This document shows positions 1 to 64,000 of a stretch of 64,000 nucleotides of DNA, one piece after another (position 1 is the first letter of the stretch; each line of letters opens with the position of its first letter). The notes under the pieces were generated by a model that had not been told where the DNA came from, made no database searches, and saw only the letters and a program-made list of their open reading frames with translations. The stretch is from Alphaproteobacteria bacterium (GTDB lineage Bacteria > Pseudomonadota > Alphaproteobacteria > UBA828). The stretch spans positions 960,001 to 1,024,000 of the forward strand of contig OZ243972.1 of assembly GCA_965214705.1 (NCBI GenBank). The letters are read 5' to 3'. Position numbers and translations under genes: made by a program.

Positions 1-1906
<1,906 letters not shown>

Positions 1907-1922
1907 CGCCGCCTCTCGTCCT

Positions 1923-3455
1923 CTACAACGGGATGTTCCCGTGCTTCTTCCACGGGTTCTCCAGCCGCTTGGTGCGCAGAGTCTCGAAGGCTCGTGCGAC
2001 GCGGGCGCGGGTCTCCTGCGGGCGAATCACATCGTCGATGAAGCCACGGCTTGCGGCGACGAAGGGGTTGGCGAAGGTGCGGCGGTATTCCTCCGTCTTG
2101 GCCTCGACGGCAGCGGGGTCGTCAAGCGAGCCGCGGAAGATGATCTCCACCGCGCCTTGGGGACCCATGACCGCGATCTCCGCCGTGGGCCACGCGTAGT
2201 TGAGGTCGCCACGCAGGTGTTTCGACGCCATCACGTCATAGGCGCCACCATAGGCCTTGCGCGTGATCACCGTGACCTTGGGCACCGTCGCCTCGGCGTA
2301 GGCGTAGAGCAGCTTCGAGCCGTGGGTGATGATGCCGCCGTATTCCTGGTCTGTGCCAGGCAGAAATCCCGGCACGTCGACGAAGGTAAGCAGTGGGATG
2401 TTGAAACAATCGCAGAAGCGGACGAAGCGCCCCGCCTTGCGCGACGATGCGATGTCGAGGCAGCCGGCGAGCACGGTCGGCTGGTTTGCGACGATGCCGA
2501 TGGTGCTGCCCGCGATGCGGCCGAAGCCGGTGATGATGTTCTGCGCGTATGCCGGCTTCAGCTCGAAGAAGTCGCCCTCGTCGACCACCTTCGCGATCAG
2601 TTCCTTCATGTCGTAAGGCTGGTTGGGATTAGCCGGAACCAGCCTGTCGAGGGAGGGTTCCACGCGGGTCACGGGGTCGCTGGTGGGCCAGGACGGCGGC
2701 TGCTCGCGATTGTTGGCAGGCAGGAAGTCGATGAAGCGCCGGGTCTCGGCCAGCGCCTCGACATCGTTGTCGAAGGACTGGTCGGCGACGCCGGAGCGGC
2801 CGGTGTGGGTGCCCGCGCCGCCCAGTTCCTCGTGGGTCACCACCTCGTGGGTGACGGTCTTCACCACGTCCGGCCCGGTCACGAACATGTAGGCACTGTC
2901 CGCGACCATGAAGATCGCGTCGGTCATGGCGGGCGAGTAAACCGCGCCGCCGGCACACGGCCCCATGACGACCGAGACCTGGGGCACCACGCCGGAGGCC
3001 AGGACGTTGCGCTGGAACACCTCGGCGTAGCCCGCGAGCGAAGCCACGCCCTCGTGGATGCGCGCGCCGCCGGAATCGTTGAGCCCGACCACTGGCGCGC
3101 CCACCCGCATGGCGTGGTCCATGATCTTGCAGATCTTCTCCGCATGCGCTTCGCTCAGCGAGCCGCCGAAAACGGTGAAGTCCTGACTGAAGACGAAGAC
3201 GAGCCGTCCGTTGATCGTGCCGCGTCCCGTGACGACGCCATCGCCTGGCACGCGCTGATCGGCCATGCCGAAGTCCGAGCTGCGGTGCTCGACGAACATG
3301 TCGAATTCCTCGAACGAGCCGTCGTCGAGTAGCAGCTCCAGACGTTCGCGGGCGGTGAGCTTGCCCTTGGCGTGCTGTCGCTCGATCCGCGCCTCGCCGC
3401 CGCCCAACCGGGCGCGGGCGCGGCGCTCCTCAAGCGTGCGCAGGATGTCGTCCAT
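1923..3455 (-). CDS. pccB: Propionyl-CoA carboxylase beta subunit (carboxyltransferase)
   Basis: 510 aa; [34 protein letters not shown]-terminal WKKHGNIPL. Confidence 0.95.
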
Positions 3456-3565
3456 CGCCTCCCTTTTCGGTGCCGCGCGGGATTATGCGTCCGCGTCAGC
3501 CTCCGCCTCTTAGCACGAAACGGTCCGACCCGGCGACCGGACGGCGCGAGCGGACGCCGAGCCGG

Positions 3566-4768
3566 TCAGTTGCGCACGATGTTGTGCGCCGGTCCGTAGG
3601 GGAACCCGGTGATGTCCTCGGCACCGTCCTCGGTCACCACTAGGATGTCGTGCTCGCGGTAGCCGCCGGCGCCGGGCTCGCCCTCCGGAATCATGATCAT
3701 CGGCTCCATGGACACCACCATGTTGGGCTCCAGAACGGTCGGCACGTCTTCGCGCAGCTCCAGGCCCGCCTCGCGGCCGTGGTAGTGGCAGAGCACGCCG
3801 AAGCTGTGGCCATAGCCGAATGTGCGGTTCGGGAGCAGGTCGTAGCGCTCGTAGATCGTGTTGAGTTCAGCGGCGATGTCGCAGCAGCGCACGCCGGGCT
3901 TGATGAGCGCGATTCCCGCCTCGTGCACGTCGACGTTGATGTTCCAGAGCCGCATGTGCGCGTCCGAGCACTCCTCGGCGAAGAGCGTTCGCTCCAGCGC
4001 CGTGTAATAGCCCGCCGGCATGGGGAAGCAGTTGAGGCTTAGGATGTCGCCGCGCTCGATCCGGCGCGAGGTCACTGGGTTGTGGGCACCGTCGGTGTTG
4101 ATACCGGACTGGAACCAGGTCCAGGTGTCCATCAGTTCCACGTGGGGCTGGCGTTGGCCGATCTCGCGCACCATGGCCTGGGTCGCGTGGAGCGCCACCT
4201 CGTACTCCGGCACGCCGACGGCGATCGCCTCCACGCAGGCGGCGCCGCCGATGTCAGCGATGCGCGCGCTCTCGCGAATCCAGGCAATCTCCTCGTCGGA
4301 CTTCACCATGCGCATACGCATGGTGGGCTTGCTCACGTCGATCAGCTCCGCTGTGGGCAGGGCACCTTGCAGCTTGCGCAGGTTTTCGACGCTGATGTGG
4401 TCGAACTCGATGCCGACACGCCAGCCATCCTGAATCAGCTGCTTAGCGGCGACGAAGTAGTTGTCCCGGTGCCAGTCGGTATAGACCAGATTGTCGCCAA
4501 AGGTGCGCCGCCAGGGCTGCCCGGCGTCGATGTTGGCCGAGATCGTGGTCTGGCTCTCCTGCGTGACCACCAGGCCGTAGTTTCGGCCGAAGGAGCAGTA
4601 GAGGAAGTCGCTGAAGTAGTTGATGTTGTGATACGAGGTGAACAGGCAGGCATCGATCTGCTTTTCTGCCATATGGGCGCGCAAGGCCGAGAGCCGGCGG
4701 TTCATCTCGTTTGGGGAGAATGTCGGCCTGACCTTCTCGCCGTTTTGGATCCTTTTCAGTTGCTCCAT
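3566..4768 (-). CDS. Creatinase (creatine amidinohydrolase, M24 fold)
   Basis: NGEKVRPTFS..EM..RL N-terminus, WFQSGINTDGAHNPVT, FGYGHSFG, GGYREHDIL, GFPYGPAHNI. ATG at 4768 with GAGGA RBS. Confidence 0.9.
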   Translation of the reverse strand: MEQLKRIQNGEKVRPTFSPNEMNRRLSALRAHMAEKQIDACLFTSYHNINYFSDFLYCSFGRNYGLVVTQESQTTISANIDAGQPWRRTFGDNLVYTDWHRDNYFVAAKQLIQDGWRVGIEFDHISVENLRKLQGALPTAELIDVSKPTMRMRMVKSDEEIAWIRESARIADIGGAACVEAIAVGVPEYEVALHATQAMVREIGQRQPHVELMDTWTWFQSGINTDGAHNPVTSRRIERGDILSLNCFPMPAGYYTALERTLFAEECSDAHMRLWNINVDVHEAGIALIKPGVRCCDIAAELNTIYERYDLLPNRTFGYGHSFGVLCHYHGREAGLELREDVPTVLEPNMVVSMEPMIMIPEGEPGAGGYREHDILVVTEDGAEDITGFPYGPAHNIVRN

Positions 4769-5112
4769 CGTCCTCACCTTGAACGTTGATAATGATCGTG
4801 CTGCGAGGCAGGCGACACCGTCAATGTTGCAGCACGCGCTGCGGCATGCAGACCGTAATTCTCAATACGGACGCAGGTTGCGCAAGGCTAGGCTGTGCCA
4901 TCGTCGAGTCGTGACTTGCGCGTCGGTGTGTGTCTGTGCGTGCCCGCGCAGATGGCGCCAACCGCCTATACGAGGCCAAAGCCACACCGCCATTCTTCGC
5001 CGGAATGCGAATTTTTCCTGAGAATTGGTCAATCCAATTGAAGACTTTTGCCAACAGAGATGATATGGTCGCGAGACACGGTTCGTAACTTACAACCACA
5101 GAAGGCAAGTCG

Positions 5113-5394
5113 ATGGCTCAGAACTCTTCCTCCCGGATTGACGAGAGCGCCCTGACCAAGGGACAGCGCCGCAAACTCAATGCGCTCAGAAAATCCGTCG
5201 GCGACGAGGTCGGGGAGCGCGCGTTTGCCGAATGGCTCGCGACACGACCGGTGGCAAAGTCCGACGAGAATGCTACGTTGATCGTCGATACGCTCTGGCC
5301 GCTCGTCCAACAGGGTAAGTTGGCAATCCCGAGGGGCGGCTATTTGCTCAGACGGGGTCGCGGCCGGATCATCGTGGAGCCGGCCAAGCAGTAA
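5113..5394 (+). CDS. Small basic hypothetical protein (93 aa)
   Basis: GAAGG RBS, protein-like composition, downstream hairpin at about 5427-5457; no family recognised. Confidence 0.7.
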   Translation: MAQNSSSRIDESALTKGQRRKLNALRKSVGDEVGERAFAEWLATRPVAKSDENATLIVDTLWPLVQQGKLAIPRGGYLLRRGRGRIIVEPAKQ

Positions 5395-5426
5395 CTCGTC
5401 TGCGCAATAGTCAGTCTACGTAATAT

Positions 5427-5457
5427 GGAGCGGTCCCGGATCACATGGGACCGTTCC
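5427..5457 (+). terminator. Stem-loop downstream of the 93-aa gene
   Basis: GGAGCGGTCCC-N9-GGGACCGTTCC inverted repeat; no strong U tract. Confidence 0.4.
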
Positions 5458-5507
5458 TGACCTCCTGAAATTGGCGTGCGCCGTGCGATAGTGCCGAGTG
5501 CCGATTG

Positions 5508-5574
5508 GCCCGGAATGCTCACCACTGTCGCGGCCTGTATCGCACAGATCATAAGATTGGTGAGAATTCCGGGC
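5508..5574. mobile_element. MITE-like miniature element with IS1380-type ends
   Basis: 17-bp inverted repeats with 16/17 match: GCCCGGAATGCTCACCA (5508-5524) and TGGTGAGAATTCCGGGC (5558-5574). The CCCGGA terminus matches the neighbouring IS1380 end. Confidence 0.55.
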
Positions 5575-5920
5575 TACCCTCTACGCTAATCTTGCAGAAG
5601 AGCCGTCGCGCGCCCTTCTCCGAACGTCCAAATGGAATTTGATATAGCGGATGCGTAAGCAAGAAATCGATCGCGGCGTAACAGGATTACCGATCCTGCG
5701 ATACCTATAGCGGAAGTACCATTACCGCCCGGTGAGTCAGGCTGGTGACGAGCGCAGGCGGCACGCTCAATATTTCGTGATAAGAGACACCCACGCCAAA
5801 GATGTTGCCGATGGGTTCGCTCAATTGGCAGGGTTCGGGTATTGCCACTTGACTGATTACGAAAAATACAGCGGAAACCTTAGGGTATGTCACCGCCCAG
5901 CGACAGGTCAGTTACCCTAG

Positions 5921-7531
5921 CCCGACCTATTCTTGGAGAGCCTTGCAGTTGAGTTTCGGTTGATGAATCGCGTCGGGGCCGGACGCCGTGTGGCGCCGGG
6001 ATTTGGACTTTGTCGTTGCGGGGTTGGGGTGGAAGTGAGTTGGGTTTTCGGGGCACGCCGCCCCGTCGCTCAGGGGCCTGCTGCGGCGAGACGGCCTGCG
6101 AGCAGGCGGAAGAGAGCGGCATCCGGGCAGGCCGAGGTGAAGTGGATGCGGACGCGGGTGGCCTTTTCGACGACGCGGGTGCCGATCTTGAGGAGGCGCA
6201 GCCTGAGGGTTGCAAACTCTGCACGGGCGAGCGGCGCCGTGCGGGGAATGGCGTCGCGCAGCGCGAGCATCATCCAGTAGGCTGCGGTGTGCAGCACCAG
6301 CCTGAGCTGGTTGGCGATCGGGCTCTGACAGGAGGTGCGGTCCGAGGCGAGCTGGCCCTTGTGCATCTTGATCAGGTTTTCGGCCTGGCCTCGGGCGCAG
6401 TAGATGTCTTCGTAGAGATGGCGAGGCTCGCCCTTGAGCGAGGTGACGATATAGCGGGCATCGAAGCCGCGCGTACTCGCCTCGAGCCGGGCAACGACCC
6501 GGCGTTCGCGGCTCCAGGAGCGTGCAGCGTAGGCGAAGTCCGCGAAGCTGCGCATTCTGTCTGCGCCGGCCTCGGCCCGGCGCACCTTGAGATCGTCGGC
6601 CACCTCGTAGGCGAGCGCGTGCAGCGCGCGATTGCCGGCGAGGCCGAAGATGTAGTCGACGCCGTTCTCCTCGCACCAGGCCATGGCTTGCGGGCGGCCG
6701 TAGTGGCTGTCTCCCCGGAAGACGATCCGGGTGTGGGGCCAGTGGCGGCGGATGCGGCCGACCAGATGCTTGATGAGGGTGCGGACCTCGGGCCCCGACG
6801 GCGTCTTGCCCGGGCGCAGGAGAACCGCCACCGGCTTGCCGCTCTCGACATGATAGACGTGGACGGGGAGGAAGCAGCGCGTGTCGTAGTGGGCGTGGAA
6901 CAGCGAGAGCTGCTGGTGACCGTGCACGGCATCGCAGGTGTCGTCGATATCCAGCGTGATGGCGGCGGGAGGGGCTGAGAAGGAGCGGCAGAAGAGATCG
7001 ACCAGGGCGGCCGTCATGCGCGCCACCTCGATGCGAGACGGCGCGTTCTCCAGGCGGCTCATGGTCGGCTGGGAACACAGATCGCGGCCGCTCTCCGGCG
7101 CCTTTCCTGAGGCCAGCTTGAACAGAGGGTCCGCGCGCAGCGTGTCGCAGTCGTCGGCATCCTCGTAACCGCAGGCGATGGCCAGCATGCGAAAGCGCAG
7201 CATGGCCGAGAGCGAGTGGATCACCTGCGCCTGATTGCGCCGGTCCCGGATACAGCCCGCCAGGGTCTCGGCGAGACGCAAGCGGCGTTCCGCTTCGCGC
7301 AGCAGGACGAGGCCGCCGTCCGACGAGATCAGGCCGCCGTCGAAGGCGGCGCTCACCTTCTTGCGCGCGACGGCTGGAAGATCGAAGGGGAGAAGGCTAT
7401 CGTCGGTCATGGCGGGCGTGGCGTGGCGTTGCTCGGAGAGGAAGACGCTCGGACAACGAATTCCTACCCGATGGCAACGGCTTACGCTACGTCCGCCACC
7501 CCAAAATCAGACCCGCTACGAATAATCCGGG
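5921..7531 (-). mobile_element. IS1380-family insertion sequence, complete
   Basis: Imperfect terminal IRs CCCGACCTATTC (5921-) and GAATAATCCGGG (-7531). CTAG direct repeat on both sides (5917-5920, 7532-7535). Transposase inside. Confidence 0.9.
6070..7410 (-). CDS. IS1380-family DDE transposase
   Basis: 446 aa; FDGGLISSDGG, GYEDADD, SQPTMSRLEN, LDIDDT, RGDSHY, YCARGQAENLIK. Confidence 0.95.
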   Translation of the reverse strand: MTDDSLLPFDLPAVARKKVSAAFDGGLISSDGGLVLLREAERRLRLAETLAGCIRDRRNQAQVIHSLSAMLRFRMLAIACGYEDADDCDTLRADPLFKLASGKAPESGRDLCSQPTMSRLENAPSRIEVARMTAALVDLFCRSFSAPPAAITLDIDDTCDAVHGHQQLSLFHAHYDTRCFLPVHVYHVESGKPVAVLLRPGKTPSGPEVRTLIKHLVGRIRRHWPHTRIVFRGDSHYGRPQAMAWCEENGVDYIFGLAGNRALHALAYEVADDLKVRRAEAGADRMRSFADFAYAARSWSRERRVVARLEASTRGFDARYIVTSLKGEPRHLYEDIYCARGQAENLIKMHKGQLASDRTSCQSPIANQLRLVLHTAAYWMMLALRDAIPRTAPLARAEFATLRLRLLKIGTRVVEKATRVRIHFTSACPDAALFRLLAGRLAAAGP

Positions 7532-7909
7532 CTAGCAGCCGCCTCAACTATTTGAACTACTTCCCAAGAACAACGTCACGATGGAGAGTTGTCTCGCAAT
7601 AGACCGAACATTGTGGGAGGACCACTACGATATAGATTGCGACATGGGATAAGGGACTCATCGTTCGACAATCTGGTCGCATCCCTGTTTATGCGGGCAT
7701 CGTGCTCATCGTTGAGCCGAAATGGGTGCCCCTTCGATGCTGGCTTGTGGCGCCTCGGGAGCCAACAGGGCTTCAAGAGGAGGTAAAAGCAGTCACGACC
7801 GCTGCAGCGCTATTGGTGCACTACCTGGGAGCCGCGCTATTCTCTCGCGTACTCGATGGGGCCGCGAGACGCGCGTCAGCAGGGAGACCGCGGCCGCAAG
7901 GAGACAACG

Positions 7910-9175
7910 ATGCTCTCGATTCAGAAGGTGATACGGTCCGTCGTCGTGGGCGCGATGCTCGCGCGGGAACGCTGGCAGAGCGGCGTCGCGTACAACCCGC
8001 TGTCGAGGCAGACCGCGCAAGACCCCTATCCTGTCTATGCGGCGCTGCGCGACCGCGACCCGGTGCACCGCAGCGCCTTGATGAACGCGTGGATGTTCAC
8101 CCGGCACGCAGATATTGACACGATCCTTCGTGACCACCGGCGTTTCAGCAACGACCCGCGCAAAGGCACCCTCTCTAGCCGGCAACGCGCCGGCCTGCCG
8201 GCAGACGAGGAATTCACCATGCTGTTCCTCGACCCGCCGGACCACAAGCGGCTCAGGGCGCTGGTCAACAAGGCCTTCACGCCCAAGGCGGTGAACGCGC
8301 TCGAACCTCACATCCGCAGCCTGCTCGGCACCTTGCTGGACGACATCGACGACCCCGCCGGCTTCGACCTCATGCAGGCGGTGGCCCAGCCGCTGCCCGT
8401 GATCGTGATCGCCGAGATGCTCGGCGTGCCGCCGGAGGACCGGGCGCAGTTCAAAATCTGGTCGGACCAGCGCGCGCGCACGCTGGAGCCGTCGATCGAT
8501 GCGCGAGAACGCGCACTTGCCGAAGCGGCCAACAAGTCGCTCAACAGTTATTTCCGGCCGATCATTGAGGAGCGGCGCGCGGCACCCCAGGACGATATCG
8601 TGAGCGCGCTCGCGCAGGCGGAAGAAGAAGGCGACCGCCTCACCGAGCTTGAGATGCTGAACATGCTGCGCCTGCTGCTGATTGCCGGTAACGAAACCAC
8701 CACCAACCTGATCGGCAACGGCGTGCTAGCGCTGCTGCGCAATCCTGATCAGATGCAGCGGCTCAGGGATGACCCGAGCTTGATTCCGTCGGCGGTAGAC
8801 GAGCTGCTGCGCTTCGATTCTCCGGTGCAGACGGATTTCCGCCGCGCGCTCGAGGACTGCGAAGTAAACGGCTTTCCCCTGAAAAAGCGCGACAACATCG
8901 TCCTGCTGCTGGGCGCAGCCAACCGGGACCCCGACGTGTTCGACGATCCCGACCGGCTCGATGTCGGCCGTGGCGACCGCTCACACCTGTCGTTCGGGCG
9001 CGGCATCCACCACTGCATCGGCGCCCCGCTCGCGCGCTTGGAAGGGCGGGTTGTCCTCGAGATGCTGCTGGAGCGCTTTTCCCAGATCAGCCTGAGCGGC
9101 GAGCAGCCACGGTTCCGCAACAGCATCGTGCTGCGCGGCCTGGAATCCCTGCCTGTCCGCTGCGTCAAGGCTTGA
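7910..9175 (+). CDS. Cytochrome P450
   Basis: I-helix AGNETT, ExxR (ELLR), heme motif FGRGIHHCIG. ATG at 7910 after AAGGAG. Confidence 0.95.
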   Translation: MLSIQKVIRSVVVGAMLARERWQSGVAYNPLSRQTAQDPYPVYAALRDRDPVHRSALMNAWMFTRHADIDTILRDHRRFSNDPRKGTLSSRQRAGLPADEEFTMLFLDPPDHKRLRALVNKAFTPKAVNALEPHIRSLLGTLLDDIDDPAGFDLMQAVAQPLPVIVIAEMLGVPPEDRAQFKIWSDQRARTLEPSIDARERALAEAANKSLNSYFRPIIEERRAAPQDDIVSALAQAEEEGDRLTELEMLNMLRLLLIAGNETTTNLIGNGVLALLRNPDQMQRLRDDPSLIPSAVDELLRFDSPVQTDFRRALEDCEVNGFPLKKRDNIVLLLGAANRDPDVFDDPDRLDVGRGDRSHLSFGRGIHHCIGAPLARLEGRVVLEMLLERFSQISLSGEQPRFRNSIVLRGLESLPVRCVKA

Positions 9176-9245
9176 GACAAGATTACGATACGTGACGCCG
9201 GAGTTCGGCTAACTCCGAACCGCGGCAAACCGGAAGGACCACACA

Positions 9246-9944
9246 ATGCTCGACACCCCGCCGGCGCTGACCATCCGTCGCACTTTTCAGCGGCCGCACC
9301 GCGACGCTATCGCCAAGTTGGAGGGCGCGCTGACCGGCCAGGTGGCCGACGCCCTTGGCGGGCTCGGCGCGCTGGACGCGGCGATCAAGCCGATCGCGGG
9401 CGCGCCGCCTTCCATGCAGAGCTTCGTAGGCCCGGCCTTCCCTTGCATGAACAGCCCGGCGGACCAGCTCGCCCTGGTCGGCGCTCTCGCCTATGCAGAG
9501 CCCGGCGATGTGCTCGTGGTGGGCACCGAGGGCTATCTCGGCACCGCCGTGATCGGCGACCTGATGGCGGGCATGCTGCTCAACAGCGGCGCCGCTGCGC
9601 TGGTCACCGACGGCGCGGTGCGAGATACGCCGGGCATCATCGGGGTGGGCCTGCCAGTCTATTGCGCGGGCATCAGTCCCAACTCGCCGCAACGGAACGG
9701 CCCCGGCACGGTGGGCCTCGCCATCAGTATCGGCGGGGTCACCGTGAATCCGGGCGACGTCGTGGTGGGTGACGGGGATGGCGTCGTCGTCGTGCCCCAG
9801 GATGCACTCGACGCCGTCATCGGCGGAGTCGAAGAAATCCGACGCCAGGAGTCCGAGATGGAGGCCAAGGTCAAGGAGGGCCTCACCTACCCCGACTCCT
9901 GGCGCGCCTACCTGGAGCCGGGGGCCGCGCGCTTTGTCGACTGA
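9246..9944 (+). CDS. RraA family / HMG (4-hydroxy-4-methyl-2-oxoglutarate) aldolase-like protein
   Basis: VADAL, PGDVLVV, GDLMA, TDGAVRD, PGDVVVGDGDGVVVVP. Confidence 0.88.
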   Translation: MLDTPPALTIRRTFQRPHRDAIAKLEGALTGQVADALGGLGALDAAIKPIAGAPPSMQSFVGPAFPCMNSPADQLALVGALAYAEPGDVLVVGTEGYLGTAVIGDLMAGMLLNSGAAALVTDGAVRDTPGIIGVGLPVYCAGISPNSPQRNGPGTVGLAISIGGVTVNPGDVVVGDGDGVVVVPQDALDAVIGGVEEIRRQESEMEAKVKEGLTYPDSWRAYLEPGAARFVD

Positions 9945-10665
9945 CCCCGGTGCCGTCCAGGAGCGGGCGGCGATTCTCGGGCGTGAGACGAAGGTTCTGA
10001 TCTTCGACCTCTACGGCACGGTCGTCGACATGCAGGCGGGGCTGACCGAGGCCGCAACCCCCTACCTCAAGGAGAAGGGCTGGGACGGCGCGCCGCACCG
10101 CTTCGTCACCTGGTGGCGACGCACCCATTTCGAGAATTCGATGATCGACTCTCTCTGCGATCGGGGCCACACCTCCTATCGCGAGATCAGCCACCGCGCG
10201 CTCTCTTACGTGATGGACCGCTGCGACTTCCCCTACACGCAGGAGGAGGTTGTTCAACTGGTGAGCCAGATCGAAACGCTCAAGCCCTTTCCCGAAGTGC
10301 CGGCCGCGCTGGAGAGGCTCAGGGCAACCGGCTACACGCTCGCCATTCTCTCCAACGGCGATCGTGACATGCTGTCGGCCGCAATGCCGCACGTCGGCAT
10401 CCCTTTCGACCATGTGATCTCGGTGCAGGAGGCCGGCGCCTTCAAGCCCCACTGGCGGACCTATGCCAAGGCCGCGGAGATCATCGGCGCCGACCGCACG
10501 GCCTGCGCGCTGGTCGCCAACCACGCCTTCGATTGCGTCGGCGCCAAGGCCTACGGTATGCGGACGGTCTTCATCGACCGTCGCAGCCGACCTTTCGGGG
10601 AGACCCCGCACGGCCCCGACCTCATCGTCGAGAACGTCACGGCGCTCGCGGCGGCGCTCGCCTGA
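9934..10665 (+). CDS. Haloacid dehalogenase type II (HAD family)
   Basis: FDLYGTVVD, ILSNGD, FKPH..Y, VANHAFD. Start uncertain; TTG at 9934 overlaps the previous gene. Confidence 0.85.
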   Translation: MSTDPGAVQERAAILGRETKVLIFDLYGTVVDMQAGLTEAATPYLKEKGWDGAPHRFVTWWRRTHFENSMIDSLCDRGHTSYREISHRALSYVMDRCDFPYTQEEVVQLVSQIETLKPFPEVPAALERLRATGYTLAILSNGDRDMLSAAMPHVGIPFDHVISVQEAGAFKPHWRTYAKAAEIIGADRTACALVANHAFDCVGAKAYGMRTVFIDRRSRPFGETPHGPDLIVENVTALAAALA

Positions 10666-10691
10666 CGCGTCGGACCCGAAGCGGCGGCGGA

Positions 10692-12302
10692 ATGCAGGCG
10701 GACTACATCGTCATCGGCTCGGGCTCTGGCGGAGCGGCGGTTGCAGCCCGCCTCGCGGAGGACCCGCGCAACCGCGTGCTACTCCTAGAAGCGGGGCCGA
10801 AGGACACCAACCCGTTCATCCACATACCCGCCGGCTTCACCCGCCTGCTTACCCACCCGACGCTCAACTGGCGGCGGCAGTCCGAGCCGGTGCCCGGCCT
10901 CGGCGGCCGGCGCATGCCCTTCCCCTCTGGCAAAGTGCTCGGCGGCTCCAGCGCGATCAACGGCATGCTCTACATCCGCGGCCAGGCCGAGGATTACGAC
11001 GCCTGGCGCGACGCCGGCAATGTGGGGTGGGGCTGGCAGGATGTGCTGCCTTACTTCCGCAAGGCCGAAGACCAGCAGCACGGGGAGAGCGAGAGCCACG
11101 GTGTCGGCGGCCCCATCGGGGTGAGCGACACACAGCCAAGCAGTCCAGCCTCCGGCCTCTTTCTGGACGCCGCGGTGCAGAGCGGCATTCCACGCCTCAA
11201 CGACCTCAACACCGGCGATCAGCACGGCATCGCGCTGGTCCAGGGTACGATCAGGAACGGCCGGCGCATGACCACCGCCGTGGGCTACCTGCGGCCGGCG
11301 GCGACGCGGGAGAACCTGCGCATCGTGACCGAGGCGCTGGTGGACCGCATCGTCGTGGAGGAGGGCGTCGCCACTGGCATCGTCTATACCGACAAGTCCG
11401 GCGGCACCGTCACCGTGCGTGCGGAGCGCGAGGTCGTGCTCTGTGCGGGCGCCGTGGCCTCGCCCCAGATTCTGCTGCAATCGGGGATCGGCGAAGCGAA
11501 CCAGCTCAAGGCGCTCGGTATCGCACCGGTCCACCACCTGCCGGGTGTGGGCGAGAACCTCCATGACCATCTCTTCGTCTTCGTGCAACCGCGGCTGAAG
11601 AAAGGGGTTCCGACGCTCAACCGTCTGCTACGCAGCCGCCCGCGGCTCGCGGCGGAGGTACTGCGTTACGGCCTCTTTCGTACCGGCGCACTGTCGCTCA
11701 CCTCTTGCGAGGTCTGCGGCTTTCTCGATTCCACGGAACGCGGCGGCCGGCCGGATATCGAGATCACCTTCCGTCCGCTCAGCTTCGACCTGCTGCCGGA
11801 CGGCGGCTGGCGCCCGCACCCCTACCCCGGCGGCACGAGCTCGGTCTGTGCCACCCGGCCCAAGAGCCGGGGGCAGGTGACGCTGGTGCAGGACGGCAAC
11901 GGCGCGCGCCGGGTGGCGATCCAGCCCAACTACCTCGCGCACGATGAGGACGTAATGAGCCTCGTGCGAGGCCTGCGCATCCTACGGCGCATCCTGGGGA
12001 CCGAGCCTATCGCCTCTTGCGTCGTCTCCGAGCAGCGGCCGGGCCCGGATGTCGAGAGCGACGAGGCGCTGAGCCAATACGTGCGCGAGACAGCGAGCAC
12101 GGTCTATCACCCGGTCGGCACCTGCAAGATGGGCAGCGATGGAATGAGCGTCGTCGACGAGCGGCTCCGGGTCCACGGCATCGCGGGCCTCCGCGTCGCC
12201 GACGCCTCAATCATGCCGGCTATCCCCTCCGGCAACACCAACGCGCCCACCATCATGATCGGCGAGAAGGCGGCCGACATGATCCGCCGCGACCACAATT
12301 AG
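10692..12302 (+). CDS. GMC family FAD oxidoreductase (choline dehydrogenase-like)
   Basis: [53 protein letters not shown]. Confidence 0.92.
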
Positions 12303-12397
12303 AGCGGCCGACCGGCCCTCCGTTCGGCAAGATTTGTCACAGATTTGTCTCCGCTGGCTGCCTTGCTCCGTTCTGGGCGGAGCGGCATAGTGCGCTC

Positions 12398-12979
12398 ATG
12401 GAATGGCGCCATGCAGCAGAAAGGGGAGCGCACCCGGAGGCAGAAGAGCCGCCGGTCCGCGTGTGCGAGCATCCCGACTGCGACCGTGAGGCCGACCACC
12501 GCGCCCCGCGGGCGCCCCACGATCTCCGCTCCTGGCGCTGGTTCTGCCTCGACCACGTGCGCGACTACAACCGCTCGTGGAACTTCTTTGCGGGCTGGAG
12601 CCAGCACGACATCGAGCGCTTTCAGCACGACGACGTAACCGGGCACCGCCCCACCTGGCCATTCTGCCAGGGCCCAGGCGGGCGCGGGCGGGAAGACCTG
12701 GAGGCGGCGTTCCGCGCCTTCTCGCGCGAATGGCTGAACGGCGAGGAAGCCCCAAATGGAAGAAGGCGGACGGGCGCGGAAACGATCTCCGAGGCCAGAC
12801 TCGAAGCGCTCGCGCTCTTCGACCTCGCGCCGCCCTTCGACCTCGACGCGCTCAAGCGGCGCTACAAGTCCCTGGTCAAGCGGCACCATCCCGATGCCAA
12901 CGGGGGCTCGCGCGAATCCGAGGAGCTTTTGAAACACATCAATCACGCCTATAACTACCTGAAGAAGGAGTGCTCATAG
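12398..12979 (+). CDS. DnaJ-domain protein (N-terminal Cys/His motif, C-terminal J domain) upstream of cobS
   Basis: CEHPDC..RAP..WFCLDHVRDYNRSWNFF, HRPTW, HHPDANGG. Confidence 0.88.
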   Translation: MEWRHAAERGAHPEAEEPPVRVCEHPDCDREADHRAPRAPHDLRSWRWFCLDHVRDYNRSWNFFAGWSQHDIERFQHDDVTGHRPTWPFCQGPGGRGREDLEAAFRAFSREWLNGEEAPNGRRRTGAETISEARLEALALFDLAPPFDLDALKRRYKSLVKRHHPDANGGSRESEELLKHINHAYNYLKKECS

Positions 12980-13055
12980 ACGAAGGCGTTGTTGATCGGA
13001 TTGGCGCAGGAGTGGCCGCCGATGGCGGCCTTATTCGTGCGGAGGGAAGCGCGCA

Positions 13056-14057
13056 ATGCAAACTAGTGAGGTGGGGACGGCTGTCACCAATGACGGAGTG
13101 CCGGATATCCAGGTTTCCGTCAGCCAGACTTTCGGCATCGATACCGACATGGAGGTTCCGGCGTTTTCGGAGCCCACGGACCATGTGCCAGATATCGACA
13201 CCGCGTATCACTTCGACCGCGACACCACGCTGACCATTCTCGCAGGCTTCGCACACAACCGCCGGGTGATGATCCAGGGCTATCACGGCACCGGAAAATC
13301 CACCCACATCGAGCAAGTGGCAGCGCGGCTCAACTGGCCCTGCATTCGCATCAACCTCGACAGCCACATCAGCCGCATCGACCTGATCGGCAAAGACGCT
13401 ATCGTGATTCGCGACGGGGTACAGGTGACCGAGTTTCGCGAAGGCCTGCTGCCCTGGGCGCTGCAACACCCGACGGCGCTGGTCTTCGACGAGTACGACG
13501 CCGGCCGGCCGGACGTGATGTTCGTGATCCAGCGCATCCTCGAGGTCGACGGCAAACTCACCCTGCTCGACCAAAACCGGGTGGTGCGGCCGCATCCCGC
13601 CTTCCGCATCTTCTCCACCACCAACACCGTCGGCCTCGGCGATACGACGGGCCTCTATCACGGCACGCAGCAGATCAACCAGGGCCAAATGGACCGCTGG
13701 AACCTGGTCGCGACGCTGAACTACCTCCCCCACGACGATGAGGTGAAGATCGTGCTGTCGAAGGTGCCTTCCTACGAGAAGGAGGAGAAGCTCAAGCTGA
13801 TCCACGCGATGGTGGAGGTGGCGGCGCTTTCCCGATCAGGCTTCATGGCCGGCGACGTCTCCACCGTCATGTCGCCGCGCACGGTCATCCACTGGGCCGA
13901 GAACGCCGAGATCTTCGGCGACGTGGGCTACGCCTTCCGCACGACTTTCGTGAACAAGTGCGATGAGATGGAGCGGCCGATCATCGCCGAGTACTTCCAG
14001 CGCTGCCTCGGCATGGAGCTTCCGGAGTCGTCGGCGCCGCTGCAGCCGACCGCCTGA
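13056..14057 (+). CDS. cobS: Cobaltochelatase subunit CobS (AAA+)
   Basis: GYHGTGKSTHIEQVAARLNWP, FDEYDAGRPDVMF, NQGQMDRW. Confidence 0.96.
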   Translation: MQTSEVGTAVTNDGVPDIQVSVSQTFGIDTDMEVPAFSEPTDHVPDIDTAYHFDRDTTLTILAGFAHNRRVMIQGYHGTGKSTHIEQVAARLNWPCIRINLDSHISRIDLIGKDAIVIRDGVQVTEFREGLLPWALQHPTALVFDEYDAGRPDVMFVIQRILEVDGKLTLLDQNRVVRPHPAFRIFSTTNTVGLGDTTGLYHGTQQINQGQMDRWNLVATLNYLPHDDEVKIVLSKVPSYEKEEKLKLIHAMVEVAALSRSGFMAGDVSTVMSPRTVIHWAENAEIFGDVGYAFRTTFVNKCDEMERPIIAEYFQRCLGMELPESSAPLQPTA

Positions 14058-14072
14058 GCCGGAGCACGCCGC

Positions 14073-15944
14073 GTGGCCCAGGAGGAAACCCCCGTCGAGA
14101 CCTTCCAGCGCGCCGTCGGCTCGGCGCTGCGGGCCATTGCGGGCGAGGGGGGCGAGGAACTTCAGGTTTCCTTCGGCGCGGATCAGCCGCAAGTCGCGGG
14201 CGATCAGGTTCAGCTTCCCTTCCCCGCGCGCGATCTCAACGCGCTCGACGTGGAACTGGTGCGCGGCTCGGCCGATGCGCTGGCGCTTCGGCTCCGCTAT
14301 CACGACCAGGGCGCCCATGTGCGCGAGCAGCCGCGCGGCAAAACGGCGCGGGCGATCTACGACGCGATCGAGCAGACACGGGTCGAGGCACTAGGCGCCG
14401 GCCGACTGGCCGGGGTGGCGGCCAACCTCGATTCAGCGCTGGAGCAGCGCTGCCGGCGCAAGGGCTACGACCACTGCACGGCGCCGGAAGAGGTGCCGGT
14501 CGCCGAAGCGCTCGCCATGATCATGCGCGAGAAGCTCACCGGCCGGCACCTGCCGCAGTCGGCGCGCCATATGGCCGACCTTTGGCGCCCCTGGTTCGAG
14601 ACCAAGGGCGCCCGGCACACGACGCAGCTCGTGCGCGCAATTCACGACCAGGAGCAATTTTCCACTCTGTCCCGCCGCCTTATCAAGGAGCTGGATCTTC
14701 CCGACGAGGACGCCGAAGACCCGGACGACGCCGAGGACCAGTCGAGCCCCGAGCAGACCGACGACGACGACGCGAGCCAGCCCAGCGACGCGGAGCGCGG
14801 CGACGAGATGGATGCGGACAGCGACCGGGAGGCGGATGTCGACGCGGACGCGGATGCCGAGGCGCAGGAGGCATCCGACGAAGACGCCGACGCCTCCATG
14901 AGCGAGGGCGAGGACGACGAGGAGGCTGGCCGCCGGCGCCTGCAGCCGGGAGGGGGACCGGGCGCCAAGGAGCCGCCCTACAAGGCGTACACCACACAGT
15001 TCGACGAGGTCATCAACGCCTCGGAGCTTTGCGATGCCGAGGAGCTGGCCCGGCTGCGCACCCAGCTCGACCAGCAACTCTCCCAACTGCACGGGGTCAT
15101 CAGCCGGCTCGCGAACCGGCTGCAGCGGCGCCTGCTCGCACGCCAGACCCGGTCGTGGGAGTTCGACCTCGAAGAGGGCCTGCTGGATACGGCGCGGCTC
15201 TCCCGCGTCGTCACCAACCCGCTCCATCCGCTCTCCTACAAGATGGAGAAGGAGACCTCTTTCCGGGACACGGTGGTGACTCTGCTCATCGACAATTCGG
15301 GCTCCATGCGCGGGCGGCCGATCATGGTGGCCGCCATGAGCGGCGACATCCTGGCGCGGACGCTGGAACGCTGCGGCGTTAAGGTAGAGATCCTGGGCTT
15401 TACCACGCGCGCCTGGAAAGGCGGCCAGTCGCGCGAGCGCTGGCTGGCGGAAGGACGCTCGCGCAATCCGGGGCGCCTCAACGACCTCCGCCACATCATC
15501 TACAAGAACGCCGACGAGCCCTGGCGCCGGGCGCGGAAGAGCCTCGGCCTCATGCTGCGCGAGGGCCTGCTCAAGGAGAACATCGACGGCGAGGCGCTGC
15601 TCTGGGCCCACGAGCGCCTGCTCGGCCGGTCCGAGGAGCGACGCATTCTGATGGTGATCTCCGACGGCGCGCCGGTCGACGACAGCACGCTCTCGGTCAA
15701 CGCACGCAACTATCTGGAGCGCCACCTGCGCTCGGTCATCGACTGGGTCGAGACCTTCTCGCCGGTCCAATTGCTTGCCATCGGCATCGGGCACGACGTG
15801 ACGCGCTACTACCGCCGCGCCGTCACGCTTACCGATGCGGAGCAGCTCGGCGGCACCATGACCGAAAAACTCGCCGAGCTCTTCGACGAGCAGCCGCGCG
15901 ACGAGCGCGCCTTCGAAACCCGCCCGCGCCTCAGAAGCGCCTAG
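14073..15944 (+). CDS. cobT: Cobaltochelatase subunit CobT (vWA domain, acidic linker)
   Basis: [51 protein letters not shown]. Confidence 0.96.
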
Positions 15945-15956
15945 CCGCCGTCCTTC

Positions 15957-16721
15957 TCACATGAGGTGGGCCGCGAAGAAGTCCAGGGTGCGCTGCCAGG
16001 ACAGCGCGGCGTCCTCCTCGTCGTAGCGGGCGCTGGTCGGGTTGGCGAAGCCGTGATCGGCCTCGTACCAGTGGTTCTCGGCGCTCTTGCCGGCTGCCGC
16101 CATCTCCGCCTCGAAGCCGTCTACCATCTCCTGGTTGATCCACCTGTCACGGGTGGCGAAGTGACCCAGCACCGGCCCAGCCAAGGAAGCGAGCTGCTCC
16201 CGCGTCCTCTTCACGTTGCCGTAGTAGACGATGGTGGCGTCGACCGGCGCCGCAAGCGAGGCATTGAGCGACCAGCGGCCGCCGAAGCACCAGCCCACGG
16301 TGCCGACTTTGCCGCTGCCGCTCTCGTGGTTCCGGAGCCAGTCGATCCATGAAGCGCAGGTGTCGGTGGCGGCCTGCGGCCGGACCCCCGTCGCCAGCTC
16401 CCGCGCCACGGCAGGATCGGCGGTGACGTTGCCGTCGTAGAGGTCGATGGCGAGCGCCAGATAGCCGGCGTCCGCCAGCGCGGCGGCGACCGACTTGATC
16501 TGATCGTTTAGCCCCCACCACTCGTGCACCAGCATGACGGCCGGCGCCGGCAGCGCGGCGGAGACGCCGAGTGCCGCCGAGACGGAGCGGCCGCCGGCGG
16601 TGGTGATGGTGACGGTCTCAAGGCTGTCGGCGGCGGCGCGGGCAAGCCGCCGGTCGGCGAGGACTGCCGCGAGCGGCAGCCCGGCGAGGCCGATGAGGAG
16701 GTCACGTCTTGCGAGTCCCAT
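15957..16721 (-). CDS. Dienelactone hydrolase family protein, probable Tat export
   Basis: RRDLL N-terminus, HEWWGLN, GWCFGG nucleophile motif, HGFANP. Confidence 0.9.
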   Translation of the reverse strand: MGLARRDLLIGLAGLPLAAVLADRRLARAAADSLETVTITTAGGRSVSAALGVSAALPAPAVMLVHEWWGLNDQIKSVAAALADAGYLALAIDLYDGNVTADPAVARELATGVRPQAATDTCASWIDWLRNHESGSGKVGTVGWCFGGRWSLNASLAAPVDATIVYYGNVKRTREQLASLAGPVLGHFATRDRWINQEMVDGFEAEMAAAGKSAENHWYEADHGFANPTSARYDEEDAALSWQRTLDFFAAHLM

Positions 16722-16864
16722 GGCGCGTCGTCCTCCGTTGCGATGTGAGAGCGATCATGGTCGGGCGCGCGCGGCTCCGACGCAAGGCGTTATCGGGACG
16801 GGCCCCTCGCTTTCTCCGCCGGACCGCTCCCTGTATCCTCGCGCGGCTTCAGCGGAGGAGGACC

Positions 16865-18592
16865 ATGGCGAGCACGATCCAGGCGCGAAAGACCAGACGT
16901 CGGCAATGGGCCGGCGCAGATCCCGCGCAGCGGCGGGACCTGGCGAACCGCGCCTACACCGGCGGGGATGCGCTGGTCGCGACCCTTCTCGAACACGGCG
17001 TCGATACCGCGTTCGGCGTGCCGGGCGAGAGCTACCTCGCCGTGCTGGAGGCGCTGCGGGCGGTGCAGGAGCGGCTGCACTTCGTCATTACGCGCCACGA
17101 ATCCGGCGCCACCTTCGCCGCCTGCGCCTACGCCCGACTGGCGCGCAAGCCGGGCGTCGCCTTCGTGACTCGCGGGCCCGGCGCCACCAATGGGTCCATC
17201 GGCATCCACACCGCGCGCCAGGATTCGGTGCCGCTCGTGCTCTTCATCGGCCAGGTCCCGTCGGATCAGCGGGGCCGCGAGTCTTTTCAGGAGATCGATT
17301 ACCACCGCATGCTGGGGCCGATGACCAAGGCGGTGTTCGAGCCCCACACGCCACACGAGGTTGCCGCAGCAGCGGCGGAAGCCTTCGCCATTGCCGTCGA
17401 CGGCAGGCCAGGGCCGGTCGCGGTGGCGCTGCCCGAGGACGTGACCGAAGGCGAGACCGACGATACACCGGTGCCGCAGCCCCGCGCGCGCCGCGCCGTG
17501 CTGCCAGCGCCGGACGACATCCGCGCTATCGCCGAGCGGATCGCGCAAGCCGAGCGTCCCGTCGCGATCGCTGGGGAGATGGTGGGGTTCGAAGGCGCCA
17601 ACGAGGCGCTGGCCAAATTCGCCGAGGCCCATGGCGTGGGTGTGTTCAGCTCATTCCGCCAGCAGGGGGTGGTGCCGTGCGCGCATCCTGCCTTTCTGGG
17701 GACGCTCGGGCTTGCGCTTCCGCCTTATCAGGAGGCCCTGCTGGCCGAGGCGGACCTCGTGCTCGCACTCGGCACCCGGCTCGACCTCGCCACGACGGTC
17801 GATGACCGCGTGATCCACGAGGCCCGTTTCGTGATCCACGTCTATCCGGACGCGGACGCGCTGGCCGCCGCCGGAGCCGGCCTGCAGGTCTGCTCGGATA
17901 TCGCGCCCGTGCTGGACGGCCTCGTCGCTGCCGCGCCGGAAGCTCCGCCTGCCTCCCGCAGCGCCTGGCGCGCGGCGCAGCGTTCGGTGTTCGACGGGTT
18001 CCGACGGGAGTCCGCCGGGTCCGCACTCGGCACGGTCGATCTCGCCGCCGTGGTCCAGACCCTCGCCGAGCGGGTGCCGCAGGACGCCACCATCGTCAAC
18101 GACGCCGGTAACTTTGCAACCTGGCTGCTGCGCCACTTCCCCTACGAGCATCCGCTGGCCCAGGCCGCACCGTCGGTCGGCGCGATGGGTTACGGCGTGC
18201 CCGGCGCCATTGGCGCCCAGCTTGCAAGGCCCGGCAAGCGGGTGGTGGCGCTGGCCGGCGACGGCGGTTTCGGCATGACTGGGCAGGAGCTGATCACGGC
18301 GGTCGGCAATCGGCTCCCGATCGTCGTGCTGGTCTGCGACAACGGCATCTACGGCACCATCGCCATGCACCAGTACAACCGCTACGGAGCCGATGCGACC
18401 TATGGCGTCGCCCTCCACAGCCCCGATTTCGCGGCCGCCGCGCGCGCCTGGGGCGCGGACGCCTGGACGGTCGAGACCACCGAGGCTTTCGCGCCGGCCC
18501 TGGAGGGGGCGCTGGCCGCCGAAGGCCCGGCGCTGATCCACCTCAAGACCGACATACGCGACCTCGCGGCCTCGGGCGCCAAGATGCAGTGA
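16865..18592 (+). CDS. Thiamine-pyrophosphate-dependent enzyme (acetolactate synthase-like)
   Basis: FGVPGESYL, RHESGA, VTRGPGATN, GDGGF...DNG TPP motif. ATG at 16865 after GGAGGAG. Confidence 0.9.
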   Translation: MASTIQARKTRRRQWAGADPAQRRDLANRAYTGGDALVATLLEHGVDTAFGVPGESYLAVLEALRAVQERLHFVITRHESGATFAACAYARLARKPGVAFVTRGPGATNGSIGIHTARQDSVPLVLFIGQVPSDQRGRESFQEIDYHRMLGPMTKAVFEPHTPHEVAAAAAEAFAIAVDGRPGPVAVALPEDVTEGETDDTPVPQPRARRAVLPAPDDIRAIAERIAQAERPVAIAGEMVGFEGANEALAKFAEAHGVGVFSSFRQQGVVPCAHPAFLGTLGLALPPYQEALLAEADLVLALGTRLDLATTVDDRVIHEARFVIHVYPDADALAAAGAGLQVCSDIAPVLDGLVAAAPEAPPASRSAWRAAQRSVFDGFRRESAGSALGTVDLAAVVQTLAERVPQDATIVNDAGNFATWLLRHFPYEHPLAQAAPSVGAMGYGVPGAIGAQLARPGKRVVALAGDGGFGMTGQELITAVGNRLPIVVLVCDNGIYGTIAMHQYNRYGADATYGVALHSPDFAAAARAWGADAWTVETTEAFAPALEGALAAEGPALIHLKTDIRDLAASGAKMQ

Positions 18593-18594
18593 CC

Positions 18595-19818
18595 ATGGCC
18601 GCCGGCCACGACGAGACGGACGACGCGACCGAAGATGGCGAGGATAGCCCGGCGACCGAGGGGGCGCCGGTCGAAGCCCATGTTCTAAGCTCCATCACGC
18701 AGGTGGATGCGGACGCCTGGGATCGCTGCGCCGGCCCCGACAACCCCTTCGTGCGCCACGCCTTCCTGTCCGCGCTGGAAGAGAGCGGCTCGAGCACGGG
18801 CGAGACCGGCTGGCAACCCCGGCACATCGTTCTCAAGACCCCGCAAGGCGCCGTCCTCGGCGCCGTCCCGATGTATCTCAAGAACCATTCCTACGGCGAG
18901 TACGTCTTCGACCACGGCTGGGCTGACGCGTTCGAGCGGGCCGGCGGGCGCTACTACCCCAAGCTCCAGGTCTCGGTTCCGTTCACGCCGGTGACAGGGC
19001 CGCGCCTGCTAACCCCGCCGGGACCGGGCGCGGAAGCGGTGCGGACGGCGCTGCTTTCCACCTGCGTCGGCATTTGCGACCAGATCGGCGTGTCTTCGGT
19101 GCACATCACCTTCCCCACCGAGGACGAGTTCGACCTGATGGGCGAGGCCGGGCTCCTGCAACGGACGGGCATCCAGTTCCACTGGCTCAACGAGGGCTAT
19201 GGGAGCTTCGACGACTTCCTCGCGAGCCTCGCCTCGCGCAAGCGCAAGCAGATCCGCAAGGAGCGGCAGGCAGTGGCAGACTCCGGCCTCACGATCATGG
19301 CGCTGACGGGCGACGAGATCGAGGAGCGTCACTGGGACGCCTTCTTCGCCTTCTACCAGGCGACCGGCAGCCGCAAGTGGGGGGTGCCCTACCTCACGCG
19401 CGAATTCTTCAGCCTGCTGGGCGAGCGGATGTCCGACGCGGTGGTGCTGGTGATGGTGGAGCGCGAGGGCCGCCCCATCGCGGGCGCACTCAATCTGGCG
19501 GGCTCGGATGCGCTCTACGGCCGCAACTGGGGCTGTGTCGAGGAGCACCGCTTCCTGCACTTCGAGGCCTGCTACTACCGCGCCATCGACTACGCCATCG
19601 CCCACGGGCTCAAGCGGGTCGAGGCCGGCGCCCAAGGGCCGCACAAGCTTGCGCGCGGCTACCTGCCGGTGCCCACCTATTCCGCGCACTGGGTCGCCAA
19701 CGAGAGCCTGCGCGATGCGGTCGCCCACTACCTCGATCACGAGACCCGGGAGATCGACCGCGAGATCGCCGTGCTGGAGCGGCACGGCCCCTTCCGCCAG
19801 AGCGACGACGCGGCCTGA
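18595..19818 (+). CDS. GNAT-like N-acetyltransferase (DUF482/FemAB-like)
   Basis: HSYGEYVFDHGWADA, YYPKL..VPFTPV, LYGRNWG, LHFEACYY, EAGAQG.HKL.RGY. Confidence 0.9.
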   Translation: MAAGHDETDDATEDGEDSPATEGAPVEAHVLSSITQVDADAWDRCAGPDNPFVRHAFLSALEESGSSTGETGWQPRHIVLKTPQGAVLGAVPMYLKNHSYGEYVFDHGWADAFERAGGRYYPKLQVSVPFTPVTGPRLLTPPGPGAEAVRTALLSTCVGICDQIGVSSVHITFPTEDEFDLMGEAGLLQRTGIQFHWLNEGYGSFDDFLASLASRKRKQIRKERQAVADSGLTIMALTGDEIEERHWDAFFAFYQATGSRKWGVPYLTREFFSLLGERMSDAVVLVMVEREGRPIAGALNLAGSDALYGRNWGCVEEHRFLHFEACYYRAIDYAIAHGLKRVEAGAQGPHKLARGYLPVPTYSAHWVANESLRDAVAHYLDHETREIDREIAVLERHGPFRQSDDAA

Positions 19819-19903
19819 GCGGGGGCGCCGCATCGCTTGCGCGCGGCACCGCTCAGCCCCAAGATCGCCCGCGCAATAACCGCCGCGCCTGAGGAGAAAC
19901 CGG

Positions 19904-21253
19904 ATGGACGCCCCCAATCTCGACGCGCTGACCCGCGACGCGCTCGACTACTACCTGTTCCCGCTCGCGACCAAGCAGGACATGCGCACGGACGGTCCGA
20001 TGATCTTCTCCAGCGCCGAAGGGATGGAGATCACCGACGCAGGCGGCAAGACCTACCTCGACATGATGAGCACCCAGACCAGGGCGAGCTCGCTCGGCTA
20101 CGGGCAGGAGCGCATCGCGCGTGCGATTTACGACCAGCTGATGTCGCTCCACTACGCCGGCACCTTCGCCAATGTCGCCGACACGACCATCCGGCTCTCG
20201 GCCAAAATCGCCGATCTCGCGCCCGGCTCGCTGACCGCGACGGTGTTCGCCGGCAGCGGGTCGGAGGCGAACGAAATGTCGATCAAGCTCGCCAAGCAGT
20301 ATCACGCGGCCAAGGGCGACAAGCCGCGCGCGCACAAGATCATCTCGCGCTGGGACTCCTATCACGGCGCCACCATGGGCGTGATCGGCAGCACCGACTA
20401 TCTCGGCACCCGCGCCATCACCGAGCCCGGCGTGCCCGGCTTCAGCCGTATCCCGGCGCCGAACCTCTACCGCACGCCCTTCGGCATGGACCCCTCCGAA
20501 GTCTGCGATTTCTGCGTCGACTACCTGGAGCAGCACATCGTCCACGAGGGGCCGGAGACGGTGGCGGCCTTCATCGCTGAGCCGGTGATGCAAGGCGACG
20601 GCGTGCAGGTGCCGCCCGACGACTATTTCCCTCGCGTGCGGGAGGTCTGCGACAAGTACGACGTGCTGCTGATCGGCGACGAGGTGATCTGCGGCTTCGG
20701 CCGCACCGGGCGCTGGTTCGCGCTGGAGCATTGGGGCGTCGAGTGCGACATCATGAGCACGGCGAAGGCGATCACCGCAGGCTACTTCCCGCTCGGTGCG
20801 TCGACGGCGAGCCGCAAGGTGGCCGACGCGCTCCCGGTGTTCACCCACGTGCAGACCTACAACGGCCACCCCGGCGCCTGCGCTGCGGCGCTCGCCACCA
20901 TCGACATTCTGGAGAGCGACAACCTGATCGAGCGCGGGGCCGAGACCGGCGCTTACTTCCTCGACCGGATGCAGCGGCTGCTCGAGCTCCCCATCGTCGG
21001 CGACGTGCGCGGGCTCGGCATGTGGACCTGCATCGACTTCACCTGCGACAAGAAGACCAAGGCGCCGTTCACCGACGACACGGTGAAGGCGATTACGCGG
21101 CGCATGGCCGATCTCGGCGTGCTCGGCGGCGAGGAGGGCACGGCGATCGAGTTCGGGCCGGCGCTCATCGCGACGCGAGAGATGGTGGATCGCTGCGTCG
21201 ATGTGGCGGAGCAGGCGATCCGTGAGGTGATGGCGGACCGCAACCTCGGCTGA
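19904..21253 (+). CDS. Class III PLP aminotransferase
   Basis: SGSEANE, SYHGAT, AFIAEPV, DEVICGFGRTG, TAKAITAGY. Confidence 0.92.
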   Translation: MDAPNLDALTRDALDYYLFPLATKQDMRTDGPMIFSSAEGMEITDAGGKTYLDMMSTQTRASSLGYGQERIARAIYDQLMSLHYAGTFANVADTTIRLSAKIADLAPGSLTATVFAGSGSEANEMSIKLAKQYHAAKGDKPRAHKIISRWDSYHGATMGVIGSTDYLGTRAITEPGVPGFSRIPAPNLYRTPFGMDPSEVCDFCVDYLEQHIVHEGPETVAAFIAEPVMQGDGVQVPPDDYFPRVREVCDKYDVLLIGDEVICGFGRTGRWFALEHWGVECDIMSTAKAITAGYFPLGASTASRKVADALPVFTHVQTYNGHPGACAAALATIDILESDNLIERGAETGAYFLDRMQRLLELPIVGDVRGLGMWTCIDFTCDKKTKAPFTDDTVKAITRRMADLGVLGGEEGTAIEFGPALIATREMVDRCVDVAEQAIREVMADRNLG

Positions 21254-21289
21254 CCGAAGCCGGCCCACTGCGGCTTCAAGCCGCGGGGA

Positions 21290-22687
21290 TCAATCCAGGA
21301 TCACGCCGGGGTTGAGGATGCCCGTGGGGTCGAGGGCGCGCTTGAGCGTGCGCATCAGCGCGATCTCTTCCGCCGTGCGCGCGAGCGGCAGGTAGGCGCG
21401 CTTCATCACGCCGATGCCGTGCTCGGCGCTGATGCTGCCCGCACGGCCGTGTACGGCGCCGTAGATCGCGTCGGCCAGCGCGGACTCCATGGCGAGAAAG
21501 TCTTCGTCCGCGAGTCCAGGCTCTTGCGCCATGTTGACGTGAACGTTGCCATCGCCGAGATGGCCGAACAGCACCACCCGCACGCCCGCGAACCCCTCGG
21601 CCAGCGTCTCCATCTCGCCGAGGAAGGCGGGGATCACGCCGGGCGGCACCGTCACGTCGAACTTGTGGGTGAGCCCGCGGCGGCTCACGGCCTCGGTCGG
21701 CGCCTCGCGCACGCGCCAGATCGCCCGCGCCTGCGCCTCCGAGCCCGCGACCACGGCGTCGGCGATCAGCCCGTCGGCCAGCAGGCTCTCCAGCCCGGTG
21801 GCGAAGGCCTCGCCCGCCGCCTCGCCCGATGCGGATTCCTCCTCGATCACGACGAGGCTTTCGTGATCGCCGTCGAGCGGGATGCGCAGCTCCAGGTCTT
21901 CCGCCTTCACGTAGGCCACGGTCTTTCCGTCGATGAACTCCAGCGAAGAGAGGCGAGGGAAGCGCGCCCGCGCCGCCTGCAGCAGGGCGGGTAGGAGTTC
22001 GCGGCGGACGAGCCCGGCGAGCGCGGTCTGAAACGCCTCGGGCGCGGGCTGCACCTGCAGCACGGCGCGGGTGATAACGCCCAGCGTCCCCTCCGAGCCG
22101 ATGAAGACCTGCTTGAGATCGAGGCCGGTGTTGTTCTTCTTCAGGACGTTGAGGCCGCTCACCACGGTGCCGTCGGCGAGCACGACCTCGAGGCCCCGCA
22201 CCTGCTCGCGCATGTGGCCGTAGCGGAGCACCTTCACTCCGCCAGCATTGGTGGCGATCATGCCGCCGATCTGGCATGACCCGCGGCCGCCGAGATCCAC
22301 CGGCATGTCGTAGCCGCGCTCGGCGAGGTAGCCCTGCAGCGTCTCCAGCACGACGCCGGCCTGGACCGTGACGGTGGCCGAGGCCTCGTCGAAGGCTTCG
22401 ATGGCGTTGAGCCGCTCGACGCTCAGCACCACCTCGCCCGCGCGCGGCACGCCGCCGCCGACCATGCCCGTATTGCCGGCCTGTGGCACCACGGGCACGT
22501 CGAGCTCGGTGCAGGCACTGAGCACCGCCGCCATCTCCTCGGTCGAGCGCGGGCGCACCACCAGCGGCGCCGTGCCGACGTACTTGCCGATCCAGTCCCT
22601 GGCGTAGCGGGCCGTGTCGGCGGGGTCATCGAGATAGAGCGCCGGGTCGCCGAGCCTCGCCCGCAGCCTCTCGTGAGGTGCCGTCAT
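21290..22687 (-). CDS. FAD-binding oxidoreductase (D-2-hydroxyglutarate/D-lactate dehydrogenase-like)
   Basis: PQAGNTGMVGG, IGGMIATNAGG, FIGSEGTLG, GHLGDGNVH, SAEHGIG, LNPG. Confidence 0.9.
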   Translation of the reverse strand: MTAPHERLRARLGDPALYLDDPADTARYARDWIGKYVGTAPLVVRPRSTEEMAAVLSACTELDVPVVPQAGNTGMVGGGVPRAGEVVLSVERLNAIEAFDEASATVTVQAGVVLETLQGYLAERGYDMPVDLGGRGSCQIGGMIATNAGGVKVLRYGHMREQVRGLEVVLADGTVVSGLNVLKKNNTGLDLKQVFIGSEGTLGVITRAVLQVQPAPEAFQTALAGLVRRELLPALLQAARARFPRLSSLEFIDGKTVAYVKAEDLELRIPLDGDHESLVVIEEESASGEAAGEAFATGLESLLADGLIADAVVAGSEAQARAIWRVREAPTEAVSRRGLTHKFDVTVPPGVIPAFLGEMETLAEGFAGVRVVLFGHLGDGNVHVNMAQEPGLADEDFLAMESALADAIYGAVHGRAGSISAEHGIGVMKRAYLPLARTAEEIALMRTLKRALDPTGILNPGVILD

Positions 22688-22765
22688 CGCGCACTCCGTT
22701 CGGCAGGGGTGCGGTTTTGCGGCACTATGGCGCGCAGGTCAAACGGCGGGGGCGGAGTGGAACGG

Positions 22766-23407
22766 ATGGGTGTCAAGGTGCTGTTTCTCGACTACGACGG
22801 CGTGATCGCCGACAGCATGGGGGCCAAGGCGGAGGCCTTGGCCGATGCCTTCGCGCCCTACACGGACGACCGCGCCGGGGTCGCTGACGGCTTCAGGCGC
22901 CACGCCGGGAGCGGCCGGGAGCTGATCTTCGACCGCATCTACGAGGACTTGATCGGCAAGCCGCTCGACGCGCCCACGCGCCAGCGCATCCTCGGCACGT
23001 TTCTCGACCGCATCGACGCGATCAACGCGGCCATCGGGCTCTTCCCCGGCGCCCACGCGTTTATCGAAGGCCAGGCAGCAAAGCGGCTCGTGGCGGTGGT
23101 GACGGGGGTGCCGCAGGAGGAGGCCGAGAGGCAGCTTGAGCGCCTGGGTCTCGCGCCGTTTCTCGCCTCGGTCCACGGAGCCACGCGCGGGACGCCGAAA
23201 CACATCCACATGGGGCGATTCCTGGAGGCCCGCGCCATTGCGCCTGCGGACGCGCTCTTCGTCGGCGATTCTCATGCCGACATGCGCGAGGCGGCGCTGG
23301 CCGACATCCCCTTCGTCGGCATCGGCGAGGCGGCGTTCTTCGCTCAAGGTGCGCCGCTCGCCGTGGTCCCCAGCCTGCCCGACCTCGCGCCGCTCATCGA
23401 CGGGTAA
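22766..23407 (+). CDS. HAD-family hydrolase/phosphatase
   Basis: FLDYDGVIADS motif I, FVGDSHAD motif IV. Confidence 0.85.
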   Translation: MGVKVLFLDYDGVIADSMGAKAEALADAFAPYTDDRAGVADGFRRHAGSGRELIFDRIYEDLIGKPLDAPTRQRILGTFLDRIDAINAAIGLFPGAHAFIEGQAAKRLVAVVTGVPQEEAERQLERLGLAPFLASVHGATRGTPKHIHMGRFLEARAIAPADALFVGDSHADMREAALADIPFVGIGEAAFFAQGAPLAVVPSLPDLAPLIDG

Positions 23408-23672
23408 CACCCGATTTCATGATCTGTCCCACAAAGAAATTTTGAACGAAGCCGCTACGCGGAGTTAGCGGCGTAGAGTTCATTCATTTCCGAGGCGTCG
23501 CGGGTGCCGTTTGTTCTGTGCGTTCGCTTCCCGGTTGCGTCAGTGGCGCTCCGCCCGTCGGGTGGCGGATCCCCAGCAGCCTCCCGATCACCAGTGGTTA
23601 GCATCGACCCCTGCGACGGACCGTCGCCGGATCGGTCCGGCGGCGCGCCGTCGCGATCCAGGGAGATCGATA

Positions 23673-24551
23673 ATGACCGGGACCGCGTGCGACACGAACA
23701 CCGTCACCCCTCTTCGCCAGCGCATGGAGGAGCAGCTCCGCATCGCCAATCTGGCCGCGAGCACGTCCAAGGCCTACATCTGCGAGATCAAGAACCTGGC
23801 CAGGTACTACGACGCCTCGCCGGACGAGCTCGACGCCGAGCAGGTGCGCCAGTGGTACCTGGGGCGGATCGACAAGGGGCTCAGTCCGGGCACGACCAAC
23901 GTCTCCTTCGCCGCGCTGAACTTCCTCTACATCGACACACTCGGCTGGCCTGACCATGTCGCCGGCCTGCGCTCCCGCAAGAAGCCCGGCAAGCTGCCGC
24001 GCTACATGTCGGAGCAGGAGGTCGAGCACCTCATCCTTGCGACACCCGACCTCCGCCACCGTGCTGCCATTGTCACCGGCTATGGCGGCGGGCTCCGCAT
24101 CTCCGAGACCTTGGCCATCAAGGTCGGCGACATCCTGTCGGAGAAGAAGCTGCTGCACATCCCCTCCGGCAAAGGCGGCACCGAGAGAATGGCACCGTTG
24201 CCGGACATCGTCATCCACTACTTGCGCGTCTACTACAGGAACATCTGGCCGCGTCCGACGAACTGGCTCTTCTACGGCGTCTCGCTCGACAGGCCCATCG
24301 CAACGGAGACCTTGCAGGCCGCCTTCAGGAGGGCGCGCGACATTGCCGAGCTCGACCGCAGCTACACCTTCCATTGCCTGCGCCATTCGGCGGCGACCCA
24401 TCTCCTCGAGCGCGGCGGCGATATCGAGGTGATCCGGGACATGCTCGGCCATCGAAGCGCGAACACGACCCGTCACTACGCCCGCGTCACCGGCAAGATG
24501 TTCGAGGGCCTCGACCACCCGATCTCAGGCTTCGCAGCGTTGCGCAACTGA
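23673..24551 (+). CDS. Tyrosine recombinase/integrase
   Basis: Catalytic set intact: GLRISE (R), KGG (K), HCLRHS (HxxR), LGH, TRHY (Y). ATG at 23673 after GGGAGA. Confidence 0.93.
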   Translation: MTGTACDTNTVTPLRQRMEEQLRIANLAASTSKAYICEIKNLARYYDASPDELDAEQVRQWYLGRIDKGLSPGTTNVSFAALNFLYIDTLGWPDHVAGLRSRKKPGKLPRYMSEQEVEHLILATPDLRHRAAIVTGYGGGLRISETLAIKVGDILSEKKLLHIPSGKGGTERMAPLPDIVIHYLRVYYRNIWPRPTNWLFYGVSLDRPIATETLQAAFRRARDIAELDRSYTFHCLRHSAATHLLERGGDIEVIRDMLGHRSANTTRHYARVTGKMFEGLDHPISGFAALRN

Positions 24552-24557
24552 CGGCGC

Positions 24558-25799
24558 GTGGAGGCCGAACGCGCGGGCGTGGCGGAGATCTTCCGCCGCG
24601 CCGGCGCCGCTTTCCGTGAGCGCCACAAAGGGCGCATCGACGCCGCCCGGCTCAAGGTCATGGGCGCCATCGAGGCGTGCCGCACCGCCGTGCTCGGCGG
24701 CCACATGTACGCCTGCGAGGGCTGCGGGCGCGAGCATCCGCTCTTCAACTCCTGCCGCAACCGCCACTGCCCCACCTGCCAGGGTCTCGCCGCCAACCTC
24801 TGGAGCGAGGAGCGCGCCGGGGACATCCTGCCGGTGCCCTACTTCCATGTGGTCTTCACCCTGCCCAAGGAGGTTGCCGCCATTGCCTTCTGCAACCGCA
24901 GGGTGGTGTTCGACATCCTCTTCCGGGCCGTCGCCGAGACCCTGCGCACCATCGCCGCCGATCCCCGCCACGGCGGCATGCGCATCGGCGGCACCGCGGT
25001 CCTCCATACCTGGGATCAGAAGCTCCGCTTCCACCCGCACCTGCACGTGGTCGTGCCCAACGCGGGCTTCGACGTAGACAGTGGCGAGTGGAAGACGGGG
25101 AGCACCACCTTCCTCGCCCCCGTCAAGGTCCTCGGCAGCCTGTTCCGCCGCCTCTTCCTCAAGGAGCTCGCCCGCGCCCACGGCCGGGGGGACCTGGAGT
25201 TCCACGGCACCCTCGCCCACCTCGCCAATCCCGGCGAGTTCCACGCCACGCTTGCCGCCGCCCGGGCCAGGGACTGGGTGGTCTACGCCAAGCGGCCCTT
25301 CCGCGGGCCTGAGCAGGTCTTCCGGTACCTCTCGCACTACACGCACAGGATCGCCATCTCCGACAGCCGCATCGTCTCCTTCGACGGCGAGACGGTCTCC
25401 TTCCGCCACCGAAAGCCCAAGGCGCCGGGGCAGAGAAAGCCGCGCTACGGCATCGCCACCGTGAGCGCCGACGAGTTCATCCGCCGCTTCCTGAGGCACG
25501 TCCTGCCGGACGGCATGCACCGCATTCGCTACTTCGGCATCCTCGCCAACGGCTGCCGCGCCAGCACGCTGGAGAGAGCACGCCAGGCTCTCGGCGCCCT
25601 CGGCTGCGCCGCCCCCGAGGGAAGCGTGGACGGCGCTCGGGCCGAGCCCGACGAAGAGCCCGAGATCGGCACCGCGCCCGTGGCCTGCCCCCACTGCGGC
25701 GGCGTCATGCGCCTCGTCCGCGAAATCCGCCGCCGCCATGAGCCCCGCTCGACGCGCGGCCCGCCGGCGCTGCCGCCGACCCACAGGGGGAAACCGTGA
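24558..25799 (+). CDS. IS91-family rolling-circle (HUH, Y2) transposase
   Basis: Zn domain CRT..LGG..CEGC..NSCRNRHCPTC, HVVFTLP, HPHLH (HUH), YLSHY (Y-x3-Y), HRIRYFG, C-terminal CPHC. Confidence 0.94.
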   Translation: MEAERAGVAEIFRRAGAAFRERHKGRIDAARLKVMGAIEACRTAVLGGHMYACEGCGREHPLFNSCRNRHCPTCQGLAANLWSEERAGDILPVPYFHVVFTLPKEVAAIAFCNRRVVFDILFRAVAETLRTIAADPRHGGMRIGGTAVLHTWDQKLRFHPHLHVVVPNAGFDVDSGEWKTGSTTFLAPVKVLGSLFRRLFLKELARAHGRGDLEFHGTLAHLANPGEFHATLAAARARDWVVYAKRPFRGPEQVFRYLSHYTHRIAISDSRIVSFDGETVSFRHRKPKAPGQRKPRYGIATVSADEFIRRFLRHVLPDGMHRIRYFGILANGCRASTLERARQALGALGCAAPEGSVDGARAEPDEEPEIGTAPVACPHCGGVMRLVREIRRRHEPRSTRGPPALPPTHRGKP

Positions 25800-26061
25800 G
25801 ACGCCCGCTCGCTTCGGCCCCGCGCAACGGCGCCAAAGCGCCGACGCACGACCGAACCTGTCTCCGCTTGAGCCGGGCTGACAGCCCTCGGCTCACACCC
25901 CGCTCAGTCCTCGCAGCGTGCGCCCGCATGCCTGCCGAAAGACCGGCGCGAGCGTCGATTTTATGCGCAACTCTGCTGCCGGTGGATGCCGCCTGACGCT
26001 GACATCAGCGCACTTTCCACATAGCTCAACTTCGCCTCTCGTGGCCCGCGGCTTCGTTCAA

Positions 26062-26103
26062 AAGGGTTGGGCAGGCTCTCGAGAGAGAGCCTGCCCAACC
26101 CTT
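26062..26103. repeat. Perfect 19-bp hairpin at the IS91 element end
   Basis: AAGGGTTGGGCAGGCTCTC-GAGA-GAGAGCCTGCCCAACCCTT. Confidence 0.85.
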
Positions 26104-26120
26104 AACCCTTTGGCGGCCTA

Positions 26121-26222
26121 TTCCGGCCCACTCCGGCCCAAAGTGGCCCAAAGTGGCTCAAAGTGGTCCAAGACGGCTCCTCCCGATGCGGCTCATTCCG
26201 GCCCAAAGTGGCTCCTCCCGAT
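26121..26222. repeat. Degenerate 10-bp tandem repeats
   Basis: TTCCGGCCCA CTCCGGCCCA AAGTGGCCCA AAGTGGCTCA AAGTGGTCCA AGACGGCTCC, then a further TTCCGGCCCAAAGTGGCTCCTCCCGAT. Confidence 0.7.
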
Positions 26223-26393
26223 CCACGGCCGTGGTGGGTTGCGCTGGCGACCGTACGAAGTGCGGCCGGCAAGCAACCGAACGACGGGCGCTCACCGCAT
26301 TTGCCTCGGCCTGTCACGGCCTGTCCGCTCTCGTGGGTCATGGCGCGATAATGGCGCGAACGCCGTGCGCCGTGCACCGCACCATGGTCCGGG

Positions 26394-28124
26394 CTATAGG
26401 ACTGGCACCGCCTGGCCAGAGCGCGGAGCGGTCAGGAAATCCAGATCGCAACCGCGATCCGCCTGCTCGACGTGGGCGAGATGCAGCGCGAGATAGCCGC
26501 GCTCGGCACCCGCCGGCGGGGGAGGGGGCTGCCAGGCCGCCCGGCGCGCATCCAGTGTCGCCTGCGGCACGTCCAGCGTGAGTGCACGGGCTGCCACGTC
26601 CAGCGTGATCGAATCGCCGCTCTCCACCAGCGCGAGCGGCCCGCCGATGGCGGCCTCCGGCGTCGCGTGGAGCACGATGGTGCCGAAGGCGGTGCCGCTC
26701 ATCCGCGCGTCCGAGAGCCGCACCATGTCGGTCACACCTTGGGTGGCGAGCTTGCGGGGAATCGGGATGTAGCCGGCCTCGGGCATCCCCGGCGCACCCT
26801 TGGGGCCCGCGTTGCGCAGCACCAGCACGTCCTCCGGCGTCACGTCGAGGGCGGGATCGTCGACCCGTGCCGTGAGGTCGGCGACGGAATCGAACACCAC
26901 CGCACGGCCGGAGTGCTGGCAGAGCGCGGGCGTCGCGGCCGATTGCTTGATGATGGCGCCGTCCGGCGCAAGGTTGCCGCGCAGCACCGCAATGCCGCCC
27001 TCGCGGTAGATGGGATCGTCGCGCTCCCGCACCACATCCTGGGGCCAGGCGTCGGGCGCCGCGGCGATCTCCTCGCCCAGCGTGCGCCCGGTCACGGTCA
27101 TACAGTCGAGATCGAGTTGATCGGCCAGCGCGCGCAACACCGGCGTGAGCCCGCCGGCCTTGTTCAGGTCCTCCATGTAGTGCCGGCCCGAAGGCTTGAG
27201 GTCGACCAGCACCGGGGTCTCACGGCTCAGCCGGTCCAGCCGACCCAGGTCGAGGTCGAAGCCGCAGCGCCCGGCGACGGCGGCGAGGTGGATCACCGCG
27301 TTGGTCGAGCCGCCCACCGCGAGCAGCACCGTGAGCGCATTGGTGAAGGCGGCAGGGGTGAGGATGCGCTCCGGCGTCAGTCCCTCGGCCGCGAGCGCCA
27401 CGGCGCGCGCCCCGCTCTCGCGTGCTATCCGCTGCCGGTCGGCGAGCACGGCGGGGATTGCGGCGCTCCCCGGCAGCATCATGCCGAGCGCTTCCGCCGC
27501 GCAGGCCATGGTGCTGGCGGTCCCCATCACCATGCAGGTGCCGGCAGACGGCATGAGCCGGCCGCCGACCTCGGCGATCTCGTCCTCGTCCACGCGGCCG
27601 CCCCGGTGGGCGCCCCAGTAGCGCCGGCAGTCAGTGCAGGCGCCGAGCCGCTCGCCCTTGTGGCTCCCGGTCAGCATCGGCCCCGTGACCAGCTGGATCG
27701 CGGGCACGCCCGCGCTTGCCGCCGCCATGAGCTGGGCCGGCACGGTCTTGTCGCAGCCGCCGATCAAGACCACCGCGTCGATGGGATGGGCGCGAATCAT
27801 CTCCTCCGTGTCCATCGCCATCAGGTTGCGGAAGAGCATGGTCGTCGGGTGCATGAAGGGCTCGCCGAGCGAGATCGTGGGGAAGGTCAGCGGCAGCCCG
27901 CCGGCGGCCGTCACCCCGCGCTCCACTGCCTCGATCAGGGCCGGCACCGTGCCGTGGCAGCTCACGAGGCCGCTCGCCACATTCGCGATGCCGATGACGG
28001 GGCGGTCCAGCTCGGCCTCGGTGTAGCCCATCGACTTGGCGAAGGCCTTGCGCAGGAAGAGCGAAAAGCCGGGATCGCCGTAGTCGGTGAGCTTGCGCCT
28101 GAGCCCGGCGGGCTTGTCGCTCAT
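26394..28124 (-). CDS. IlvD/Edd family dehydratase (dihydroxy-acid or sugar-acid dehydratase)
   Basis: GGCDKT, GTCMVMGTASTM, GGSTNAVIHL, GNLAPDGAIIK, GPKGAPGMPE, SDARMSGT. Confidence 0.92.
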   Translation of the reverse strand: MSDKPAGLRRKLTDYGDPGFSLFLRKAFAKSMGYTEAELDRPVIGIANVASGLVSCHGTVPALIEAVERGVTAAGGLPLTFPTISLGEPFMHPTTMLFRNLMAMDTEEMIRAHPIDAVVLIGGCDKTVPAQLMAAASAGVPAIQLVTGPMLTGSHKGERLGACTDCRRYWGAHRGGRVDEDEIAEVGGRLMPSAGTCMVMGTASTMACAAEALGMMLPGSAAIPAVLADRQRIARESGARAVALAAEGLTPERILTPAAFTNALTVLLAVGGSTNAVIHLAAVAGRCGFDLDLGRLDRLSRETPVLVDLKPSGRHYMEDLNKAGGLTPVLRALADQLDLDCMTVTGRTLGEEIAAAPDAWPQDVVRERDDPIYREGGIAVLRGNLAPDGAIIKQSAATPALCQHSGRAVVFDSVADLTARVDDPALDVTPEDVLVLRNAGPKGAPGMPEAGYIPIPRKLATQGVTDMVRLSDARMSGTAFGTIVLHATPEAAIGGPLALVESGDSITLDVAARALTLDVPQATLDARRAAWQPPPPPAGAERGYLALHLAHVEQADRGCDLDFLTAPRSGQAVPVL

Positions 28125-28161
28125 GCTCGTCTCCGCAGGTGGGTGGGGAAGGCGCCGGCCG

Positions 28162-28932
28162 TCACTCGGGCACGAGCCCGCAGCTCACGCCGCCGTCGAT
28201 GGTGAGCGCGATGCCGGTGACCCAGCACGCCTCGTCCGAGGCGAGGTAGACGAAGCCGCCTGCGATATCCGCCGGATCGCCCACACCGAGCGGGTGCAGC
28301 CGCGCGAGCCGCTCCTTGAACCCCTCCGGGTCGTCCAGCTGGGAGAGGTGATAGTCCACCATCGGCGTCTGCACCCAGCCGGGGCAGACGCAATTCACCC
28401 TGATCTGGTCCTTGGCACCGTCCAGCGCCAGGCACTTGGTCAGCGTGACCACCGCGCCCTTGGAAGTGGCGTAGGCCACCTGCCCCGGCGTGCCGATCAG
28501 GCCGGCGACCGAGGCGGTGTTGAGGATCGCGCCGCCGCCGCGCTCGCGCATGTGGCCCCAGACCGCCTTGGCGCCCCGGTAGATGCTGGTGACGTTGACA
28601 TCCATCTGGCGGTCCCAGTCGGGGCGCTCGACCTCCTCCACGCTGCCGATCACGGCCTGGCCCGCGTTGTTGACGAGGATATCGACATGGCCGAGGGCCT
28701 CGATCGCGGCCGCCGCCATCCCCGTCACGTCGTCGTCCCGCATGACGTCGGCCTCGATGGCGACGGCGTTGCCGCCCGCCGCCTCGATCGCGCGCACGGT
28801 CGCGACGTTGTCGTCGGCGCTGAGCCCCGCGCAGGCCACCGCCGCGCCTTCCTTGGCGAAGCGGAGCGCCGTGGCGCGACCGATGCCCGAGCCTGCGCCC
28901 GTGACGATCGCGGTCTTGCCCGCAAGCCTCAT
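28162..28932 (-). CDS. SDR family oxidoreductase
   Basis: [17 protein letters not shown]; ATG at 28932 after GGAG. Confidence 0.9.
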
Positions 28933-29051
28933 GTATCTCCGCCCGTCCTCATGGCCGGCGCAGGATAGCCCGGCGCCCCGGAGCCCGCGAGGGTTGACTC
29001 CGCGCCCCGCCAGCCGATAGGCCGGGCCGTGAACGGGACGGGTTGGAGGCG

Positions 29052-29864
29052 ATGAGGCTGGAGGGAAAGACCGCCATCGTGACCGGCGGCGGGCGCGGCA
29101 TCGGGCGCGAGATCGGCCGCCGCTTCGCCGCCGAGGGCGCGCACGTGCTGCTCGCCGATATCGACGGCGACCGCGCAAAGGCTGCGGCCGACGAGATCGT
29201 CTCCACTGGCGGACAAGCGACGCCCTGCACCACCGACCTTGGCCTGCCCGAGGGCGTGGGACACATGTTCAAGGCCGCCCGAGACTGCTTCGGCGACCGC
29301 CTCGACATCCTCATCAACAACGCCGGCATCGCCCATCACGGCGCCTTCCTCGAGCTTTCGTTCGAGGATTGGGAGCGCGTGCTGCGCAACAACCTGACCA
29401 GCGCCTTCCTCTGCGCGCAGGGGGCCGCCCGGATTATGGCGGCGCACGGCGGCGGGCGGATCGTCAACATCGGCTCGATCTCGGGCCAGCGCGGCAGCTA
29501 CGGGCGCACCGCCTACGGCGTCACCAAGGCGGGCATCCATCAGATGACGCGGATCATGGCGGTGGAGCTCGGCCCGCGCGGCATCGCCGTCAATGCCATC
29601 GCGCCCGGCCCCATCGACACCGGCATCACCAGCATGGGGCCGGATCAAGAACACCGATACCTGGAGCGGATCCCGCTGGAGCGTTTCGGCCATGCCCGCG
29701 ATGTTGCCGGCACGGCTCTCTTCCTCGCGAGCGACGAGGCGGCGTATCTTACCGGCAGCGTCGTCAACGTGGACGGCGGCTTCGACGCCGCCGGCCTCAT
29801 CTTCAGCTACACGGAACTCACCACGGTGAAGAGCGATGTCCGAGACTCCTCCAAGAGCGACTGA
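29052..29864 (+). CDS. SDR family oxidoreductase
   Basis: TGGGRGIG, NNAG, YGVTK. Confidence 0.9.
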   Translation: MRLEGKTAIVTGGGRGIGREIGRRFAAEGAHVLLADIDGDRAKAAADEIVSTGGQATPCTTDLGLPEGVGHMFKAARDCFGDRLDILINNAGIAHHGAFLELSFEDWERVLRNNLTSAFLCAQGAARIMAAHGGGRIVNIGSISGQRGSYGRTAYGVTKAGIHQMTRIMAVELGPRGIAVNAIAPGPIDTGITSMGPDQEHRYLERIPLERFGHARDVAGTALFLASDEAAYLTGSVVNVDGGFDAAGLIFSYTELTTVKSDVRDSSKSD

Positions 29865-29868
29865 GCCG

Positions 29869-30621
29869 ATGCGTATCAAGAATTGTGAGGCCTTCGTCAC
29901 CGGCGGCGCCGGCGGTATCGGCACGCCCCTGGTGGCGACGCTGGCCGCGCGCGGCGCCCGGCGCATTTACGCCGCGGACTTGCCGGCGGCGCTCGCGAAG
30001 GCGAGGTTTTCGGAAGGTGCGGGTGTGGAGCCGCTCGCCCTCGACGTGACCGACGAGACGGCGGTTCAACGCGCTGCGGAGCAGTGCGCGGGCGTGACAC
30101 TCGTCATCAACAACGCCGCCATCGTCGCCTGGGAGGGCGTGATGAGCGCGCCTACCCTCGCGACCGCACGCACCGTGTTCGAGATCAACTACTGGGGCTA
30201 TCTGCACGTGGCCCGCGCCTTCGCCCCGGTGCTGGCGCGGAACGGCGGCGGCGCGATGGCCAACGTGCTTTCCGAAGTGGCGCGGGTCAACGCGCCCTTC
30301 TGCGGCTCCTATTCTGCGAGCAAGGCGGCGGTCTGGTCCGCCACCCAGTGCATGCGGGCCGAGCTCGCTGCCCAGGGCACCCACGTGCTCGCGGTCTTCC
30401 CGAGTTCGACCGACACCCCGATGATTGCGGGATTCGGCGGCGAGAAGCAGCCGCCGGAAGCGGTCGCTGAGGGCATTTGCGACGCGCTAGAGGAAGGCGT
30501 GGAGGACGTCTGCATCGGCGCCCATTCGCTCTATACCGAGGCGCTAATGCGGAACGATCCCAAGGCTGGGGAGCACGAGTTCGGGGCCATGCTGCCCGGC
30601 GCCGACGCGATCCCCGATTAG
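29869..30621 (+). CDS. SDR family oxidoreductase
   Basis: TGGAGGIG, INNAA, YSASK. Confidence 0.88.
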   Translation: MRIKNCEAFVTGGAGGIGTPLVATLAARGARRIYAADLPAALAKARFSEGAGVEPLALDVTDETAVQRAAEQCAGVTLVINNAAIVAWEGVMSAPTLATARTVFEINYWGYLHVARAFAPVLARNGGGAMANVLSEVARVNAPFCGSYSASKAAVWSATQCMRAELAAQGTHVLAVFPSSTDTPMIAGFGGEKQPPEAVAEGICDALEEGVEDVCIGAHSLYTEALMRNDPKAGEHEFGAMLPGADAIPD

Positions 30622-30650
30622 ATTCGGCGTTTCGCGGGCGAGCGCCGGTT

Positions 30651-30851
30651 CCTTATTCAAATTTGAGGCCTAAAATTGAATAGCGTCGCGCGTTATCTAA
30701 GAAACTTGAATAAGGCGGTGGTAGCTCACCTGCCAGCGGTCGGCGACCTGGCGGACATTCCGGAATTGCTGGCGCAGCGGGCGGCGCGCTATTAAGTTTT
30801 AGCTGAAAAATCTTAATAATGCGGCGCGTCATTGAGCAAAATTGAATAAGG
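30651..30851 (+). promoter_or_regulatory. AT-rich upstream region of fic with repeated TTGAATA(AG) sites
   Basis: CCTTATTCAA 30651-30660 (inverted), TTGAATAG 30676, TTGAATAAGG 30706 and 30842. Confidence 0.5.
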
Positions 30852-30863
30852 TGGGGGGGCGCC

Positions 30864-32027
30864 ATGCAGCGTGGGGAGATCGGTAGGTACGAAATCACGA
30901 GTGCAGGCAGCGAGCAAGTTCGCGCCTTCGTGCCACTGCCGCTGCCGCCAAACCCTCCTCTGACTCTGGATGGCTCCCTGCAACGCACACTCGAGGCCGC
31001 GACCCTCGCCCTGGGGCGGCTCGACGCGATCTCGACCCTGCTGCCCGATGAGACAATCTTCCTATACACCTATGTGCGCAAGGAAGCCGTTCTCTCCTCC
31101 CAGATCGAGGGGACGCAATCCACGCTATCGGACCTATTGCTGTTCGAGTTGGAGGAGGCGCCCGGCGTTCCAGTCGAAGATGTCGTCGAGGTTTCGAACT
31201 ACGTAGCGGCTCTCAATCACGGCCTCCATCGGTTGGAGGAGGACTTTCCGTTATGCAATCGGCTGATTCAGGAGATCCACGGTGTGCTGTTGTCACGCGG
31301 GCGGGGAAGCGACAAGGCGCTGGGTGAATTTCGCCGCCTCCAGAACTGGATCGGCGGCGCGCGGCCCGGCGACGCCGAATTCGTACCACCGCCCCACACC
31401 GCCGTGCCGGATTGCATGACGGCGCTCGAACGTTTCTACCATTCGGATGACGGGATGCCCTTCCTCATCCGCGCAGGACTGGCACATGTCCAGTTCGAGA
31501 CCATCCATCCCTTCCTGGACGGCAACGGGCGTGTGGGACGACTGCTGATCACACTCCTGCTCTGCAATGCGGGTGTGCTACGCCAGCCTCTCCTCTACCT
31601 GAGCCTTTACTTCAAGCAACGCCGCAGCGAGTACTACGACCTGTTGAACCGCGTACGGCGTACCGGCGACTGGGAAGAATGGCTCGCCTTCTTCCTCGAA
31701 GGCGTGCGGGTCACGGCCGAGGGTGCGGTCACCACATCCCGCCGCTTGGTGGACGTGTTCGCGTCGGATCGGGCCGCTATCGAACGACATATCGGCCGCC
31801 GCGCGGGCTCGGCGATACGAGTGCACGATGCGTTGAAGGCGCGGCCAGTCGTGTCGCTACCCCAGGTTTGTGTTCAAACCGGCCTTTCGTTCCCGGCCGC
31901 ATCAGCTGCGATGCAGTCACTCGTAGAACAGGGCATCGCACGCGAACTGACTGGCAGGACCCGCAACAGAAAGTTCGCCTACGACCGCTACCTTTCCATC
32001 CTTGCTGAAGGAACCGAGGTGCCCTGA
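30864..32027 (+). CDS. Fic family protein (N-terminal Fic_N with inhibitory motif, C-terminal HTH)
   Basis: SSQIEGT inhibitory helix, HPFLDGNGRVGR Fic motif, C-terminal ELTGRTRNRKFAY. Confidence 0.93.
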   Translation: MQRGEIGRYEITSAGSEQVRAFVPLPLPPNPPLTLDGSLQRTLEAATLALGRLDAISTLLPDETIFLYTYVRKEAVLSSQIEGTQSTLSDLLLFELEEAPGVPVEDVVEVSNYVAALNHGLHRLEEDFPLCNRLIQEIHGVLLSRGRGSDKALGEFRRLQNWIGGARPGDAEFVPPPHTAVPDCMTALERFYHSDDGMPFLIRAGLAHVQFETIHPFLDGNGRVGRLLITLLLCNAGVLRQPLLYLSLYFKQRRSEYYDLLNRVRRTGDWEEWLAFFLEGVRVTAEGAVTTSRRLVDVFASDRAAIERHIGRRAGSAIRVHDALKARPVVSLPQVCVQTGLSFPAASAAMQSLVEQGIARELTGRTRNRKFAYDRYLSILAEGTEVP

Positions 32028-32070
32028 TGCTACGCATACCAAGACCATGACCGCGGCGAGAGGGAGTGCC

Positions 32071-32907
32071 ATGATGCGGACCGTGAGATTGCCGGGAGGC
32101 GACGAGGTGGTGGCCCTCGGCCAGGGCACGTGGCGCATGGGCGAGCGCCGGGCGGCGCGCAAGGACGAGGTGGCGGCGCTCCGGCACGGCATCGCCGGCG
32201 GCATGACGCTCATCGACACGGCGGAGATGTACGGCTCCGGCGGCTCAGAGCGGGTGGTCGGCGAGGCGATCCGCGGGCAGCGCGACAAGGTCTACCTGGT
32301 GAGCAAGGTTCTGCCGTCGAACGCCGGGCGCAAGCGCATGAAGCGCGCCTGCGAAAAGAGCCTGAAGTGCCTCGGCACCGACTATCTCGACCTCTACCTG
32401 CTGCACTGGCGCAGCGGCACGTCCCTCGACGAGACCGTCGAAGGCTTCCTCGCGCTGCAGGAGGCCGGCAAGATCCGCCACTTCGGGGTCAGCAACTTCG
32501 ACATCGACGACATGGAGGAGCTGTGGGAGACCCCCGGCGGGCAAGGCTGCCAGACCAACCAGATCCTCTACAACCTGTCGCGGCGCTGGCCGGAGGGAGC
32601 GCTGATGGACTGGTCCCAGCGCCATGACCAGCCGTTGATGATCTATTCGCCGCTGGAGCAGGGCAGGCTGCCGGCGGGCGGTGCGCTCGGCGCGATCGCC
32701 GCCGCCCGCGGCGTGACGACGATGCAGGTGGCGCTCGCCTGGGTGCTCCGGCACGAGGACGTGTTCGTCGTGCCCAAGGCGAGCCGCATCACCCATGTTG
32801 ATGAGAATCTGGGCGCACTCGACATCGCGCTCACCGATGACGAGCTTGCCGCGCTGGATGAGGACTTTCCGCCGCCCGAGGGCGGTGCGCCCCTCGAAAT
32901 CCTGTAG
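32071..32907 (+). CDS. Aldo/keto reductase
   Basis: LGQGTW, IDTAEMYG, LDLYLLHW, GVSNF, YSPL, PKAS. Confidence 0.93.
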   Translation: MMRTVRLPGGDEVVALGQGTWRMGERRAARKDEVAALRHGIAGGMTLIDTAEMYGSGGSERVVGEAIRGQRDKVYLVSKVLPSNAGRKRMKRACEKSLKCLGTDYLDLYLLHWRSGTSLDETVEGFLALQEAGKIRHFGVSNFDIDDMEELWETPGGQGCQTNQILYNLSRRWPEGALMDWSQRHDQPLMIYSPLEQGRLPAGGALGAIAAARGVTTMQVALAWVLRHEDVFVVPKASRITHVDENLGALDIALTDDELAALDEDFPPPEGGAPLEIL

Positions 32908-32925
32908 GGTGCGCTGCGGGAAGCG

Positions 32926-33816
32926 TCAGTCGCCCTGTCCGATCATCTTCATGATGCCGGAAAAATCGTCCGCCCCGTTGCCGGCGTTGCAGAAGAGGGT
33001 GTAGAGCGCCGCCGCCTCCGCGCCGAGCGGCGAGGCCGCGCCGGCCGAGGCCGCGGCGGTCTGGGCGAGGCGCAGGTCCTTCAGCATCATGGCCGCCGTG
33101 AACCCCGGCGCGTACTCGCGGTTGGACGGCGCGTTCGGCACCGGCCCCGGCACCGGGCAATAGGAGGTGAGCGCCCAGCACTGGCCCGTCGCCTTGGAGA
33201 CGATGTCGAAGAGGGTCTGGCGCTCCAGCCCGAGCCGGTCCGCCATCCCGAAGGCCTCGCACACCCCGATCATCGAGACCGCGAGGATCAGGTTGTTGCA
33301 GACCTTCGCGGTCTGGCCCGCTCCCGATGCGCCGGCGTGGATCACGGCCTTGCCCATGTCGCCCAGCACCGCACGCGCGCGCTCCACTGCTTCGGCCTCG
33401 CCCCCCACCATGAAGGTCAGCGTGCCCGCCGCGGCACCGGCGACACCGCCGGAAACCGGTGAATCCAGCAGCGCCCAGCCGCCCTCGGCGGCCGTCGCGG
33501 CGACATCGCGCGCGGTATCGACGTCGATGGTCGAGCAGTCGATGAGCAGCGTGCCGGGCGCCGCGACCGAGAGGACTCCGCCCTCGCCGCGATAGACCTC
33601 GGACACCTCGGCGCCGGCGGGCAGCATGGTGATGACCACCTCGCGTCCTGCCGCGGTCTCGGCCACCGTGCTCGCCGTTGCACAACCTGCCTCTCGGGCC
33701 CTCTCCACGGCATCCGCGCTGATGTCGAAGGCGGAGACGGCGTGGCCGGCCTTCGCCAGATTGGCGGCCATCGGCCCTCCCATGTTGCCGAGCCCGATGA
33801 AACCCACGTCAGCCAT
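32926..33816 (-). CDS. mmsB: 3-hydroxyisobutyrate dehydrogenase
   Basis: GFIGLGNMGGPMA, DSPVSGG, KVCNN, YCPVPGPVP, DDFSGI; valine-catabolism context. Confidence 0.92.
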   Translation of the reverse strand: MADVGFIGLGNMGGPMAANLAKAGHAVSAFDISADAVERAREAGCATASTVAETAAGREVVITMLPAGAEVSEVYRGEGGVLSVAAPGTLLIDCSTIDVDTARDVAATAAEGGWALLDSPVSGGVAGAAAGTLTFMVGGEAEAVERARAVLGDMGKAVIHAGASGAGQTAKVCNNLILAVSMIGVCEAFGMADRLGLERQTLFDIVSKATGQCWALTSYCPVPGPVPNAPSNREYAPGFTAAMMLKDLRLAQTAAASAGAASPLGAEAAALYTLFCNAGNGADDFSGIMKMIGQGD

Positions 33817-33869
33817 GTCGAAATCTCCCTCCCGCATCCGTCAGCGGCGGGGGTGCCGCTGGCGGCCGC

Positions 33870-34937
33870 TCACCACGTCATGTCGCCCTTGGGCGGCTCC
33901 TCGAAATAAGCATCGACCGCTGCCGCCGTCACCTCCTCCAGACGCGCCGGGCGCCAGGCCGGATTGCGGTCCTTGTCGACGATCTGGGCGCGAATGCCCT
34001 CGAAGAAGTCGGCGCCGAGGTTACAGTGCATAGCGAGGCGGTATTCCAGTGACATGGCCTCCTCGAAGTCGCGCTCGCCGTACTCCGTGAGCTGCTTGAA
34101 CGAGACCTTGAGGCTGGTCGGCGATTTCTGGAGGAGCGTCGCGAGCGTCTCCGCCGCCCAGTCCGAGCCTTCAGCCTCAAGCTTGGCGACGATCTCCTCC
34201 ACGGAGCCCGCATCGAAGCAGCGGTCGATCGCTGCCTGATGCGCGGCGAGAGGGGCCGGGCCGAGGTCTGCGGCGCTCTCCGCCAGCATTCGGCCGACGG
34301 CCGCGTGCGCGTCGCCGCCGAGGTCCGCCGCCAGAAGGGTCTCGTCAAGCGCCTGCAGGGCGTCGCTCGCGACAACGTGGGTCGCGAGCCCGAGATAGAG
34401 CGAGTCGGCCGCGCCGATGCGCGCGCCGGTGAGCCCGAGGTAGAGCCCCGCCTTGCCCGTGAGCCTGGGTAGGAAGTAGGTCGCGCCGACATCGGGGAAG
34501 AGCCCGATGCCGGTCTCCGGCATGGCGAAGAGCGCGCGCTCGGTCATCACGCGGTGCGAGCCATGAATCGATATTCCGACGCCGCCCCCCATCACCACGC
34601 CGTCGATCAGCGCGACGTAAGGCTTGGGATAGCGGAAGATGACGGTGTTGAGCCGGTATTCCTGGGCGTAGAAGACCGTGGCGAAGTCGCGCTCCGGGTC
34701 GTCCCGCTCGCCGTAGAGCAGGCGGATATCGCCGCCGGCGCAGAAGGGCACGCGGCCGTCCTCCCGCGCCGCGCCGCGCACCACCACGGCGGCGATGGCG
34801 GGGTCCTCCGCCCATTCCCTGAGCCTCGCGTCGAGGTCCAGCACCATGGGTTGGGTCAGCGCGTTCAGCGCCTTCGGCCGGTTCAGCGTGACACTGCCGA
34901 CCCGGCCCTTCCGTTCCAGGATGATCTCGTCGCTCAC
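33870..34937 (-). CDS. 3-hydroxyisobutyryl-CoA hydrolase (crotonase family)
   Basis: LNRPKALNAL, FCAGGDI, MGGGVG, AMPETGIGLFPDVG, FFEGIRAQIVDKDRNP.W. Confidence 0.9.
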   Translation of the reverse strand: MSDEIILERKGRVGSVTLNRPKALNALTQPMVLDLDARLREWAEDPAIAAVVVRGAAREDGRVPFCAGGDIRLLYGERDDPERDFATVFYAQEYRLNTVIFRYPKPYVALIDGVVMGGGVGISIHGSHRVMTERALFAMPETGIGLFPDVGATYFLPRLTGKAGLYLGLTGARIGAADSLYLGLATHVVASDALQALDETLLAADLGGDAHAAVGRMLAESAADLGPAPLAAHQAAIDRCFDAGSVEEIVAKLEAEGSDWAAETLATLLQKSPTSLKVSFKQLTEYGERDFEEAMSLEYRLAMHCNLGADFFEGIRAQIVDKDRNPAWRPARLEEVTAAAVDAYFEEPPKGDMTW

Positions 34938-35019
34938 GGTCGCTCCACCCCGGTCAATTGCCGGCGCATCCTACGGATAAGCCCTCAGTGGGGAAACAGG
35001 CGCTTGGTGGTGGCCCGTC

Positions 35020-36159
35020 TCACTCCGCCAGCAGGCGGCGGGCGATGATGAGGCGCATGATCTCGTTGGTGCCTTCGAGGATCTGGTGGACCCGCAGGTC
35101 GCGCAGGTGCCGCTCCACGGGGAAGTCCATAAGGTAGCCGTAGCCGCCGAGAAGCTGCAGCGCCTGGTTGCAGACCTCGAAGCCCGTATCGGTGGCGAAG
35201 CGCTTGGCCATGGCGATGATGGCGGTGGCACCGTCCTCGCGCGCGTCGAGCGCCGCCGCGGCCCGGTGGATCATCAGGCGCGCGGCTTCGAGGTTCGTCG
35301 CCATGTCGGCGAGCGTGAATTGCAGCGCCTGAAAGTCGGCGAGCCTGCGGCCGAACTGCTCGCGATGGAGCAGATGATCGCGGGCGATCTCCAGACTCGC
35401 CTGGGCCGCACCGATCGAACAGGCCCCTATGTTGATGCGCCCGCCGTCGAGCCCCGCCATGGCGATCTTGAAGCCCTGGCCTTCAGAGCCGATGAGGTTC
35501 TCCGCCGGCACGCGGCAGTCCTCGAAGATCACCATCGCCGTCGGCTGGCTGTGCCATCCGAGCTTCTTCTCCTGGGCGCCGAAGCCAAGGCCCGGCGTGT
35601 CGCGCTCGACCGCGATGCAAGAGATGCCGCCTGGCCCCGGCCCGCCGGTGCGCACCATGCAGACGTAAACATCGGCGTGGCCGCCGCCGGAGATGAAGGC
35701 CTTGGTGCCGTTCAGCACGTAGTGCTCGCCGTCCCGGCGCGCGCTGGCCTTGAGCGAGGCAGCGTCGGAGCCCGAGCCCGGCTCGGTCAGGCAGTAGCTC
35801 GCGAAGTGTTCCATGCTCGCAAGACGCGGCAGGAAGCGCCTGCGCTGCGCGTCCCCACCAAAGGCGTCGATCATCCAGGACGCCATGTTGTGGATCGAGA
35901 TGTAGGCGGCGGTCGAGGCGCAGCCCCGCGCCAGGCCCTCGAAGATCAACGCCGCGTCGAGCCGAGTCAGGTTCGACCCGCCGACGTCGTCGCCCACGTA
36001 GATGCCGCCGAAGCCGAGCGACGCGGCCTTGCGCAGCGTCTCCACCGGGAAGGTGCAGTCCCGGTCCCACTGGGGGGCGAAGGGGGCAAGCTCATTCTCG
36101 GCAAAGCTCTGGGCGAGCTCGCGGAACGCCTCTTGCTCTTCCGAAAGGGTGAAGTCCAT
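35020..36159 (-). CDS. Isobutyryl-CoA dehydrogenase (acyl-CoA dehydrogenase)
   Basis: [50 protein letters not shown]. Confidence 0.92.
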
Positions 36160-36163
36160 GGGC

Positions 36164-37267
36164 CTAACTTAGCGAGCGCCGGCGCACCTGGGCGAGACGA
36201 AATATCAGGGGAGCCACGATCACGATCAGCATGATCCGCGCGATGTGATGGGTCGAGACGAAGGCGGCGGCGCTCCCCATGGTGAGCGCGATCAGGCTCA
36301 TCTCGGCAAGCCCGCCGGGGGCGAACGCGAGGAACAGGACCGGACCCGACTGGCCCGCGACGGCGGCGAGGCCGTAGGCCGCGCCGGCCGTGACCAGCAC
36401 CATCATCACCCCCACCAGCCCAGCCAGCAGCATGATTCGCCTAAGCTCGCCGAACGCCATGCCTACGAAGCGCGCCCCGATGGCGCCGCCGAGCACCACC
36501 TGGGCGGCAGCGATCAACTCGCCGGGCGGCTGCGCCGAGACCACCCCGCTCAAGTGCAGGGCGGCGCTCAGCACCATCGGCCCCACCAGTTGCGCCGCCG
36601 GCACCTTGAGCGCCTTCGCCGCCGGGTAGCCCACCAGCGCACAGGCGATCAGCGCGAGGATGTCGATCCAGTCTGCCGACTCGCCGGCGGGCACCGGCAG
36701 GCCCACCGGGGCGACCCCCTCGACCAGCCGGAAGTAGAAGGCGATCAGGAAGACGGCGACCAGGATGCGCGTGGCGTGGGTGAGCGAGATCGTGCGCCCG
36801 TCGCCGCCCATGCTCTCGCCGAGCACCATCATCTCGCTGAGCCCGCCCGGCATGGACGAGAAGTAGGCGGACACCCGGTCGTAGCCTCCCAACTTGCGGA
36901 AGACGACATAGGCCATGCCTGCCGCCAACGCCGTGGAGAGCACCACGCCCGAGAGCCCCACGTACCATTCCGCGATTCGGCCGAAGAGGTCGATGGTGAA
37001 CTGGCTGCCCAGCAACACGCCGAGGATCGCGATCATGACGTTGCGGACCTGAGCGGGGACCATGATCGGCGCGCCGGCGAGCGCCGCCCCTGTCGCCACG
37101 GTCATGGCGCCCAGCATCCAGGGCAGCGGCAGCGCCAGAGCGAAAAAGATTGCTCCGCCGACGGTACCGAGGCCGACGGCGAGTGCGAAGCGCAAGCCGG
37201 CGATGCGCAGCCGCGCGGCCTGCCAGCGCGGGCCAAATGGGATGTCGAACGGTTTCACGGGCCGCAC
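36164..37267 (-). CDS. AbrB-family (AbrB duplication) membrane protein
   Basis: Multi-TM; [15 protein letters not shown] and APGGLAEM duplicated motifs; start approximate. Confidence 0.85.
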
Positions 37268-37289
37268 CCGGCTCGCCGCGCCGCACCCC

Positions 37290-38057
37290 TCAAGGGGTGA
37301 ACTGCTCGGAGAGGATGCGCTCGGTGAGGCTGTGCTCGGGATCGAACAGGAGGTTGATCGCCGTCGCGTGATCGACCGCGACCTCGACCGACGCCACGTC
37401 GCGCACCTCGGTGTAGTCGGCGACCGCGCTGACCGGGCGCTTGTCGTGCTCGATCACCTCGAGCCGCACGGTGGCCTCGTGCAGCAGAAGCGCGCCACGC
37501 CAGCGGCGCGGGCGGAAGGCGCTGATCGGCGTAAGCGCCAGGATGTTGGCGCCGAGCGGGATGATCGGGCCGTGGGCCGAGAGGTTGTAGGCGGTGCTGC
37601 CGGCGGGCGTCGCCACGATCACGCCGTCGCAGATCAATTCCTCCACCCGCACGACGCCGTCCACGCTGATCCTGATCTTGGCGGCCTGGCGGGTCTCCCG
37701 CAGCATCGAGACCTCGTTGATGGCGAGCGCTTCCTGCGTATCGCCGTGGATTGTCTCGGCCCGCATGCTGAGCGGGTGCAGGACCGTGCTGTGCGCCTGC
37801 TCCAGCCGCGCCGGCAGGTCGTCGAGGGAGAATTCGTTCATCAAAAAGCCGACCGTGCCCCGGCTCATGCCGTAGATCGGCTTGCCCCGGCGGAGCAGGC
37901 GGTGCTGGGTTTCCAGCATGAAGCCGTCGCCGCCGAGGGCGACGATGACGTCGGCTTCCACCGGCTCGGTCAGGGAGTAGCGTGCGGCGATCTCGGCCAG
38001 CGCGTCTTGAGCATCGGCGGCGGTCGAGGCGACGGCGGCCATCCTCCGGTAGCGCAT
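37290..38057 (-). CDS. nadK: NAD kinase
   Basis: [33 protein letters not shown]. Confidence 0.93.
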
Positions 38058-38115
38058 GGGGTCCCCCGATGGGTAGCGCCGGCACGGCGCTAAGCGTGGT
38101 CTGGGCGGCGGCGGA

Positions 38116-39108
38116 TCAGCCGCCGGTCACGCTCATGTGGCGGCCGACCGCCGGGCCGGTATGGCGGCGGTCGATGATGAAGTCATGGCCCTTGGGCTTG
38201 CGCCCGATCGCCTCGTGGATCGCGTCGACCAACGCCTCGTCGCTTTCGCTCTGGCGGAGCGGGGTGCGCAGGTCGGCCGCGTCCTCCTGGCCCAGGCACA
38301 TGTAGAGCGTGCCGGTGCAGGTGAGCCGGACCCGGTTGCAGGATTCGCAGAAGTTGTGGGTGAGGGGCGTGATGAAGCCGATCCGCTGGCCGGTCTCGCG
38401 CACCGTGACGTAGCGCGCGGGCCCGCCGGTGCGATGGTCGCTCTCGTCCAGGGTCCAACGCTTGCGCAGCCGCGCGCGGACGAGAGAGAGCGGCAGGTAG
38501 TGCTCGGTGCGGTCGCCGTCGATGTCGCCGAGCGGCATGGTCTCGATGAAGGTGATATCCTGGCCCTCGGCCGCGCACCACTCGATCAGGTCCTCGATCT
38601 CGTCCTCGTTGACGCCGCGCAGCGCCACGGTGTTGATCTTGACCCTGAGGCCCGCCGCACGCGCCGCCTCGATCCCCTCCAGCACCTGGTCGAGCCGGCC
38701 CCAGCGAGTGATCTCCGCGAATTTCGCAGGATCGCGCGTGTCGAGGGAGATGTTGATGCGGCGCACGCCGGCCGCGTAAAGAGCCTCCGCGTGGCGCGGC
38801 AGTTGGCTGCCGTTGGTGGTGAGCGTTAGCTCGTCGAGCGCGCCGGTCCGCAAGTGGCGGCCCAGGCTCTCGAACAGGCCCATGACGCCCTTCCGCACCA
38901 GCGGCTCGCCGCCGGTGATGCGCAGCTTGCGCACGCCGAGGCCGACGAAGGCGCTGCACAGGCGATCCAGCTCCTCAAGCGTCAGCAGCTCCGCCTTCGG
39001 CAGGAAACTCATGTGCTCCGACATGCAGTAGAAGCAGCGGAAGTCGCACCGGTCCGTGACCGAGACCCGCAGGTAGGTGACGTGGCGCTCGAATGGGTCG
39101 ATCAGCAT
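38116..39108 (-). CDS. moaA: GTP 3',8-cyclase (molybdenum cofactor biosynthesis radical SAM)
   Basis: [37 protein letters not shown]-terminal MSVTGG. Confidence 0.97.
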
Positions 39109-39293
39109 GGCTTCCGCTCCGCCGGCGCGCGGCGGCCCTTATGCCGCTCGGCGCCCCGCATATTACGCGAGGGTGCCGAATTTCTCCCGGAGAATCTGGG
39201 CATCATCGGGGTGACGTCAACCGTGCCGCTCGCACGGTAATGGAGGCTGCTGGTAGGATCGGGAGCGAAGGGCCGCGAAGTGGAGCGCGCAGA

Positions 39294-40310
39294 ATGACGG
39301 AATCAGTGGTCCCGGTCATCGATATCGCGCCGTTTCTCGCCGGCGAGCGGGAAGACAAGGCGCGCGTTACCGCAGAGGTGGACGACGCCTGCCGCGAGAT
39401 CGGCTTCCTCGTGATCGCTGGCCACGGCGTGTCCCAGGCGCAGATCGACGAGATACGCCACGTCACCCGCGCCTTCTTCGAGCTGCCCTATTGGGAGAAG
39501 CTGAGAGTCAAGATGCCGCCCGACCGCTATCGCGGGTTGATGACCGTCGGCAGCGAGGACGTGGCCTACAGTATGGACGCCGACGAGGGCGCGCCTGACT
39601 GGCGCGAGAGCTTCGTCACCGGGCCCTTCGATCACGCCTACGACGAATATCACTACGGGCCGAAGGGCTGGCGCTTCTTCGCAGCCAATCTCTGGCCCGA
39701 TAAGCCTGCGGAGATGCGGCCGCTCTGGGAGGCCTACTATCGGGAGATGGAGCGGCTGGCGGGCGACCTGATGCGCATCTTCGCCTGCGCGCTGGGGCTG
39801 CCCGAGGCGTTCTTCGTCGACAAGATCGACCGGCACATCACCAACTTCATCGCCTCCTACTACCCGCCGCAGCCGACCCCGCCGCTGCCGGGGCAGCTCC
39901 GCTGCGGCGCCCATGCCGACTACGGCAGCCTCACCATCGTCTCCTCCGATTCCCCCGTGGGCGGCCTGCAGGTGCTAGGCAAGGACGGCGCCTGGGCCGA
40001 CGTGCCCTGCATCCCCGGCACCTTCGTCATCAATCTCGGCGACCTGATGGCGGAGTGGACCAACGACCGCTGGCGCTCGACCCTGCACCGGGTGGTCAAT
40101 CCGCCGCGTGAGGAGGCGGAGAGCAGCCGGCTCTCGCTGCTGTTCTTCCACCAACCCAACTACGACGCCGTGATCGAGTGCCTGCCGAGCTGCACCGATG
40201 CAGCCAACCCGCCGCGCTACACGCCCATCACGTCCGGCGCCCACGTCGCATACAAGATCGACAAGAGCCGCCGCCCGCTTCTCGAGGATGCCGAGGCGGC
40301 TGCAGGATAG
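39294..40310 (+). CDS. 2OG-Fe(II) oxygenase, isopenicillin N synthase family
   Basis: VPVIDIAP..GF..GHGV, HADYG (HxD), STLHRV, RLS. Confidence 0.9.
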   Translation: MTESVVPVIDIAPFLAGEREDKARVTAEVDDACREIGFLVIAGHGVSQAQIDEIRHVTRAFFELPYWEKLRVKMPPDRYRGLMTVGSEDVAYSMDADEGAPDWRESFVTGPFDHAYDEYHYGPKGWRFFAANLWPDKPAEMRPLWEAYYREMERLAGDLMRIFACALGLPEAFFVDKIDRHITNFIASYYPPQPTPPLPGQLRCGAHADYGSLTIVSSDSPVGGLQVLGKDGAWADVPCIPGTFVINLGDLMAEWTNDRWRSTLHRVVNPPREEAESSRLSLLFFHQPNYDAVIECLPSCTDAANPPRYTPITSGAHVAYKIDKSRRPLLEDAEAAAG

Positions 40311-40407
40311 CGGCGGCACCATCGGCCCTTGACTCCCCGCGCCTGAGACCGCGAATTCGGGCCGCCCGCACGGCGGGCGATGAAGGCGTGACGGAGAGGA
40401 GGCGGCG

Positions 40408-41757
40408 GTGGCCGACAACGGAGGGCAAGGCGCCCGCGATCAGGTAGAGGACGCACTGGCGCAGCTAGAGCGCGGCGGCATTCAACACGTTCGCTTCGAG
40501 CTGCCGGACATGCACGGCTCGGCCCGCTCCAAGCAGGTGCCGATCGAGCGATTTCCCGCCTCCGCCCGCGAGGGCGTGAACATGTATGGCGGCATCGTGG
40601 CCCTCGACACGGCCTCCCACGTGATCCCCGGCACCCTCTACAACGAGGAGGTCAAGTACAAGGACCAGACCCTGCGTCCGGACCTTTCGACCCTCGCGAC
40701 CGTGCCGTGGCTCGACGGCATGGCCAAGGTCATCTGCGACACAGAGTGGGAGGACGGCACGCCGCTACACGCGGCACCCCGCGGTGTCGCTCGCCGGATG
40801 CTGGAGCGGGCGGCCGAGCTCGGCTTCGGCATCGAGAGCGCCCACGAGTACGAGTTCTACGTGCTCGACCGCGAGACCTATCAGCCGCTTTTCGGCGGCG
40901 TCCACATCTTCAACAATCTACGCAACGATCACCTGCCCGCGATCCGCGCGGTGGTCGACGGTCTGCGCGCGGCCGGCATCCCGATGCTGACCGCGAACGC
41001 CGAATACGCGCCCTCGCAGTACGAGCTGGTCTACAGGCATGCCGCGGGGATGGCGGGCCTCGACCAAGCGTTTACCTTCAAGAACGGGGTGAAAGAAATC
41101 GTCCAGCACGAAGGGCTCACCGCGACCTTCATGGGCAAGCCCTCGGCGGAGTCGGCGGGCTCCGGCTGCCACTACCACATCAGCCTGCTCGACAAGGAAA
41201 GCGGGCAGAGCGCCTTCTACGACCCCGATAACCCGAGCGAGATGACGCCGACACTCAGGCACTTCGTCCAGGGCATCATCGACCACGGCGCGGCTGCCAT
41301 GGCGCTCTTCAACCCGACGCCCAACTGCTACCGCCGGCTCACGCCCCACACCTTCGCGCCGTCGAACGTGAGCTGGGGCGAGGAGGACCGGAGCGCGATG
41401 GTGCGCATCAAGCAGCCGGGCTCGCCTGGGATGCACGTGGAGATGCGGGCGTCTTCTGCGATCAGCAATCCCTATCTCTGCGCGGCCGGCACGCTCGCCT
41501 GCGGGCTGCTCGGGATGAGCGAGAAGCGCTCGCTGGTCGCGCAGTCCGACGGGCCGAGCGAGGACGACCCCAGCCTGCCGCCCTTCCCGGCCAATCTCGA
41601 GGCGGCGCTGGCTGCACTCGAAGCCGACGCGGCGATGGTCGATCTGCTGGGCGAGGAGTTCGTGACCGTCTTCACCACGATGAAGCGCGCCGAGCTCGCC
41701 CGCTTCAACGCCCACGTCACGCAGTGGGAGCGCGACGAATACATCGAGCTTTATTGA
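40408..41757 (+). CDS. Glutamine synthetase family protein (probable gamma-glutamyl-amine ligase)
   Basis: DMHG.ARSK, EYEFY, EYAPSQYE, FMGKP..GSGCHYH, EDRSAMVRI, NPYL. Confidence 0.88.
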   Translation: MADNGGQGARDQVEDALAQLERGGIQHVRFELPDMHGSARSKQVPIERFPASAREGVNMYGGIVALDTASHVIPGTLYNEEVKYKDQTLRPDLSTLATVPWLDGMAKVICDTEWEDGTPLHAAPRGVARRMLERAAELGFGIESAHEYEFYVLDRETYQPLFGGVHIFNNLRNDHLPAIRAVVDGLRAAGIPMLTANAEYAPSQYELVYRHAAGMAGLDQAFTFKNGVKEIVQHEGLTATFMGKPSAESAGSGCHYHISLLDKESGQSAFYDPDNPSEMTPTLRHFVQGIIDHGAAAMALFNPTPNCYRRLTPHTFAPSNVSWGEEDRSAMVRIKQPGSPGMHVEMRASSAISNPYLCAAGTLACGLLGMSEKRSLVAQSDGPSEDDPSLPPFPANLEAALAALEADAAMVDLLGEEFVTVFTTMKRAELARFNAHVTQWERDEYIELY

Positions 41758-41801
41758 GCCGCGGTCAGTATTTGGTTTGGGTCGAGCAGCCGGTTTCTAC
41801 C

Positions 41802-41912
41802 CACCTCTCCCTGTCCCTCTCCCCCCTGAAGGGCGGAGAGGGGACGTAGATGGCGCCGGCTAACACTCCCTCTCCTCCCCTCGGGGGAGGAAAGGGTCGG
41901 GGTGAGGAGGGG
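41802..41912. repeat. Pair of REP/RIME-like palindromic units between convergent genes
   Basis: CCCTCTCCCCCC...GGAGAGGGGA and CCCTCTCCTCCCC...GGGGGAGGAAAGGGTCGGGGTGAGG, the CCCTCTCCC..GGGAGAGGG family pattern. Confidence 0.7.
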
Positions 41913-41943
41913 GTGCTTTCGATTAGACTTGGCGGTGCACTTC

Positions 41944-42963
41944 CTAACGGAAGTGCGGGAGCACGTGGTCGGCGTAGGCCGCGACGATCTGCTCCTCGCC
42001 GCCGTTGGTAAGGTAGATGTTGAACTGGGTCACGCCGGCCGCCTCCAGCGCACGGATCTTCTCCACATGGGCCTCGGCCGGGCCGACCACGCAGAAGTCC
42101 TCGGTGATCTCGGGCGAGACGTAGGCACTGTTGTCTGACTCCAGCGCGGTGTGCTGGCGATAGTCGTAGCCCTCGTCGGCGCCCACACCCTCGCGCTCCG
42201 CAATGTAGGTGGTGAGGCTCTTCGGCACGAGGTCGGTGCCGGCGCCGTGGTGCTTCACGATGTCGGCCACGTGGTTGCCCACCAGCGCCGGGAACCACTT
42301 GGTCTGGGCGATCCCGGCCTCGCGGTCGCCGACCCAGACCGGTGCGCAGGCCATGACGCGGTAGTCCGCCATGTCGCGGCCTTCGGCGCGGCCGGCGGCG
42401 CGCGCCTGGTCCCCCATCCACTGGCAGAGGCCGACGTCGCCGAGCTGCACGATCAGCCCGTCGCCGACGCGGCCAGCCGCCGCCAGCGCACGCGGCCCGT
42501 AGGCCGCGACCCAGACCGGCATCTCGTAGCCGCCGGTCCAGTCGAACTGCACCGGCTCCGGCACGCCCTCGTAGCTCACCGCCTCGCCCCGCACCAGCGC
42601 CTTCATGGCGTGGCAGAACTCCTCCAGACGTGCCACCGTCGCCGGCCGCTTGCCGATCGCCCGCACGGCGCTGTCGCCGCGCCCCACGCCCATGTCGAAG
42701 CGGCCGTCCGACTGCACCGCCATCGCCCCGAACAGGCTCGCGGCCACCGACCATTCGCGGGTCATCGGGTTGGTGACGCAGGGGCCGAAGCGCAGCCGCT
42801 GTGTGTGGTCGATGGCGACCGCCATCTGTGGGTAAAGATCGCGCCACAGCGCGTGGCTGTCGAAGAACCAAGCGTAGTCGAAACCCGCCGCCTCGGCCTG
42901 CCTGCAGATGGCGACGATGCGATCCTTTTCGAGGTCGCCGCGAAAGGTGATGGCGAATTCCAT
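41944..42963 (-). CDS. LLM-class F420-dependent oxidoreductase (TIGR03842-like)
   Basis: AEAAGFDYAWFFDSH.LW, GPCVTNP.TR, GVGRGDSA, VAAYGPRAL, FPALVGNHVAD, GYDY..H; next to npdG. Confidence 0.85.
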   Translation of the reverse strand: MEFAITFRGDLEKDRIVAICRQAEAAGFDYAWFFDSHALWRDLYPQMAVAIDHTQRLRFGPCVTNPMTREWSVAASLFGAMAVQSDGRFDMGVGRGDSAVRAIGKRPATVARLEEFCHAMKALVRGEAVSYEGVPEPVQFDWTGGYEMPVWVAAYGPRALAAAGRVGDGLIVQLGDVGLCQWMGDQARAAGRAEGRDMADYRVMACAPVWVGDREAGIAQTKWFPALVGNHVADIVKHHGAGTDLVPKSLTTYIAEREGVGADEGYDYRQHTALESDNSAYVSPEITEDFCVVGPAEAHVEKIRALEAAGVTQFNIYLTNGGEEQIVAAYADHVLPHFR

Positions 42964-42974
42964 GATTGTCTCCT

Positions 42975-43643
42975 TTACCCGGCTTCCGGCCAGATCTGCA
43001 CGCCCGCGTGCTTGAAGCCCGTCGCCTTCGACATATTGAGGCGGATCAGCAGCGGTGTCAGCGCCTCAATGCAGCGCGCGCTCTCGGCCGGGCCGCAGTT
43101 GTAGGCGCGGGCACCGATGGTCTCGACCAAGTCCATCACCGCGCGCTTCGCCTCCAGGTCATCGCCGCAGACGAGGATGTCGCAGTTGATCGGCTGATCA
43201 AGTGCGGCAAGCACGTGGGCGGAGACGTTGTGGAGAGCGCCCACCACGGCGACGCCCTCGCCCAGCATCGCCTGCGCCGCCTCGGTCGCCGAGCCCTCGG
43301 GTGGCATCGCTGCCTTGCGGGGATTGCCGTCGGCGAGCGGCACGGCCATGTCAACCAGGATCTTGCCTTGCAACGCCTCGGTAAGCCCCGCGAGGGTCGC
43401 CTGGTGCGCGCTCCACGGTACCGCCAGCACGACCACGCGCTCGGCCCGCGCCACCGCGTCGGCGTTGGCGGCGCCTTCGATCGACCCCGGTGCATCAGGC
43501 ACGCCGGCTCTTAGATCGACGGCGATCTCCGCCGCGCGGGCGGCATCGCGCGAGCCGACCACGACGTCGATGCCGGCGAGTGCGCAGCGCTGCGCCAGCC
43601 CGCGGCCCTGAGGTCCGGTGCCTCCGATCACGGCGATTGCCAT
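42975..43643 (-). CDS. npdG: NADPH-dependent F420 reductase
   Basis: [50 protein letters not shown]. Confidence 0.9.
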
Positions 43644-43675
43644 GGAATGGGTCTCCTGAGTGCGCCCGGCCGCAG

Positions 43676-44200
43676 CTACGCGTCGTAGGCGACGAGGGAG
43701 GTGATCGGCAGGTCGAGGCGTTGACGCCCGCCGAGGAAGCTCAGCTCAATGATGAAGGCCGCCGCCACCACCTCGGCACCCACTTGGCGCAGCAGCGCAT
43801 GCGACGCGGCCGCCGTGCCCCCGGTTGCAAGCAGATCATCGACCAGGACAACCCGCTGACCCGGCGCGACGGCGTCGGCCTGCACCTCGACCTGATCGGT
43901 GCCGTACTCGAGCGCGTATTCATACGCCACGGTCTCGCCCGGCAGCTTGCCCTTCTTGCGTACCATGATGAAGCCACACCCGAGTGCGTGCGCCACCGGC
44001 GCCGCGACCAGAAAGCCGCGGGATTCGATCCCTGCGAGAAGATCGGGCTTGTGACTGCCGACCACATCGACGAGACGCTGCACCGTCTCGCCCCAGGCCC
44101 GCGCGTGGGCGAGCAGGGTCGAGATGTCATAAAAGAGGATGCCTGGCTTGGGAAAGTCAGGAATTTCGCGGATGTGGTCGCGCAGGTCGAACGCGGACAT
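43676..44200 (-). CDS. apt: Adenine phosphoribosyltransferase
   Basis: [45 protein letters not shown]. Confidence 0.96.
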
Positions 44201-44241
44201 GGCTGCCCCCAATCAGCGCAAGAGGGCTTTGTCCTCCGCGA

Positions 44242-44631
44242 TCACTCGGCGCCGGTGGCTTCCTTGAGATAGGCGATCAGGTTGTCGCGGTCCTTTTCCT
44301 TCCTGACCCCCTTGAACGCCATCTTGTTCTTCGGAATGTAACCCTTGGGATCGGCAATATAGGCTCTGATCGTCTCCTCGTCCCAGACGATTGCCGCGTC
44401 CTTCATCGCGTCCGAGTACTTCTTGAAGCCTTCGGCCGTGCCCGAGGTGCGGCCGAAGACGCCGTGGAGGTTCGGGCCCACCTTGTGCTTCCCGCCTTCC
44501 TTGACGGTGTGGCACACCTTGCACTTCTTGAAGACCTTCTTGCCCTTCTTCACATCAGCGGCAATGGCGGAGGCGCTTGCCGCCATCATGAAGGTGGCGA
44601 GGGCAACGGCGAGGACGTGTCGTGCGCGCAC
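44242..44631 (-). CDS. Class I cytochrome c (cytochrome c2-like), exported
   Basis: Signal peptide, [38 protein letters not shown] (axial Met). GTG at 44631 after AAGGAG. Confidence 0.93.
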
Positions 44632-44764
44632 GGGTATCTCCTTAGGTCTGGTCCCGATCATGCGGTGAACGCGCGAACATAGGCCGGGTTCGCACCCGCG
44701 ATCAAGGAGGCCATTCGGCCGGTGGCGCGCCGCTTCCGCGGAGCAGCGCGCCGCCGGCGGATGG

Positions 44765-46147
44765 CTACTGGACCCGGTACTCCTCGTCGAGGAAGAAGCG
44801 GCTGTCATAGTCCTCGACGCCAAGGTGGCACTCAGCGCAGAAGACGACGTTCTTGGCGCCCTTGCCGCCGGTCGTGCCGATCGTCCGGCCGCTCGGCATG
44901 ATCAGCGTGTAGCGCCAGTCGCCGGTATCGGCGTCGAAGCCGGCTTCCATCTTCTCCATCAGGAAGAGCGGCCCGGCGCCGATCTTGCCGTTGGGTTTGA
45001 CGGTGAAGCTGTCCTTGGCCAGAACGGTTCCGACGGGCGCTGGCCCCGCCTCTTCGAACTGGCTGTAATTGTCGGCGCCGATGTCGTTGGCGTAGTTGTT
45101 GACGTAGCGCGCGCCGTGGGTATCGGAGACGTAGGGTTGGGCCGCGACGTTCCGCCAATTCTGGTAGGACGCCGCCCACTGATTGCCCGACTTGGCGTAT
45201 CCCTCGGCCATGACCGCACTGATGCAGGCGTAGGCGTCTCGGGCCTCGTCTGCGGTCAACTCGACCTCTTCGCCGGCCGCGCAGGGGTTGCATGGATTGC
45301 AGGCGCCGCACGGGCCGCAAGGGTTCGCCGCACACGGGTTGCAGGGGTTGCACGGTCCACAGGGGTCGCAGGGATTGGCCGCTGCGCACGGATTGCAGGG
45401 GTTGCAAGGGCCGCATGGGTTGCACGGCTCGCACGGGCTGCAGGGACCACAGGGGCTGCAGGCTGCGGCGCAAGGGTTGCAAGGCCCACAAGGGTTGCAG
45501 GCTGCAGCACAGGGATTGCACGGATTACAGGGAGCGCACGGTCCGCAAGGGCTACAAGCACTCGCGCAGGGATTGCATGGACCGCAAGGAGCACATGGCC
45601 CGCAGGGGCTGCCAGCGGCAGCGAGGCGCGGAACCACGCAGTCCGAACTGACCGCAGCGCCCGCCGCGCACGGGTTGCAGGCGCCGCACGGCCCGCAGGC
45701 GCCCGCACAGGGATTGCAAGGGTTGCACGGTCCGCAAGGGCCGCAGGCGCCCGCACAGGGGTTACAGGGCCCACAGGGGTTGCATGCAGCTGCGCAGGGG
45801 TTGCACGGATCACATGGATTACACGGTCCGCAAGCACCACAAGCGGCGTCACAGGGGTTGCAAGGATTACACGGCCCACACGCAGACGCGCAGGGATTGC
45901 ACGGTTCGCACGGACTGCATGGTCCGCGAGGTCCGCATACCGCCGCGCACGGGTTGCACGGACTGCATGGTCCGCACGGGTTGCAGGAGGCGAAGAGCAG
46001 CACTCCCGGATCCTGATGCTGCGGGGTCGCCGCCGGGCTTTCGCCGGTGGATGTACCGGCCGTTGCGTGGCCGCCACTGGTGGCGACCGCGAGCCCGATG
46101 ACCACAGGGACCACCGTTCCGGCAAGCAAGGTGTTCGAGCGTGGCAT
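44765..46147 (-). CDS. Exported cytochrome P460-family protein with a long N-terminal Cys-X-Pro repeat region
   Basis: ATG at 46147 after AGGGAGG, then a signal-like N-terminus and about 235 aa of CxP repeats. C-terminal domain has [36 protein letters not shown] and a C-terminal CAECH. Confidence 0.85.
45281..45985 (-). repeat. Coding tandem repeat, (Cys-X-Pro)n in two blocks
   Basis: 9-bp periodic TGY-NNN-CCN units; two blocks separated by [18 protein letters not shown]. Confidence 0.95.
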
Positions 46148-46279
46148 GTCGGGCCTCCCTTGATGGCGTGATGGCGGCACTCTGAGCGAATTGTCGGCGA
46201 GCGCATGGTGCGGGGCAAACCCCTTCGACTCAAATTTTTGTGATTCCCGTGCCGGGTGAGCGGCAGCTAGGCTGCTGCA

Positions 46280-47155
46280 ATGGTTTTCTCCCGCGCACTT
46301 CTTGCGGTCTGTCTCGCGACCTGTGGCCTGGTCCTCGGGGGCGCTTCATATGCTGGTTCGGTGCCAGTTCCAGTCCTGGCGGAGGTCCCGGCCGGCCCCT
46401 TCATCGCGGGCTCCGACGCGGCCGAGCGGGAATACGCCTACCAGCTCGACGAGGCGGCCTACGGCCACTCCCGAACGCGGGAGCGCGGCTGGTACGATCG
46501 CGAGCGCCCGCGCGGAACCAAGTCACTGGACGGCTTCTTCATCATGCGCACGCTGATCACCAATGCCCAGTACGCGGCGTTCGTGGATGCCACGGGCCAC
46601 CGCGTGCCCGATGTCGATCCCGAGACCTGGCGCGGCTACAGGCTGATCCACCCTTACGAGCGCACCCGCCGCCACGCGTGGACGGAGGGAGTTCCGCCGC
46701 CTGGGCGCGAAAACCATCCCGTGGTCATGGTCTCGCACGACGACGCCAATGCCTACGCGGCCTGGCTCTCGGCCGAGACCGGGCGCGCCTGGCGTCTCCC
46801 CACCGAGCTGGAATGGGAGAAGGCCGCACGCGGCACGGACGGCCGCAACTTCCCCTGGGGCGATACGTTCGACCCAGCGCTGCTCAACAGCCACGATGCC
46901 GGTCCCTTCGACACGCTGCCGGTCGGGAGCTTTCCTGCCGGTGCAAGCCTTTACGGCCTCCTCGATGCGGCAGGCATGGTCTTCGAGTGGACCGCCTCGC
47001 CCGGCAATACGGGGCGCTTTCTGGTGAAGGGCGGATCGTGGGACGACAGCGGCTGCGGCATCTGCCGCCCTGCGGCACGGCACGGCCGGCCGGCGGACAT
47101 CAAGCACATCCTCGTCGGCTTCCGCCTCGTCGTCGATCCGGGCGCGGGGGGTTAG
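46280..47155 (+). CDS. Formylglycine-generating enzyme (SUMF1/FGE-sulfatase) family protein, probably exported
   Basis: Signal-like N-terminus, [57 protein letters not shown]. Confidence 0.9.
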
Positions 47156-47237
47156 CCTCCTCGGTCTGGCAAGAGCAAGCCCGCGACACTATCTTTTCCT
47201 GGCGGCACAGCCAGCGAACGGGCGACAGAGCGGCAGA

Positions 47238-47999
47238 ATGGCCCAGGCTTCAGCGGCGAAGAATGAGCGGCAGGAGGAGACCCGCCACCTCGACATGGCG
47301 ACACAGCCGGTGAAGCGGCTGCGCATGATGCTCGCCGCCGGCGAGGAGGTGCAGGAGGTCGAGCGGGTGCTCGGCAGAACCGGCGATAATGTGGTGAGCG
47401 AGCTGCTGCGCGGGCGCGGGACGTTCTACGAGTGGGACCATTACCCGAAAGGGGACGTCTTCGACGGTCAGAGCCACTCCCAGTATTTCTACCACGCCCA
47501 TCCCGGCGGCTTCCGGGATACCGAGCACGGGCATTTCCACACCTTCGTGCGCGCCAAGGGGATGCCGCGCGGCATGAAGCCCGTGCGCCGCAAGAAGCGC
47601 GACAAGTGGCCCATGGGTGACAAAGCGCTCACCCACGTCATCGCCATCTCGATGGGGTCGAAGGGTCAGCCTCTCAGGCTTTTCACCACCAACCGCTGGG
47701 TCACCGGCGAGACCTGGTATCGCGCGGATGACGTGGCAAAGGTGATCGGCCGCTTCGTCATCGACCACGCCCGCCCGTCATGGCCGACCAACCGCTGGGT
47801 CGGCGCCATGATCCGCCTCTTCTGGCCGCAGATCATCCTGCTGGTCAAGGCGCGTGATCAGGTGATCGAGAACTGGGCTGCCCAGAATCCGAAGCAGGAT
47901 ACCCTCGAAGATCGCCGCCTCGAGGTCGTCTCGCAGGCCGAGGTGGATATCGAGGCCCAGATCGCCGCAGTCAAGGCGGCCCTCGCCGCGAGAACCTGA
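47238..47999 (+). CDS. His-rich conserved protein, DUF6969-like
   Basis: WDHYPKGDVFD, QYFYHAH, EHGHFHTF, THVIAISM, LFTTNRWVTGETW, LEDRRLEV. Family recalled from motifs, not verified by search. Confidence 0.75.
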   Translation: MAQASAAKNERQEETRHLDMATQPVKRLRMMLAAGEEVQEVERVLGRTGDNVVSELLRGRGTFYEWDHYPKGDVFDGQSHSQYFYHAHPGGFRDTEHGHFHTFVRAKGMPRGMKPVRRKKRDKWPMGDKALTHVIAISMGSKGQPLRLFTTNRWVTGETWYRADDVAKVIGRFVIDHARPSWPTNRWVGAMIRLFWPQIILLVKARDQVIENWAAQNPKQDTLEDRRLEVVSQAEVDIEAQIAAVKAALAART

Positions 48000-48041
48000 G
48001 GCGCAGTCGGCCCGCCGCTGTCACGGCTCCCGTACCGCAAC

Positions 48042-48069
48042 AAAGAACGCCGCCTCTCCCGAGGCGGCG
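48042..48069 (-). terminator. Rho-independent terminator of the small Cys-rich peptide gene
   Basis: CGCCGCCTC-N4-GAGGCGGCG stem followed on the minus strand by TTCTTT. Confidence 0.75.
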
Positions 48070-48100
48070 CCCTTGGATACCGTTGTCGTTACTCTCAAAC

Positions 48101-48415
48101 TTACTCGGCAGCACACGGATCGCACGGGTTGCAAGCCGCGCACGGGTCGCACGGGTTGCAGGCCGCGCACGGGTCGCACGGATTGCAGGCATCCGCGACA
48201 ACGATGCGCTCGTCCAAGGAAGATTCGCACGGATTGCAACCGCCGCATGGGTTGCAAGCCTCGCACGGGTTACAGGCCCCGCACGGGTTGCACGGATCCT
48301 CGTGCGAGTCCGCAACGACGATCGGCTGCTCCCCAGCGGACACGGCCGACGGCGCAAGAGCGGCGCCGGCCGCCATGGTAACGATACTCACGGCGACCAC
48401 TGTTTCCTTGATCAT
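48101..48415 (-). CDS. Small exported Cys-rich peptide with CNPC/CDPC repeats (104 aa, 17 Cys)
   Basis: Strong GAGGAGGAG RBS, Sec-type signal ending AVSA, two IVVAD-led Cys blocks, its own terminator. Confidence 0.85.
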
Positions 48416-48585
48416 TTTCGTAGTCTCCTCCTCGCAGACGCGAATTTAGTTGGTTTGAATTGGGGCTTCGCGCCGCCTCGGCGGACTGTCGAACCATGCG
48501 AAGCCCATGTCATTGTGGTGTATATCGGCAGTGCGCAAAAGTGCTTTCGTTTCAATGACGCGAATTTGAACGCCGGAGACGACCG

Positions 48586-49371
48586 ATGCCGGTCGCGAGC
48601 AGCGAAGATTACGCGAGGCTGGCGGCCACCGCGCGGCGATTGGCGCTGGAGGCCGGGCGGACTATCATGGTCTTCTACCGCGAAGGCACGCTGGTCGAGA
48701 CCAAGGCCGATTCCACACCCGTGACCGAGGCGGACCGCGCCGCAGACGGTCTCATCGTCACAGGCTTGCAGGCCGCGACCCCCGACATCCCCGTGATTTC
48801 CGAGGAGAGCACAAGCACAGGCCCGCCACCCGCCGGCGGGCGCTTCTGGCTGGTCGATCCGCTCGACGGGACACGGGAGTTCATCGCACGCACCAACGAG
48901 TTCACGGTCAATATCGCCTTGATCGAGGATGGCCGACCGGTGCTCGGCGTACTCCACGCCCCGGTCCAGGGCGAGACCTATCTCGCCGACGGGCAGGGCG
49001 GCGCCGTGCGCATCGTTGGCGACGGGGCGCCGCAGCCGATAGGCGCGCGGCCGGTGCCCGGTGAGGGCCCGGCCGTGATCGCCAGCCGCTCTCACCGCGA
49101 TGCCGAGACCGATGCGTTCATCGCGGGTCTGGGGCCTGCGCGGATCGAGAGCGCAGGCAGCGCCCTCAAGTTCGGCCTGCTCGCGCGGGGCGCGGCCGAT
49201 GTGTACCCACGCTTCGGCCGCACCATGGAGTGGGACACCGCCGCCGGCCACACAATCCTCTCCGCCGCTGGCGGCCATGTCCGCGACCTGAACGGGCGCG
49301 AGTTGCGCTATGGCAAGGCGGGGTTCGTGAATCCGCCCTTCGTGGCCTGCGGCGTGGATGGGGCCCGATGA
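48586..49371 (+). CDS. cysQ: 3'(2'),5'-bisphosphate nucleotidase
   Basis: KADSTPVTEAD, ISEE, FWLVDPLDGTREF, EFTVNIAL, SRSH, GSALKF, TMEWDTAAG. Confidence 0.93.
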   Translation: MPVASSEDYARLAATARRLALEAGRTIMVFYREGTLVETKADSTPVTEADRAADGLIVTGLQAATPDIPVISEESTSTGPPPAGGRFWLVDPLDGTREFIARTNEFTVNIALIEDGRPVLGVLHAPVQGETYLADGQGGAVRIVGDGAPQPIGARPVPGEGPAVIASRSHRDAETDAFIAGLGPARIESAGSALKFGLLARGAADVYPRFGRTMEWDTAAGHTILSAAGGHVRDLNGRELRYGKAGFVNPPFVACGVDGAR

Positions 49372-50030
49372 CACCCCCCGACGCCCAGGCCGGCCCTCCG
49401 TGCCTCGCACCGACCCCCGATGTCATCGCGCAGGCCGCGCGGGTGATCAGAGACGGTGGGCTCGTCGGGCTGCCGACCGACACGGTCTACGGCCTCGCCG
49501 CCGATGCCGCCAGCGATGCGGCCGTGGCAGGCGTCTTTCGTGCCAAGGGCCGGCCGGTCGGCAAGCCGCTCATCGCCCTCATCGCCACGATGGCGATGGC
49601 CGAAGCATGTGGCGAATTCTCTACCCCGGCCCTGGCGCTCGCCGATGCCTTCTGGCCCGGCCCGCTGACCCTGGTGCTGCCGCGTGGCCCAGCCTCGCCC
49701 CTCTCGCCGCTGGTTCACCAGGGCGCGCCCGGCGTCTCTCTGCGCATTCCCGGCAACGAGACTGCGCGTGCCGTCGTTGAGGCCGCGGAGCGGCCGGTGA
49801 CGGCGCCGAGCGCCAATCCCTCGGGCGCGCCGAGCCCGCTCACCGCACAAGAGGTGGCGACCGGCCTCGGGGCAGCGGTCGCGCTGGTGATCGACGGCGG
49901 CAGGGCCGCCGATAGCCTCGGCTCGACGCTACTCGACCTCACCGGGGACATCCCGCGTCTGCTCCGCGCAGGCGTCGTGAGTGCCCCGGCAATCGAGAGC
50001 GTGATTGGCCCTATCGTTCGCGCGGACTGA
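49368..50030 (+). CDS. tsaC: L-threonylcarbamoyladenylate synthase (Sua5/YrdC)
   Basis: PTDTVYGL, KGRP..KPL, FWPGPLT, APSANPSG; ATGA overlap with cysQ. Confidence 0.9.
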   Translation: MTPPDAQAGPPCLAPTPDVIAQAARVIRDGGLVGLPTDTVYGLAADAASDAAVAGVFRAKGRPVGKPLIALIATMAMAEACGEFSTPALALADAFWPGPLTLVLPRGPASPLSPLVHQGAPGVSLRIPGNETARAVVEAAERPVTAPSANPSGAPSPLTAQEVATGLGAAVALVIDGGRAADSLGSTLLDLTGDIPRLLRAGVVSAPAIESVIGPIVRAD

Positions 50031-50916
50031 GAAACTGCGTTAGGCCGACGGTGCCGCTGCCCCTGCGCGCGGGCTGCTGTTGAGAATCGTGCGGGCGCCA
50101 GCCTGTAAGATAGAGCACCTGGAAGGTGGCCGGGATACGCCCGTCGCCGCTACCGAACATCTCCTGGTAACCGTCTGCGGCGACACGGAAAGTAGCCCGC
50201 CGGGCAAAGTGCCGCGCCCGCCCGCGAGCGGCGTTGGCCTCGCCCATGGCGCGGAGATCGCGCATCAGCGCGTCGGCGCTCTCGTAGGTGACCGTGATCC
50301 GATCGCTGTCCACCACCGGCAGCGCAAAACCGGTCCGCTGCAACAGGGCGCCGAGGGTCTGGACATCGGGGAAGGGCGAGACATGGGGCCGCGCGCCGCC
50401 TTCCTGCCCCGCTTCCGCTTGCAGGAACGCCTCGCGCAGTTCAAACAAGGTCTCGCCGCCCAGCATCGCCACCAGCAGCAGGCCGTCCGGCCTGAGCGCC
50501 TGCCTGATCTGGACCAGCGCCCCCGGCAAGTCGTTCACCCAGTGCAGGCTGAGCGCGCTCACCACGAGATCGAGCGAGTCCGCGCGGATCGGCAGCCACT
50601 CCTCGTCGGCGACGAGGCGCGCGGGGCCCGAAGCGCGCGCCACCATGGCCGGCGAGAAGTCCGCCTCGATGAGCAAGTCGGGCGCGGCCTGCCGATGTAG
50701 CATCGGCCCGAGCTGCCCGCTGTGGCAACCAAGGTCGAGCACGCGGGGGAAGCGGCGCTTGACGTCTTCGAGCCGGCCCACCAGCCGCTCGCCCACCTCG
50801 CGAACCAGGAAGTCGCCACGCCCCGCGAAGCAAGCGGCGGCGCGGTCGCGGTGGGCGCGCACGGCGGCACGGTCGAAGACCGCGGCGCCGTCGGGCTGAG
50901 CCGCGCGCTGGGTCAT
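50011..50916 (-). CDS. SAM-dependent methyltransferase (BioC/NDUFAF5-like)
   Basis: FDR..V..HRDRAA, LDLGCH.G, LHWVNDLPG, TL.ELR, LPVVD, DLRAMGE, QQQP..RGS; divergent from comF. Confidence 0.9.
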   Translation of the reverse strand: MTQRAAQPDGAAVFDRAAVRAHRDRAAACFAGRGDFLVREVGERLVGRLEDVKRRFPRVLDLGCHSGQLGPMLHRQAAPDLLIEADFSPAMVARASGPARLVADEEWLPIRADSLDLVVSALSLHWVNDLPGALVQIRQALRPDGLLLVAMLGGETLFELREAFLQAEAGQEGGARPHVSPFPDVQTLGALLQRTGFALPVVDSDRITVTYESADALMRDLRAMGEANAARGRARHFARRATFRVAADGYQEMFGSGDGRIPATFQVLYLTGWRPHDSQQQPARRGSGTVGLTQFLSPRER

Positions 50917-50973
50917 GTCGCCGGTTATGGCATGATGGACAGGAGGCTGGAAGCGCACGCGGGAGTCGGGCTA

Positions 50974-51741
50974 ATGCTGAGCGGCGCGCACGGGTGGCCA
51001 TTGGCGATGCTGGCGCGGGTGGCCGCAACGGGCGCCATCGACATGGTTCTGCCGCCTTCGTGCCTCGCATGCCATGCGGCGGTCAGCGAGGCCGGCGGGC
51101 TCTGCCCCGACTGCTGGAACCGCATCAGCTTCATCGGCCGGCCCTGCTGCGCGCGCTGCGGCCTGCCGTTCACGATCGAGGCAGCCCCGGACGCGATCTG
51201 CGGCGACTGCGCCCGCGTGCCGCCCGTCTTCGACCGGGCGCGCGCGGCCTTCCTCTATGAAGGCGCAGGCCGCGAGCTGATCCTCGCCTTCAAGATGGCC
51301 GATCGCTCGTGGCTCGCGCCCAGGCTGGCCACGTGGCTGCAGCGCGCGGCCGCGCCGCTCCTGCCCGAGACGGATTTGGTGGTGCCGGTGCCGCTGCACC
51401 GCTGGCGGCTGCTGGCGCGGCGATTCAACCAGGCGGCGGTGCTCGCCCGGCTCATGGCGCGCGAGGCGGATGTTGCGATGGTCCCGGACCTCCTGGTGCG
51501 GACGCGGCGGACGGCGACGCAGACCCGGCTCTCGCGCGTCGAGCGGCGGCGCAACGTGCGGGGCGCGTTCGCGGTGCGGCGCTCACGCGCGCCGCTGGTT
51601 GCCGGGCGCAATGTCCTCCTGGTGGACGACGTCATGACCACCGGTGCCACCGTCTCGGCCTGTGCTCGTGCGCTGCGCAAAGCGGGCGCTGCGCGGGTCG
51701 ATGTGACCACTCTTGCGCGCGCCTTGCCGAGCCGTCCATGA
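50974..51741 (+). CDS. comF: ComF family protein (double zinc ribbon + PRTase)
   Basis: CLAC..LCPDC..CARC..CGDC, VPVPLH..R..RRFNQA, LLVDDVMTTGAT; start approximate. Confidence 0.88.
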   Translation: MLSGAHGWPLAMLARVAATGAIDMVLPPSCLACHAAVSEAGGLCPDCWNRISFIGRPCCARCGLPFTIEAAPDAICGDCARVPPVFDRARAAFLYEGAGRELILAFKMADRSWLAPRLATWLQRAAAPLLPETDLVVPVPLHRWRLLARRFNQAAVLARLMAREADVAMVPDLLVRTRRTATQTRLSRVERRRNVRGAFAVRRSRAPLVAGRNVLLVDDVMTTGATVSACARALRKAGAARVDVTTLARALPSRP

Positions 51742-51772
51742 TGCCGGCCTGCACCGAGCATTGGGGGATACC

Positions 51773-52633
51773 ATGACCAAAACCCTTCGGGTCGCCTGCG
51801 TTCAGCCCTCCAGCGGCCAGGACATGCAGACCAACCTCGATGCGGCCGGCGCCCTTGTACGCGAGGCCCGCGCCGCCGGCGCGGAGCTGATCGCGCTGCC
51901 CGAAAATATCGCCCTGATGGAGCACCGGACGGAGCTGGTGCAGGCGAACGCCCGCCCGCTCGACGCCCATCCGGCGGCGCGGTTCTTCAGTGCGCTCGCG
52001 GAGGAGCTGGAGGTTTGGCTGCTCGCGGGCTCGATGGGGGCGGATGCCGGCGACGGCCGAATCGCCAACCGCTCCGTCCTGATCGACCCGTCAGGCACCA
52101 TCGTCGCCACCTACGACAAGATCCACATGTTCGACGTGGACCTGCCGAACGGCGAGGTCTACCGCGAGAGCGACGCCTTCCGCCCCGGTGGGCAGGCGGT
52201 GGTGGCGGAGACGCCCTGGGGCGGCCTCGGCATGACCGTCTGCTATGACCTGCGCTTTCCCCAGCTTTACCGGGCGCTGGCCCATGCCGGGGTGCGGCTC
52301 ATCACCGTGCCCGCAGCGTTCACCAAGCATACGGGCGAAGCGCATTGGCACGTTCTAATGCGGGCGCGCGCCATCGAGAGCGGCTGCTTCGTGATCGCGC
52401 CCTGCATGTGGGGCAGCCACTCCGGCGACCGCCAGACCTACGGCCACTCGCTGATCGTCGATCCCTGGGGTGAGGTGCTGGCCGATGCCGGCGAGGGCGT
52501 CGGCATTATCACGGCCGATCTTGAGCTTGCGCGCGTGGAGCAGGTGCGCGCCGCAATCCCGGCGCTGGCGCACGACCGCGCCTTCTCGCCGCCGGCCGGT
52601 TCGGAACAGGAGCTCCGCCGCGCCGCCGGCTGA
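51773..52633 (+). CDS. Carbon-nitrogen hydrolase (Nit1-like)
   Basis: LPE, YDKIHMFDV, VCYDLRFP, AHWHVL.RARAIE, TYGHS. Confidence 0.92.
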   Translation: MTKTLRVACVQPSSGQDMQTNLDAAGALVREARAAGAELIALPENIALMEHRTELVQANARPLDAHPAARFFSALAEELEVWLLAGSMGADAGDGRIANRSVLIDPSGTIVATYDKIHMFDVDLPNGEVYRESDAFRPGGQAVVAETPWGGLGMTVCYDLRFPQLYRALAHAGVRLITVPAAFTKHTGEAHWHVLMRARAIESGCFVIAPCMWGSHSGDRQTYGHSLIVDPWGEVLADAGEGVGIITADLELARVEQVRAAIPALAHDRAFSPPAGSEQELRRAAG

Positions 52634-52693
52634 AATTTTACGTTTCCCTCAACGGCGGGCGCGCGCTCCGGACCGCTTCACGGTCCGGCCCTG

Positions 52694-53233
52694 TTACATT
52701 GCGGGCTTTATGGGCTTCCGGGCGCAGAGGTGCTGAACGATCTTGGGATTGGGCGGTGGGACTGCGTGGTGCTCGTAGGCGACGACTGTGAGACGGCCTG
52801 CGGCGAGCGCCAGCAGCTCGCCGCGCTGTAGCAGGTAGTCCGGGTTGCGCGGGCGGCCAAAGCGTTCGTTGCCGACGGCGAAGGTCTCGTAAAGGAAGAC
52901 GCCGCCCGGCAGGAGGCAATCCACGAGCGGGACCAGAAGCGGGCGGAACAGATAATCCGTCACCACCACGGCATCGAACCGGCGTCCGACGAGCGGCTCG
53001 GCACCGGGGCGCTCCAAGTCCATCTCGACGATCTCGACCTGTGGGTCGTCTGCGAGGTCGGCGAGGCCCGAGGTGTCGATGTCGATGGCCGTGACCCGCA
53101 GGCCGTGCTCGCGTAGATAGCGCGTGTGCCGGCCGCCGCCGCAGGCGAGATCGAGCACGTGGCCGCCTTCGGCGATCAGGCCCGCATGGCGGACGATCCA
53201 GGCGGAGGGGACGGACGAGCGATGACTGTGCAT
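52694..53233 (-). CDS. Class I SAM-dependent methyltransferase
   Basis: PSAWI, VLDLACGGGRH, YLFRPL, YETFA.GN..FGRP.NPD.LL. Confidence 0.88.
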   Translation of the reverse strand: MHSHRSSVPSAWIVRHAGLIAEGGHVLDLACGGGRHTRYLREHGLRVTAIDIDTSGLADLADDPQVEIVEMDLERPGAEPLVGRRFDAVVVTDYLFRPLLVPLVDCLLPGGVFLYETFAVGNERFGRPRNPDYLLQRGELLALAAGRLTVVAYEHHAVPPPNPKIVQHLCARKPIKPAM

Positions 53234-53328
53234 GGCAGCAATAGCGGTGGGGACAGTTGAATCTTCGTATAGTTTCGGGGTTTTATGGTACGTTGCAGTG
53301 ACCGTGACAGCGAGCCGGGCGCACCCAC

Positions 53329-64000: not shown

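Follow-up and report, generated by a model that had tools for sequence, protein, structure and literature searches.

The five genes between apt and cysQ in the window (the whole 64,000-nucleotide stretch of DNA that was analyzed) form what is, on comparison across genomes, a real, conserved, uncharacterized and widespread bacterial module that brings together Asn-Pro-Cys (NPC) repeat proteins, a c-type haem domain and a protein of the DUF6969 family. A sequence-only reading had proposed a dedicated system here, of a composition for which it knew no characterized counterpart. We found that the genes do co-occur at both the locus and the genome level, and our comparisons returned no characterized counterpart of the module either.

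The five genes are contiguous and lie where that reading had placed them. They encode a class I cytochrome c, a 460-aa protein that combines Cys repeats with a cytochrome P460-like domain (the repeat-P460 protein), an FGE-family protein, a DUF6969 protein and a 104-aa NPC-repeat peptide. The features of the interval are as follows.

44242..44661, minus strand: class I cytochrome c (c550/c2-like) with a signal peptide, from Pfam PF00034
44765..46147, minus strand: NPC/CxxC-repeat protein with a P460/c'-beta haem domain, 460 aa, from Pfam P460, motif counts, AF2 and Foldseek
46230..46243, no strand: 14-bp element TCAAATTTTTGTGA, candidate operator or promoter element, from conservation seen by eye
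46280..47155, plus strand: periplasmic FGE-sulfatase-family protein, 291 aa, with a signal peptide, from Pfam
47238..47999, plus strand: DUF6969 protein, cytoplasmic, from Pfam
48048..48069, no strand: GC-rich inverted repeat, possible bidirectional terminator (weak; by eye)
48101..48415, minus strand: small NPC/CxxC-repeat precursor peptide, 104 aa, from a GGAGG site and orthologs in 25 loci

Both flanking genes, apt and cysQ, exceed their NCBIfam cut-offs, and the GC3 values of the five genes (0.70-0.89) are consistent with the annotated frames. The gene starts called earlier need refining: that of the cytochrome c is most likely 44661, and that of the repeat-P460 gene is an ATG at 46147, preceded by a GGGAGG ribosome-binding site. 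Four of the five N-termini had been described as signal-peptide-like, and four are indeed hydrophobic (best 15-aa hydropathy, 2.1-2.5; 2.13 for the cytochrome c), the exception being DUF6969 (0.28). The 14-bp element precedes the FGE-like gene by ~40 bp, within the intergenic stretch that separates the two divergent genes. Visual inspection showed it in 17 upstream regions, drawn from members of the genus and the family and from one related metagenome-assembled genome, and it is kept in locus L029 although no repeat-P460 gene lies upstream there; the promoter scan did not flag this candidate operator or promoter element. The GC-rich inverted repeat separates the convergent DUF6969 and peptide genes. 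It was not listed by the terminator scan and could tentatively be a bidirectional terminator.

The repeat-P460 protein contains 71 Cys residues, 51 C-x-P, 54 C-x-x-C (overlapping) and 26 NPC motifs, and the peptide contains 17, 10, 15 (overlapping) and 7, respectively. Runs of at least five Cys at period 3 occurred in only these two ORFs when all six frames of the 7.9-Mb genome were searched, in agreement with the earlier claim that the two proteins share a rare CNPC/CGPC/CDPC-type repeat. The pattern (C-x-P)x3 was found genome-wide in the long ORF and in one unrelated single 9-residue run. Asn-Pro-Cys (or CxxC) is a better description of the conserved unit than Cys-x-Pro. The peptide, whose ATG follows a GGAGG site by ~9 nt, consists of a 27-residue N-terminal leader or signal and a variable number of CNPC-type repeats, and it matches no Pfam or NCBIfam family. 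Its orthologs in 25 loci are 60-130 aa long, with a near-identical leader and differing repeat numbers.

The repeat-P460 protein comprises, in order, an N-terminal signal or anchor, a Cys-repeat arm (residues ~50-160), a C-V-V-P-R-L segment (Cys170), a second arm (~185-290) and a C-terminal haem domain with a haem c CxxCH motif at residue 437. The haem domain matched Pfam Cytochrome_P460 (E = 3e-8; 34.5 bits, cut-off 27) and, by Foldseek, cytochrome c'-beta 7ead (E = 5.6e-6, TMt 0.66) and P460 6hiu. In the AF2 model, residues 292-460 have a pLDDT of ~80-97 and segment 161-180 one of 77-93, so that the C-V-V-P-R-L segment is modelled confidently next to the haem domain; the repeats are below 50, and the arms are predicted to be disordered, without a fold of their own. 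Pfam family, C-terminal CxxCH and fold are those of cytochromes P460/c'-beta. Unlike these, the window protein has ~290 additional N-terminal Cys-repeat residues as well as a conserved segment Cys and a helix Cys that covary with the repeats, and its genomic setting lacks nitrification genes. The two Cys are jointly present in 79 of 103 NPC-bearing homologs of the domain, and both are missing from 15 of the 16 homologs without NPC.

At least three NPC motifs occur in 104 of the 120 nearest homologs of the P460 domain, and CxxCH is found in 109 of the 117 longer proteins that have repeats in common with the small peptide; the Pfam matches of these proteins are almost only to P460 or to SoxA/TsdA/CCP. 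NPC arrays are almost always tied to c-type haem. The fused haem domain is P460-like in Alphaproteobacteria and SoxA-type, with Cys as haem ligand, in other lineages: in the beta-proteobacterial loci and in family f58, a second NPC lineage, it is a SoxA/TsdA-type domain (PF21342, E down to 2.7e-15) that has the repeats on its flanks. Its profile matches SoxA 1h31 (E = 5.1e-11), and its invariant Cys aligns with the Cys of 'MINAC' in SoxA, which is a haem ligand. This recurrent fusion to two unrelated c-haem domains bears out the initial proposal that the Cys repeats are coupled to haem.

Among 61 related genomes, which are kin and not independent samples, the NPC DNA pattern was present in 33 and DUF6969 in 37. 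Both were found in 32 genomes, NPC only in 1 (78% complete), DUF6969 only in 5 and neither in 23, and the reversed NPC pattern, used as a control, in 0. DUF6969 was present in 32 of the 33 NPC-positive relatives, in most cases no more than 3 kb away. In two locus sets, an NPC ORF was found 3.5 kb or less from DUF6969 in 26 of 30 loci and in 32 of 80, and this adjacency persists across gene orders and classes, away from apt and cysQ. In a 401-genome sample of the phylum, the NPC pattern was present in 29 genomes, the control pattern in 2 and DUF6969 in 12; all 5 NPC-positive genomes outside family f58 carry DUF6969, and the 24 within f58 are without it. Twenty-nine of the 53 well-flanked DUF6969 loci had no nearby ORF with at least three NPC motifs, one of them (L094) having a CGAC-type repeat-P460 gene, and 12 of the 53 had none of the four partners.

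The DUF6969 protein (Pfam match, E = 5.2e-84) belongs to a family of 1230 cluster representatives at E <= 0.001 and carries an invariant His/Glu/Asp cluster; H68, H86, H88, E96, H97, H99, H101 and H133 are invariant in 17 sequences down to 49% identity. Its AF2 model (pLDDT 80.3, pTM 0.83) had no Foldseek match at E <= 0.001, and the best VIA Z was 3.5. We place the protein in the cytoplasm because it has no signal peptide and because two fusions have DUF6969 on the N-terminal side of a coiled coil, TM helix and SH3 domain. A complex model of DUF6969 with the peptide scored 0.74, versus 0.01 for the best control. In the benchmark, 58 of 80 solved complexes attained this level, as did 2 of 110 mismatched pairs, a calibration that holds only roughly because custom alignments were used. 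The modelled contacts join peptide residues 4-16 to DUF6969 residues 10-21, 198-217 and 227-251. One of three runs scored 0.00, the runs agreed on at least 4% of contacts, the partner pLDDT was only 31-41, and the hydrophobic signal peptide may dock non-specifically in such a model. Across 18 loci, the peptide leader had a median identity of 1.00; in the FGE protein the value was 0.46 over the N-terminus and 0.88 over the remainder. DUF6969 is a candidate leader-binding partner of the NPC precursors. The layout of a precursor beside a modifying enzyme, put forward by the sequence-only reading, gains support by way of DUF6969, through the complex model on the leader and the hyper-conservation of that leader, and not by way of FGE.

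The FGE-family protein (Pfam FGE-sulfatase, E = 5.4e-45; no NCBIfam equivalog at cut-off) shares with FGE, EgtB, PvdO, ToxD and CalU17 the domain and an invariant Cys pair in its C-terminal part. C259 and C262 are conserved in 64 of 64 orthologs, as are H146, H268 and H276. The enzyme had been cast as the general modifier of C-x-P repeats, but we consider it unlikely that it oxidizes their cysteines to formylglycine, or cross-links them, in the periplasm. In two locus sets, its gene does immediately precede DUF6969 on the same strand, in 24 of 30 loci and in 41 of 80, divergent from the repeat-P460 gene; the enzyme is exported, as are the repeats with their 51 and 10 C-x-P motifs; and its invariant Cys pair lies in the C-terminal part, the region where canonical FGE, a copper enzyme, binds copper. 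However, the pair here is C259-x-x-C262, whereas four residues separate the two Cys of canonical FGE, and the C-x-P-x-R substrate site occurs 0 times in the 460-aa protein and 0 times in the peptide. Among solved structures, the closest in sequence is ToxD (7spq, E = 5.8e-34), not an FGE. Moreover, an ortholog of this FGE type was not found in 4 of 5 checked genomes with NPC proteins and DUF6969 (G030, G035, G224 and G167), and an FGE-like gene is absent beside the beta-proteobacterial NPC loci. Among 12 f58 loci, an FGE-family gene adjoins the NPC genes in one (32% identical, without the CxxC) and lies ~5 kb away in a second (29% identity); both belong to a different subtype, and FGE is not a conserved neighbor in f58.

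The cytochrome c matched Pfam Cytochrom_C PF00034 (E = 1.8e-11) and NCBIfam CycA c-550 (E = 3.6e-34, under cut-off). In 26 of 80 loci a cytochrome c is encoded no more than 5 kb from DUF6969, and its position varies. The protein in the window could act as an electron partner, but its membership in the module is uncertain, and it may be apt's resident neighbor and a bystander, since it stays beside apt in 4 of 5 DUF6969-negative relatives.

Our preferred reading, which we hold tentatively, is that poly-thiol arms are served by a tethered haem, either in a SoxAX-SoxY-like manner or as a thiol redox store, and that DUF6969 handles the precursors before export. The exported Asn-Pro-Cys/CxxC arrays would be flexible poly-thiol arms, one covalently tethered to the P460/c'-beta-type c-haem domain and the other produced on its own as the small peptide. 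Electrons would pass between the haem domain and a periplasmic cytochrome c, and the domain would oxidize and reduce the repeat cysteines, or oxidatively load them with inorganic sulfur species. Cytoplasmic DUF6969 would grip the conserved leader ahead of Sec export, and either modify the precursor via its His/Glu metal site or keep it export-competent. The periplasmic FGE-family protein with its CxxC would be a lineage-specific helper, acting as a thiol oxidoreductase or a copper enzyme. We infer every chemical step of this mechanism; gene content, co-occurrence, haem fusions, folds, leader conservation and the passing complex model are supported directly.

The nearest precedent is the SoxA family of Cys-ligated cytochromes, which, in the sections of PMC4423706 that treat it, conjugates thiosulfate to another thiolate: in SoxAX/SoxYZ, as with TsdA, a periplasmic c-haem enzyme oxidatively joins a sulfur compound to a Cys thiolate, that of the flexible SoxY carrier arm in the case of SoxAX, and electrons pass to a cytochrome. 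The beta-proteobacterial and f58 relatives resemble SoxA/TsdA in that they fuse NPC repeats to a SoxA/TsdA-type domain keeping the aligned Cys. Unlike in Sox, the haem domain of the window is P460/c'-beta-type, a SoxY/SoxZ fold is missing, tens of NPC Cys tethered to the haem domain stand in place of one carrier Cys at the C-terminus, and neither DUF6969 nor the FGE-like protein has a Sox counterpart. The resemblance is one of possible working, not of membership. Several observations count against the poly-thiol reading. The haem domain in the window is P460-like and not SoxA-like, DUF6969 is not universal among NPC systems, and the window contains no sulfur genes (sox, rhodanese or other), while the spacers and the metal or metalloid neighbors in f58 favor a metal-based rival.

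In that rival, the main one and in our judgment possible but less probable, the arrays would buffer metals or metalloids in the periplasm, taking up Cu(I), Ag, Cd, Hg or As(III) like exported metallothioneins, the redox state of the metal or thiols would be set by the haem domain and cytochrome c, and DUF6969 and the FGE-like protein would mature or load the arrays as in bufferin systems. The CxxC density (54 and 15, overlapping) fits such a role, as do the f58 spacers, in which Met, His and Lys abound (M-K runs and H beside NPC, for instance), a composition typical of periplasmic Cu(I) sites. Some f58 loci adjoin CusA/CusB-type efflux genes (L118), a MIP channel (L120), HupE/UreJ (L113) or a pair of an arsM/arsS-like methyltransferase and a radical SAM DUF3641 protein (L114, L116 and L117), and the FGE-like protein keeps an invariant Cys pair, canonical FGE being a copper enzyme. 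As excerpts of PMC11626156 describe them, bufferins are MNIO-modified RiPP metallophores able to buffer copper; they resemble this module in having Cys-bearing precursors with a Sec signal peptide, which can be large and Cys-rich, a cytoplasmic metalloenzyme and partner that act before export, and a product that stays periplasmic. Unlike bufferin clusters, the one studied here lacks MNIO (DUF692), DUF2063 and DoxX genes, its repeats are low-complexity and predicted to be disordered, its modification is only putative, and it has a haem fusion, a feature unknown in bufferins. The tethered haem in 109 of the 117 repeat-bearing longer proteins argues against a metal buffer, since none of the metal sponges described to our knowledge depends on a haem bound to it covalently. 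Moreover, the SoxA type, to which one of the two haem domains belongs, has a known chemistry, in the sections of PMC4423706 cited above, of thiol-sulfur conjugation. The window has no metal-resistance or metal-sensing gene, the metal neighbors in f58 vary between loci, and dense CxxC in an oxidizing periplasm tends to form disulfides unless kept reduced.

A function with nitrogen oxides, in which the P460/c'-beta domain would bind or convert NO or hydroxylamine and the thiols would be an NO sink (as S-nitrosothiols) or protect the haem, seems improbable. The fold matches P460 and c'-beta, and the entry titles of solved members describe binding of NO and NH2OH; close homologs of the domain are the C-terminal module of class-3 adenylate cyclases, suggesting small-ligand sensing; but the same repeats are carried in other lineages by a SoxA-type domain, not an NO-binding fold, and no denitrification or nitrification genes are present in the window. 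Very unlikely, in our view, is a disulfide-cross-linked envelope matrix such as that proposed for NPC-bearing Cys-rich spore-coat proteins. AF2 gives the arms no fold of their own, and the only "NPC repeat" that we found in print is the 6-NPC repeat of CdeC, described in excerpts of PMC7677010 as a self-assembling Cys-rich exosporium protein of Clostridioides difficile. CdeC shares with the present proteins a literal Asn-Pro-Cys repeat in a Cys-rich context, a comparison made without demonstrated homology; it is a Gram-positive spore-surface structural protein, unrelated in organism, location and architecture, with no haem, DUF6969 or signal-peptide logic. A matrix would also leave the near-obligate haem fusion, the cytoplasmic leader-binding partner and the cytochrome neighbors unexplained. 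Least probable of all, and already disfavored, is that unrelated genes are held between apt and cysQ by conserved synteny. The flanking apt, cytochrome c and cysQ have housekeeping roles, the apt-cytochrome c adjacency survives without the other genes, and kin genomes are not independent samples; against this stand the adjacency of DUF6969 and NPC genes in different gene orders and classes away from apt/cysQ, the genome-level distribution (32/1/5/23 for both, NPC only, DUF6969 only and neither) and a complex model that passes its controls.

Of the interpretation first drawn from the sequence, the module and its coupling to haem are borne out, and FGE as a general modifier is not. The poly-thiol reading remains the one that we prefer, and the chemistry that the module carries out, beyond the cytoplasm, is probably that of sulfur, thiols or metals.

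ORF calling with Pfam and NCBIfam assignment placed seven ORFs in series between positions 43676 and 49371 of the window:

43676-44212, minus strand: apt (Pfam/NCBIfam)
44242-44661, minus strand: class I cytochrome c (PF00034, E = 1.8e-11) with a CxxCH motif and a signal peptide (N-terminal hydropathy 2.13), most likely start at 44661
44765-46147, minus strand: Cys-repeat protein with a C-terminal Cytochrome_P460 domain (E = 3e-8); ATG at 46147 with a GGGAGG site ahead of it
46280-47155, plus strand: FGE-sulfatase-family protein (PF03781, E = 5.4e-45)
47238-47999, plus strand: full-length DUF6969 protein (PF22308, 281 bits, E = 5.2e-84, positions 2-201 of 201, above the cut-off)
48101-48415, minus strand: Cys-repeat peptide of 104 aa, matching no family; GGAGG about 9 nt upstream of the ATG
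ending the row, up to 49371: cysQ

The GC3 of the cluster genes (0.70-0.89) agreed with their annotated frames. A sequence-only reading had singled out the five genes between apt and cysQ as a set in which two members share a rare Cys repeat and four have signal-peptide-like N-termini. The ORFs, the Pfam assignments and a genome-wide search for Cys runs bear out the set and its shared repeat, and four of the five proteins indeed have a hydrophobic N-terminus (2.1-2.5 over a 15-residue window), the DUF6969 protein scoring 0.28. Elsewhere the window carries housekeeping genes (valine catabolism, NAD kinase, MoaA, TsaC, ComF, aspartate kinase, hisS, prfA, prmC and an F420-linked pair). The F420-linked pair, found here in an apparent alphaproteobacterium, lies directly upstream of apt (41944-43643, minus strand) and comprises an LLM-class F420-dependent oxidoreductase (TIGR03842, E = 6.6e-122) and the NADPH-dependent F420 reductase npdG (E = 2e-60). 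An Rfam search of 43500-49500 returned a single sub-threshold match (flg-Rhizobiales, 26 bits vs 55), which we dismissed, and a promoter and terminator scan gave counts not above those of shuffled sequence. Contigs of relatives, 90-99% alike, occurred in two metatranscriptome libraries: parts of all five genes were covered in one run (X1), and one 334-letter contig in the other (X2) covered the peptide gene alone. Such contigs establish the presence of relatives in RNA libraries and are not proof of transcription or operon structure. The X2 contig has 9 bases fewer at window position 48165, one repeat triplet unit less, which fits with variation in repeat number.

The repeat-P460 protein contains 71 Cys in 460 residues, with 51 C-x-P, 54 C-x-x-C and 26 Asn-Pro-Cys (NPC) units, and the small peptide contains 17 Cys, with 10, 15 and 7 of these units, respectively. 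In a six-frame translation of the 7.9-Mb genome, period-3 runs of at least five Cys were confined to these two ORFs, 3 kb apart; since the pairing is unique to them genome-wide, the shared repeat is confirmed as an observation far from chance. TRF found the repeats degenerate at the DNA level (60-89% matches), so that they do not look like products of recent slippage. The relatives of the repeat-P460 protein that we examined had a uniform layout, namely, a conserved N-terminal signal or anchor, repeats, a central segment and a haem domain. Their repeats were of the NPC type ([15 protein letters not shown]) or CGAC variants, very variable in number and spacer charge, and most long forms had a C-x-V-P-R-L segment midway. 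Some genomes of the genus (G003, G013 and G018) hold extra NPC-pattern loci distant from DUF6969, for example, at G018:C1:2114606 and G003:C2:2977314.

We used DUF6969 as the anchor for locus and genome comparisons. Of 61 related genomes, 37 carried it, against none of 14 control genomes, and 581 relatives were confirmed among 592 pattern matches in a species-level genome collection. These relatives were mostly from Alphaproteobacteria (Azospirillum, Thalassospira, Terasakiella, Kiloniellales and others) and also from Betaproteobacteria such as Sideroxydans, Sulfuritalea and Polaromonas. For locus counts, we scored an ORF with at least three NPC units within 3.5 kb of DUF6969. Such an ORF was found in 26 of 30 loci from relatives (1.5-kb flanks), and an FGE-like gene lay directly upstream of DUF6969 on the same strand in 24. 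Among 80 named DUF6969 loci, 32 had an NPC ORF, 41 an FGE-like gene, 16 a P460 domain and 26 a cytochrome c; restricting the count to the 53 loci flanked by 4 kb or more on both sides gave 24, 27, 13 and 21, with no partner in 12. Inspection of 24 DUF6969 loci lacking NPC units revealed no other convincing Cys-rich ORF. When neighbouring ORFs were clustered without bias, the majority of the recurrent "families" proved to be off-frame shadows. In 35 of the 80 loci (L103:8524-10053 and 34 more), DUF6969 is followed by a co-directional gene for a DUF2336 protein (E = 7e-76); as it is missing from the window, we set it aside as lineage synteny.

At the genome level, the NPC test was a degenerate DNA pattern of three spaced NPC units, with the reversed pattern as control. 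The pattern was found in 33 of the 61 relatives and the control in none; both NPC and DUF6969 were present in 32 genomes, NPC only in 1 (78% complete), DUF6969 only in 5 and neither in 23. These genomes are kin, so the two-by-two table yields no probability. In a phylum sample of 401 genomes, DUF6969 was detected in 12, the NPC pattern in 29 and the control in 2. Five genomes had both, and all 24 NPC-only genomes belonged to a single family of small genomes (f58), a second NPC lineage. Seven genomes were DUF6969-only under the strict pattern, of which we inspected three: two (loci L128 and L130) hold NPC-type ORFs adjoining DUF6969 that the spacing of the pattern had missed, and the third (L129) showed no NPC-type ORF within about 7 kb of DUF6969. 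The check on co-occurrence put forward with the sequence-only reading came out positive for the repeats and DUF6969, both across genomes and in the 26 of 30 loci. Mere synteny would attribute this proximity to inheritance of neighbouring genes; the association persists across gene orders and classes, and we find this explanation hardly credible. We consider it quite probable that the genes form a genuine module, its core being the NPC-repeat haem proteins and DUF6969 a partner.

The haem domain of the window protein matched PF16694 with 34.5 bits vs a cut-off of 27 (residues 338-460 of the 471-aa ORF), and it is the sole P460 match in the genome. Foldseek on the AF2 model returned the P460/c'-beta fold with probability 1.00 (7ead, E = 5.6e-6, TMt 0.66, rmsd 3.8 over 133 columns; 6hiu, E = 8e-6). 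A CxxCH motif lies at residue 437 of 460 and in 119 of 120 domain homologs. What distinguishes cytochrome P460 proper from c'-beta is a Lys side chain cross-linked to the haem; Lys378 and Lys399 of the domain are invariant. At least three NPC units were present in 104 of the 120 nearest homologs and the central motif in 82. About 14 of the 120 (among P0094-P0120, homologs of window 44765-45200) are class-3 adenylate cyclases, about 418 aa long, in which the domain is C-terminal and NPC repeats are absent, which suggests that the P460-like domain can serve as a small-ligand sensor. At two loci (L043:9315-10289 and L044:9247-10017), the repeat-bearing gene is accompanied by a second P460-like gene, which encodes a paralog that has a signal peptide but no repeats and which is situated beyond DUF6969, upstream of the cytochrome c gene. 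At one locus only (L038:1527-1900, minus strand), the NPC-P460 gene is closely followed by the coding region of a rhodanese domain (E = 5e-11), which came to light because an ORF delimited by stops in a different frame extended into it.

In betaproteobacterial loci, the repeats flank a c-haem domain other than P460. In the 12 f58 loci, the small NPC peptide comes first and a repeat protein second, the latter with a SoxA-like domain in 11 of them; a multihaem cytochrome about 400 aa long comes third in 9. Pfam assigned the haem domain of both groups to SoxA/TsdA (E down to 2.7e-15), and a profile of 17 such domains matched SoxA (1h31) with an E of 5.1e-11 and TsdA with an E of 0.08. The invariant Cys of the SoxA-type NPC domain aligns with the Cys of the SoxA "MINAC" motif, which we take to be the haem-1 ligand (Cys114). 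In three f58 loci (L114, L116 and L117), a radical SAM DUF3641 protein and a Methyltransf_31 methyltransferase, presumably an arsS/arsM-like pair, are encoded directly upstream of the small NPC peptide; elsewhere in the family, the NPC genes lie beside CusA/CusB-type efflux genes (L118), an MIP channel (L120) or HupE/UreJ and DUF3240 (L113).

When a collection of 5.8 billion proteins was queried with the small peptide, 117 longer proteins matched, 109 of them with CxxCH, and their precomputed Pfam domains were almost only P460 or SoxA/TsdA/CCP. The Cys arrays thus occur in two forms, as small peptides of their own or attached to a c-haem domain of one of two unrelated kinds, and this tie to c-haem is the strongest functional clue. 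In the AF2 model, the arms are disordered (pLDDT below 50), the haem domain (292-460) reaches about 80-97, and the central segment (161-180) forms a strand and a helix at 77-93. From this model, we infer that the central segment docks on the haem domain, which would make the repeats two loops anchored there. Of 103 NPC-bearing homologs, 79 had both Cys170 of the central segment and Cys308 of the first helix, and 15 of 16 NPC-less ones had neither; in the sequences compared, the two residues covary with the repeats.

The cytochrome c is CycA-like (E = 3.6e-34, below the equivalog cut-off) and lies near DUF6969 at several differing positions. In 4 of 5 DUF6969-negative relatives, its best ortholog still adjoins apt; membership in the module is plausible and not established. 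The FGE-like protein is exported; its C259-x-x-C262 pair and three of its His are invariant across all 64 orthologs compared. It reached no NCBIfam equivalog cut-off, and its best solved relative by sequence was ToxD (7spq, E = 5.8e-34), with true FGEs at about 1e-15. Canonical FGE has two catalytic copper-binding Cys with four residues between them. Both proteins possess the FGE-sulfatase domain but differ in this spacing, two residues (CxxC) vs four, in a comparison at the level of the Cys motif.

The FGE-centred reading, in which this protein oxidises the CxP repeats, was proposed from the sequence and draws on the shared domain and on the frequent position of the gene next to DUF6969. Against it stand the CxxC spacing, the count of C-x-P-x-R sites (0 in each repeat protein) and the orthology, as no FGE-like ortholog was found in 4 of 5 checked genomes with NPC proteins and DUF6969; in the fifth (G047), one lies about 2.5 kb away. 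The cluster contains no sulfatase gene. Given the ortholog gaps and the missing C-x-P-x-R sites, we regard the FGE-like protein as a frequent alphaproteobacterial accessory rather than the core of the system, and an FGE-centred function as improbable. An FGE-family gene lay beside the NPC genes in 1 of the 12 f58 loci and about 5 kb off in another (L114 and L121); these genes are of a different subtype.

The DUF6969 protein has no signal peptide and is probably cytoplasmic; the layout of two fusions fits with this location, since DUF6969 precedes a coiled coil, a TM helix and an SH3 domain in the chain. These fusions are proteins of about 630 aa with a long coiled coil and a bacterial SH3 domain, and a further homolog is a tandem duplication of 497 aa (P0141, P0184 and P0147). 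The family counts 1230 cluster representatives at an E of 0.001 or below and 387 at 1e-30. Across 17 sequences, down to 49% identity, H68, D73, D76, H86, H88, E96, H97, H99, H101 and H133, among others, are invariant. The AF2 model is confident (pLDDT 80.3, pTM 0.83), and it resembled no fold searched: PDB sequences gave no match at an E of 1 or below, Foldseek nothing at 0.001 or below (best 0.52), VIA-align a best Z of 3.5 over 48,161 chains and the protein atlas DUF6969 clusters alone. A cupin-like or HTH fold, an idea from the sequence, was unsupported by these searches.

The 27-residue leader of the peptide hardly differs between members of the genus, and at the family level its identity is still about 70-90%. 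In 18 loci, the median identity to the window was 1.00 for the leader, 0.88 for the remainder of the FGE-like protein and 0.46 for its N terminus. Repeat number varies, with orthologs of 60 to 130 aa. The two repeat proteins are Cys-bearing precursors with Sec-signal-like N termini (hydropathy 2.27 and 2.49). Modelling of a DUF6969-peptide complex scored 0.74 vs 0.01 for the best control (three runs, 0.00, 0.76 and 0.74; contact agreement at least 4%, partner pLDDT at least 31); of 80 solved complexes, 58 attained the mark, as did 2 of 110 mismatched pairs, a rough calibration as it relied on our own alignments. The confident contacts joined peptide residues 4-16, within the leader, to DUF6969 residues 10-21, 198-217 and 227-251. 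The model supports binding of the leader by DUF6969 without demonstrating it. A hydrophobic signal segment might dock on DUF6969 non-specifically; a control in which the peptide was kept and DUF6969 replaced scored 0.00. Of the layout first read from the sequence, a precursor beside a modifying enzyme, the conserved leader, the variable core and the predicted placement of DUF6969 on the leader lend tentative support to such an arrangement with DUF6969 as the putative partner, and FGE in that role is not supported.

In the mechanism that we propose, the repeat cysteines would make up flexible poly-thiol arms, the tethered haem would control their redox or loading state, and the cytochrome would be its electron partner. 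DUF6969 would handle the precursors in the cytoplasm via their leader, by modification at a putative metal site or by keeping them competent for export. As a whole, this mechanism is a serious candidate whose chances we put somewhat below even, and the specific thiol-sulfur chemistry of the repeats is about as probable or slightly less so. Its nearest known parallel is the SoxA family, which catalyzes the oxidative conjugation of thiosulfate to another thiolate, the Cys of the SoxY arm being that thiolate in SoxAX (PMC4423706). SoxAX/SoxYZ differs from the present cluster in that the window protein has a P460-like domain, the SoxA-type Cys-ligated haem domain occurring only in NPC proteins of other lineages; moreover, its carrier has a single C-terminal Cys, whereas the repeat proteins match no Pfam or NCBIfam Sox family. 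It is conceivable, if rather unlikely, that DUF6969 is a new leader-guided cytoplasmic metalloenzyme with its own fold. It would act post-translationally on the Asn-Pro-Cys units of precursors destined for Sec export and so yield poly-thiol or modified-thiol arms, which Cys-reactive c-type haems of the P460-like or SoxA-like kind would use as built-in substrates, carriers or ligands.

The main rival is a periplasmic buffer for metals or metalloids, comparable to the bufferins (PMC11626156). The CxxC density of the repeats, the Met/His/Lys-rich spacers of f58 and the CusAB-type efflux, MIP, HupE and arsM/arsS-like neighbours at some f58 loci are in its favour; the near-obligate haem fusion of the repeats and the SoxA-type domain in other lineages count against it, and we judge it unlikely. 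Bufferin systems likewise start from a Cys-bearing Sec-signal precursor; however, MNIO (DUF692) and DUF2063 are encoded beside it, whereas the five cluster genes match other families or none. Handling of NO, a role raised in the sequence-only reading from the P460 domain, seems improbable. No metal, sulfur or nitrogen-oxide genes were found in the rest of the 64-kb window. A structural matrix, as in the NPC-repeat exosporium protein CdeC (PMC7677010), would share the repeat with our proteins, and we hold it to be very improbable for these haem-tethered arrays.

Full-text searches, with subscription journals and supplements outside their scope, returned nothing on DUF6969 and nothing relevant on the repeat strings or on combinations of P460, cysteine-rich and formylglycine. 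In the same searches, NPC terms led to CdeC and aquaporin-11 only, and "NPC repeat" to CdeC only. In the source databases, the relatives are annotated either as "hypothetical protein" or under the name "cytochrome P460 family protein." Within the literature searched, the earlier remark that no characterised system of this composition is known stands: we regard the composition of the cluster as new, with some known domains among its parts, and its function is a proposal. If DUF6969 were the metalloenzyme outlined here, its products would make up a class of periplasmic redox or sulfur-carrier proteins that has so far gone unrecognised and that spans at least three proteobacterial lineages. If the proposed reading is true, a compact module of four or five genes would carry tens of cysteines on a disordered, haem-tethered arm, aided by DUF6969, which would give a first role to a family of 1230 cluster representatives and would account for a large "cytochrome P460 family" set without any nitrification link. 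It would also extend the idea of a SoxY-type carrier arm, or of a bufferin-type periplasmic peptide, to a new architecture, and would point to a widespread, unstudied extracytoplasmic thiol, sulfur or metal chemistry in bacteria.

Follow-up and report, generated by a model that had tools for sequence, protein, structure and literature searches.

The locus and its poly-Cys gene

The window, by which we mean the whole 64,000-nt stretch of DNA analysed, carries at 44765..46147 on the minus strand the coding sequence of a cytochrome P460-family protein with a poly-Cys arm. It encodes 460 aa, from an ATG at 46147 to a stop at 44765-44767, the same end coordinate as in the preliminary description, and 15 genus orthologues share its start, MPRSN. 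An in-frame GTG at 46180, upstream of this ATG, would add 11 aa (ORF 44765..46180, 471 aa). Read from the sequence, the N-terminus is a putative export signal or membrane anchor (46049..46147, minus strand), a hydrophobic segment that is conserved family-wide and has an A-x-A-like site. It is followed, all on the minus strand, by Cys arm 1 (45668..45985), a conserved strap of 21 aa containing the CVVPRL segment (45605..45667), Cys arm 2 (45281..45604) and a haem domain of the cytochrome P460/c'-beta fold (44768..45280).

Arm 1 holds 33 Cys in 106 aa, arranged as CNPC/CGPC units with AAA, AGA or ASA between them, and arm 2 holds 34 Cys in 108 aa; both have AF2 pLDDT values <50. An exact count over the 471-aa ORF gives 71 Cys, which in that numbering fall into 33 at residues 66-171, one in CVVPRL (C181), 34 at residues 193-300, C319 and the two of CAECH. 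The arm region therefore has 68 Cys in 235 aa (28.9%), agreeing with the 33 + 1 + 34 counted by hand earlier, and its Pro content is 24%. Between residues 66 and 319, 53 of 68 Cys-Cys spacings are 3 residues and 9 are 4, and the ORF contains 50 overlapping C-x-P-C words. The C..CH motif occurs a single time, at residue 448 (CAECH 448-452, 471-aa numbering), in line with the earlier view that CAECH is the sole haem site and that the other CxxC motifs lack the His. We scanned the organism's own genome in six frames for stop-to-stop ORFs of at least 50 aa; 6 of the 84,341 had 4 or more CxPC words or 5 or more NPC words, topped by the P460 ORF with its 50 CxPC, the runner-up (10 CxPC) being a related small gene of the same cluster. 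In sum, the N-terminal two thirds of the protein is a fast-evolving poly-Cys arm with a period of 3 and no confident predicted structure.

Authenticity of the gene

A misassembled repeat, a wrong frame or translation beginning after the repeats could in principle produce such an ORF, and GC-rich low-complexity DNA does yield long ORFs in several frames. We consider an artefact of this kind extremely improbable. Among the 24 CNP units of the arm 11 distinct 9-mers are in use, and exact repeats within the 705-nt arm DNA reach at most 20 nt. The gene well illustrates how a highly repetitive protein can be encoded by non-repetitive DNA. Codon GC3 is 0.66 in the arm and 0.88 in the haem domain. A 3125-nt contig, which may itself be the source, is identical over the whole stretch. 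Two further samples also yield matching contigs: those of one, with zero differences, tile 44947-45712 and 46005-46500, and a run of a separate study, which spans the greater part of the stretch, carries the sole length change, an in-frame 9-nt insertion. Contigs from an RNA-library run fall on the 5' end, on the haem domain and on the neighbouring FGE-like gene but barely on the repeats; because they are only 90-99% alike they were assigned to relatives rather than to this strain, and they bear on neither the presence nor the absence of expression.

Orthologues of the P460 gene were found in 19 of 20 same-genus genomes, with 20-68 arm Cys. In 15 genus orthologues the reading frame, the signal segment and the haem domain remain continuous and conserved, although indels are many. 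Compared with 9 orthologues, synonymous differences exceed non-synonymous ones, and of the 11-35 non-synonymous codons per pair 0-4 touch Cys; the synonymous excess is soft evidence, as codon alignments are ambiguous inside repeats. The haem domain requires export, and the sole export signal lies ahead of the repeats and is conserved in the orthologues. The preliminary description had named three ways in which its reading could fail, namely misassembly of the repeat, absence of a P460 HMM match and a start downstream of the repeats, and none of them holds, given the non-repetitive DNA with its matching independent contigs, a Pfam score above the cutoff (see below) and the position of the export signal. 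Non-repetitive DNA, independent contigs and conservation across the genus argue that the gene is not an artefact; judged from its sequence, it is real and conserved, and encodes a predicted exported c-type haem protein.

A P460-type haem domain

Pfam PF16694 (Cytochrome_P460) matches residues 338-460 with 34.5 bits against a cutoff of 27, bearing out the fusion of a P460-family haem domain to a poly-Cys arm proposed earlier; NCBIfam has no model for the protein. AF2 predicts the domain with pLDDT 95-98, and Foldseek relates the model with a probability of 1.00 and TM scores of 0.66-0.70 to 7ead, 6hiu, 9hrk and 6hih. The CAECH haem site (44825-44839, minus strand) is invariant in our alignments A1 and A2, the latter of 100 sequences. 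Aligned to solved P460s, Lys378 (460-aa numbering; codon 45014-45016, minus strand) occupies the cross-link position: this Lys of GTVLAKD pairs with Lys70 of 2je2 (GTVTVKE) and Lys78 of 9hrk (GAILVK), as the preliminary description had judged by eye for Nitrosomonas P460. It is conserved in at least 90% of aligned sequences (A1, A2). By alignment, then, the haem domain carries at the cross-link position the Lys that defines true P460s.

The similarity to the solved P460s of N. europaea (2je2/2je3) and M. capsulatus (6hiu/9hrk) includes a like beta-sheet fold (TM 0.67-0.68 to 6hiu/9hrk, 0.48 to 2je2) and a single C-terminal CxxCH together with the Lys at the Lys70/Lys78 position. However, identity is only 20-22%, and the protein is longer at the N-terminus by some 290 residues, which include 68 Cys and the CVVPRL strap with its probable disulfide. 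Its named relatives belong to Rhodospirillales, Kiloniellales, Sneathiellales and allied Alphaproteobacteria, whereas the solved P460s come from a nitrifier and a methanotroph. Structurally and in sequence, the domain is best matched by cytochromes c'-beta (7ead of Thermus thermophilus, 6hih of M. capsulatus, 7s5o of N. europaea), with 7ead at Foldseek TM 0.70 and a profile E of 9e-8; yet these proteins have Phe61 or Met79 where the poly-Cys family has Lys, the Lys of LAKD being aligned with F61 in 7ead and with the Met in 7s5o. Residue names at the P460 and c'-beta haem sites follow Table 2 of PMC11928373. In the pocket strand, E398 and K399 are conserved. The distal carboxylate of NeP460 and McP460 (Glu96/Asp102) is needed for hydroxylamine oxidation, and HMMER aligns E398 with Glu96 of NeP460, a position that is alignment-based; counted from the following conserved Lys, the NeP460/McP460 carboxylates lie at -4, where the poly-Cys P460 family has Phe.

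Work on P460s has so far dealt with small enzymes that stand alone and come from nitrifiers and methanotrophs, and a term search of the review PMC11928373 turned up no mention of a fusion, a repeat, a cysteine-rich or N-terminal region or a disulfide. Our literature searches found no paper joining a cytochrome P460 with a cysteine-rich arm or with formylglycine, no description of a poly-Cys arm plus P460 haem architecture and none of CNPC repeats in the periplasm. The present protein belongs to a large alphaproteobacterial P460 branch, known mostly from metagenome bins only, that combines the cross-link-position Lys with up to 88 thiols.

A conserved strap between the arms

The segment around CVVPRL had been called unique, but it is instead a strap conserved across the family in alignment A2. 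AF2 predicts it as the sole confident part of the N-terminal 290 aa (blocks with pLDDT 68-93), with a strand at 167-171 and a helix at 173-179. Its Cys, C170 (460-aa numbering, C181 in the 471-aa ORF; codon 45638-45640, minus strand), is at least 90% conserved in A2, and C308 of the first domain helix (460-aa numbering, C319 in the 471-aa ORF; codon 45224-45226, minus strand) is invariant there. Across the family the two Cys co-occur (147/149 vs 31/78). This pattern suggests that C170 of the strap is probably disulfide-stapled to C308 in helix 1 of the haem domain. As to the Cys ahead of the haem domain as a whole, their number is odd in 6 of 16 genus orthologues, or in 10 of 16 when C308 is included, and such unconserved parity counts against a design in which all Cys pair as disulfides within the molecule.

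The arm as a module

A free copy of the arm sits 2 kb from the P460 gene in the same window. This small secreted Cys-repeat protein (48101..48415, minus strand; 104 aa, 18 Cys) is encoded convergently with a DUF6969 gene and consists of a putative signal peptide and two cassettes of IVVAD + (CNPCxx)n. Upstream of its ATG lies the stretch GAGGAGGAG, by eye a ribosome-binding site, and past the gene follows a terminator-like hairpin with a U-rich tail (48041..48072, minus strand). The fold of 48035-48100 has -31.7 kcal/mol (z -4.05), and none of 200 shuffles was as stable; a simple promoter and terminator scan listed no promoter and had no entry for the minus strand, not even the hairpin at 48041..48072. 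The small protein has 61 unnamed homologues, with genus-locus orthologues at the same place, and an Atlas search returned unnamed clusters only, with scores of at most 0.84. The organism's own genome holds two further copies, neither near FGE-like genes, and no second P460, no second DUF6969 and no close FGE-like copy.

Fused arms are found on hundreds of alphaproteobacterial P460 homologues, with 18-88 Cys across 70 loci and at least 10 arm Cys in 104 of 120 long relatives among those listed; in species-representative genomes, 522 of 552 pattern matches encode relatives, and the loci include ones from Aestuariispira insulae CECT 8488 and Pelagibius sp. Some relatives bear LysM, and others fuse the P460-type domain to adenylate cyclase, caspase and TIR modules. 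The arm is written in several dialects, among them KPCAPC and (CGA)n, and the existence of Cys-Gly-Ala repeats shows Pro to be dispensable. Using the arm as query, we retrieved 105 further proteins, 55 with a P460-type C-terminus and 38 with a cytochrome c core marked by a conserved QFC[ML]. In the latter architecture, an unrelated SoxA/TsdA-like cytochrome c domain has an arm at either end, the C-terminal one ending free. The SoxA/TsdA assignment is weak, since the Pfam model scores 25-41 bits against a cutoff of 27 and CCP_MauG also matches. Loci of this form were taken from metagenome contigs; a search of 401 class genomes with one such protein, P0384, gave 2 repeat-level matches only. Occurring on P460s, as a free small protein and on a second type of cytochrome, the poly-Cys arm looks, from these sequences, like an undescribed portable module.

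Neighbouring genes

Divergent from the P460 gene, an FGE-sulfatase-superfamily protein of 291 aa is encoded at 46280..47155 on the plus strand (Pfam PF03781, 154.5 bits). It has an N-terminal signal-like segment and an invariant GGSWDDxGCGxCRxAARH motif, whose CxxC (C259 and C262) is invariant in 39 orthologues. Hydrophobic signal-like starts are present in all 42 orthologues examined. Its best solved relative is ToxD (7spq). We rejected the reading of this protein as an FGE orthologue: the FGE catalytic Cys pair is spaced Cx4C where this protein has CxxC, FGE structures match at residues 141-240 only with E values of 1e-15 or weaker and rank behind ToxD, CalU17, OvsA and EgtB, and no NCBIfam model reaches its cutoff. 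A complex prediction pairing residues 28-291 of it with residues 28-104 of the small Cys-repeat protein scored 0.01, which counts neither way.

The next gene on the plus strand (47238..47999) encodes a DUF6969 protein of 253 aa (Pfam PF22308, 281 bits) that has no export signal. Its invariant residues are H68, D73, D76, H86, H88, E96, H99, H101 and H133. We found no PDB sequence match, no NCBIfam model and no paper on DUF6969, and the Atlas yielded DUF6969 clusters only. The AF2 model is confident (pLDDT 91), but Foldseek returned nothing at E 0.001 or better, and VIA-align gave helix-pair matches only (Z at most 7.2 over about 57 residues).

About 100 bp downstream of the P460 gene lies a gene for a c550/CycA-like class I cytochrome c (44242..44661, minus strand; 139 aa from an ATG at 44661), which matches Pfam PF00034 and, below the cutoff, NCBIfam Cyt550. 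It is a possible electron partner of the P460 protein, and in 25 of 80 loci a cytochrome c gene comes next after that of the P460; the link is weak because this cytochrome c also adjoins apt where the fetched stretch holds no P460 gene.

Both the FGE-like and the DUF6969 gene accompany the P460 gene at 15 of 15 genus loci. Outside the genus, among 44 loci with full flanks, both are present at 21 and both absent within 6 kb at 20. Over 80 P460 loci, an FGE-like gene is adjacent in 46. Conversely, in an even sample of the class centred on FGE-like genes, a Cys-repeat ORF lies nearby in 17 of 25 loci (11 of 16 with full flanks), 5 of the 17 having the free form only. For the cytochrome-c-fused form, 19 of 26 full-flank loci have DUF6969 and 9 have the FGE-like gene. 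Genes for Cys-arm proteins repeatedly have as neighbours those for DUF6969 and for the FGE-superfamily protein, with its signal-like start and invariant CxxC. Some of the synteny within the genus may reflect a gene order passed down by descent, as in the four relatives L114-L117 DUF6969 occurs in fetched stretches without a P460 or FGE-like gene, in three of them adjoining apt or cytochrome c. Neighbours with thiol or sulfur functions among the 80 loci (Sulf_transp 10, DsbA-like 9, MsrB 8) occur in sub-clades, in related genomes that are not independent. In the window itself, the surroundings are housekeeping genes, with no metal-resistance, sox, nir, nor or nos genes among the 35 ORFs scanned (about 26-64 kb).

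Comparison with known cysteine-rich and sulfur systems

Metallothioneins and copper storage proteins (Csp) share with the arm a very high Cys density, 29% here, and the C-x-x-C spacing that would suit thiolate clusters. In contrast to these proteins, the arm is predicted to be exported, is 24% Pro, has no confident fold and is tethered to a haem domain; a Pfam scan of the protein (E up to 1) gave Cytochrome_P460 and a sub-threshold MSSP hit only, without any metallothionein family. The MSSP hit relates to the Drosophila sperm-tail protein Mst87F, to which the arm had earlier been likened. The C-x-P periodicity is common to both, and the likeness stands as one of composition but does not extend to family membership (PF03940, 15.6 bits vs a cutoff of 21.2). 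The small Cys-repeat protein scores 7.4 bits with PF03940 and 8.8 bits with PF22857 (cutoff 27). A ferredoxin-like Fe-S reading of CxxCxxC was dropped, as we know of no Sec-exported haem c protein that receives Fe-S clusters, and so was a haem-regulatory Cys-Pro motif because the order here is Pro-Cys or C-x-P.

In sulfur oxidation, SoxY presents a Cys on a flexible Gly/Ala-rich arm that is served by an S-S-making c-type haem, as in SoxAX and TsdA. The same poly-Cys arms sit on the SoxA/TsdA-like cytochrome c domain of the sister architecture; however, each arm has dozens of Cys where SoxY has one, and no sox genes are nearby. On this analysis, the resemblance is one of logic, not of membership.

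PMC11626156 describes bufferins as RiPP copper chelators with a Sec signal, modified by an MNIO (DUF692) enzyme, that act in the periplasm against metal stress. Like the small Cys-repeat protein, they are Cys-containing Sec-signal peptides encoded beside an oxidative enzyme, but in that description they are without tandem Cys repeats, and the neighbour here is FGE-like rather than MNIO; a Pfam scan of 35 window ORFs (about 26-64 kb) found no MNIO (DUF692) family. As regards FGE, the neighbour has an FGE-sulfatase domain with two Cys in its C-terminal loop, and most arm Cys have Pro at +2, yet there is no Arg at +4 as in the sulfatase motif CxPxR. This motif occurs 0 times in the P460 protein, 0 times in the small protein and in 8 of 274 NPC-rich proteins. 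The matches listed in our literature searches on FGE, RiPP precursors and cysteine-rich peptides, judged by title and abstract, included none on such repeats.

Proposed function and alternative explanations

That the arm also exists free, on a second cytochrome and beside DUF6969 and FGE-like genes shifts its likely role towards a thiol array working with a haem. We propose, with a probability of roughly 0.5, a periplasmic array that holds a soft ligand or cycles between dithiol and disulfide, coupled to the tethered haem. The arms would form a high-capacity array of thiol(ate)s for a Cu(I)-type metal ion, sulfane sulfur or NO, or would themselves undergo the dithiol/disulfide cycle. The open-site haem, with the strap pinned by a probable disulfide to helix 1, could act as an electron relay that connects a soluble cytochrome c with the array or with the ligand held there. 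The FGE-like protein may service the thiols, oxidising them in a copper-dependent reaction or handing over metal, rather than make formylglycine. This reading is weakened by the oxidising nature of the periplasm and by the prevalence of Met and His in known periplasmic Cu(I) binders. It is further weakened by the lack of metal-resistance, sox, nir, nor or nos genes in the window, by the joint absence of FGE-like and DUF6969 genes at 20 of the 44 non-genus loci and by characterised P460s that oxidise hydroxylamine without any thiol arm (PMC11928373). If arms do bind metals or carry sulfur, this would be a novel way of handling metal or sulfur in the periplasm. The family also offers entry points to three questions: what P460-type haems do beyond nitrification, what DUF6969 is for and what a conserved exported FGE-superfamily enzyme acts on.

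A more specific version, which we regard as tentative and rather unlikely in this full form, joins fused and free arms, DUF6969 and the FGE-like protein into one undescribed periplasmic system in which the haem domain, of P460 type here and a SoxA/TsdA-like cytochrome c in other proteins, oxidatively loads and unloads a ligand on dozens of swinging-arm Cys. The ligand would be sulfane sulfur, NO or a soft metal, and the carrier would be SoxY-like and covalent but polyvalent and tethered to its own haem enzyme.

Alternatively, the arm could be a chemically passive tether or polymer, made up of small CxxC disulfide loops in series or shaped like a polyproline rod. It would then determine how far the haem domain reaches, fix that domain to the envelope or cross-link molecules by intermolecular disulfides, the last being the "disulfide-polymerising arm" of the preliminary description. 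Arm length does vary widely between close species (20-68 Cys in the genus) and across the 70 loci, composition is tolerant of several dialects, AF2 gives the arms no confident structure, the common odd Cys counts would permit intermolecular bonds, and relatives with LysM point to an attachment within the cell wall space. On the other hand, the free small proteins of the same repeats have nothing to tether, one arm of the cytochrome-c-fused form ends free, Cys are almost never replaced between orthologues and dedicated conserved neighbour genes exist, so we hold this explanation to be improbable, though worth keeping in mind. Doubtful, too, is the idea that arms and multi-cassette small proteins are RiPP-like precursors whose Cys the FGE-like enzyme and DUF6969 turn into formylglycine or another product, yielding a polymer that is reactive or chelates. 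The make-up of the small proteins, cassettes that each have IVVAD ahead of them, fits it, as do the mutual proximity of FGE-like and Cys-repeat genes (46/80 and 17/25 loci) and the signal-like starts of 42/42 FGE-like orthologues, and the invariant Cys pair sits in a loop that we read as the counterpart of the copper-binding pair of FGE. But that pair is a CxxC in an enzyme closer to ToxD, CalU17, OvsA and EgtB than to FGE, the near-absence of CxPxR and the Pro-free (CGA)n arms do not suit such a substrate, and DUF6969 persists without the FGE-like gene (19 vs 9 of 26 loci).

To the thiol array with its haem we also compared an N-oxide enzyme with a scavenger tail, in which the haem oxidises hydroxylamine or binds NO, like known P460 and c'-beta proteins, and the arm only mops up NO or reactive by-products, for example by S-nitrosation. 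We rate it as quite improbable: the same arms occur free and on a non-P460 cytochrome c, there are no nitrification or denitrification genes nearby, and the carboxylate register differs between the HMMER alignment and the count from the conserved Lys. What speaks for it is the Lys at the cross-link position, the conservation of E398 and K399 in the pocket strand, the cytochrome c gene downstream and the sensor-like fusions of the domain to adenylate cyclase, caspase and TIR in relatives.

Composition of the Cys array

The P460 open reading frame (ORF) is listed on the minus strand at 44765..46180, running from the stop codon to an upstream GTG. Direct counting of its translation gave 71 Cys: 33 in residues 66-171, C181 in the CVVPRL segment, 34 in residues 193-300, C319 and two in CAECH (471-aa numbering). 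The preliminary description had counted 33 + 1 + 34 Cys by hand within about 235 aa, which agrees exactly, and had placed the single haem site at the C-terminal CAECH, which is the sole C..CH of the whole ORF. The arm region thus holds 68 Cys per 235 aa (28.9% Cys, 23.8% Pro), and between residues 66 and 319 successive Cys are spaced by three residues in 53 of the 68 pairs and by four in 9. Overlapping C-x-P-C words number 50, including 24 CNPC and 15 CGPC. The chance background came from a six-frame scan of the organism's 7.9-Mb genome, which holds 84,341 stop-to-stop ORFs of 50 aa or longer. Six of them contain at least four CxPC or at least five NPC words, and the runner-up to the 50 CxPC of the P460 ORF, with 10, is a related gene of the same cluster. 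Other frames over the repeat also hold long ORFs (44825-46171 and 45288-46016, plus strand; 45256-46233, minus strand), with collagen-like readings such as HGLQGPQGL; these were rejected as genes, being by-products of the periodic GC-rich sequence.

The P460 gene and its arm are genuine

An artefact could take the form of a misassembled repeat or of translation starting downstream of it, both of which the preliminary description had raised. The arm is a repetitive protein encoded by non-repetitive DNA. Its 24 CNP units use 11 different 9-mers and its 16 CGP units 13, exact direct repeats within its 705 nt reach 20 nt at most, and Tandem Repeats Finder returned units matching at only 60-86%. 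GC3 stands at 0.66 in the arm (45281-45985); the haem domain encoded by the same gene has 0.88 and adjacent genes 0.80-0.92. From these codon patterns the synonymous sites look scrambled, as though selection disfavoured exact DNA repeats. Public sequencing runs agree with the assembly: a 3125-nt contig from X1, which may be the source itself, covers 44400-46500 with zero differences; zero-difference contigs from X2 (same study, other sample) tile 44947-45712 and 46005-46500; and contigs from X5 (another study) span the greater part of this interval with 0-14 differences each. X5, from a near-identical strain, carries an in-frame 9-nt insertion after 45429, within arm 2, which is a polymorphism in repeat length. 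Both the non-repetitive DNA and the agreement of X2 and X5 speak against misassembly.

The P460 orthologue is present in 19 of 20 same-genus genomes, the sole genome without it being 62% complete. Fifteen genus loci share the reading frame, the N-terminus (MPRSN/MPRTK...), the strap formed by CVVPRL and the haem domain, but vary between 20 and 68 in the number of Cys preceding that domain. The conserved start is ATG 46147, and GTG 46180 is not needed. Synonymous differences exceeded non-synonymous ones when the arm was aligned with nine orthologues (e.g. 42 versus 16), a soft comparison given the uncertain repeat register, and under the same uncertainty only 0-4 non-synonymous codons involve a Cys. 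Attachment of haem c requires export of the domain. Since the sole apparent export signal lies N-terminal to the repeats, translation is unlikely to begin 3' of them. The P460 gene with its arm is therefore real, and an artefact is scarcely credible.

A P460-type haem domain and a conserved strap

The haem domain (44768..45280) matches Pfam Cytochrome_P460 with a score of 34.5 bits (cutoff 27), which supports the P460 identity given in the preliminary description. In an AlphaFold2 model built with a 100-sequence alignment, residues 290-460 have a pLDDT of 95-98. Foldseek, with a probability of 1.00 throughout, placed this region closest to Thermus cytochrome c'-beta (7ead, TM 0.70), followed by Methylococcus capsulatus P460 (6hiu and 9hrk, 0.67-0.68), c'-beta 6hih (0.66) and Nitrosomonas europaea P460 (2je2, 0.48). 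Table 2 of a P460/c'-beta review (PMC11928373) gives Lys70 and Lys78 as the cross-linking residues, with Phe61 and Met79 as their c'-beta counterparts. Using a profile from 47 short homologues, the Lys of LAKD, which the preliminary description had placed by eye at the cross-link position, pairs with Lys70 of 2je2 (in GTVTVKE) and with the K of GAILVK in 9hrk; it lies opposite F61 of 7ead and, by phmmer, opposite the Met of SIVIME in 7s5o. This Lys is kept in at least 90% of sequences in both alignments. Because the cross-link position holds Lys and not Phe or Met, the domain is by sequence P460-type rather than c'-beta-type, and it may form a covalent haem-Lys bond. Hydroxylamine oxidation requires a distal carboxylate (Glu96/Asp102). 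E398 is an uncertain candidate for it: HMMER sets this residue opposite Glu96, but counting from the next invariant Lys gives a different register.

The arms, arm 1 at 45668..45985 and arm 2 at 45281..45604, received no confident structure from AlphaFold2 (pLDDT <50). The strap between them is the sole confidently modelled piece of the N-terminal 290 residues, with pLDDT blocks of 68-93, a strand at 167-171 and a helix at 173-179. CVVPRL had been regarded as a unique segment; this part of the earlier interpretation does not hold, since C170 within it is conserved in at least 90% of the 100 aligned sequences, while the fusion of a P460 domain to a Cys arm stands. C308 (AYAC, first helix) is invariant in the same alignment, and many repeat-free short relatives retain exactly these two extra Cys. 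An upstream Cys is found in 147 of 149 relatives with the helix Cys versus 31 of 78 lacking the helix Cys. Among these 31, just one upstream Cys is present in 13, and a cytoplasmic cyclase domain occurs in most of the examples shown. This co-occurrence suggests a disulfide staple joining the strap Cys to the helix Cys.

The arm is a fast-evolving family trait and a portable module

A domain search among long proteins gave 167 matches; of the 120 listed, 104 carry 10 or more Cys N-terminal to the domain. When proteins of every length were admitted, the 148 best representatives comprised 19 with 10 or more such Cys, 9 with 3-9, 97 with fewer than three and 23 fragments, so that arms characterise only part of the subfamily. 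A pattern search of species-representative genomes gave 552 matches, 522 of which encode relatives. The 80 loci retained are alphaproteobacterial (Rhodospirillales, Kiloniellales, Sneathiellales, Pelagibius, Aestuariispira insulae, Minwuia, Anderseniella), with a few titles labelled otherwise. Arm Cys range from 18 to 88 in the 70 complete loci (median 38), placing the 68 of the window high, below the maximum, and Cys parity varies within the genus. The P460 arm in the window uses a CNPC/CGPC dialect free of charged residues; the majority of relatives use NPCAAK or CNPCAAKK, and others NPCAA (one Cys per five residues), KPCAPC or (Cys-Gly-Ala)n without Pro or Asn. What stays constant is Cys amid small residues, mostly with period 3.

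The arm also occurs outside the P460 protein. An ORF scan of the own genome and translation revealed a free Cys-repeat protein at 48101-48415 (minus strand), of 104 aa and 18 Cys, with a signal peptide and two cassettes: (CNPCxx)4 preceded by 10 residues, and IVVADA(CNPCDPCAA)3. IVVAD precedes each cassette. By eye, the GAGGAGGAG stretch upstream of its ATG looks like a ribosome-binding site, and the stop is followed by a strong terminator-like hairpin (-31.7 kcal/mol, z -4.05, U-rich tail). This protein has no Pfam family in a Pfam scan, and its 61 homologues are all unnamed. A second copy (C2:30008-30466, minus) and a fragment (C3:2316668-2316886, minus) were seen in the same genome, neither adjoining FGE-like genes. 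Small Cys-repeat ORFs were found in 44 of the scanned loci L013-L117, some of which may represent the 5' part of a P460 gene.

With arm 1 as the query, 325 proteins matched, 105 of them new. A P460-type C-terminal domain is present in 55 of the new proteins, and 38 contain a different monohaem core (conserved C..CH, PH.V.M and DEMVQFCM..PM) flanked by arms at either end. This core scores 24-41 bits against the Pfam SoxA/TsdA cytochrome c model (cutoff 27), with CCP_MauG marginal. The sister architecture, i.e. signal, Cys arm, monohaem cytochrome c core and C-terminal Cys arm (proteins P0342, P0349, P0355, P0384; loci L140-L219), frequently adjoins DUF6969. Some arm-bearing relatives add LysM, and arm-less P460-type domains (44-55% identical) are joined with adenylate cyclase (class 3), caspase or TIR modules (P0108-P0121, P0177, P0216, P0136, LysM fusions included), which suggests that the domain serves these proteins as an extracytoplasmic ligand sensor. 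The arm is thus a portable module.

Recurrent partner genes

Divergent from the P460 gene lie a gene for an FGE-sulfatase-domain protein (46280..47155, plus strand; PF03781, 154 bits) and then DUF6969 (47238..47999, plus strand; 281 bits), with which the small Cys-repeat gene is convergent. All 15 genus loci have both genes. Of 44 loci from beyond the genus with flanks above 3 kb on each side, 21 have both, 3 DUF6969 only and 20 neither; overall, 46 of 80 loci have the FGE-like gene and 48 of 80 DUF6969, and gene order differs from locus to locus. In the reverse direction, 300 genomes sampled evenly across the class yielded 25 FGE-like orthologues, 17 with a Cys-repeat ORF at the locus (11 of 16 with full flanks); at 5 of these 17 only the free form is present, with no P460 gene. 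Beside the cytochrome-c-fused form, DUF6969 was found at 37 and the FGE-like gene at 15 of 80 metagenome loci (19/26 and 9/26 with full flanks), making DUF6969 the most constant neighbour of both kinds of Cys-arm haem protein. DUF6969 also occurs in five relatives in which the query gave no P460 relative. One such locus (L113) has the FGE-like gene, DUF6969 and a free small Cys-repeat ORF, and four loci (L114-L117) have DUF6969 with no FGE-like gene in the stretch examined, apt or cytochrome c adjoining it in three. Because DUF6969 can stand beside apt or cytochrome c without P460 or FGE-like genes, the genus synteny may partly be inherited gene order.

All 42 FGE-like orthologues start with a signal-like segment, and the motif GGSWDDxGCGxCRxAARHxRP is invariant, both Cys included. 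The best solved relatives are ToxD (7spq, E 6e-34), CalU17, OvsA and EgtB; FGE itself reaches only E 1e-15, so the protein is less close to FGE than to ToxD, CalU17 and EgtB. DUF6969 has an invariant His/Asp/Glu cluster and an AlphaFold2 pLDDT of 91, and its model gave no fold match by Foldseek or VIA-align.

Proposed function

The protein carries its P460-type haem domain, which is in all likelihood exported, at the end of a long Cys array; the array is modular and its partners recur. Arms appear to have been acquired repeatedly by haem c domains that belong to two unrelated folds, and free forms lie beside the same partner genes, which argues that the arm is more than a linker. It probably works in concert with the redox chemistry of the haem. 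Dense thiolates among small residues would suit the binding of soft metals; alternatively, they could carry sulfane sulfur or NO, or serve as a dithiol/disulfide reservoir, and the data favour none of the three tasks. We give a thiol array working with the haem, in this general form, a probability of about 0.5. That the arm is a passive tether or polymer is unlikely in view of its two haem partners and free forms.

The arm as a substrate for modification is a somewhat weaker candidate still. It would give the FGE-like neighbour a target, yet modification by a classical FGE conflicts with the lack of CxPxR in both the P460 protein and the small Cys-repeat protein, with the Pro-free arm dialects and with the CxxC pair of the FGE-like protein, which from their sequences argue against its acting as a classical FGE. 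FGE chemistry is copper-dependent and thiol-directed, and by analogy we would guess at such an activity here. A plain N-oxide enzyme with the arm as a scavenger tail we consider improbable, less so than an artefact and more so than a modification substrate.

In print, the nearest logic is that of the bufferins, described in the excerpted text of PMC11626156 as Cys peptides with Sec signals, whose enzyme differs from the FGE-like protein. The excerpted text of the P460/c'-beta review (PMC11928373) has no mention of fusion, repeat, cysteine-rich, N-terminal or disulfide. Full-text searches of the main texts of freely accessible papers returned no paper joining cytochrome P460 with cysteine-rich or formylglycine, and none on DUF6969 or on CNPC repeats in the periplasm. 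The fold of the haem domain is already known, whereas the arm module and its gene set appear, on these searches, to be undescribed.

Other neighbouring genes

Further neighbours are confined to sub-clades of the 80 loci: Sulf_transp at 10, a secreted 200-aa protein at 12, a DsbA-like protein at 9 and MsrB at 8, in related and hence non-independent genomes. Sulf_transp (PF04143) and the secreted protein lie beside the FGE-like gene at L087, L093, L090, L109, L098, L088, L092 and L104; MsrB lies upstream and the DsbA-like gene downstream at L056, L059, L071, L091, L068, L067, L062 and L058. A cytochrome c neighbour is present at 25 of 80 loci, the genus included. The wider surroundings in the window are housekeeping genes. 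Downstream of apt, at 41944-43643 (minus strand), lie a luciferase-like monooxygenase and an F420-type NADP oxidoreductase, a pair syntenic in the genus and elsewhere unlinked to the Cys-arm cluster.

Follow-up and report, generated by a model that had tools for sequence, protein, structure and literature searches.

A conserved cysteine-repeat peptide with a predicted Sec signal is associated with DUF6969 and periplasmic haem proteins in Alphaproteobacteria

The window analysed here is a stretch of 64,000 nucleotides of an alphaproteobacterial genome, and it carries the gene of a small cysteine-repeat peptide, the features of which are listed in Table 1 together with those of its neighbours. 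The gene order is cytochrome c (-), Cys-repeat P460 protein (-), FGE-like protein (+), DUF6969 protein (+), peptide (-) and CysQ (+), such that the CysQ gene is the immediate neighbour of the peptide gene. The reading frame, the repeat layout, the number of cysteines and the acidic mature part of the peptide are as described in an earlier, sequence-only reading of this DNA. Between the PIVVAD motif, which comes shortly after the predicted signal peptide, and the first cysteine (Cys42) there is the stretch SHEDP, and after Cys block 2 the chain ends with AAE.

Table 1. The peptide gene, its parts and its neighbours (positions in the window)
Feature	Position	Strand	Basis
Class I cytochrome c, directly downstream of the P460 gene	44242..44661	-	PF00034 at 1.8e-11; Met55 in the ORF list is the putative start
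Cys/NPC-repeat protein with C-terminal cytochrome P460-like haem domain, 471 aa	44765..46180	-	PF16694 at 3e-8
Periplasmic FGE-sulfatase-domain protein, conserved GCG[VI]C, signal peptide	46280..47155	+	PF03781 at 5e-45
DUF6969 protein with a conserved His cluster and without signal peptide	47238..47999	+	PF22308 at 5e-84
GC-rich hairpin (13-14 bp), then U-rich UUCUUUGUU, likely intrinsic terminator	about 48039..48073	-	folding
Cys-repeat peptide CDS, 104 aa	48101..48415, stop included	-	ORF list, codon-position bias, homologues
Cys block 2, (CNPCDPCAA)x3, residues 77-101	48113..48187	-	ORF list; 27-nt tandem repeat
Linker ESSLDE and second motif RIVVADA, residues 64-76	48188..48226	-	also in close relatives L001-L005
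Cys block 1, (CNPCxx)x4, residues 42-63	48227..48292	-	ORF list; 18-nt tandem repeat
First PIVVAD motif, residues 31-36	48308..48325	-	P-[ILM]-V-[VL]-A in 28 homologues; V33 invariant in alignment A1
Sec-type signal peptide, residues 1-27 (MIKE, 18-residue hydrophobic core, VSA before the cut, then G)	48335..48415	-	read by eye from sequence
Shine-Dalgarno-like GAGGAGGAG, 9 nt 5' of ATG	48425..48433	-	read from sequence

The peptide region has a G+C content of 67%, and several overlapping reading frames are open on both strands, so that an open frame alone proves nothing here. The evidence that the gene is real and conserved comes from its relatives, as a search of 5.8 billion protein clusters finds 61 homologous small proteins within the searched length range of 57 to 182 residues, in which the N-terminus is nearly invariant and the CNPC arrays are variable. 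When the first 36 codons are compared with those of 28 homologues obtained as DNA, the nucleotide differences at the three codon positions are 98/74/336, with 234 synonymous against 157 non-synonymous codon changes, and it is this bias that identifies the peptide frame as coding. The differences in length between orthologues correspond to whole repeat units. The leader is narrowly distributed, its first 37 residues matching only 10 of 1.84 billion cluster representatives. The concern that gene callers would mishandle such a gene is borne out, since several database entries of the family have out-of-frame tails and a choice of reading frame based on GC3 selects the wrong frame at the paralogous loci. 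Comparison of the peptide with Pfam and NCBIfam finds no family at E <= 0.1, and a protein atlas search returns only clusters named "hypothetical protein", all below 0.9. No literature on CNPC or NPC repeats, on Cys-rich P460 proteins or on cytochrome P460 together with formylglycine was found in a full-text search of the main texts of openly accessible articles; the matches to the NPC motif concern aquaporin-11 and CENP-C only and are not relevant.

The signals flanking the gene agree in part with the sequence-only reading, which had assigned to it a strong ribosome-binding site and a terminator of its own. The Shine-Dalgarno-like element is present in front of the start codon, but the hairpin behind the gene lies between convergent genes and may therefore be shared with the DUF6969 gene instead of belonging to the peptide gene. 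The 86-nt stretch 48020-48105 has a folding energy of -36.2 kcal/mol (z = -3.1), the hairpin at 48039-48073 is not called by a simple consensus terminator scan, and a scan for sigma-70 promoters finds none. Two contigs of relatives from metatranscriptome libraries cover the whole gene (X2, 48085-48484, and X3, 47947-48472), and both have an in-frame deletion of 9 nt at 48165, within Cys block 2. The four RNA runs with matches are labelled as sponge or marine metagenomes. These contigs are a weak hint that the peptide gene is transcribed, since they are assemblies and RNA libraries of this kind may include some DNA, and stretches that they leave uncovered carry no information.

The mature part of the peptide has 77 residues, of which 17 are Cys (22%), 12 Pro, 13 acidic, one basic and one His, and it contains no aromatic residue. 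The spacing from one cysteine to the next is 3 throughout, with the spacing of 14 across the linker as the sole exception, and the two blocks are also visible as tandem repeats of the DNA (27 nt x 3.1 at 48107-48190 and 18 nt x 3.7 at 48226-48292). AlphaFold2 finds no fold for the peptide (mean pLDDT 42.9), and the apo peptide is predicted to be disordered. Export by Sec and cleavage after VSA are likewise predicted, and when 34 sequences are aligned (A1), nine of the 11 invariant columns are found inside residues 1-27. The peptide would work through its thiols. A lipobox ([LVI][ASTVI][GAS]C, where the hydrophobic core of a signal peptide ends) was considered for the peptide and rejected, because the stretch DSHEDP separates IVVA from the first cysteine; charged residues (GEQ) are found between the hydrophobic core of the signal peptide and the IVVA motif. 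Some relatives read IVVASC or IVLASC, which merely resembles a lipobox. The idea of a polyproline-II or collagen-like thiol ladder, suggested by the period-3 repeat, was dropped, as nothing was found in its support.

The genome from which the window is taken (7.9 Mb in three contigs) has two further copies of the peptide gene, of which the one on contig 2 is intact and the one on contig 3 is truncated at its 5' end. The contig-2 paralogue is found among integrase, toxin-antitoxin and zinc-ribbon genes, where it stands alone with no dedicated enzyme beside it. In a collection of species genomes there are 43 related loci, all in metagenome-assembled genomes, and 40 of them are labelled as Alphaproteobacteria or as one of its orders or families, the exceptions being L039 (Desulfocucumis), L041 (Gastranaerophilales) and L043 ("Proteobacteria bacterium"). 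The sequence-only reading had pointed to a hydrophobic-Ala motif that might be conserved ahead of the Cys blocks, and this is what the comparison with 28 homologues, with more distant peptides and with haem-fused forms shows. In the 28 homologues, the motif ahead of the first cysteine is P-[ILM]-V-[VL]-A; in more distant peptides it is I-Q-I-A-A (SIQIAA or TIQLAA) and in the P460- and cytochrome-c-fused forms it is h-x-L-A-[SA]-C. Across a wide divergence, the N, P and C of each repeat unit are near-invariant. The conserved unit of the distant members is NPC, for example AAKNPCAAKNPC, with spacers that are rich in Lys instead of acidic, and some distant repeats (AAKNPC) have a single cysteine per six residues and no cysteine preceding NPC. 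Neither acidity nor strict CxxC pairing is universal in this family.

The number of cassettes was counted in 72 distinct peptides having a leader and at least 4 Cys, a set that includes a few frameshifted database entries. One strict copy of the motif is found in 51 of these peptides, two in seven, three in four and only a variant form in 10; more than one cassette is thus present in only 11 of the 72, the range being 1-3 cassettes and 4-22 Cys. The multi-cassette forms belong mainly to the clade closest to the window (L001, two cassettes; L002, L003 and L004, three each; L005, two), where the ESSLDE linker with RIVVADA occurs once or twice more, and there are a few others (P0003, P0004, P0014 and P0031) in which the flanks have diverged (SSLGEPIVVAE, ASFGEPIVVAE, SSLGDRIIFAD). 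As proposed from the sequence alone, the hydrophobic-Ala motif is a repeated element, which is present again in every duplicated cassette. Conservation extends to flanking stretches, for example SSL[DG][ED]x-IVVA[DE]; the cores consist of simple, low-complexity repeats, and the hydrophobic tetrad outlasts the divergence of its flanks. Since the motif and its flanks recur with each cassette, the duplicated unit begins in the region right behind the signal-peptide cleavage site and takes in the whole Cys block. Among close relatives the number of cassettes varies and the cysteine spacing is kept.

This variability could also be read as that of a disulfide-crosslinked structural element or low-complexity spacer without a ligand function, a drifting tandem array that is kept for nothing but export and tethering. 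The hypervariable number of repeats, driven by tandem repeats of the DNA, is in agreement with such a role, as are the failure of AlphaFold2 to find a fold and the weak, sub-threshold Pfam match (E 0.012) between the repeat of the neighbouring P460 protein and MSSP, a Cys-Gly-Pro sperm protein family. A drifting spacer would nevertheless be hard to reconcile with the near-invariance of N, P and C over such distances, with the specific recurrence of the module on haem proteins and with its tight co-occurrence with DUF6969, both described below, and this explanation is considered to be quite improbable.

The P460 protein encoded close to the peptide has a signal peptide, two long Cys-repeat blocks with 24 CNPC and, ahead of the first CNPC, the motif VLLFAS, as had been noted from the sequence; instead of the listed GTG, an ATG 11 codons further downstream may be its true start. 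Its haem domain scores 34.5 bits against the PF16694 cut-off of 27, and its CAECH aligns with CAQCH (CxxCH) of PDB entry 7s5o. Fusion of the module to periplasmic c-type haem domains is found in many Alphaproteobacteria. According to the precomputed Pfam assignments of 117 longer relatives, 66 have PF16694 (P460), 14 have PF21342 (SoxA/TsdA-type cytochrome c, with weak matches of E 1e-5 to 6e-9) and three have PF03150, one of the latter having PF21342 as well; three matches to zf-CXXC are spurious and the rest have no Pfam domain. All P460 forms have a central [DESK]C[VAIF][VI]PR[LIV] motif between two repeat blocks, and in the cytochrome c forms the NPC repeats are found on both sides of the haem domain, with h-h-h-A-A-x-C before the first N-terminal cysteine. 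In a database fragment, P0025, the leader of the peptide itself is followed by PIVLAS and CNPC repeats and runs straight into a P460 domain. Judged by these sequences, what periplasmic haem proteins have as an N-terminal module, consisting of the hydrophobic-Ala motif and (NPC/CxxC)n, exists in the peptide as a homologous stand-alone copy. At 16 of 41 loci, the P460 gene has a cytochrome c gene next to it, and in three related loci (L029, L036 and L038) a cupredoxin gene comes directly after the Cys-repeat P460 gene.

In the orthologues of the FGE-like protein, which have a mean column identity of 70%, the stretch ...VKGGSWDD[SK]GCG[VI]CRPAARH... is conserved, with Cys259 invariant and Cys262 present in 23 of 24 sequences; its best solved relative is ToxD, which is not an FGE. 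The prediction of a complex between the FGE-like protein (residues 27-291) and the mature peptide (residues 28-104) gave 0.00 twice, a score that carries no verdict either way. In the DUF6969 protein, His68, His86, His88, Glu96, His99, His101 and His133 are invariant and His97 is present in at least 90% of the sequences. Its AlphaFold2 model is confident (pLDDT 90.3, pTM 0.89) and has no match in the PDB at E <= 1e-3 when searched with Foldseek; a wide VIA-align search gives a best Z of 3.5, and a weak or absent match is no proof of a new fold. A cupin, as suggested by the HxH...E...H pattern, was considered for DUF6969, and the fold searches do not support it. The protein atlas search with DUF6969 finds DUF6969 clusters only, and a full-text literature search, again of the main texts of openly accessible articles, finds no work on it.

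The neighbourhood is partly conserved. CysQ, DUF6969, FGE-like and P460 genes are all beside the peptide gene in 14 of the 43 related loci, and in the more distant loci L021, L030, L031, L042 and L043 the FGE-like, DUF6969 and Cys-repeat P460 genes are together in a rearranged order. Two genomes of the same taxonomic family show different patterns: G048 has the peptide and DUF6969, an FGE-like orthologue elsewhere and no P460 homologue that could be found, and G351 has the peptide and DUF6969, no FGE-like orthologue and a P460-like gene without repeats. The partners are therefore not strictly co-inherited within the family. In a sample of 401 genomes of the class, DUF6969 is found in 91 (one of these, the unpublished genome G240, is used in this tally only), and at least two matches to the NPCxxxNPC DNA pattern are found in 41, compared with single matches in five genomes for the reversed-pattern control. 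When the two are cross-tabulated by hand, DUF6969 is present in 38 of the 41 NPC-repeat genomes versus 53 of the 360 others; the pattern-bearing genomes without it are G149, G352 and G290, the matches of the last containing stop codons. An FGE-like orthologue (profile A2, E <= 1e-70) is found in 33 of the 401 genomes, 32 of which have DUF6969 and 20 of which have two or more NPC matches. These counts are a strong tendency and not a statistical test, because the genomes are related and the groups were counted by hand.

Around 30 DUF6969 genes, each from another genome and viewed with 1.5 to 7 kb of flanking DNA, an NPC/Cys-repeat ORF is found at 17 loci, an FGE-like gene at 15 and a P460 domain at eight. 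DUF2336 (9/30), rhodanese-like (6/30) and YeeE-type Sulf_transp (4/30) genes are also found, and SCO1 and a sulfite/nitrite reductase are singletons. FixI/FixH/FixG genes are seen once as neighbours among the loci compared. At eight of the 30 loci, neither an FGE-like nor a P460 nor a repeat gene could be found in the flanks, which were covered to about +/-7 kb at seven of them and to +/-1.5 kb at one; one of the seven (L056/L081) has a weak P460-like match of 35% identity. Within the strength of these tendencies, no other gene is linked as tightly to NPC-repeat proteins as DUF6969, and it is by association that the FGE-like protein, the Cys-repeat P460 and cytochrome c proteins and DUF6969 form one system with the peptide.

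The genes found in these neighbourhoods are compatible with a role of the peptide in sulfur or redox chemistry, and this is the main rival of the reading preferred below. The CxPC pairs would then cycle between dithiol, disulfide and persulfide or polysulfide states, and the peptide would be a carrier of sulfane sulfur or of thiol redox equivalents, that is, a flexible multi-Cys arm or a redox capacitor that serves periplasmic haem enzymes (P460-like or SoxA/TsdA-like), the electrons passing to cytochrome c or a cupredoxin. The position of the module ahead of P460-like domains and on both sides of SoxA/TsdA-type cytochrome c agrees with this, as do the small electron-carrier genes after the P460 gene, the sulfur genes at DUF6969 loci and the CysQ gene that adjoins the peptide here; FGE-family enzymes, moreover, all do thiol chemistry (bioRxiv 10.1101/2021.05.21.445229). 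The PF21342 matches may, however, reflect just the generic cytochrome c fold, the sulfur genes adjoin DUF6969 and are thus one step away from the peptide, and G048 has the peptide without a P460 homologue having been found. A sulfur or redox carrier is therefore regarded as a possible, tentative alternative.

SoxY has a flexible arm with a single cysteine on a folded domain and serves a cytochrome, and Csp1 is a periplasmic Cys-based store of Cu(I) folded as a four-helix bundle; both are folded proteins, whereas the peptide is predicted to be a disordered multi-Cys repeat.

The sequence-only reading had suggested a multi-core RiPP precursor, with the hydrophobic-Ala motif as a repeated recognition or cleavage signal. 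The peptide is reminiscent of multi-core precursors of a cyanobactin-like logic in that a conserved flank and a variable core occur 1-3 times and the copy number differs between close relatives. It differs from them in that the cores are of low complexity, that most members have a single cassette and that enzymes, proteases and exporters of known classes are lacking nearby: in the Pfam scans of the ORFs at 36-57 kb, an interval reaching about 12 kb below and 9 kb above the peptide gene in window coordinates, RiPP-class enzymes, proteases and ABC exporters are absent, and the one radical SAM protein that is found is MoaA-like with a Mob_synth_C domain. None of these is found at the locus of the contig-2 paralogue either. 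Together with the isolation of this paralogue, the rarity of multi-cassette forms and the lack of an MNIO gene, these observations speak against the multi-core RiPP proposal. The MNIO gene concerns the bufferins, which PMC11626156 and PMC12452194 describe as MNIO-modified, Sec-exported, copper-chelating RiPPs, and for which fusions of Buf1, Cytochrom_C and FGE-sulfatase domains are reported in PMC12452194, as far as that text goes. The peptide is like the bufferins in its Sec-type signal peptide on a Cys-rich periplasmic product and, within those same reports, in the association with cytochrome c and FGE-sulfatase proteins, and it differs in having DUF6969 and the FGE-like protein in place of MNIO and in having no match to DUF2282/Buf1 in Pfam and NCBIfam (libraries that do not hold the Buf_6/12Cys profile). 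Since the genome, which is 98.47% complete, has no match to MNIO (PF05114), the peptide is not a bufferin in this sense.

It is, by contrast, conceivable that DUF6969, in the cytoplasm before export, and/or the FGE-like protein, in the periplasm after it, are an unrecognised maturation system that modifies the cysteines of Sec-exported NPC-repeat peptides and haem proteins, giving these cysteines a new chemistry for the binding of metal or sulfur; IVVA would be what is recognised in each cassette. If so, the multi-cassette peptides would therefore be true multi-core precursors. This proposal is close to the earlier multi-core idea and is analogous to the bufferins. It would account for the co-occurrence of DUF6969 with NPC-repeat genomes and FGE-like orthologues, for the frequent repeat and FGE-like genes beside DUF6969, for the His/Glu cluster of DUF6969 on a confidently modelled structure without a known fold match and for the retention of IVVA in every duplicated cassette, and the bufferins provide a precedent for Cys-rich RiPPs with a Sec signal (PMC11626156 and PMC12452194). 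FGE substrates carry the sulfatase motif [C/S]-x-P-x-R (bioRxiv 10.1101/2021.05.21.445229), the C-x-P core of which is matched by each CNP, and an FGE-family protein with two conserved cysteines is encoded two genes away. The Arg of the motif is, however, absent, as the residue at +4, directly behind CNPC, is G, E, D or A in all cases, and the distant AAKNPC repeats, in which no cysteine precedes NPC, lack even C-x-P. G351 has the peptide and no FGE-like orthologue, DUF6969 is found in 53 genomes without clear NPC repeats and at eight of 30 loci without partners in the flank, no protease or exporter is nearby, and the co-occurrence is overstated because the sampled genomes are related. Such a maturation system is thus considered unlikely.

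It is probable that the thiols of the peptide serve to bind soft metals or to carry sulfur or electrons, and the preferred reading, to which a probability of roughly one in three is given, is that of a disordered periplasmic poly-thiol acting as a metallothionein-like buffer of soft metals, with Cu(I) as the first candidate. The pre-peptide would leave the cytoplasm through Sec, and signal peptidase I would cleave it after VSA, generating a very acidic, aromatic-free and disordered product of 77 residues with 17 thiols at i,i+3 spacing. Each CNPC pair would chelate one soft metal ion, and the chain would fold only around metal-thiolate clusters. It is possible, as a speculation, that the IVVA strands are short beta-strands which nucleate or pair the Cys blocks or dock them to a partner, and an extra cassette would be a recent tandem duplication that adds capacity, with no second core to excise.

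The compositional side of this reading had been proposed before as the alternative of a periplasmic metallothionein, and it fits. The mature peptide, with its length, its 17 cysteines and its lack of aromatic residues, falls within the compositional definition of metallothioneins, and it is like them in its small size, in having 22% Cys as CxxC and in the absence of a stable predicted apo fold, a low pLDDT being as expected for an apo-metallothionein. It differs from them in its signal peptide, its strict NPC unit, its conserved hydrophobic IVVA and in having no match to a metallothionein family in Pfam or NCBIfam. Known bacterial metallothioneins, such as SmtA/BmtA, are cytoplasmic, and no literature on a periplasmic metallothionein was found in a full-text search. 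A buffer is also in agreement with the paralogue that has no dedicated enzyme in its integrase/toxin-antitoxin island, with the repeat number that is free to vary while the cysteine spacing is kept, with the fusions of the module to PF16694, PF21342 and PF03150 proteins and with the weak hint of transcription. The context has a copper flavour, given the FGE-family protein with its conserved GCGxC, the cupredoxin, SCO1 and FixI/FixH/FixG; the two active-site cysteines of FGE-family enzymes bind Cu (bioRxiv 10.1101/2021.05.21.445229), and the triad of Buf1, Cytochrom_C and FGE-sulfatase of the copper-chelating bufferins, as reported in PMC12452194, is analogous.

Several observations fit a metal buffer less well. 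The periplasm is oxidising and contains DsbA, and the CxxC pairs may simply form disulfides there. The NPC unit of distant members, sometimes with one cysteine per six residues, is less suited to CxxC chelation, and the net charge is not conserved, being acidic here and Lys-rich in the distant members. The recurrent neighbours of DUF6969 are sulfur-trafficking genes (rhodanese-like and YeeE-type, and CysQ here), and copper-resistance genes are not recurrent near it. The observation that is least well explained is the near-obligate link to DUF6969, which a passive sponge leaves unaccounted for. The peptide lies outside every curated family of Pfam and NCBIfam, and it is best described as a Cys-rich thiol peptide with an unexplained surrounding system that is potentially more novel than the peptide itself.

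Provided that it binds metal, the peptide would be a metallothionein-like buffer secreted into the periplasm, with relevance to the way in which uncultured Alphaproteobacteria, both marine and sponge-associated, handle metals. The NPC/Cys-repeat tails on periplasmic P460-like and cytochrome c proteins, tied to DUF6969 and the FGE-like protein, are a recurrent and unstudied module. DUF6969, a protein of unknown function with an apparently new fold, thereby gains a first functional context that can be tested, and the Cys-repeat haem proteins gain in this peptide a simple, stand-alone model substrate.

All the Cys-repeat P460 proteins have the short motif [DESK]C[VAIF][VI]PR[LIV] between two repeat blocks, and it is conserved despite their wide divergence. 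Three related genomes have a cupredoxin gene of the plastocyanin/azurin type that begins exactly at the end of the Cys-repeat P460 gene, and the next gene in these loci (L029, L036 and L038) encodes a methyl-accepting chemotaxis protein. NPC repeats are also present in a second protein family, where they flank the one cytochrome c domain, which is SoxA/TsdA-like, on both sides; some members of this family have poly-Glu spacers.

Features discussed in this part and their locations (L, DNA loci; P, database proteins)
Feature	Location	Strand
Cys-repeat P460 motif	window 44765-46180	-
Cys-repeat P460 motif	L020-L040, L087-L095	
Cupredoxin gene abutting the P460 gene	L029:7023-7370, L036:2950-3297, L038:6840-7187	
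NPC-flanked cytochrome c family	P0062, P0065, P0093, P0094, P0107, P0157, P0171	
Second peptide type, source genome contig 2	L044:8009-8233	-
Second peptide type, source genome contig 3	L045:8669-8887	-
DUF6969 (AlphaFold2 model, conserved residues)	window 47238-47999	+

The source organism's own genome also encodes a second peptide type, which ends in CCADPCNPCAC. Its genes are located within integrase/toxin-antitoxin islands, where the adjacent gene encodes a conserved protein (~270 aa) that weakly matches a zinc ribbon. On contig 3 the leader is missing, and this copy is probably a pseudogene. In P0181, the leader of this peptide type is fused to a relaxase-like fragment. The second Cys block of the window's peptide is three codons shorter in two metatranscriptome contigs, both from the same study; this in-frame loss of 9 nt at 48165 is strain-level variation within the repeat. 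The Firmicutes ORF of L039 (a Desulfocucumis palustris contig), having CDPCAPCNPYGPWAAP repeats, shows no leader similarity and is probably an unrelated Cys/Pro repeat, retrieved via low complexity.

Among the 30 DUF6969 loci, DUF2336 is a neighbour in 9 (L052/L078, L053/L079, L055/L090, L057/L088, L059/L092, L060/L082, L061, L065/L086 and L070/L094), rhodanese-like genes in 6 and YeeE-type sulfur transporters in 4. The AlphaFold2 model of DUF6969 is confident (pLDDT 90.3, pTM 0.89); a Foldseek comparison of this model with the PDB gives 0 matches at E <= 1e-3, and the top Z obtained with VIA-align is 3.5. As judged from the model, DUF6969 may have a new fold. Because a His/Glu cluster is conserved, with H68, H86, H88, E96, H99, H101 and H133 being invariant and H97 being conserved in at least 90%, the sequence comparison suggests a candidate metal site in DUF6969.
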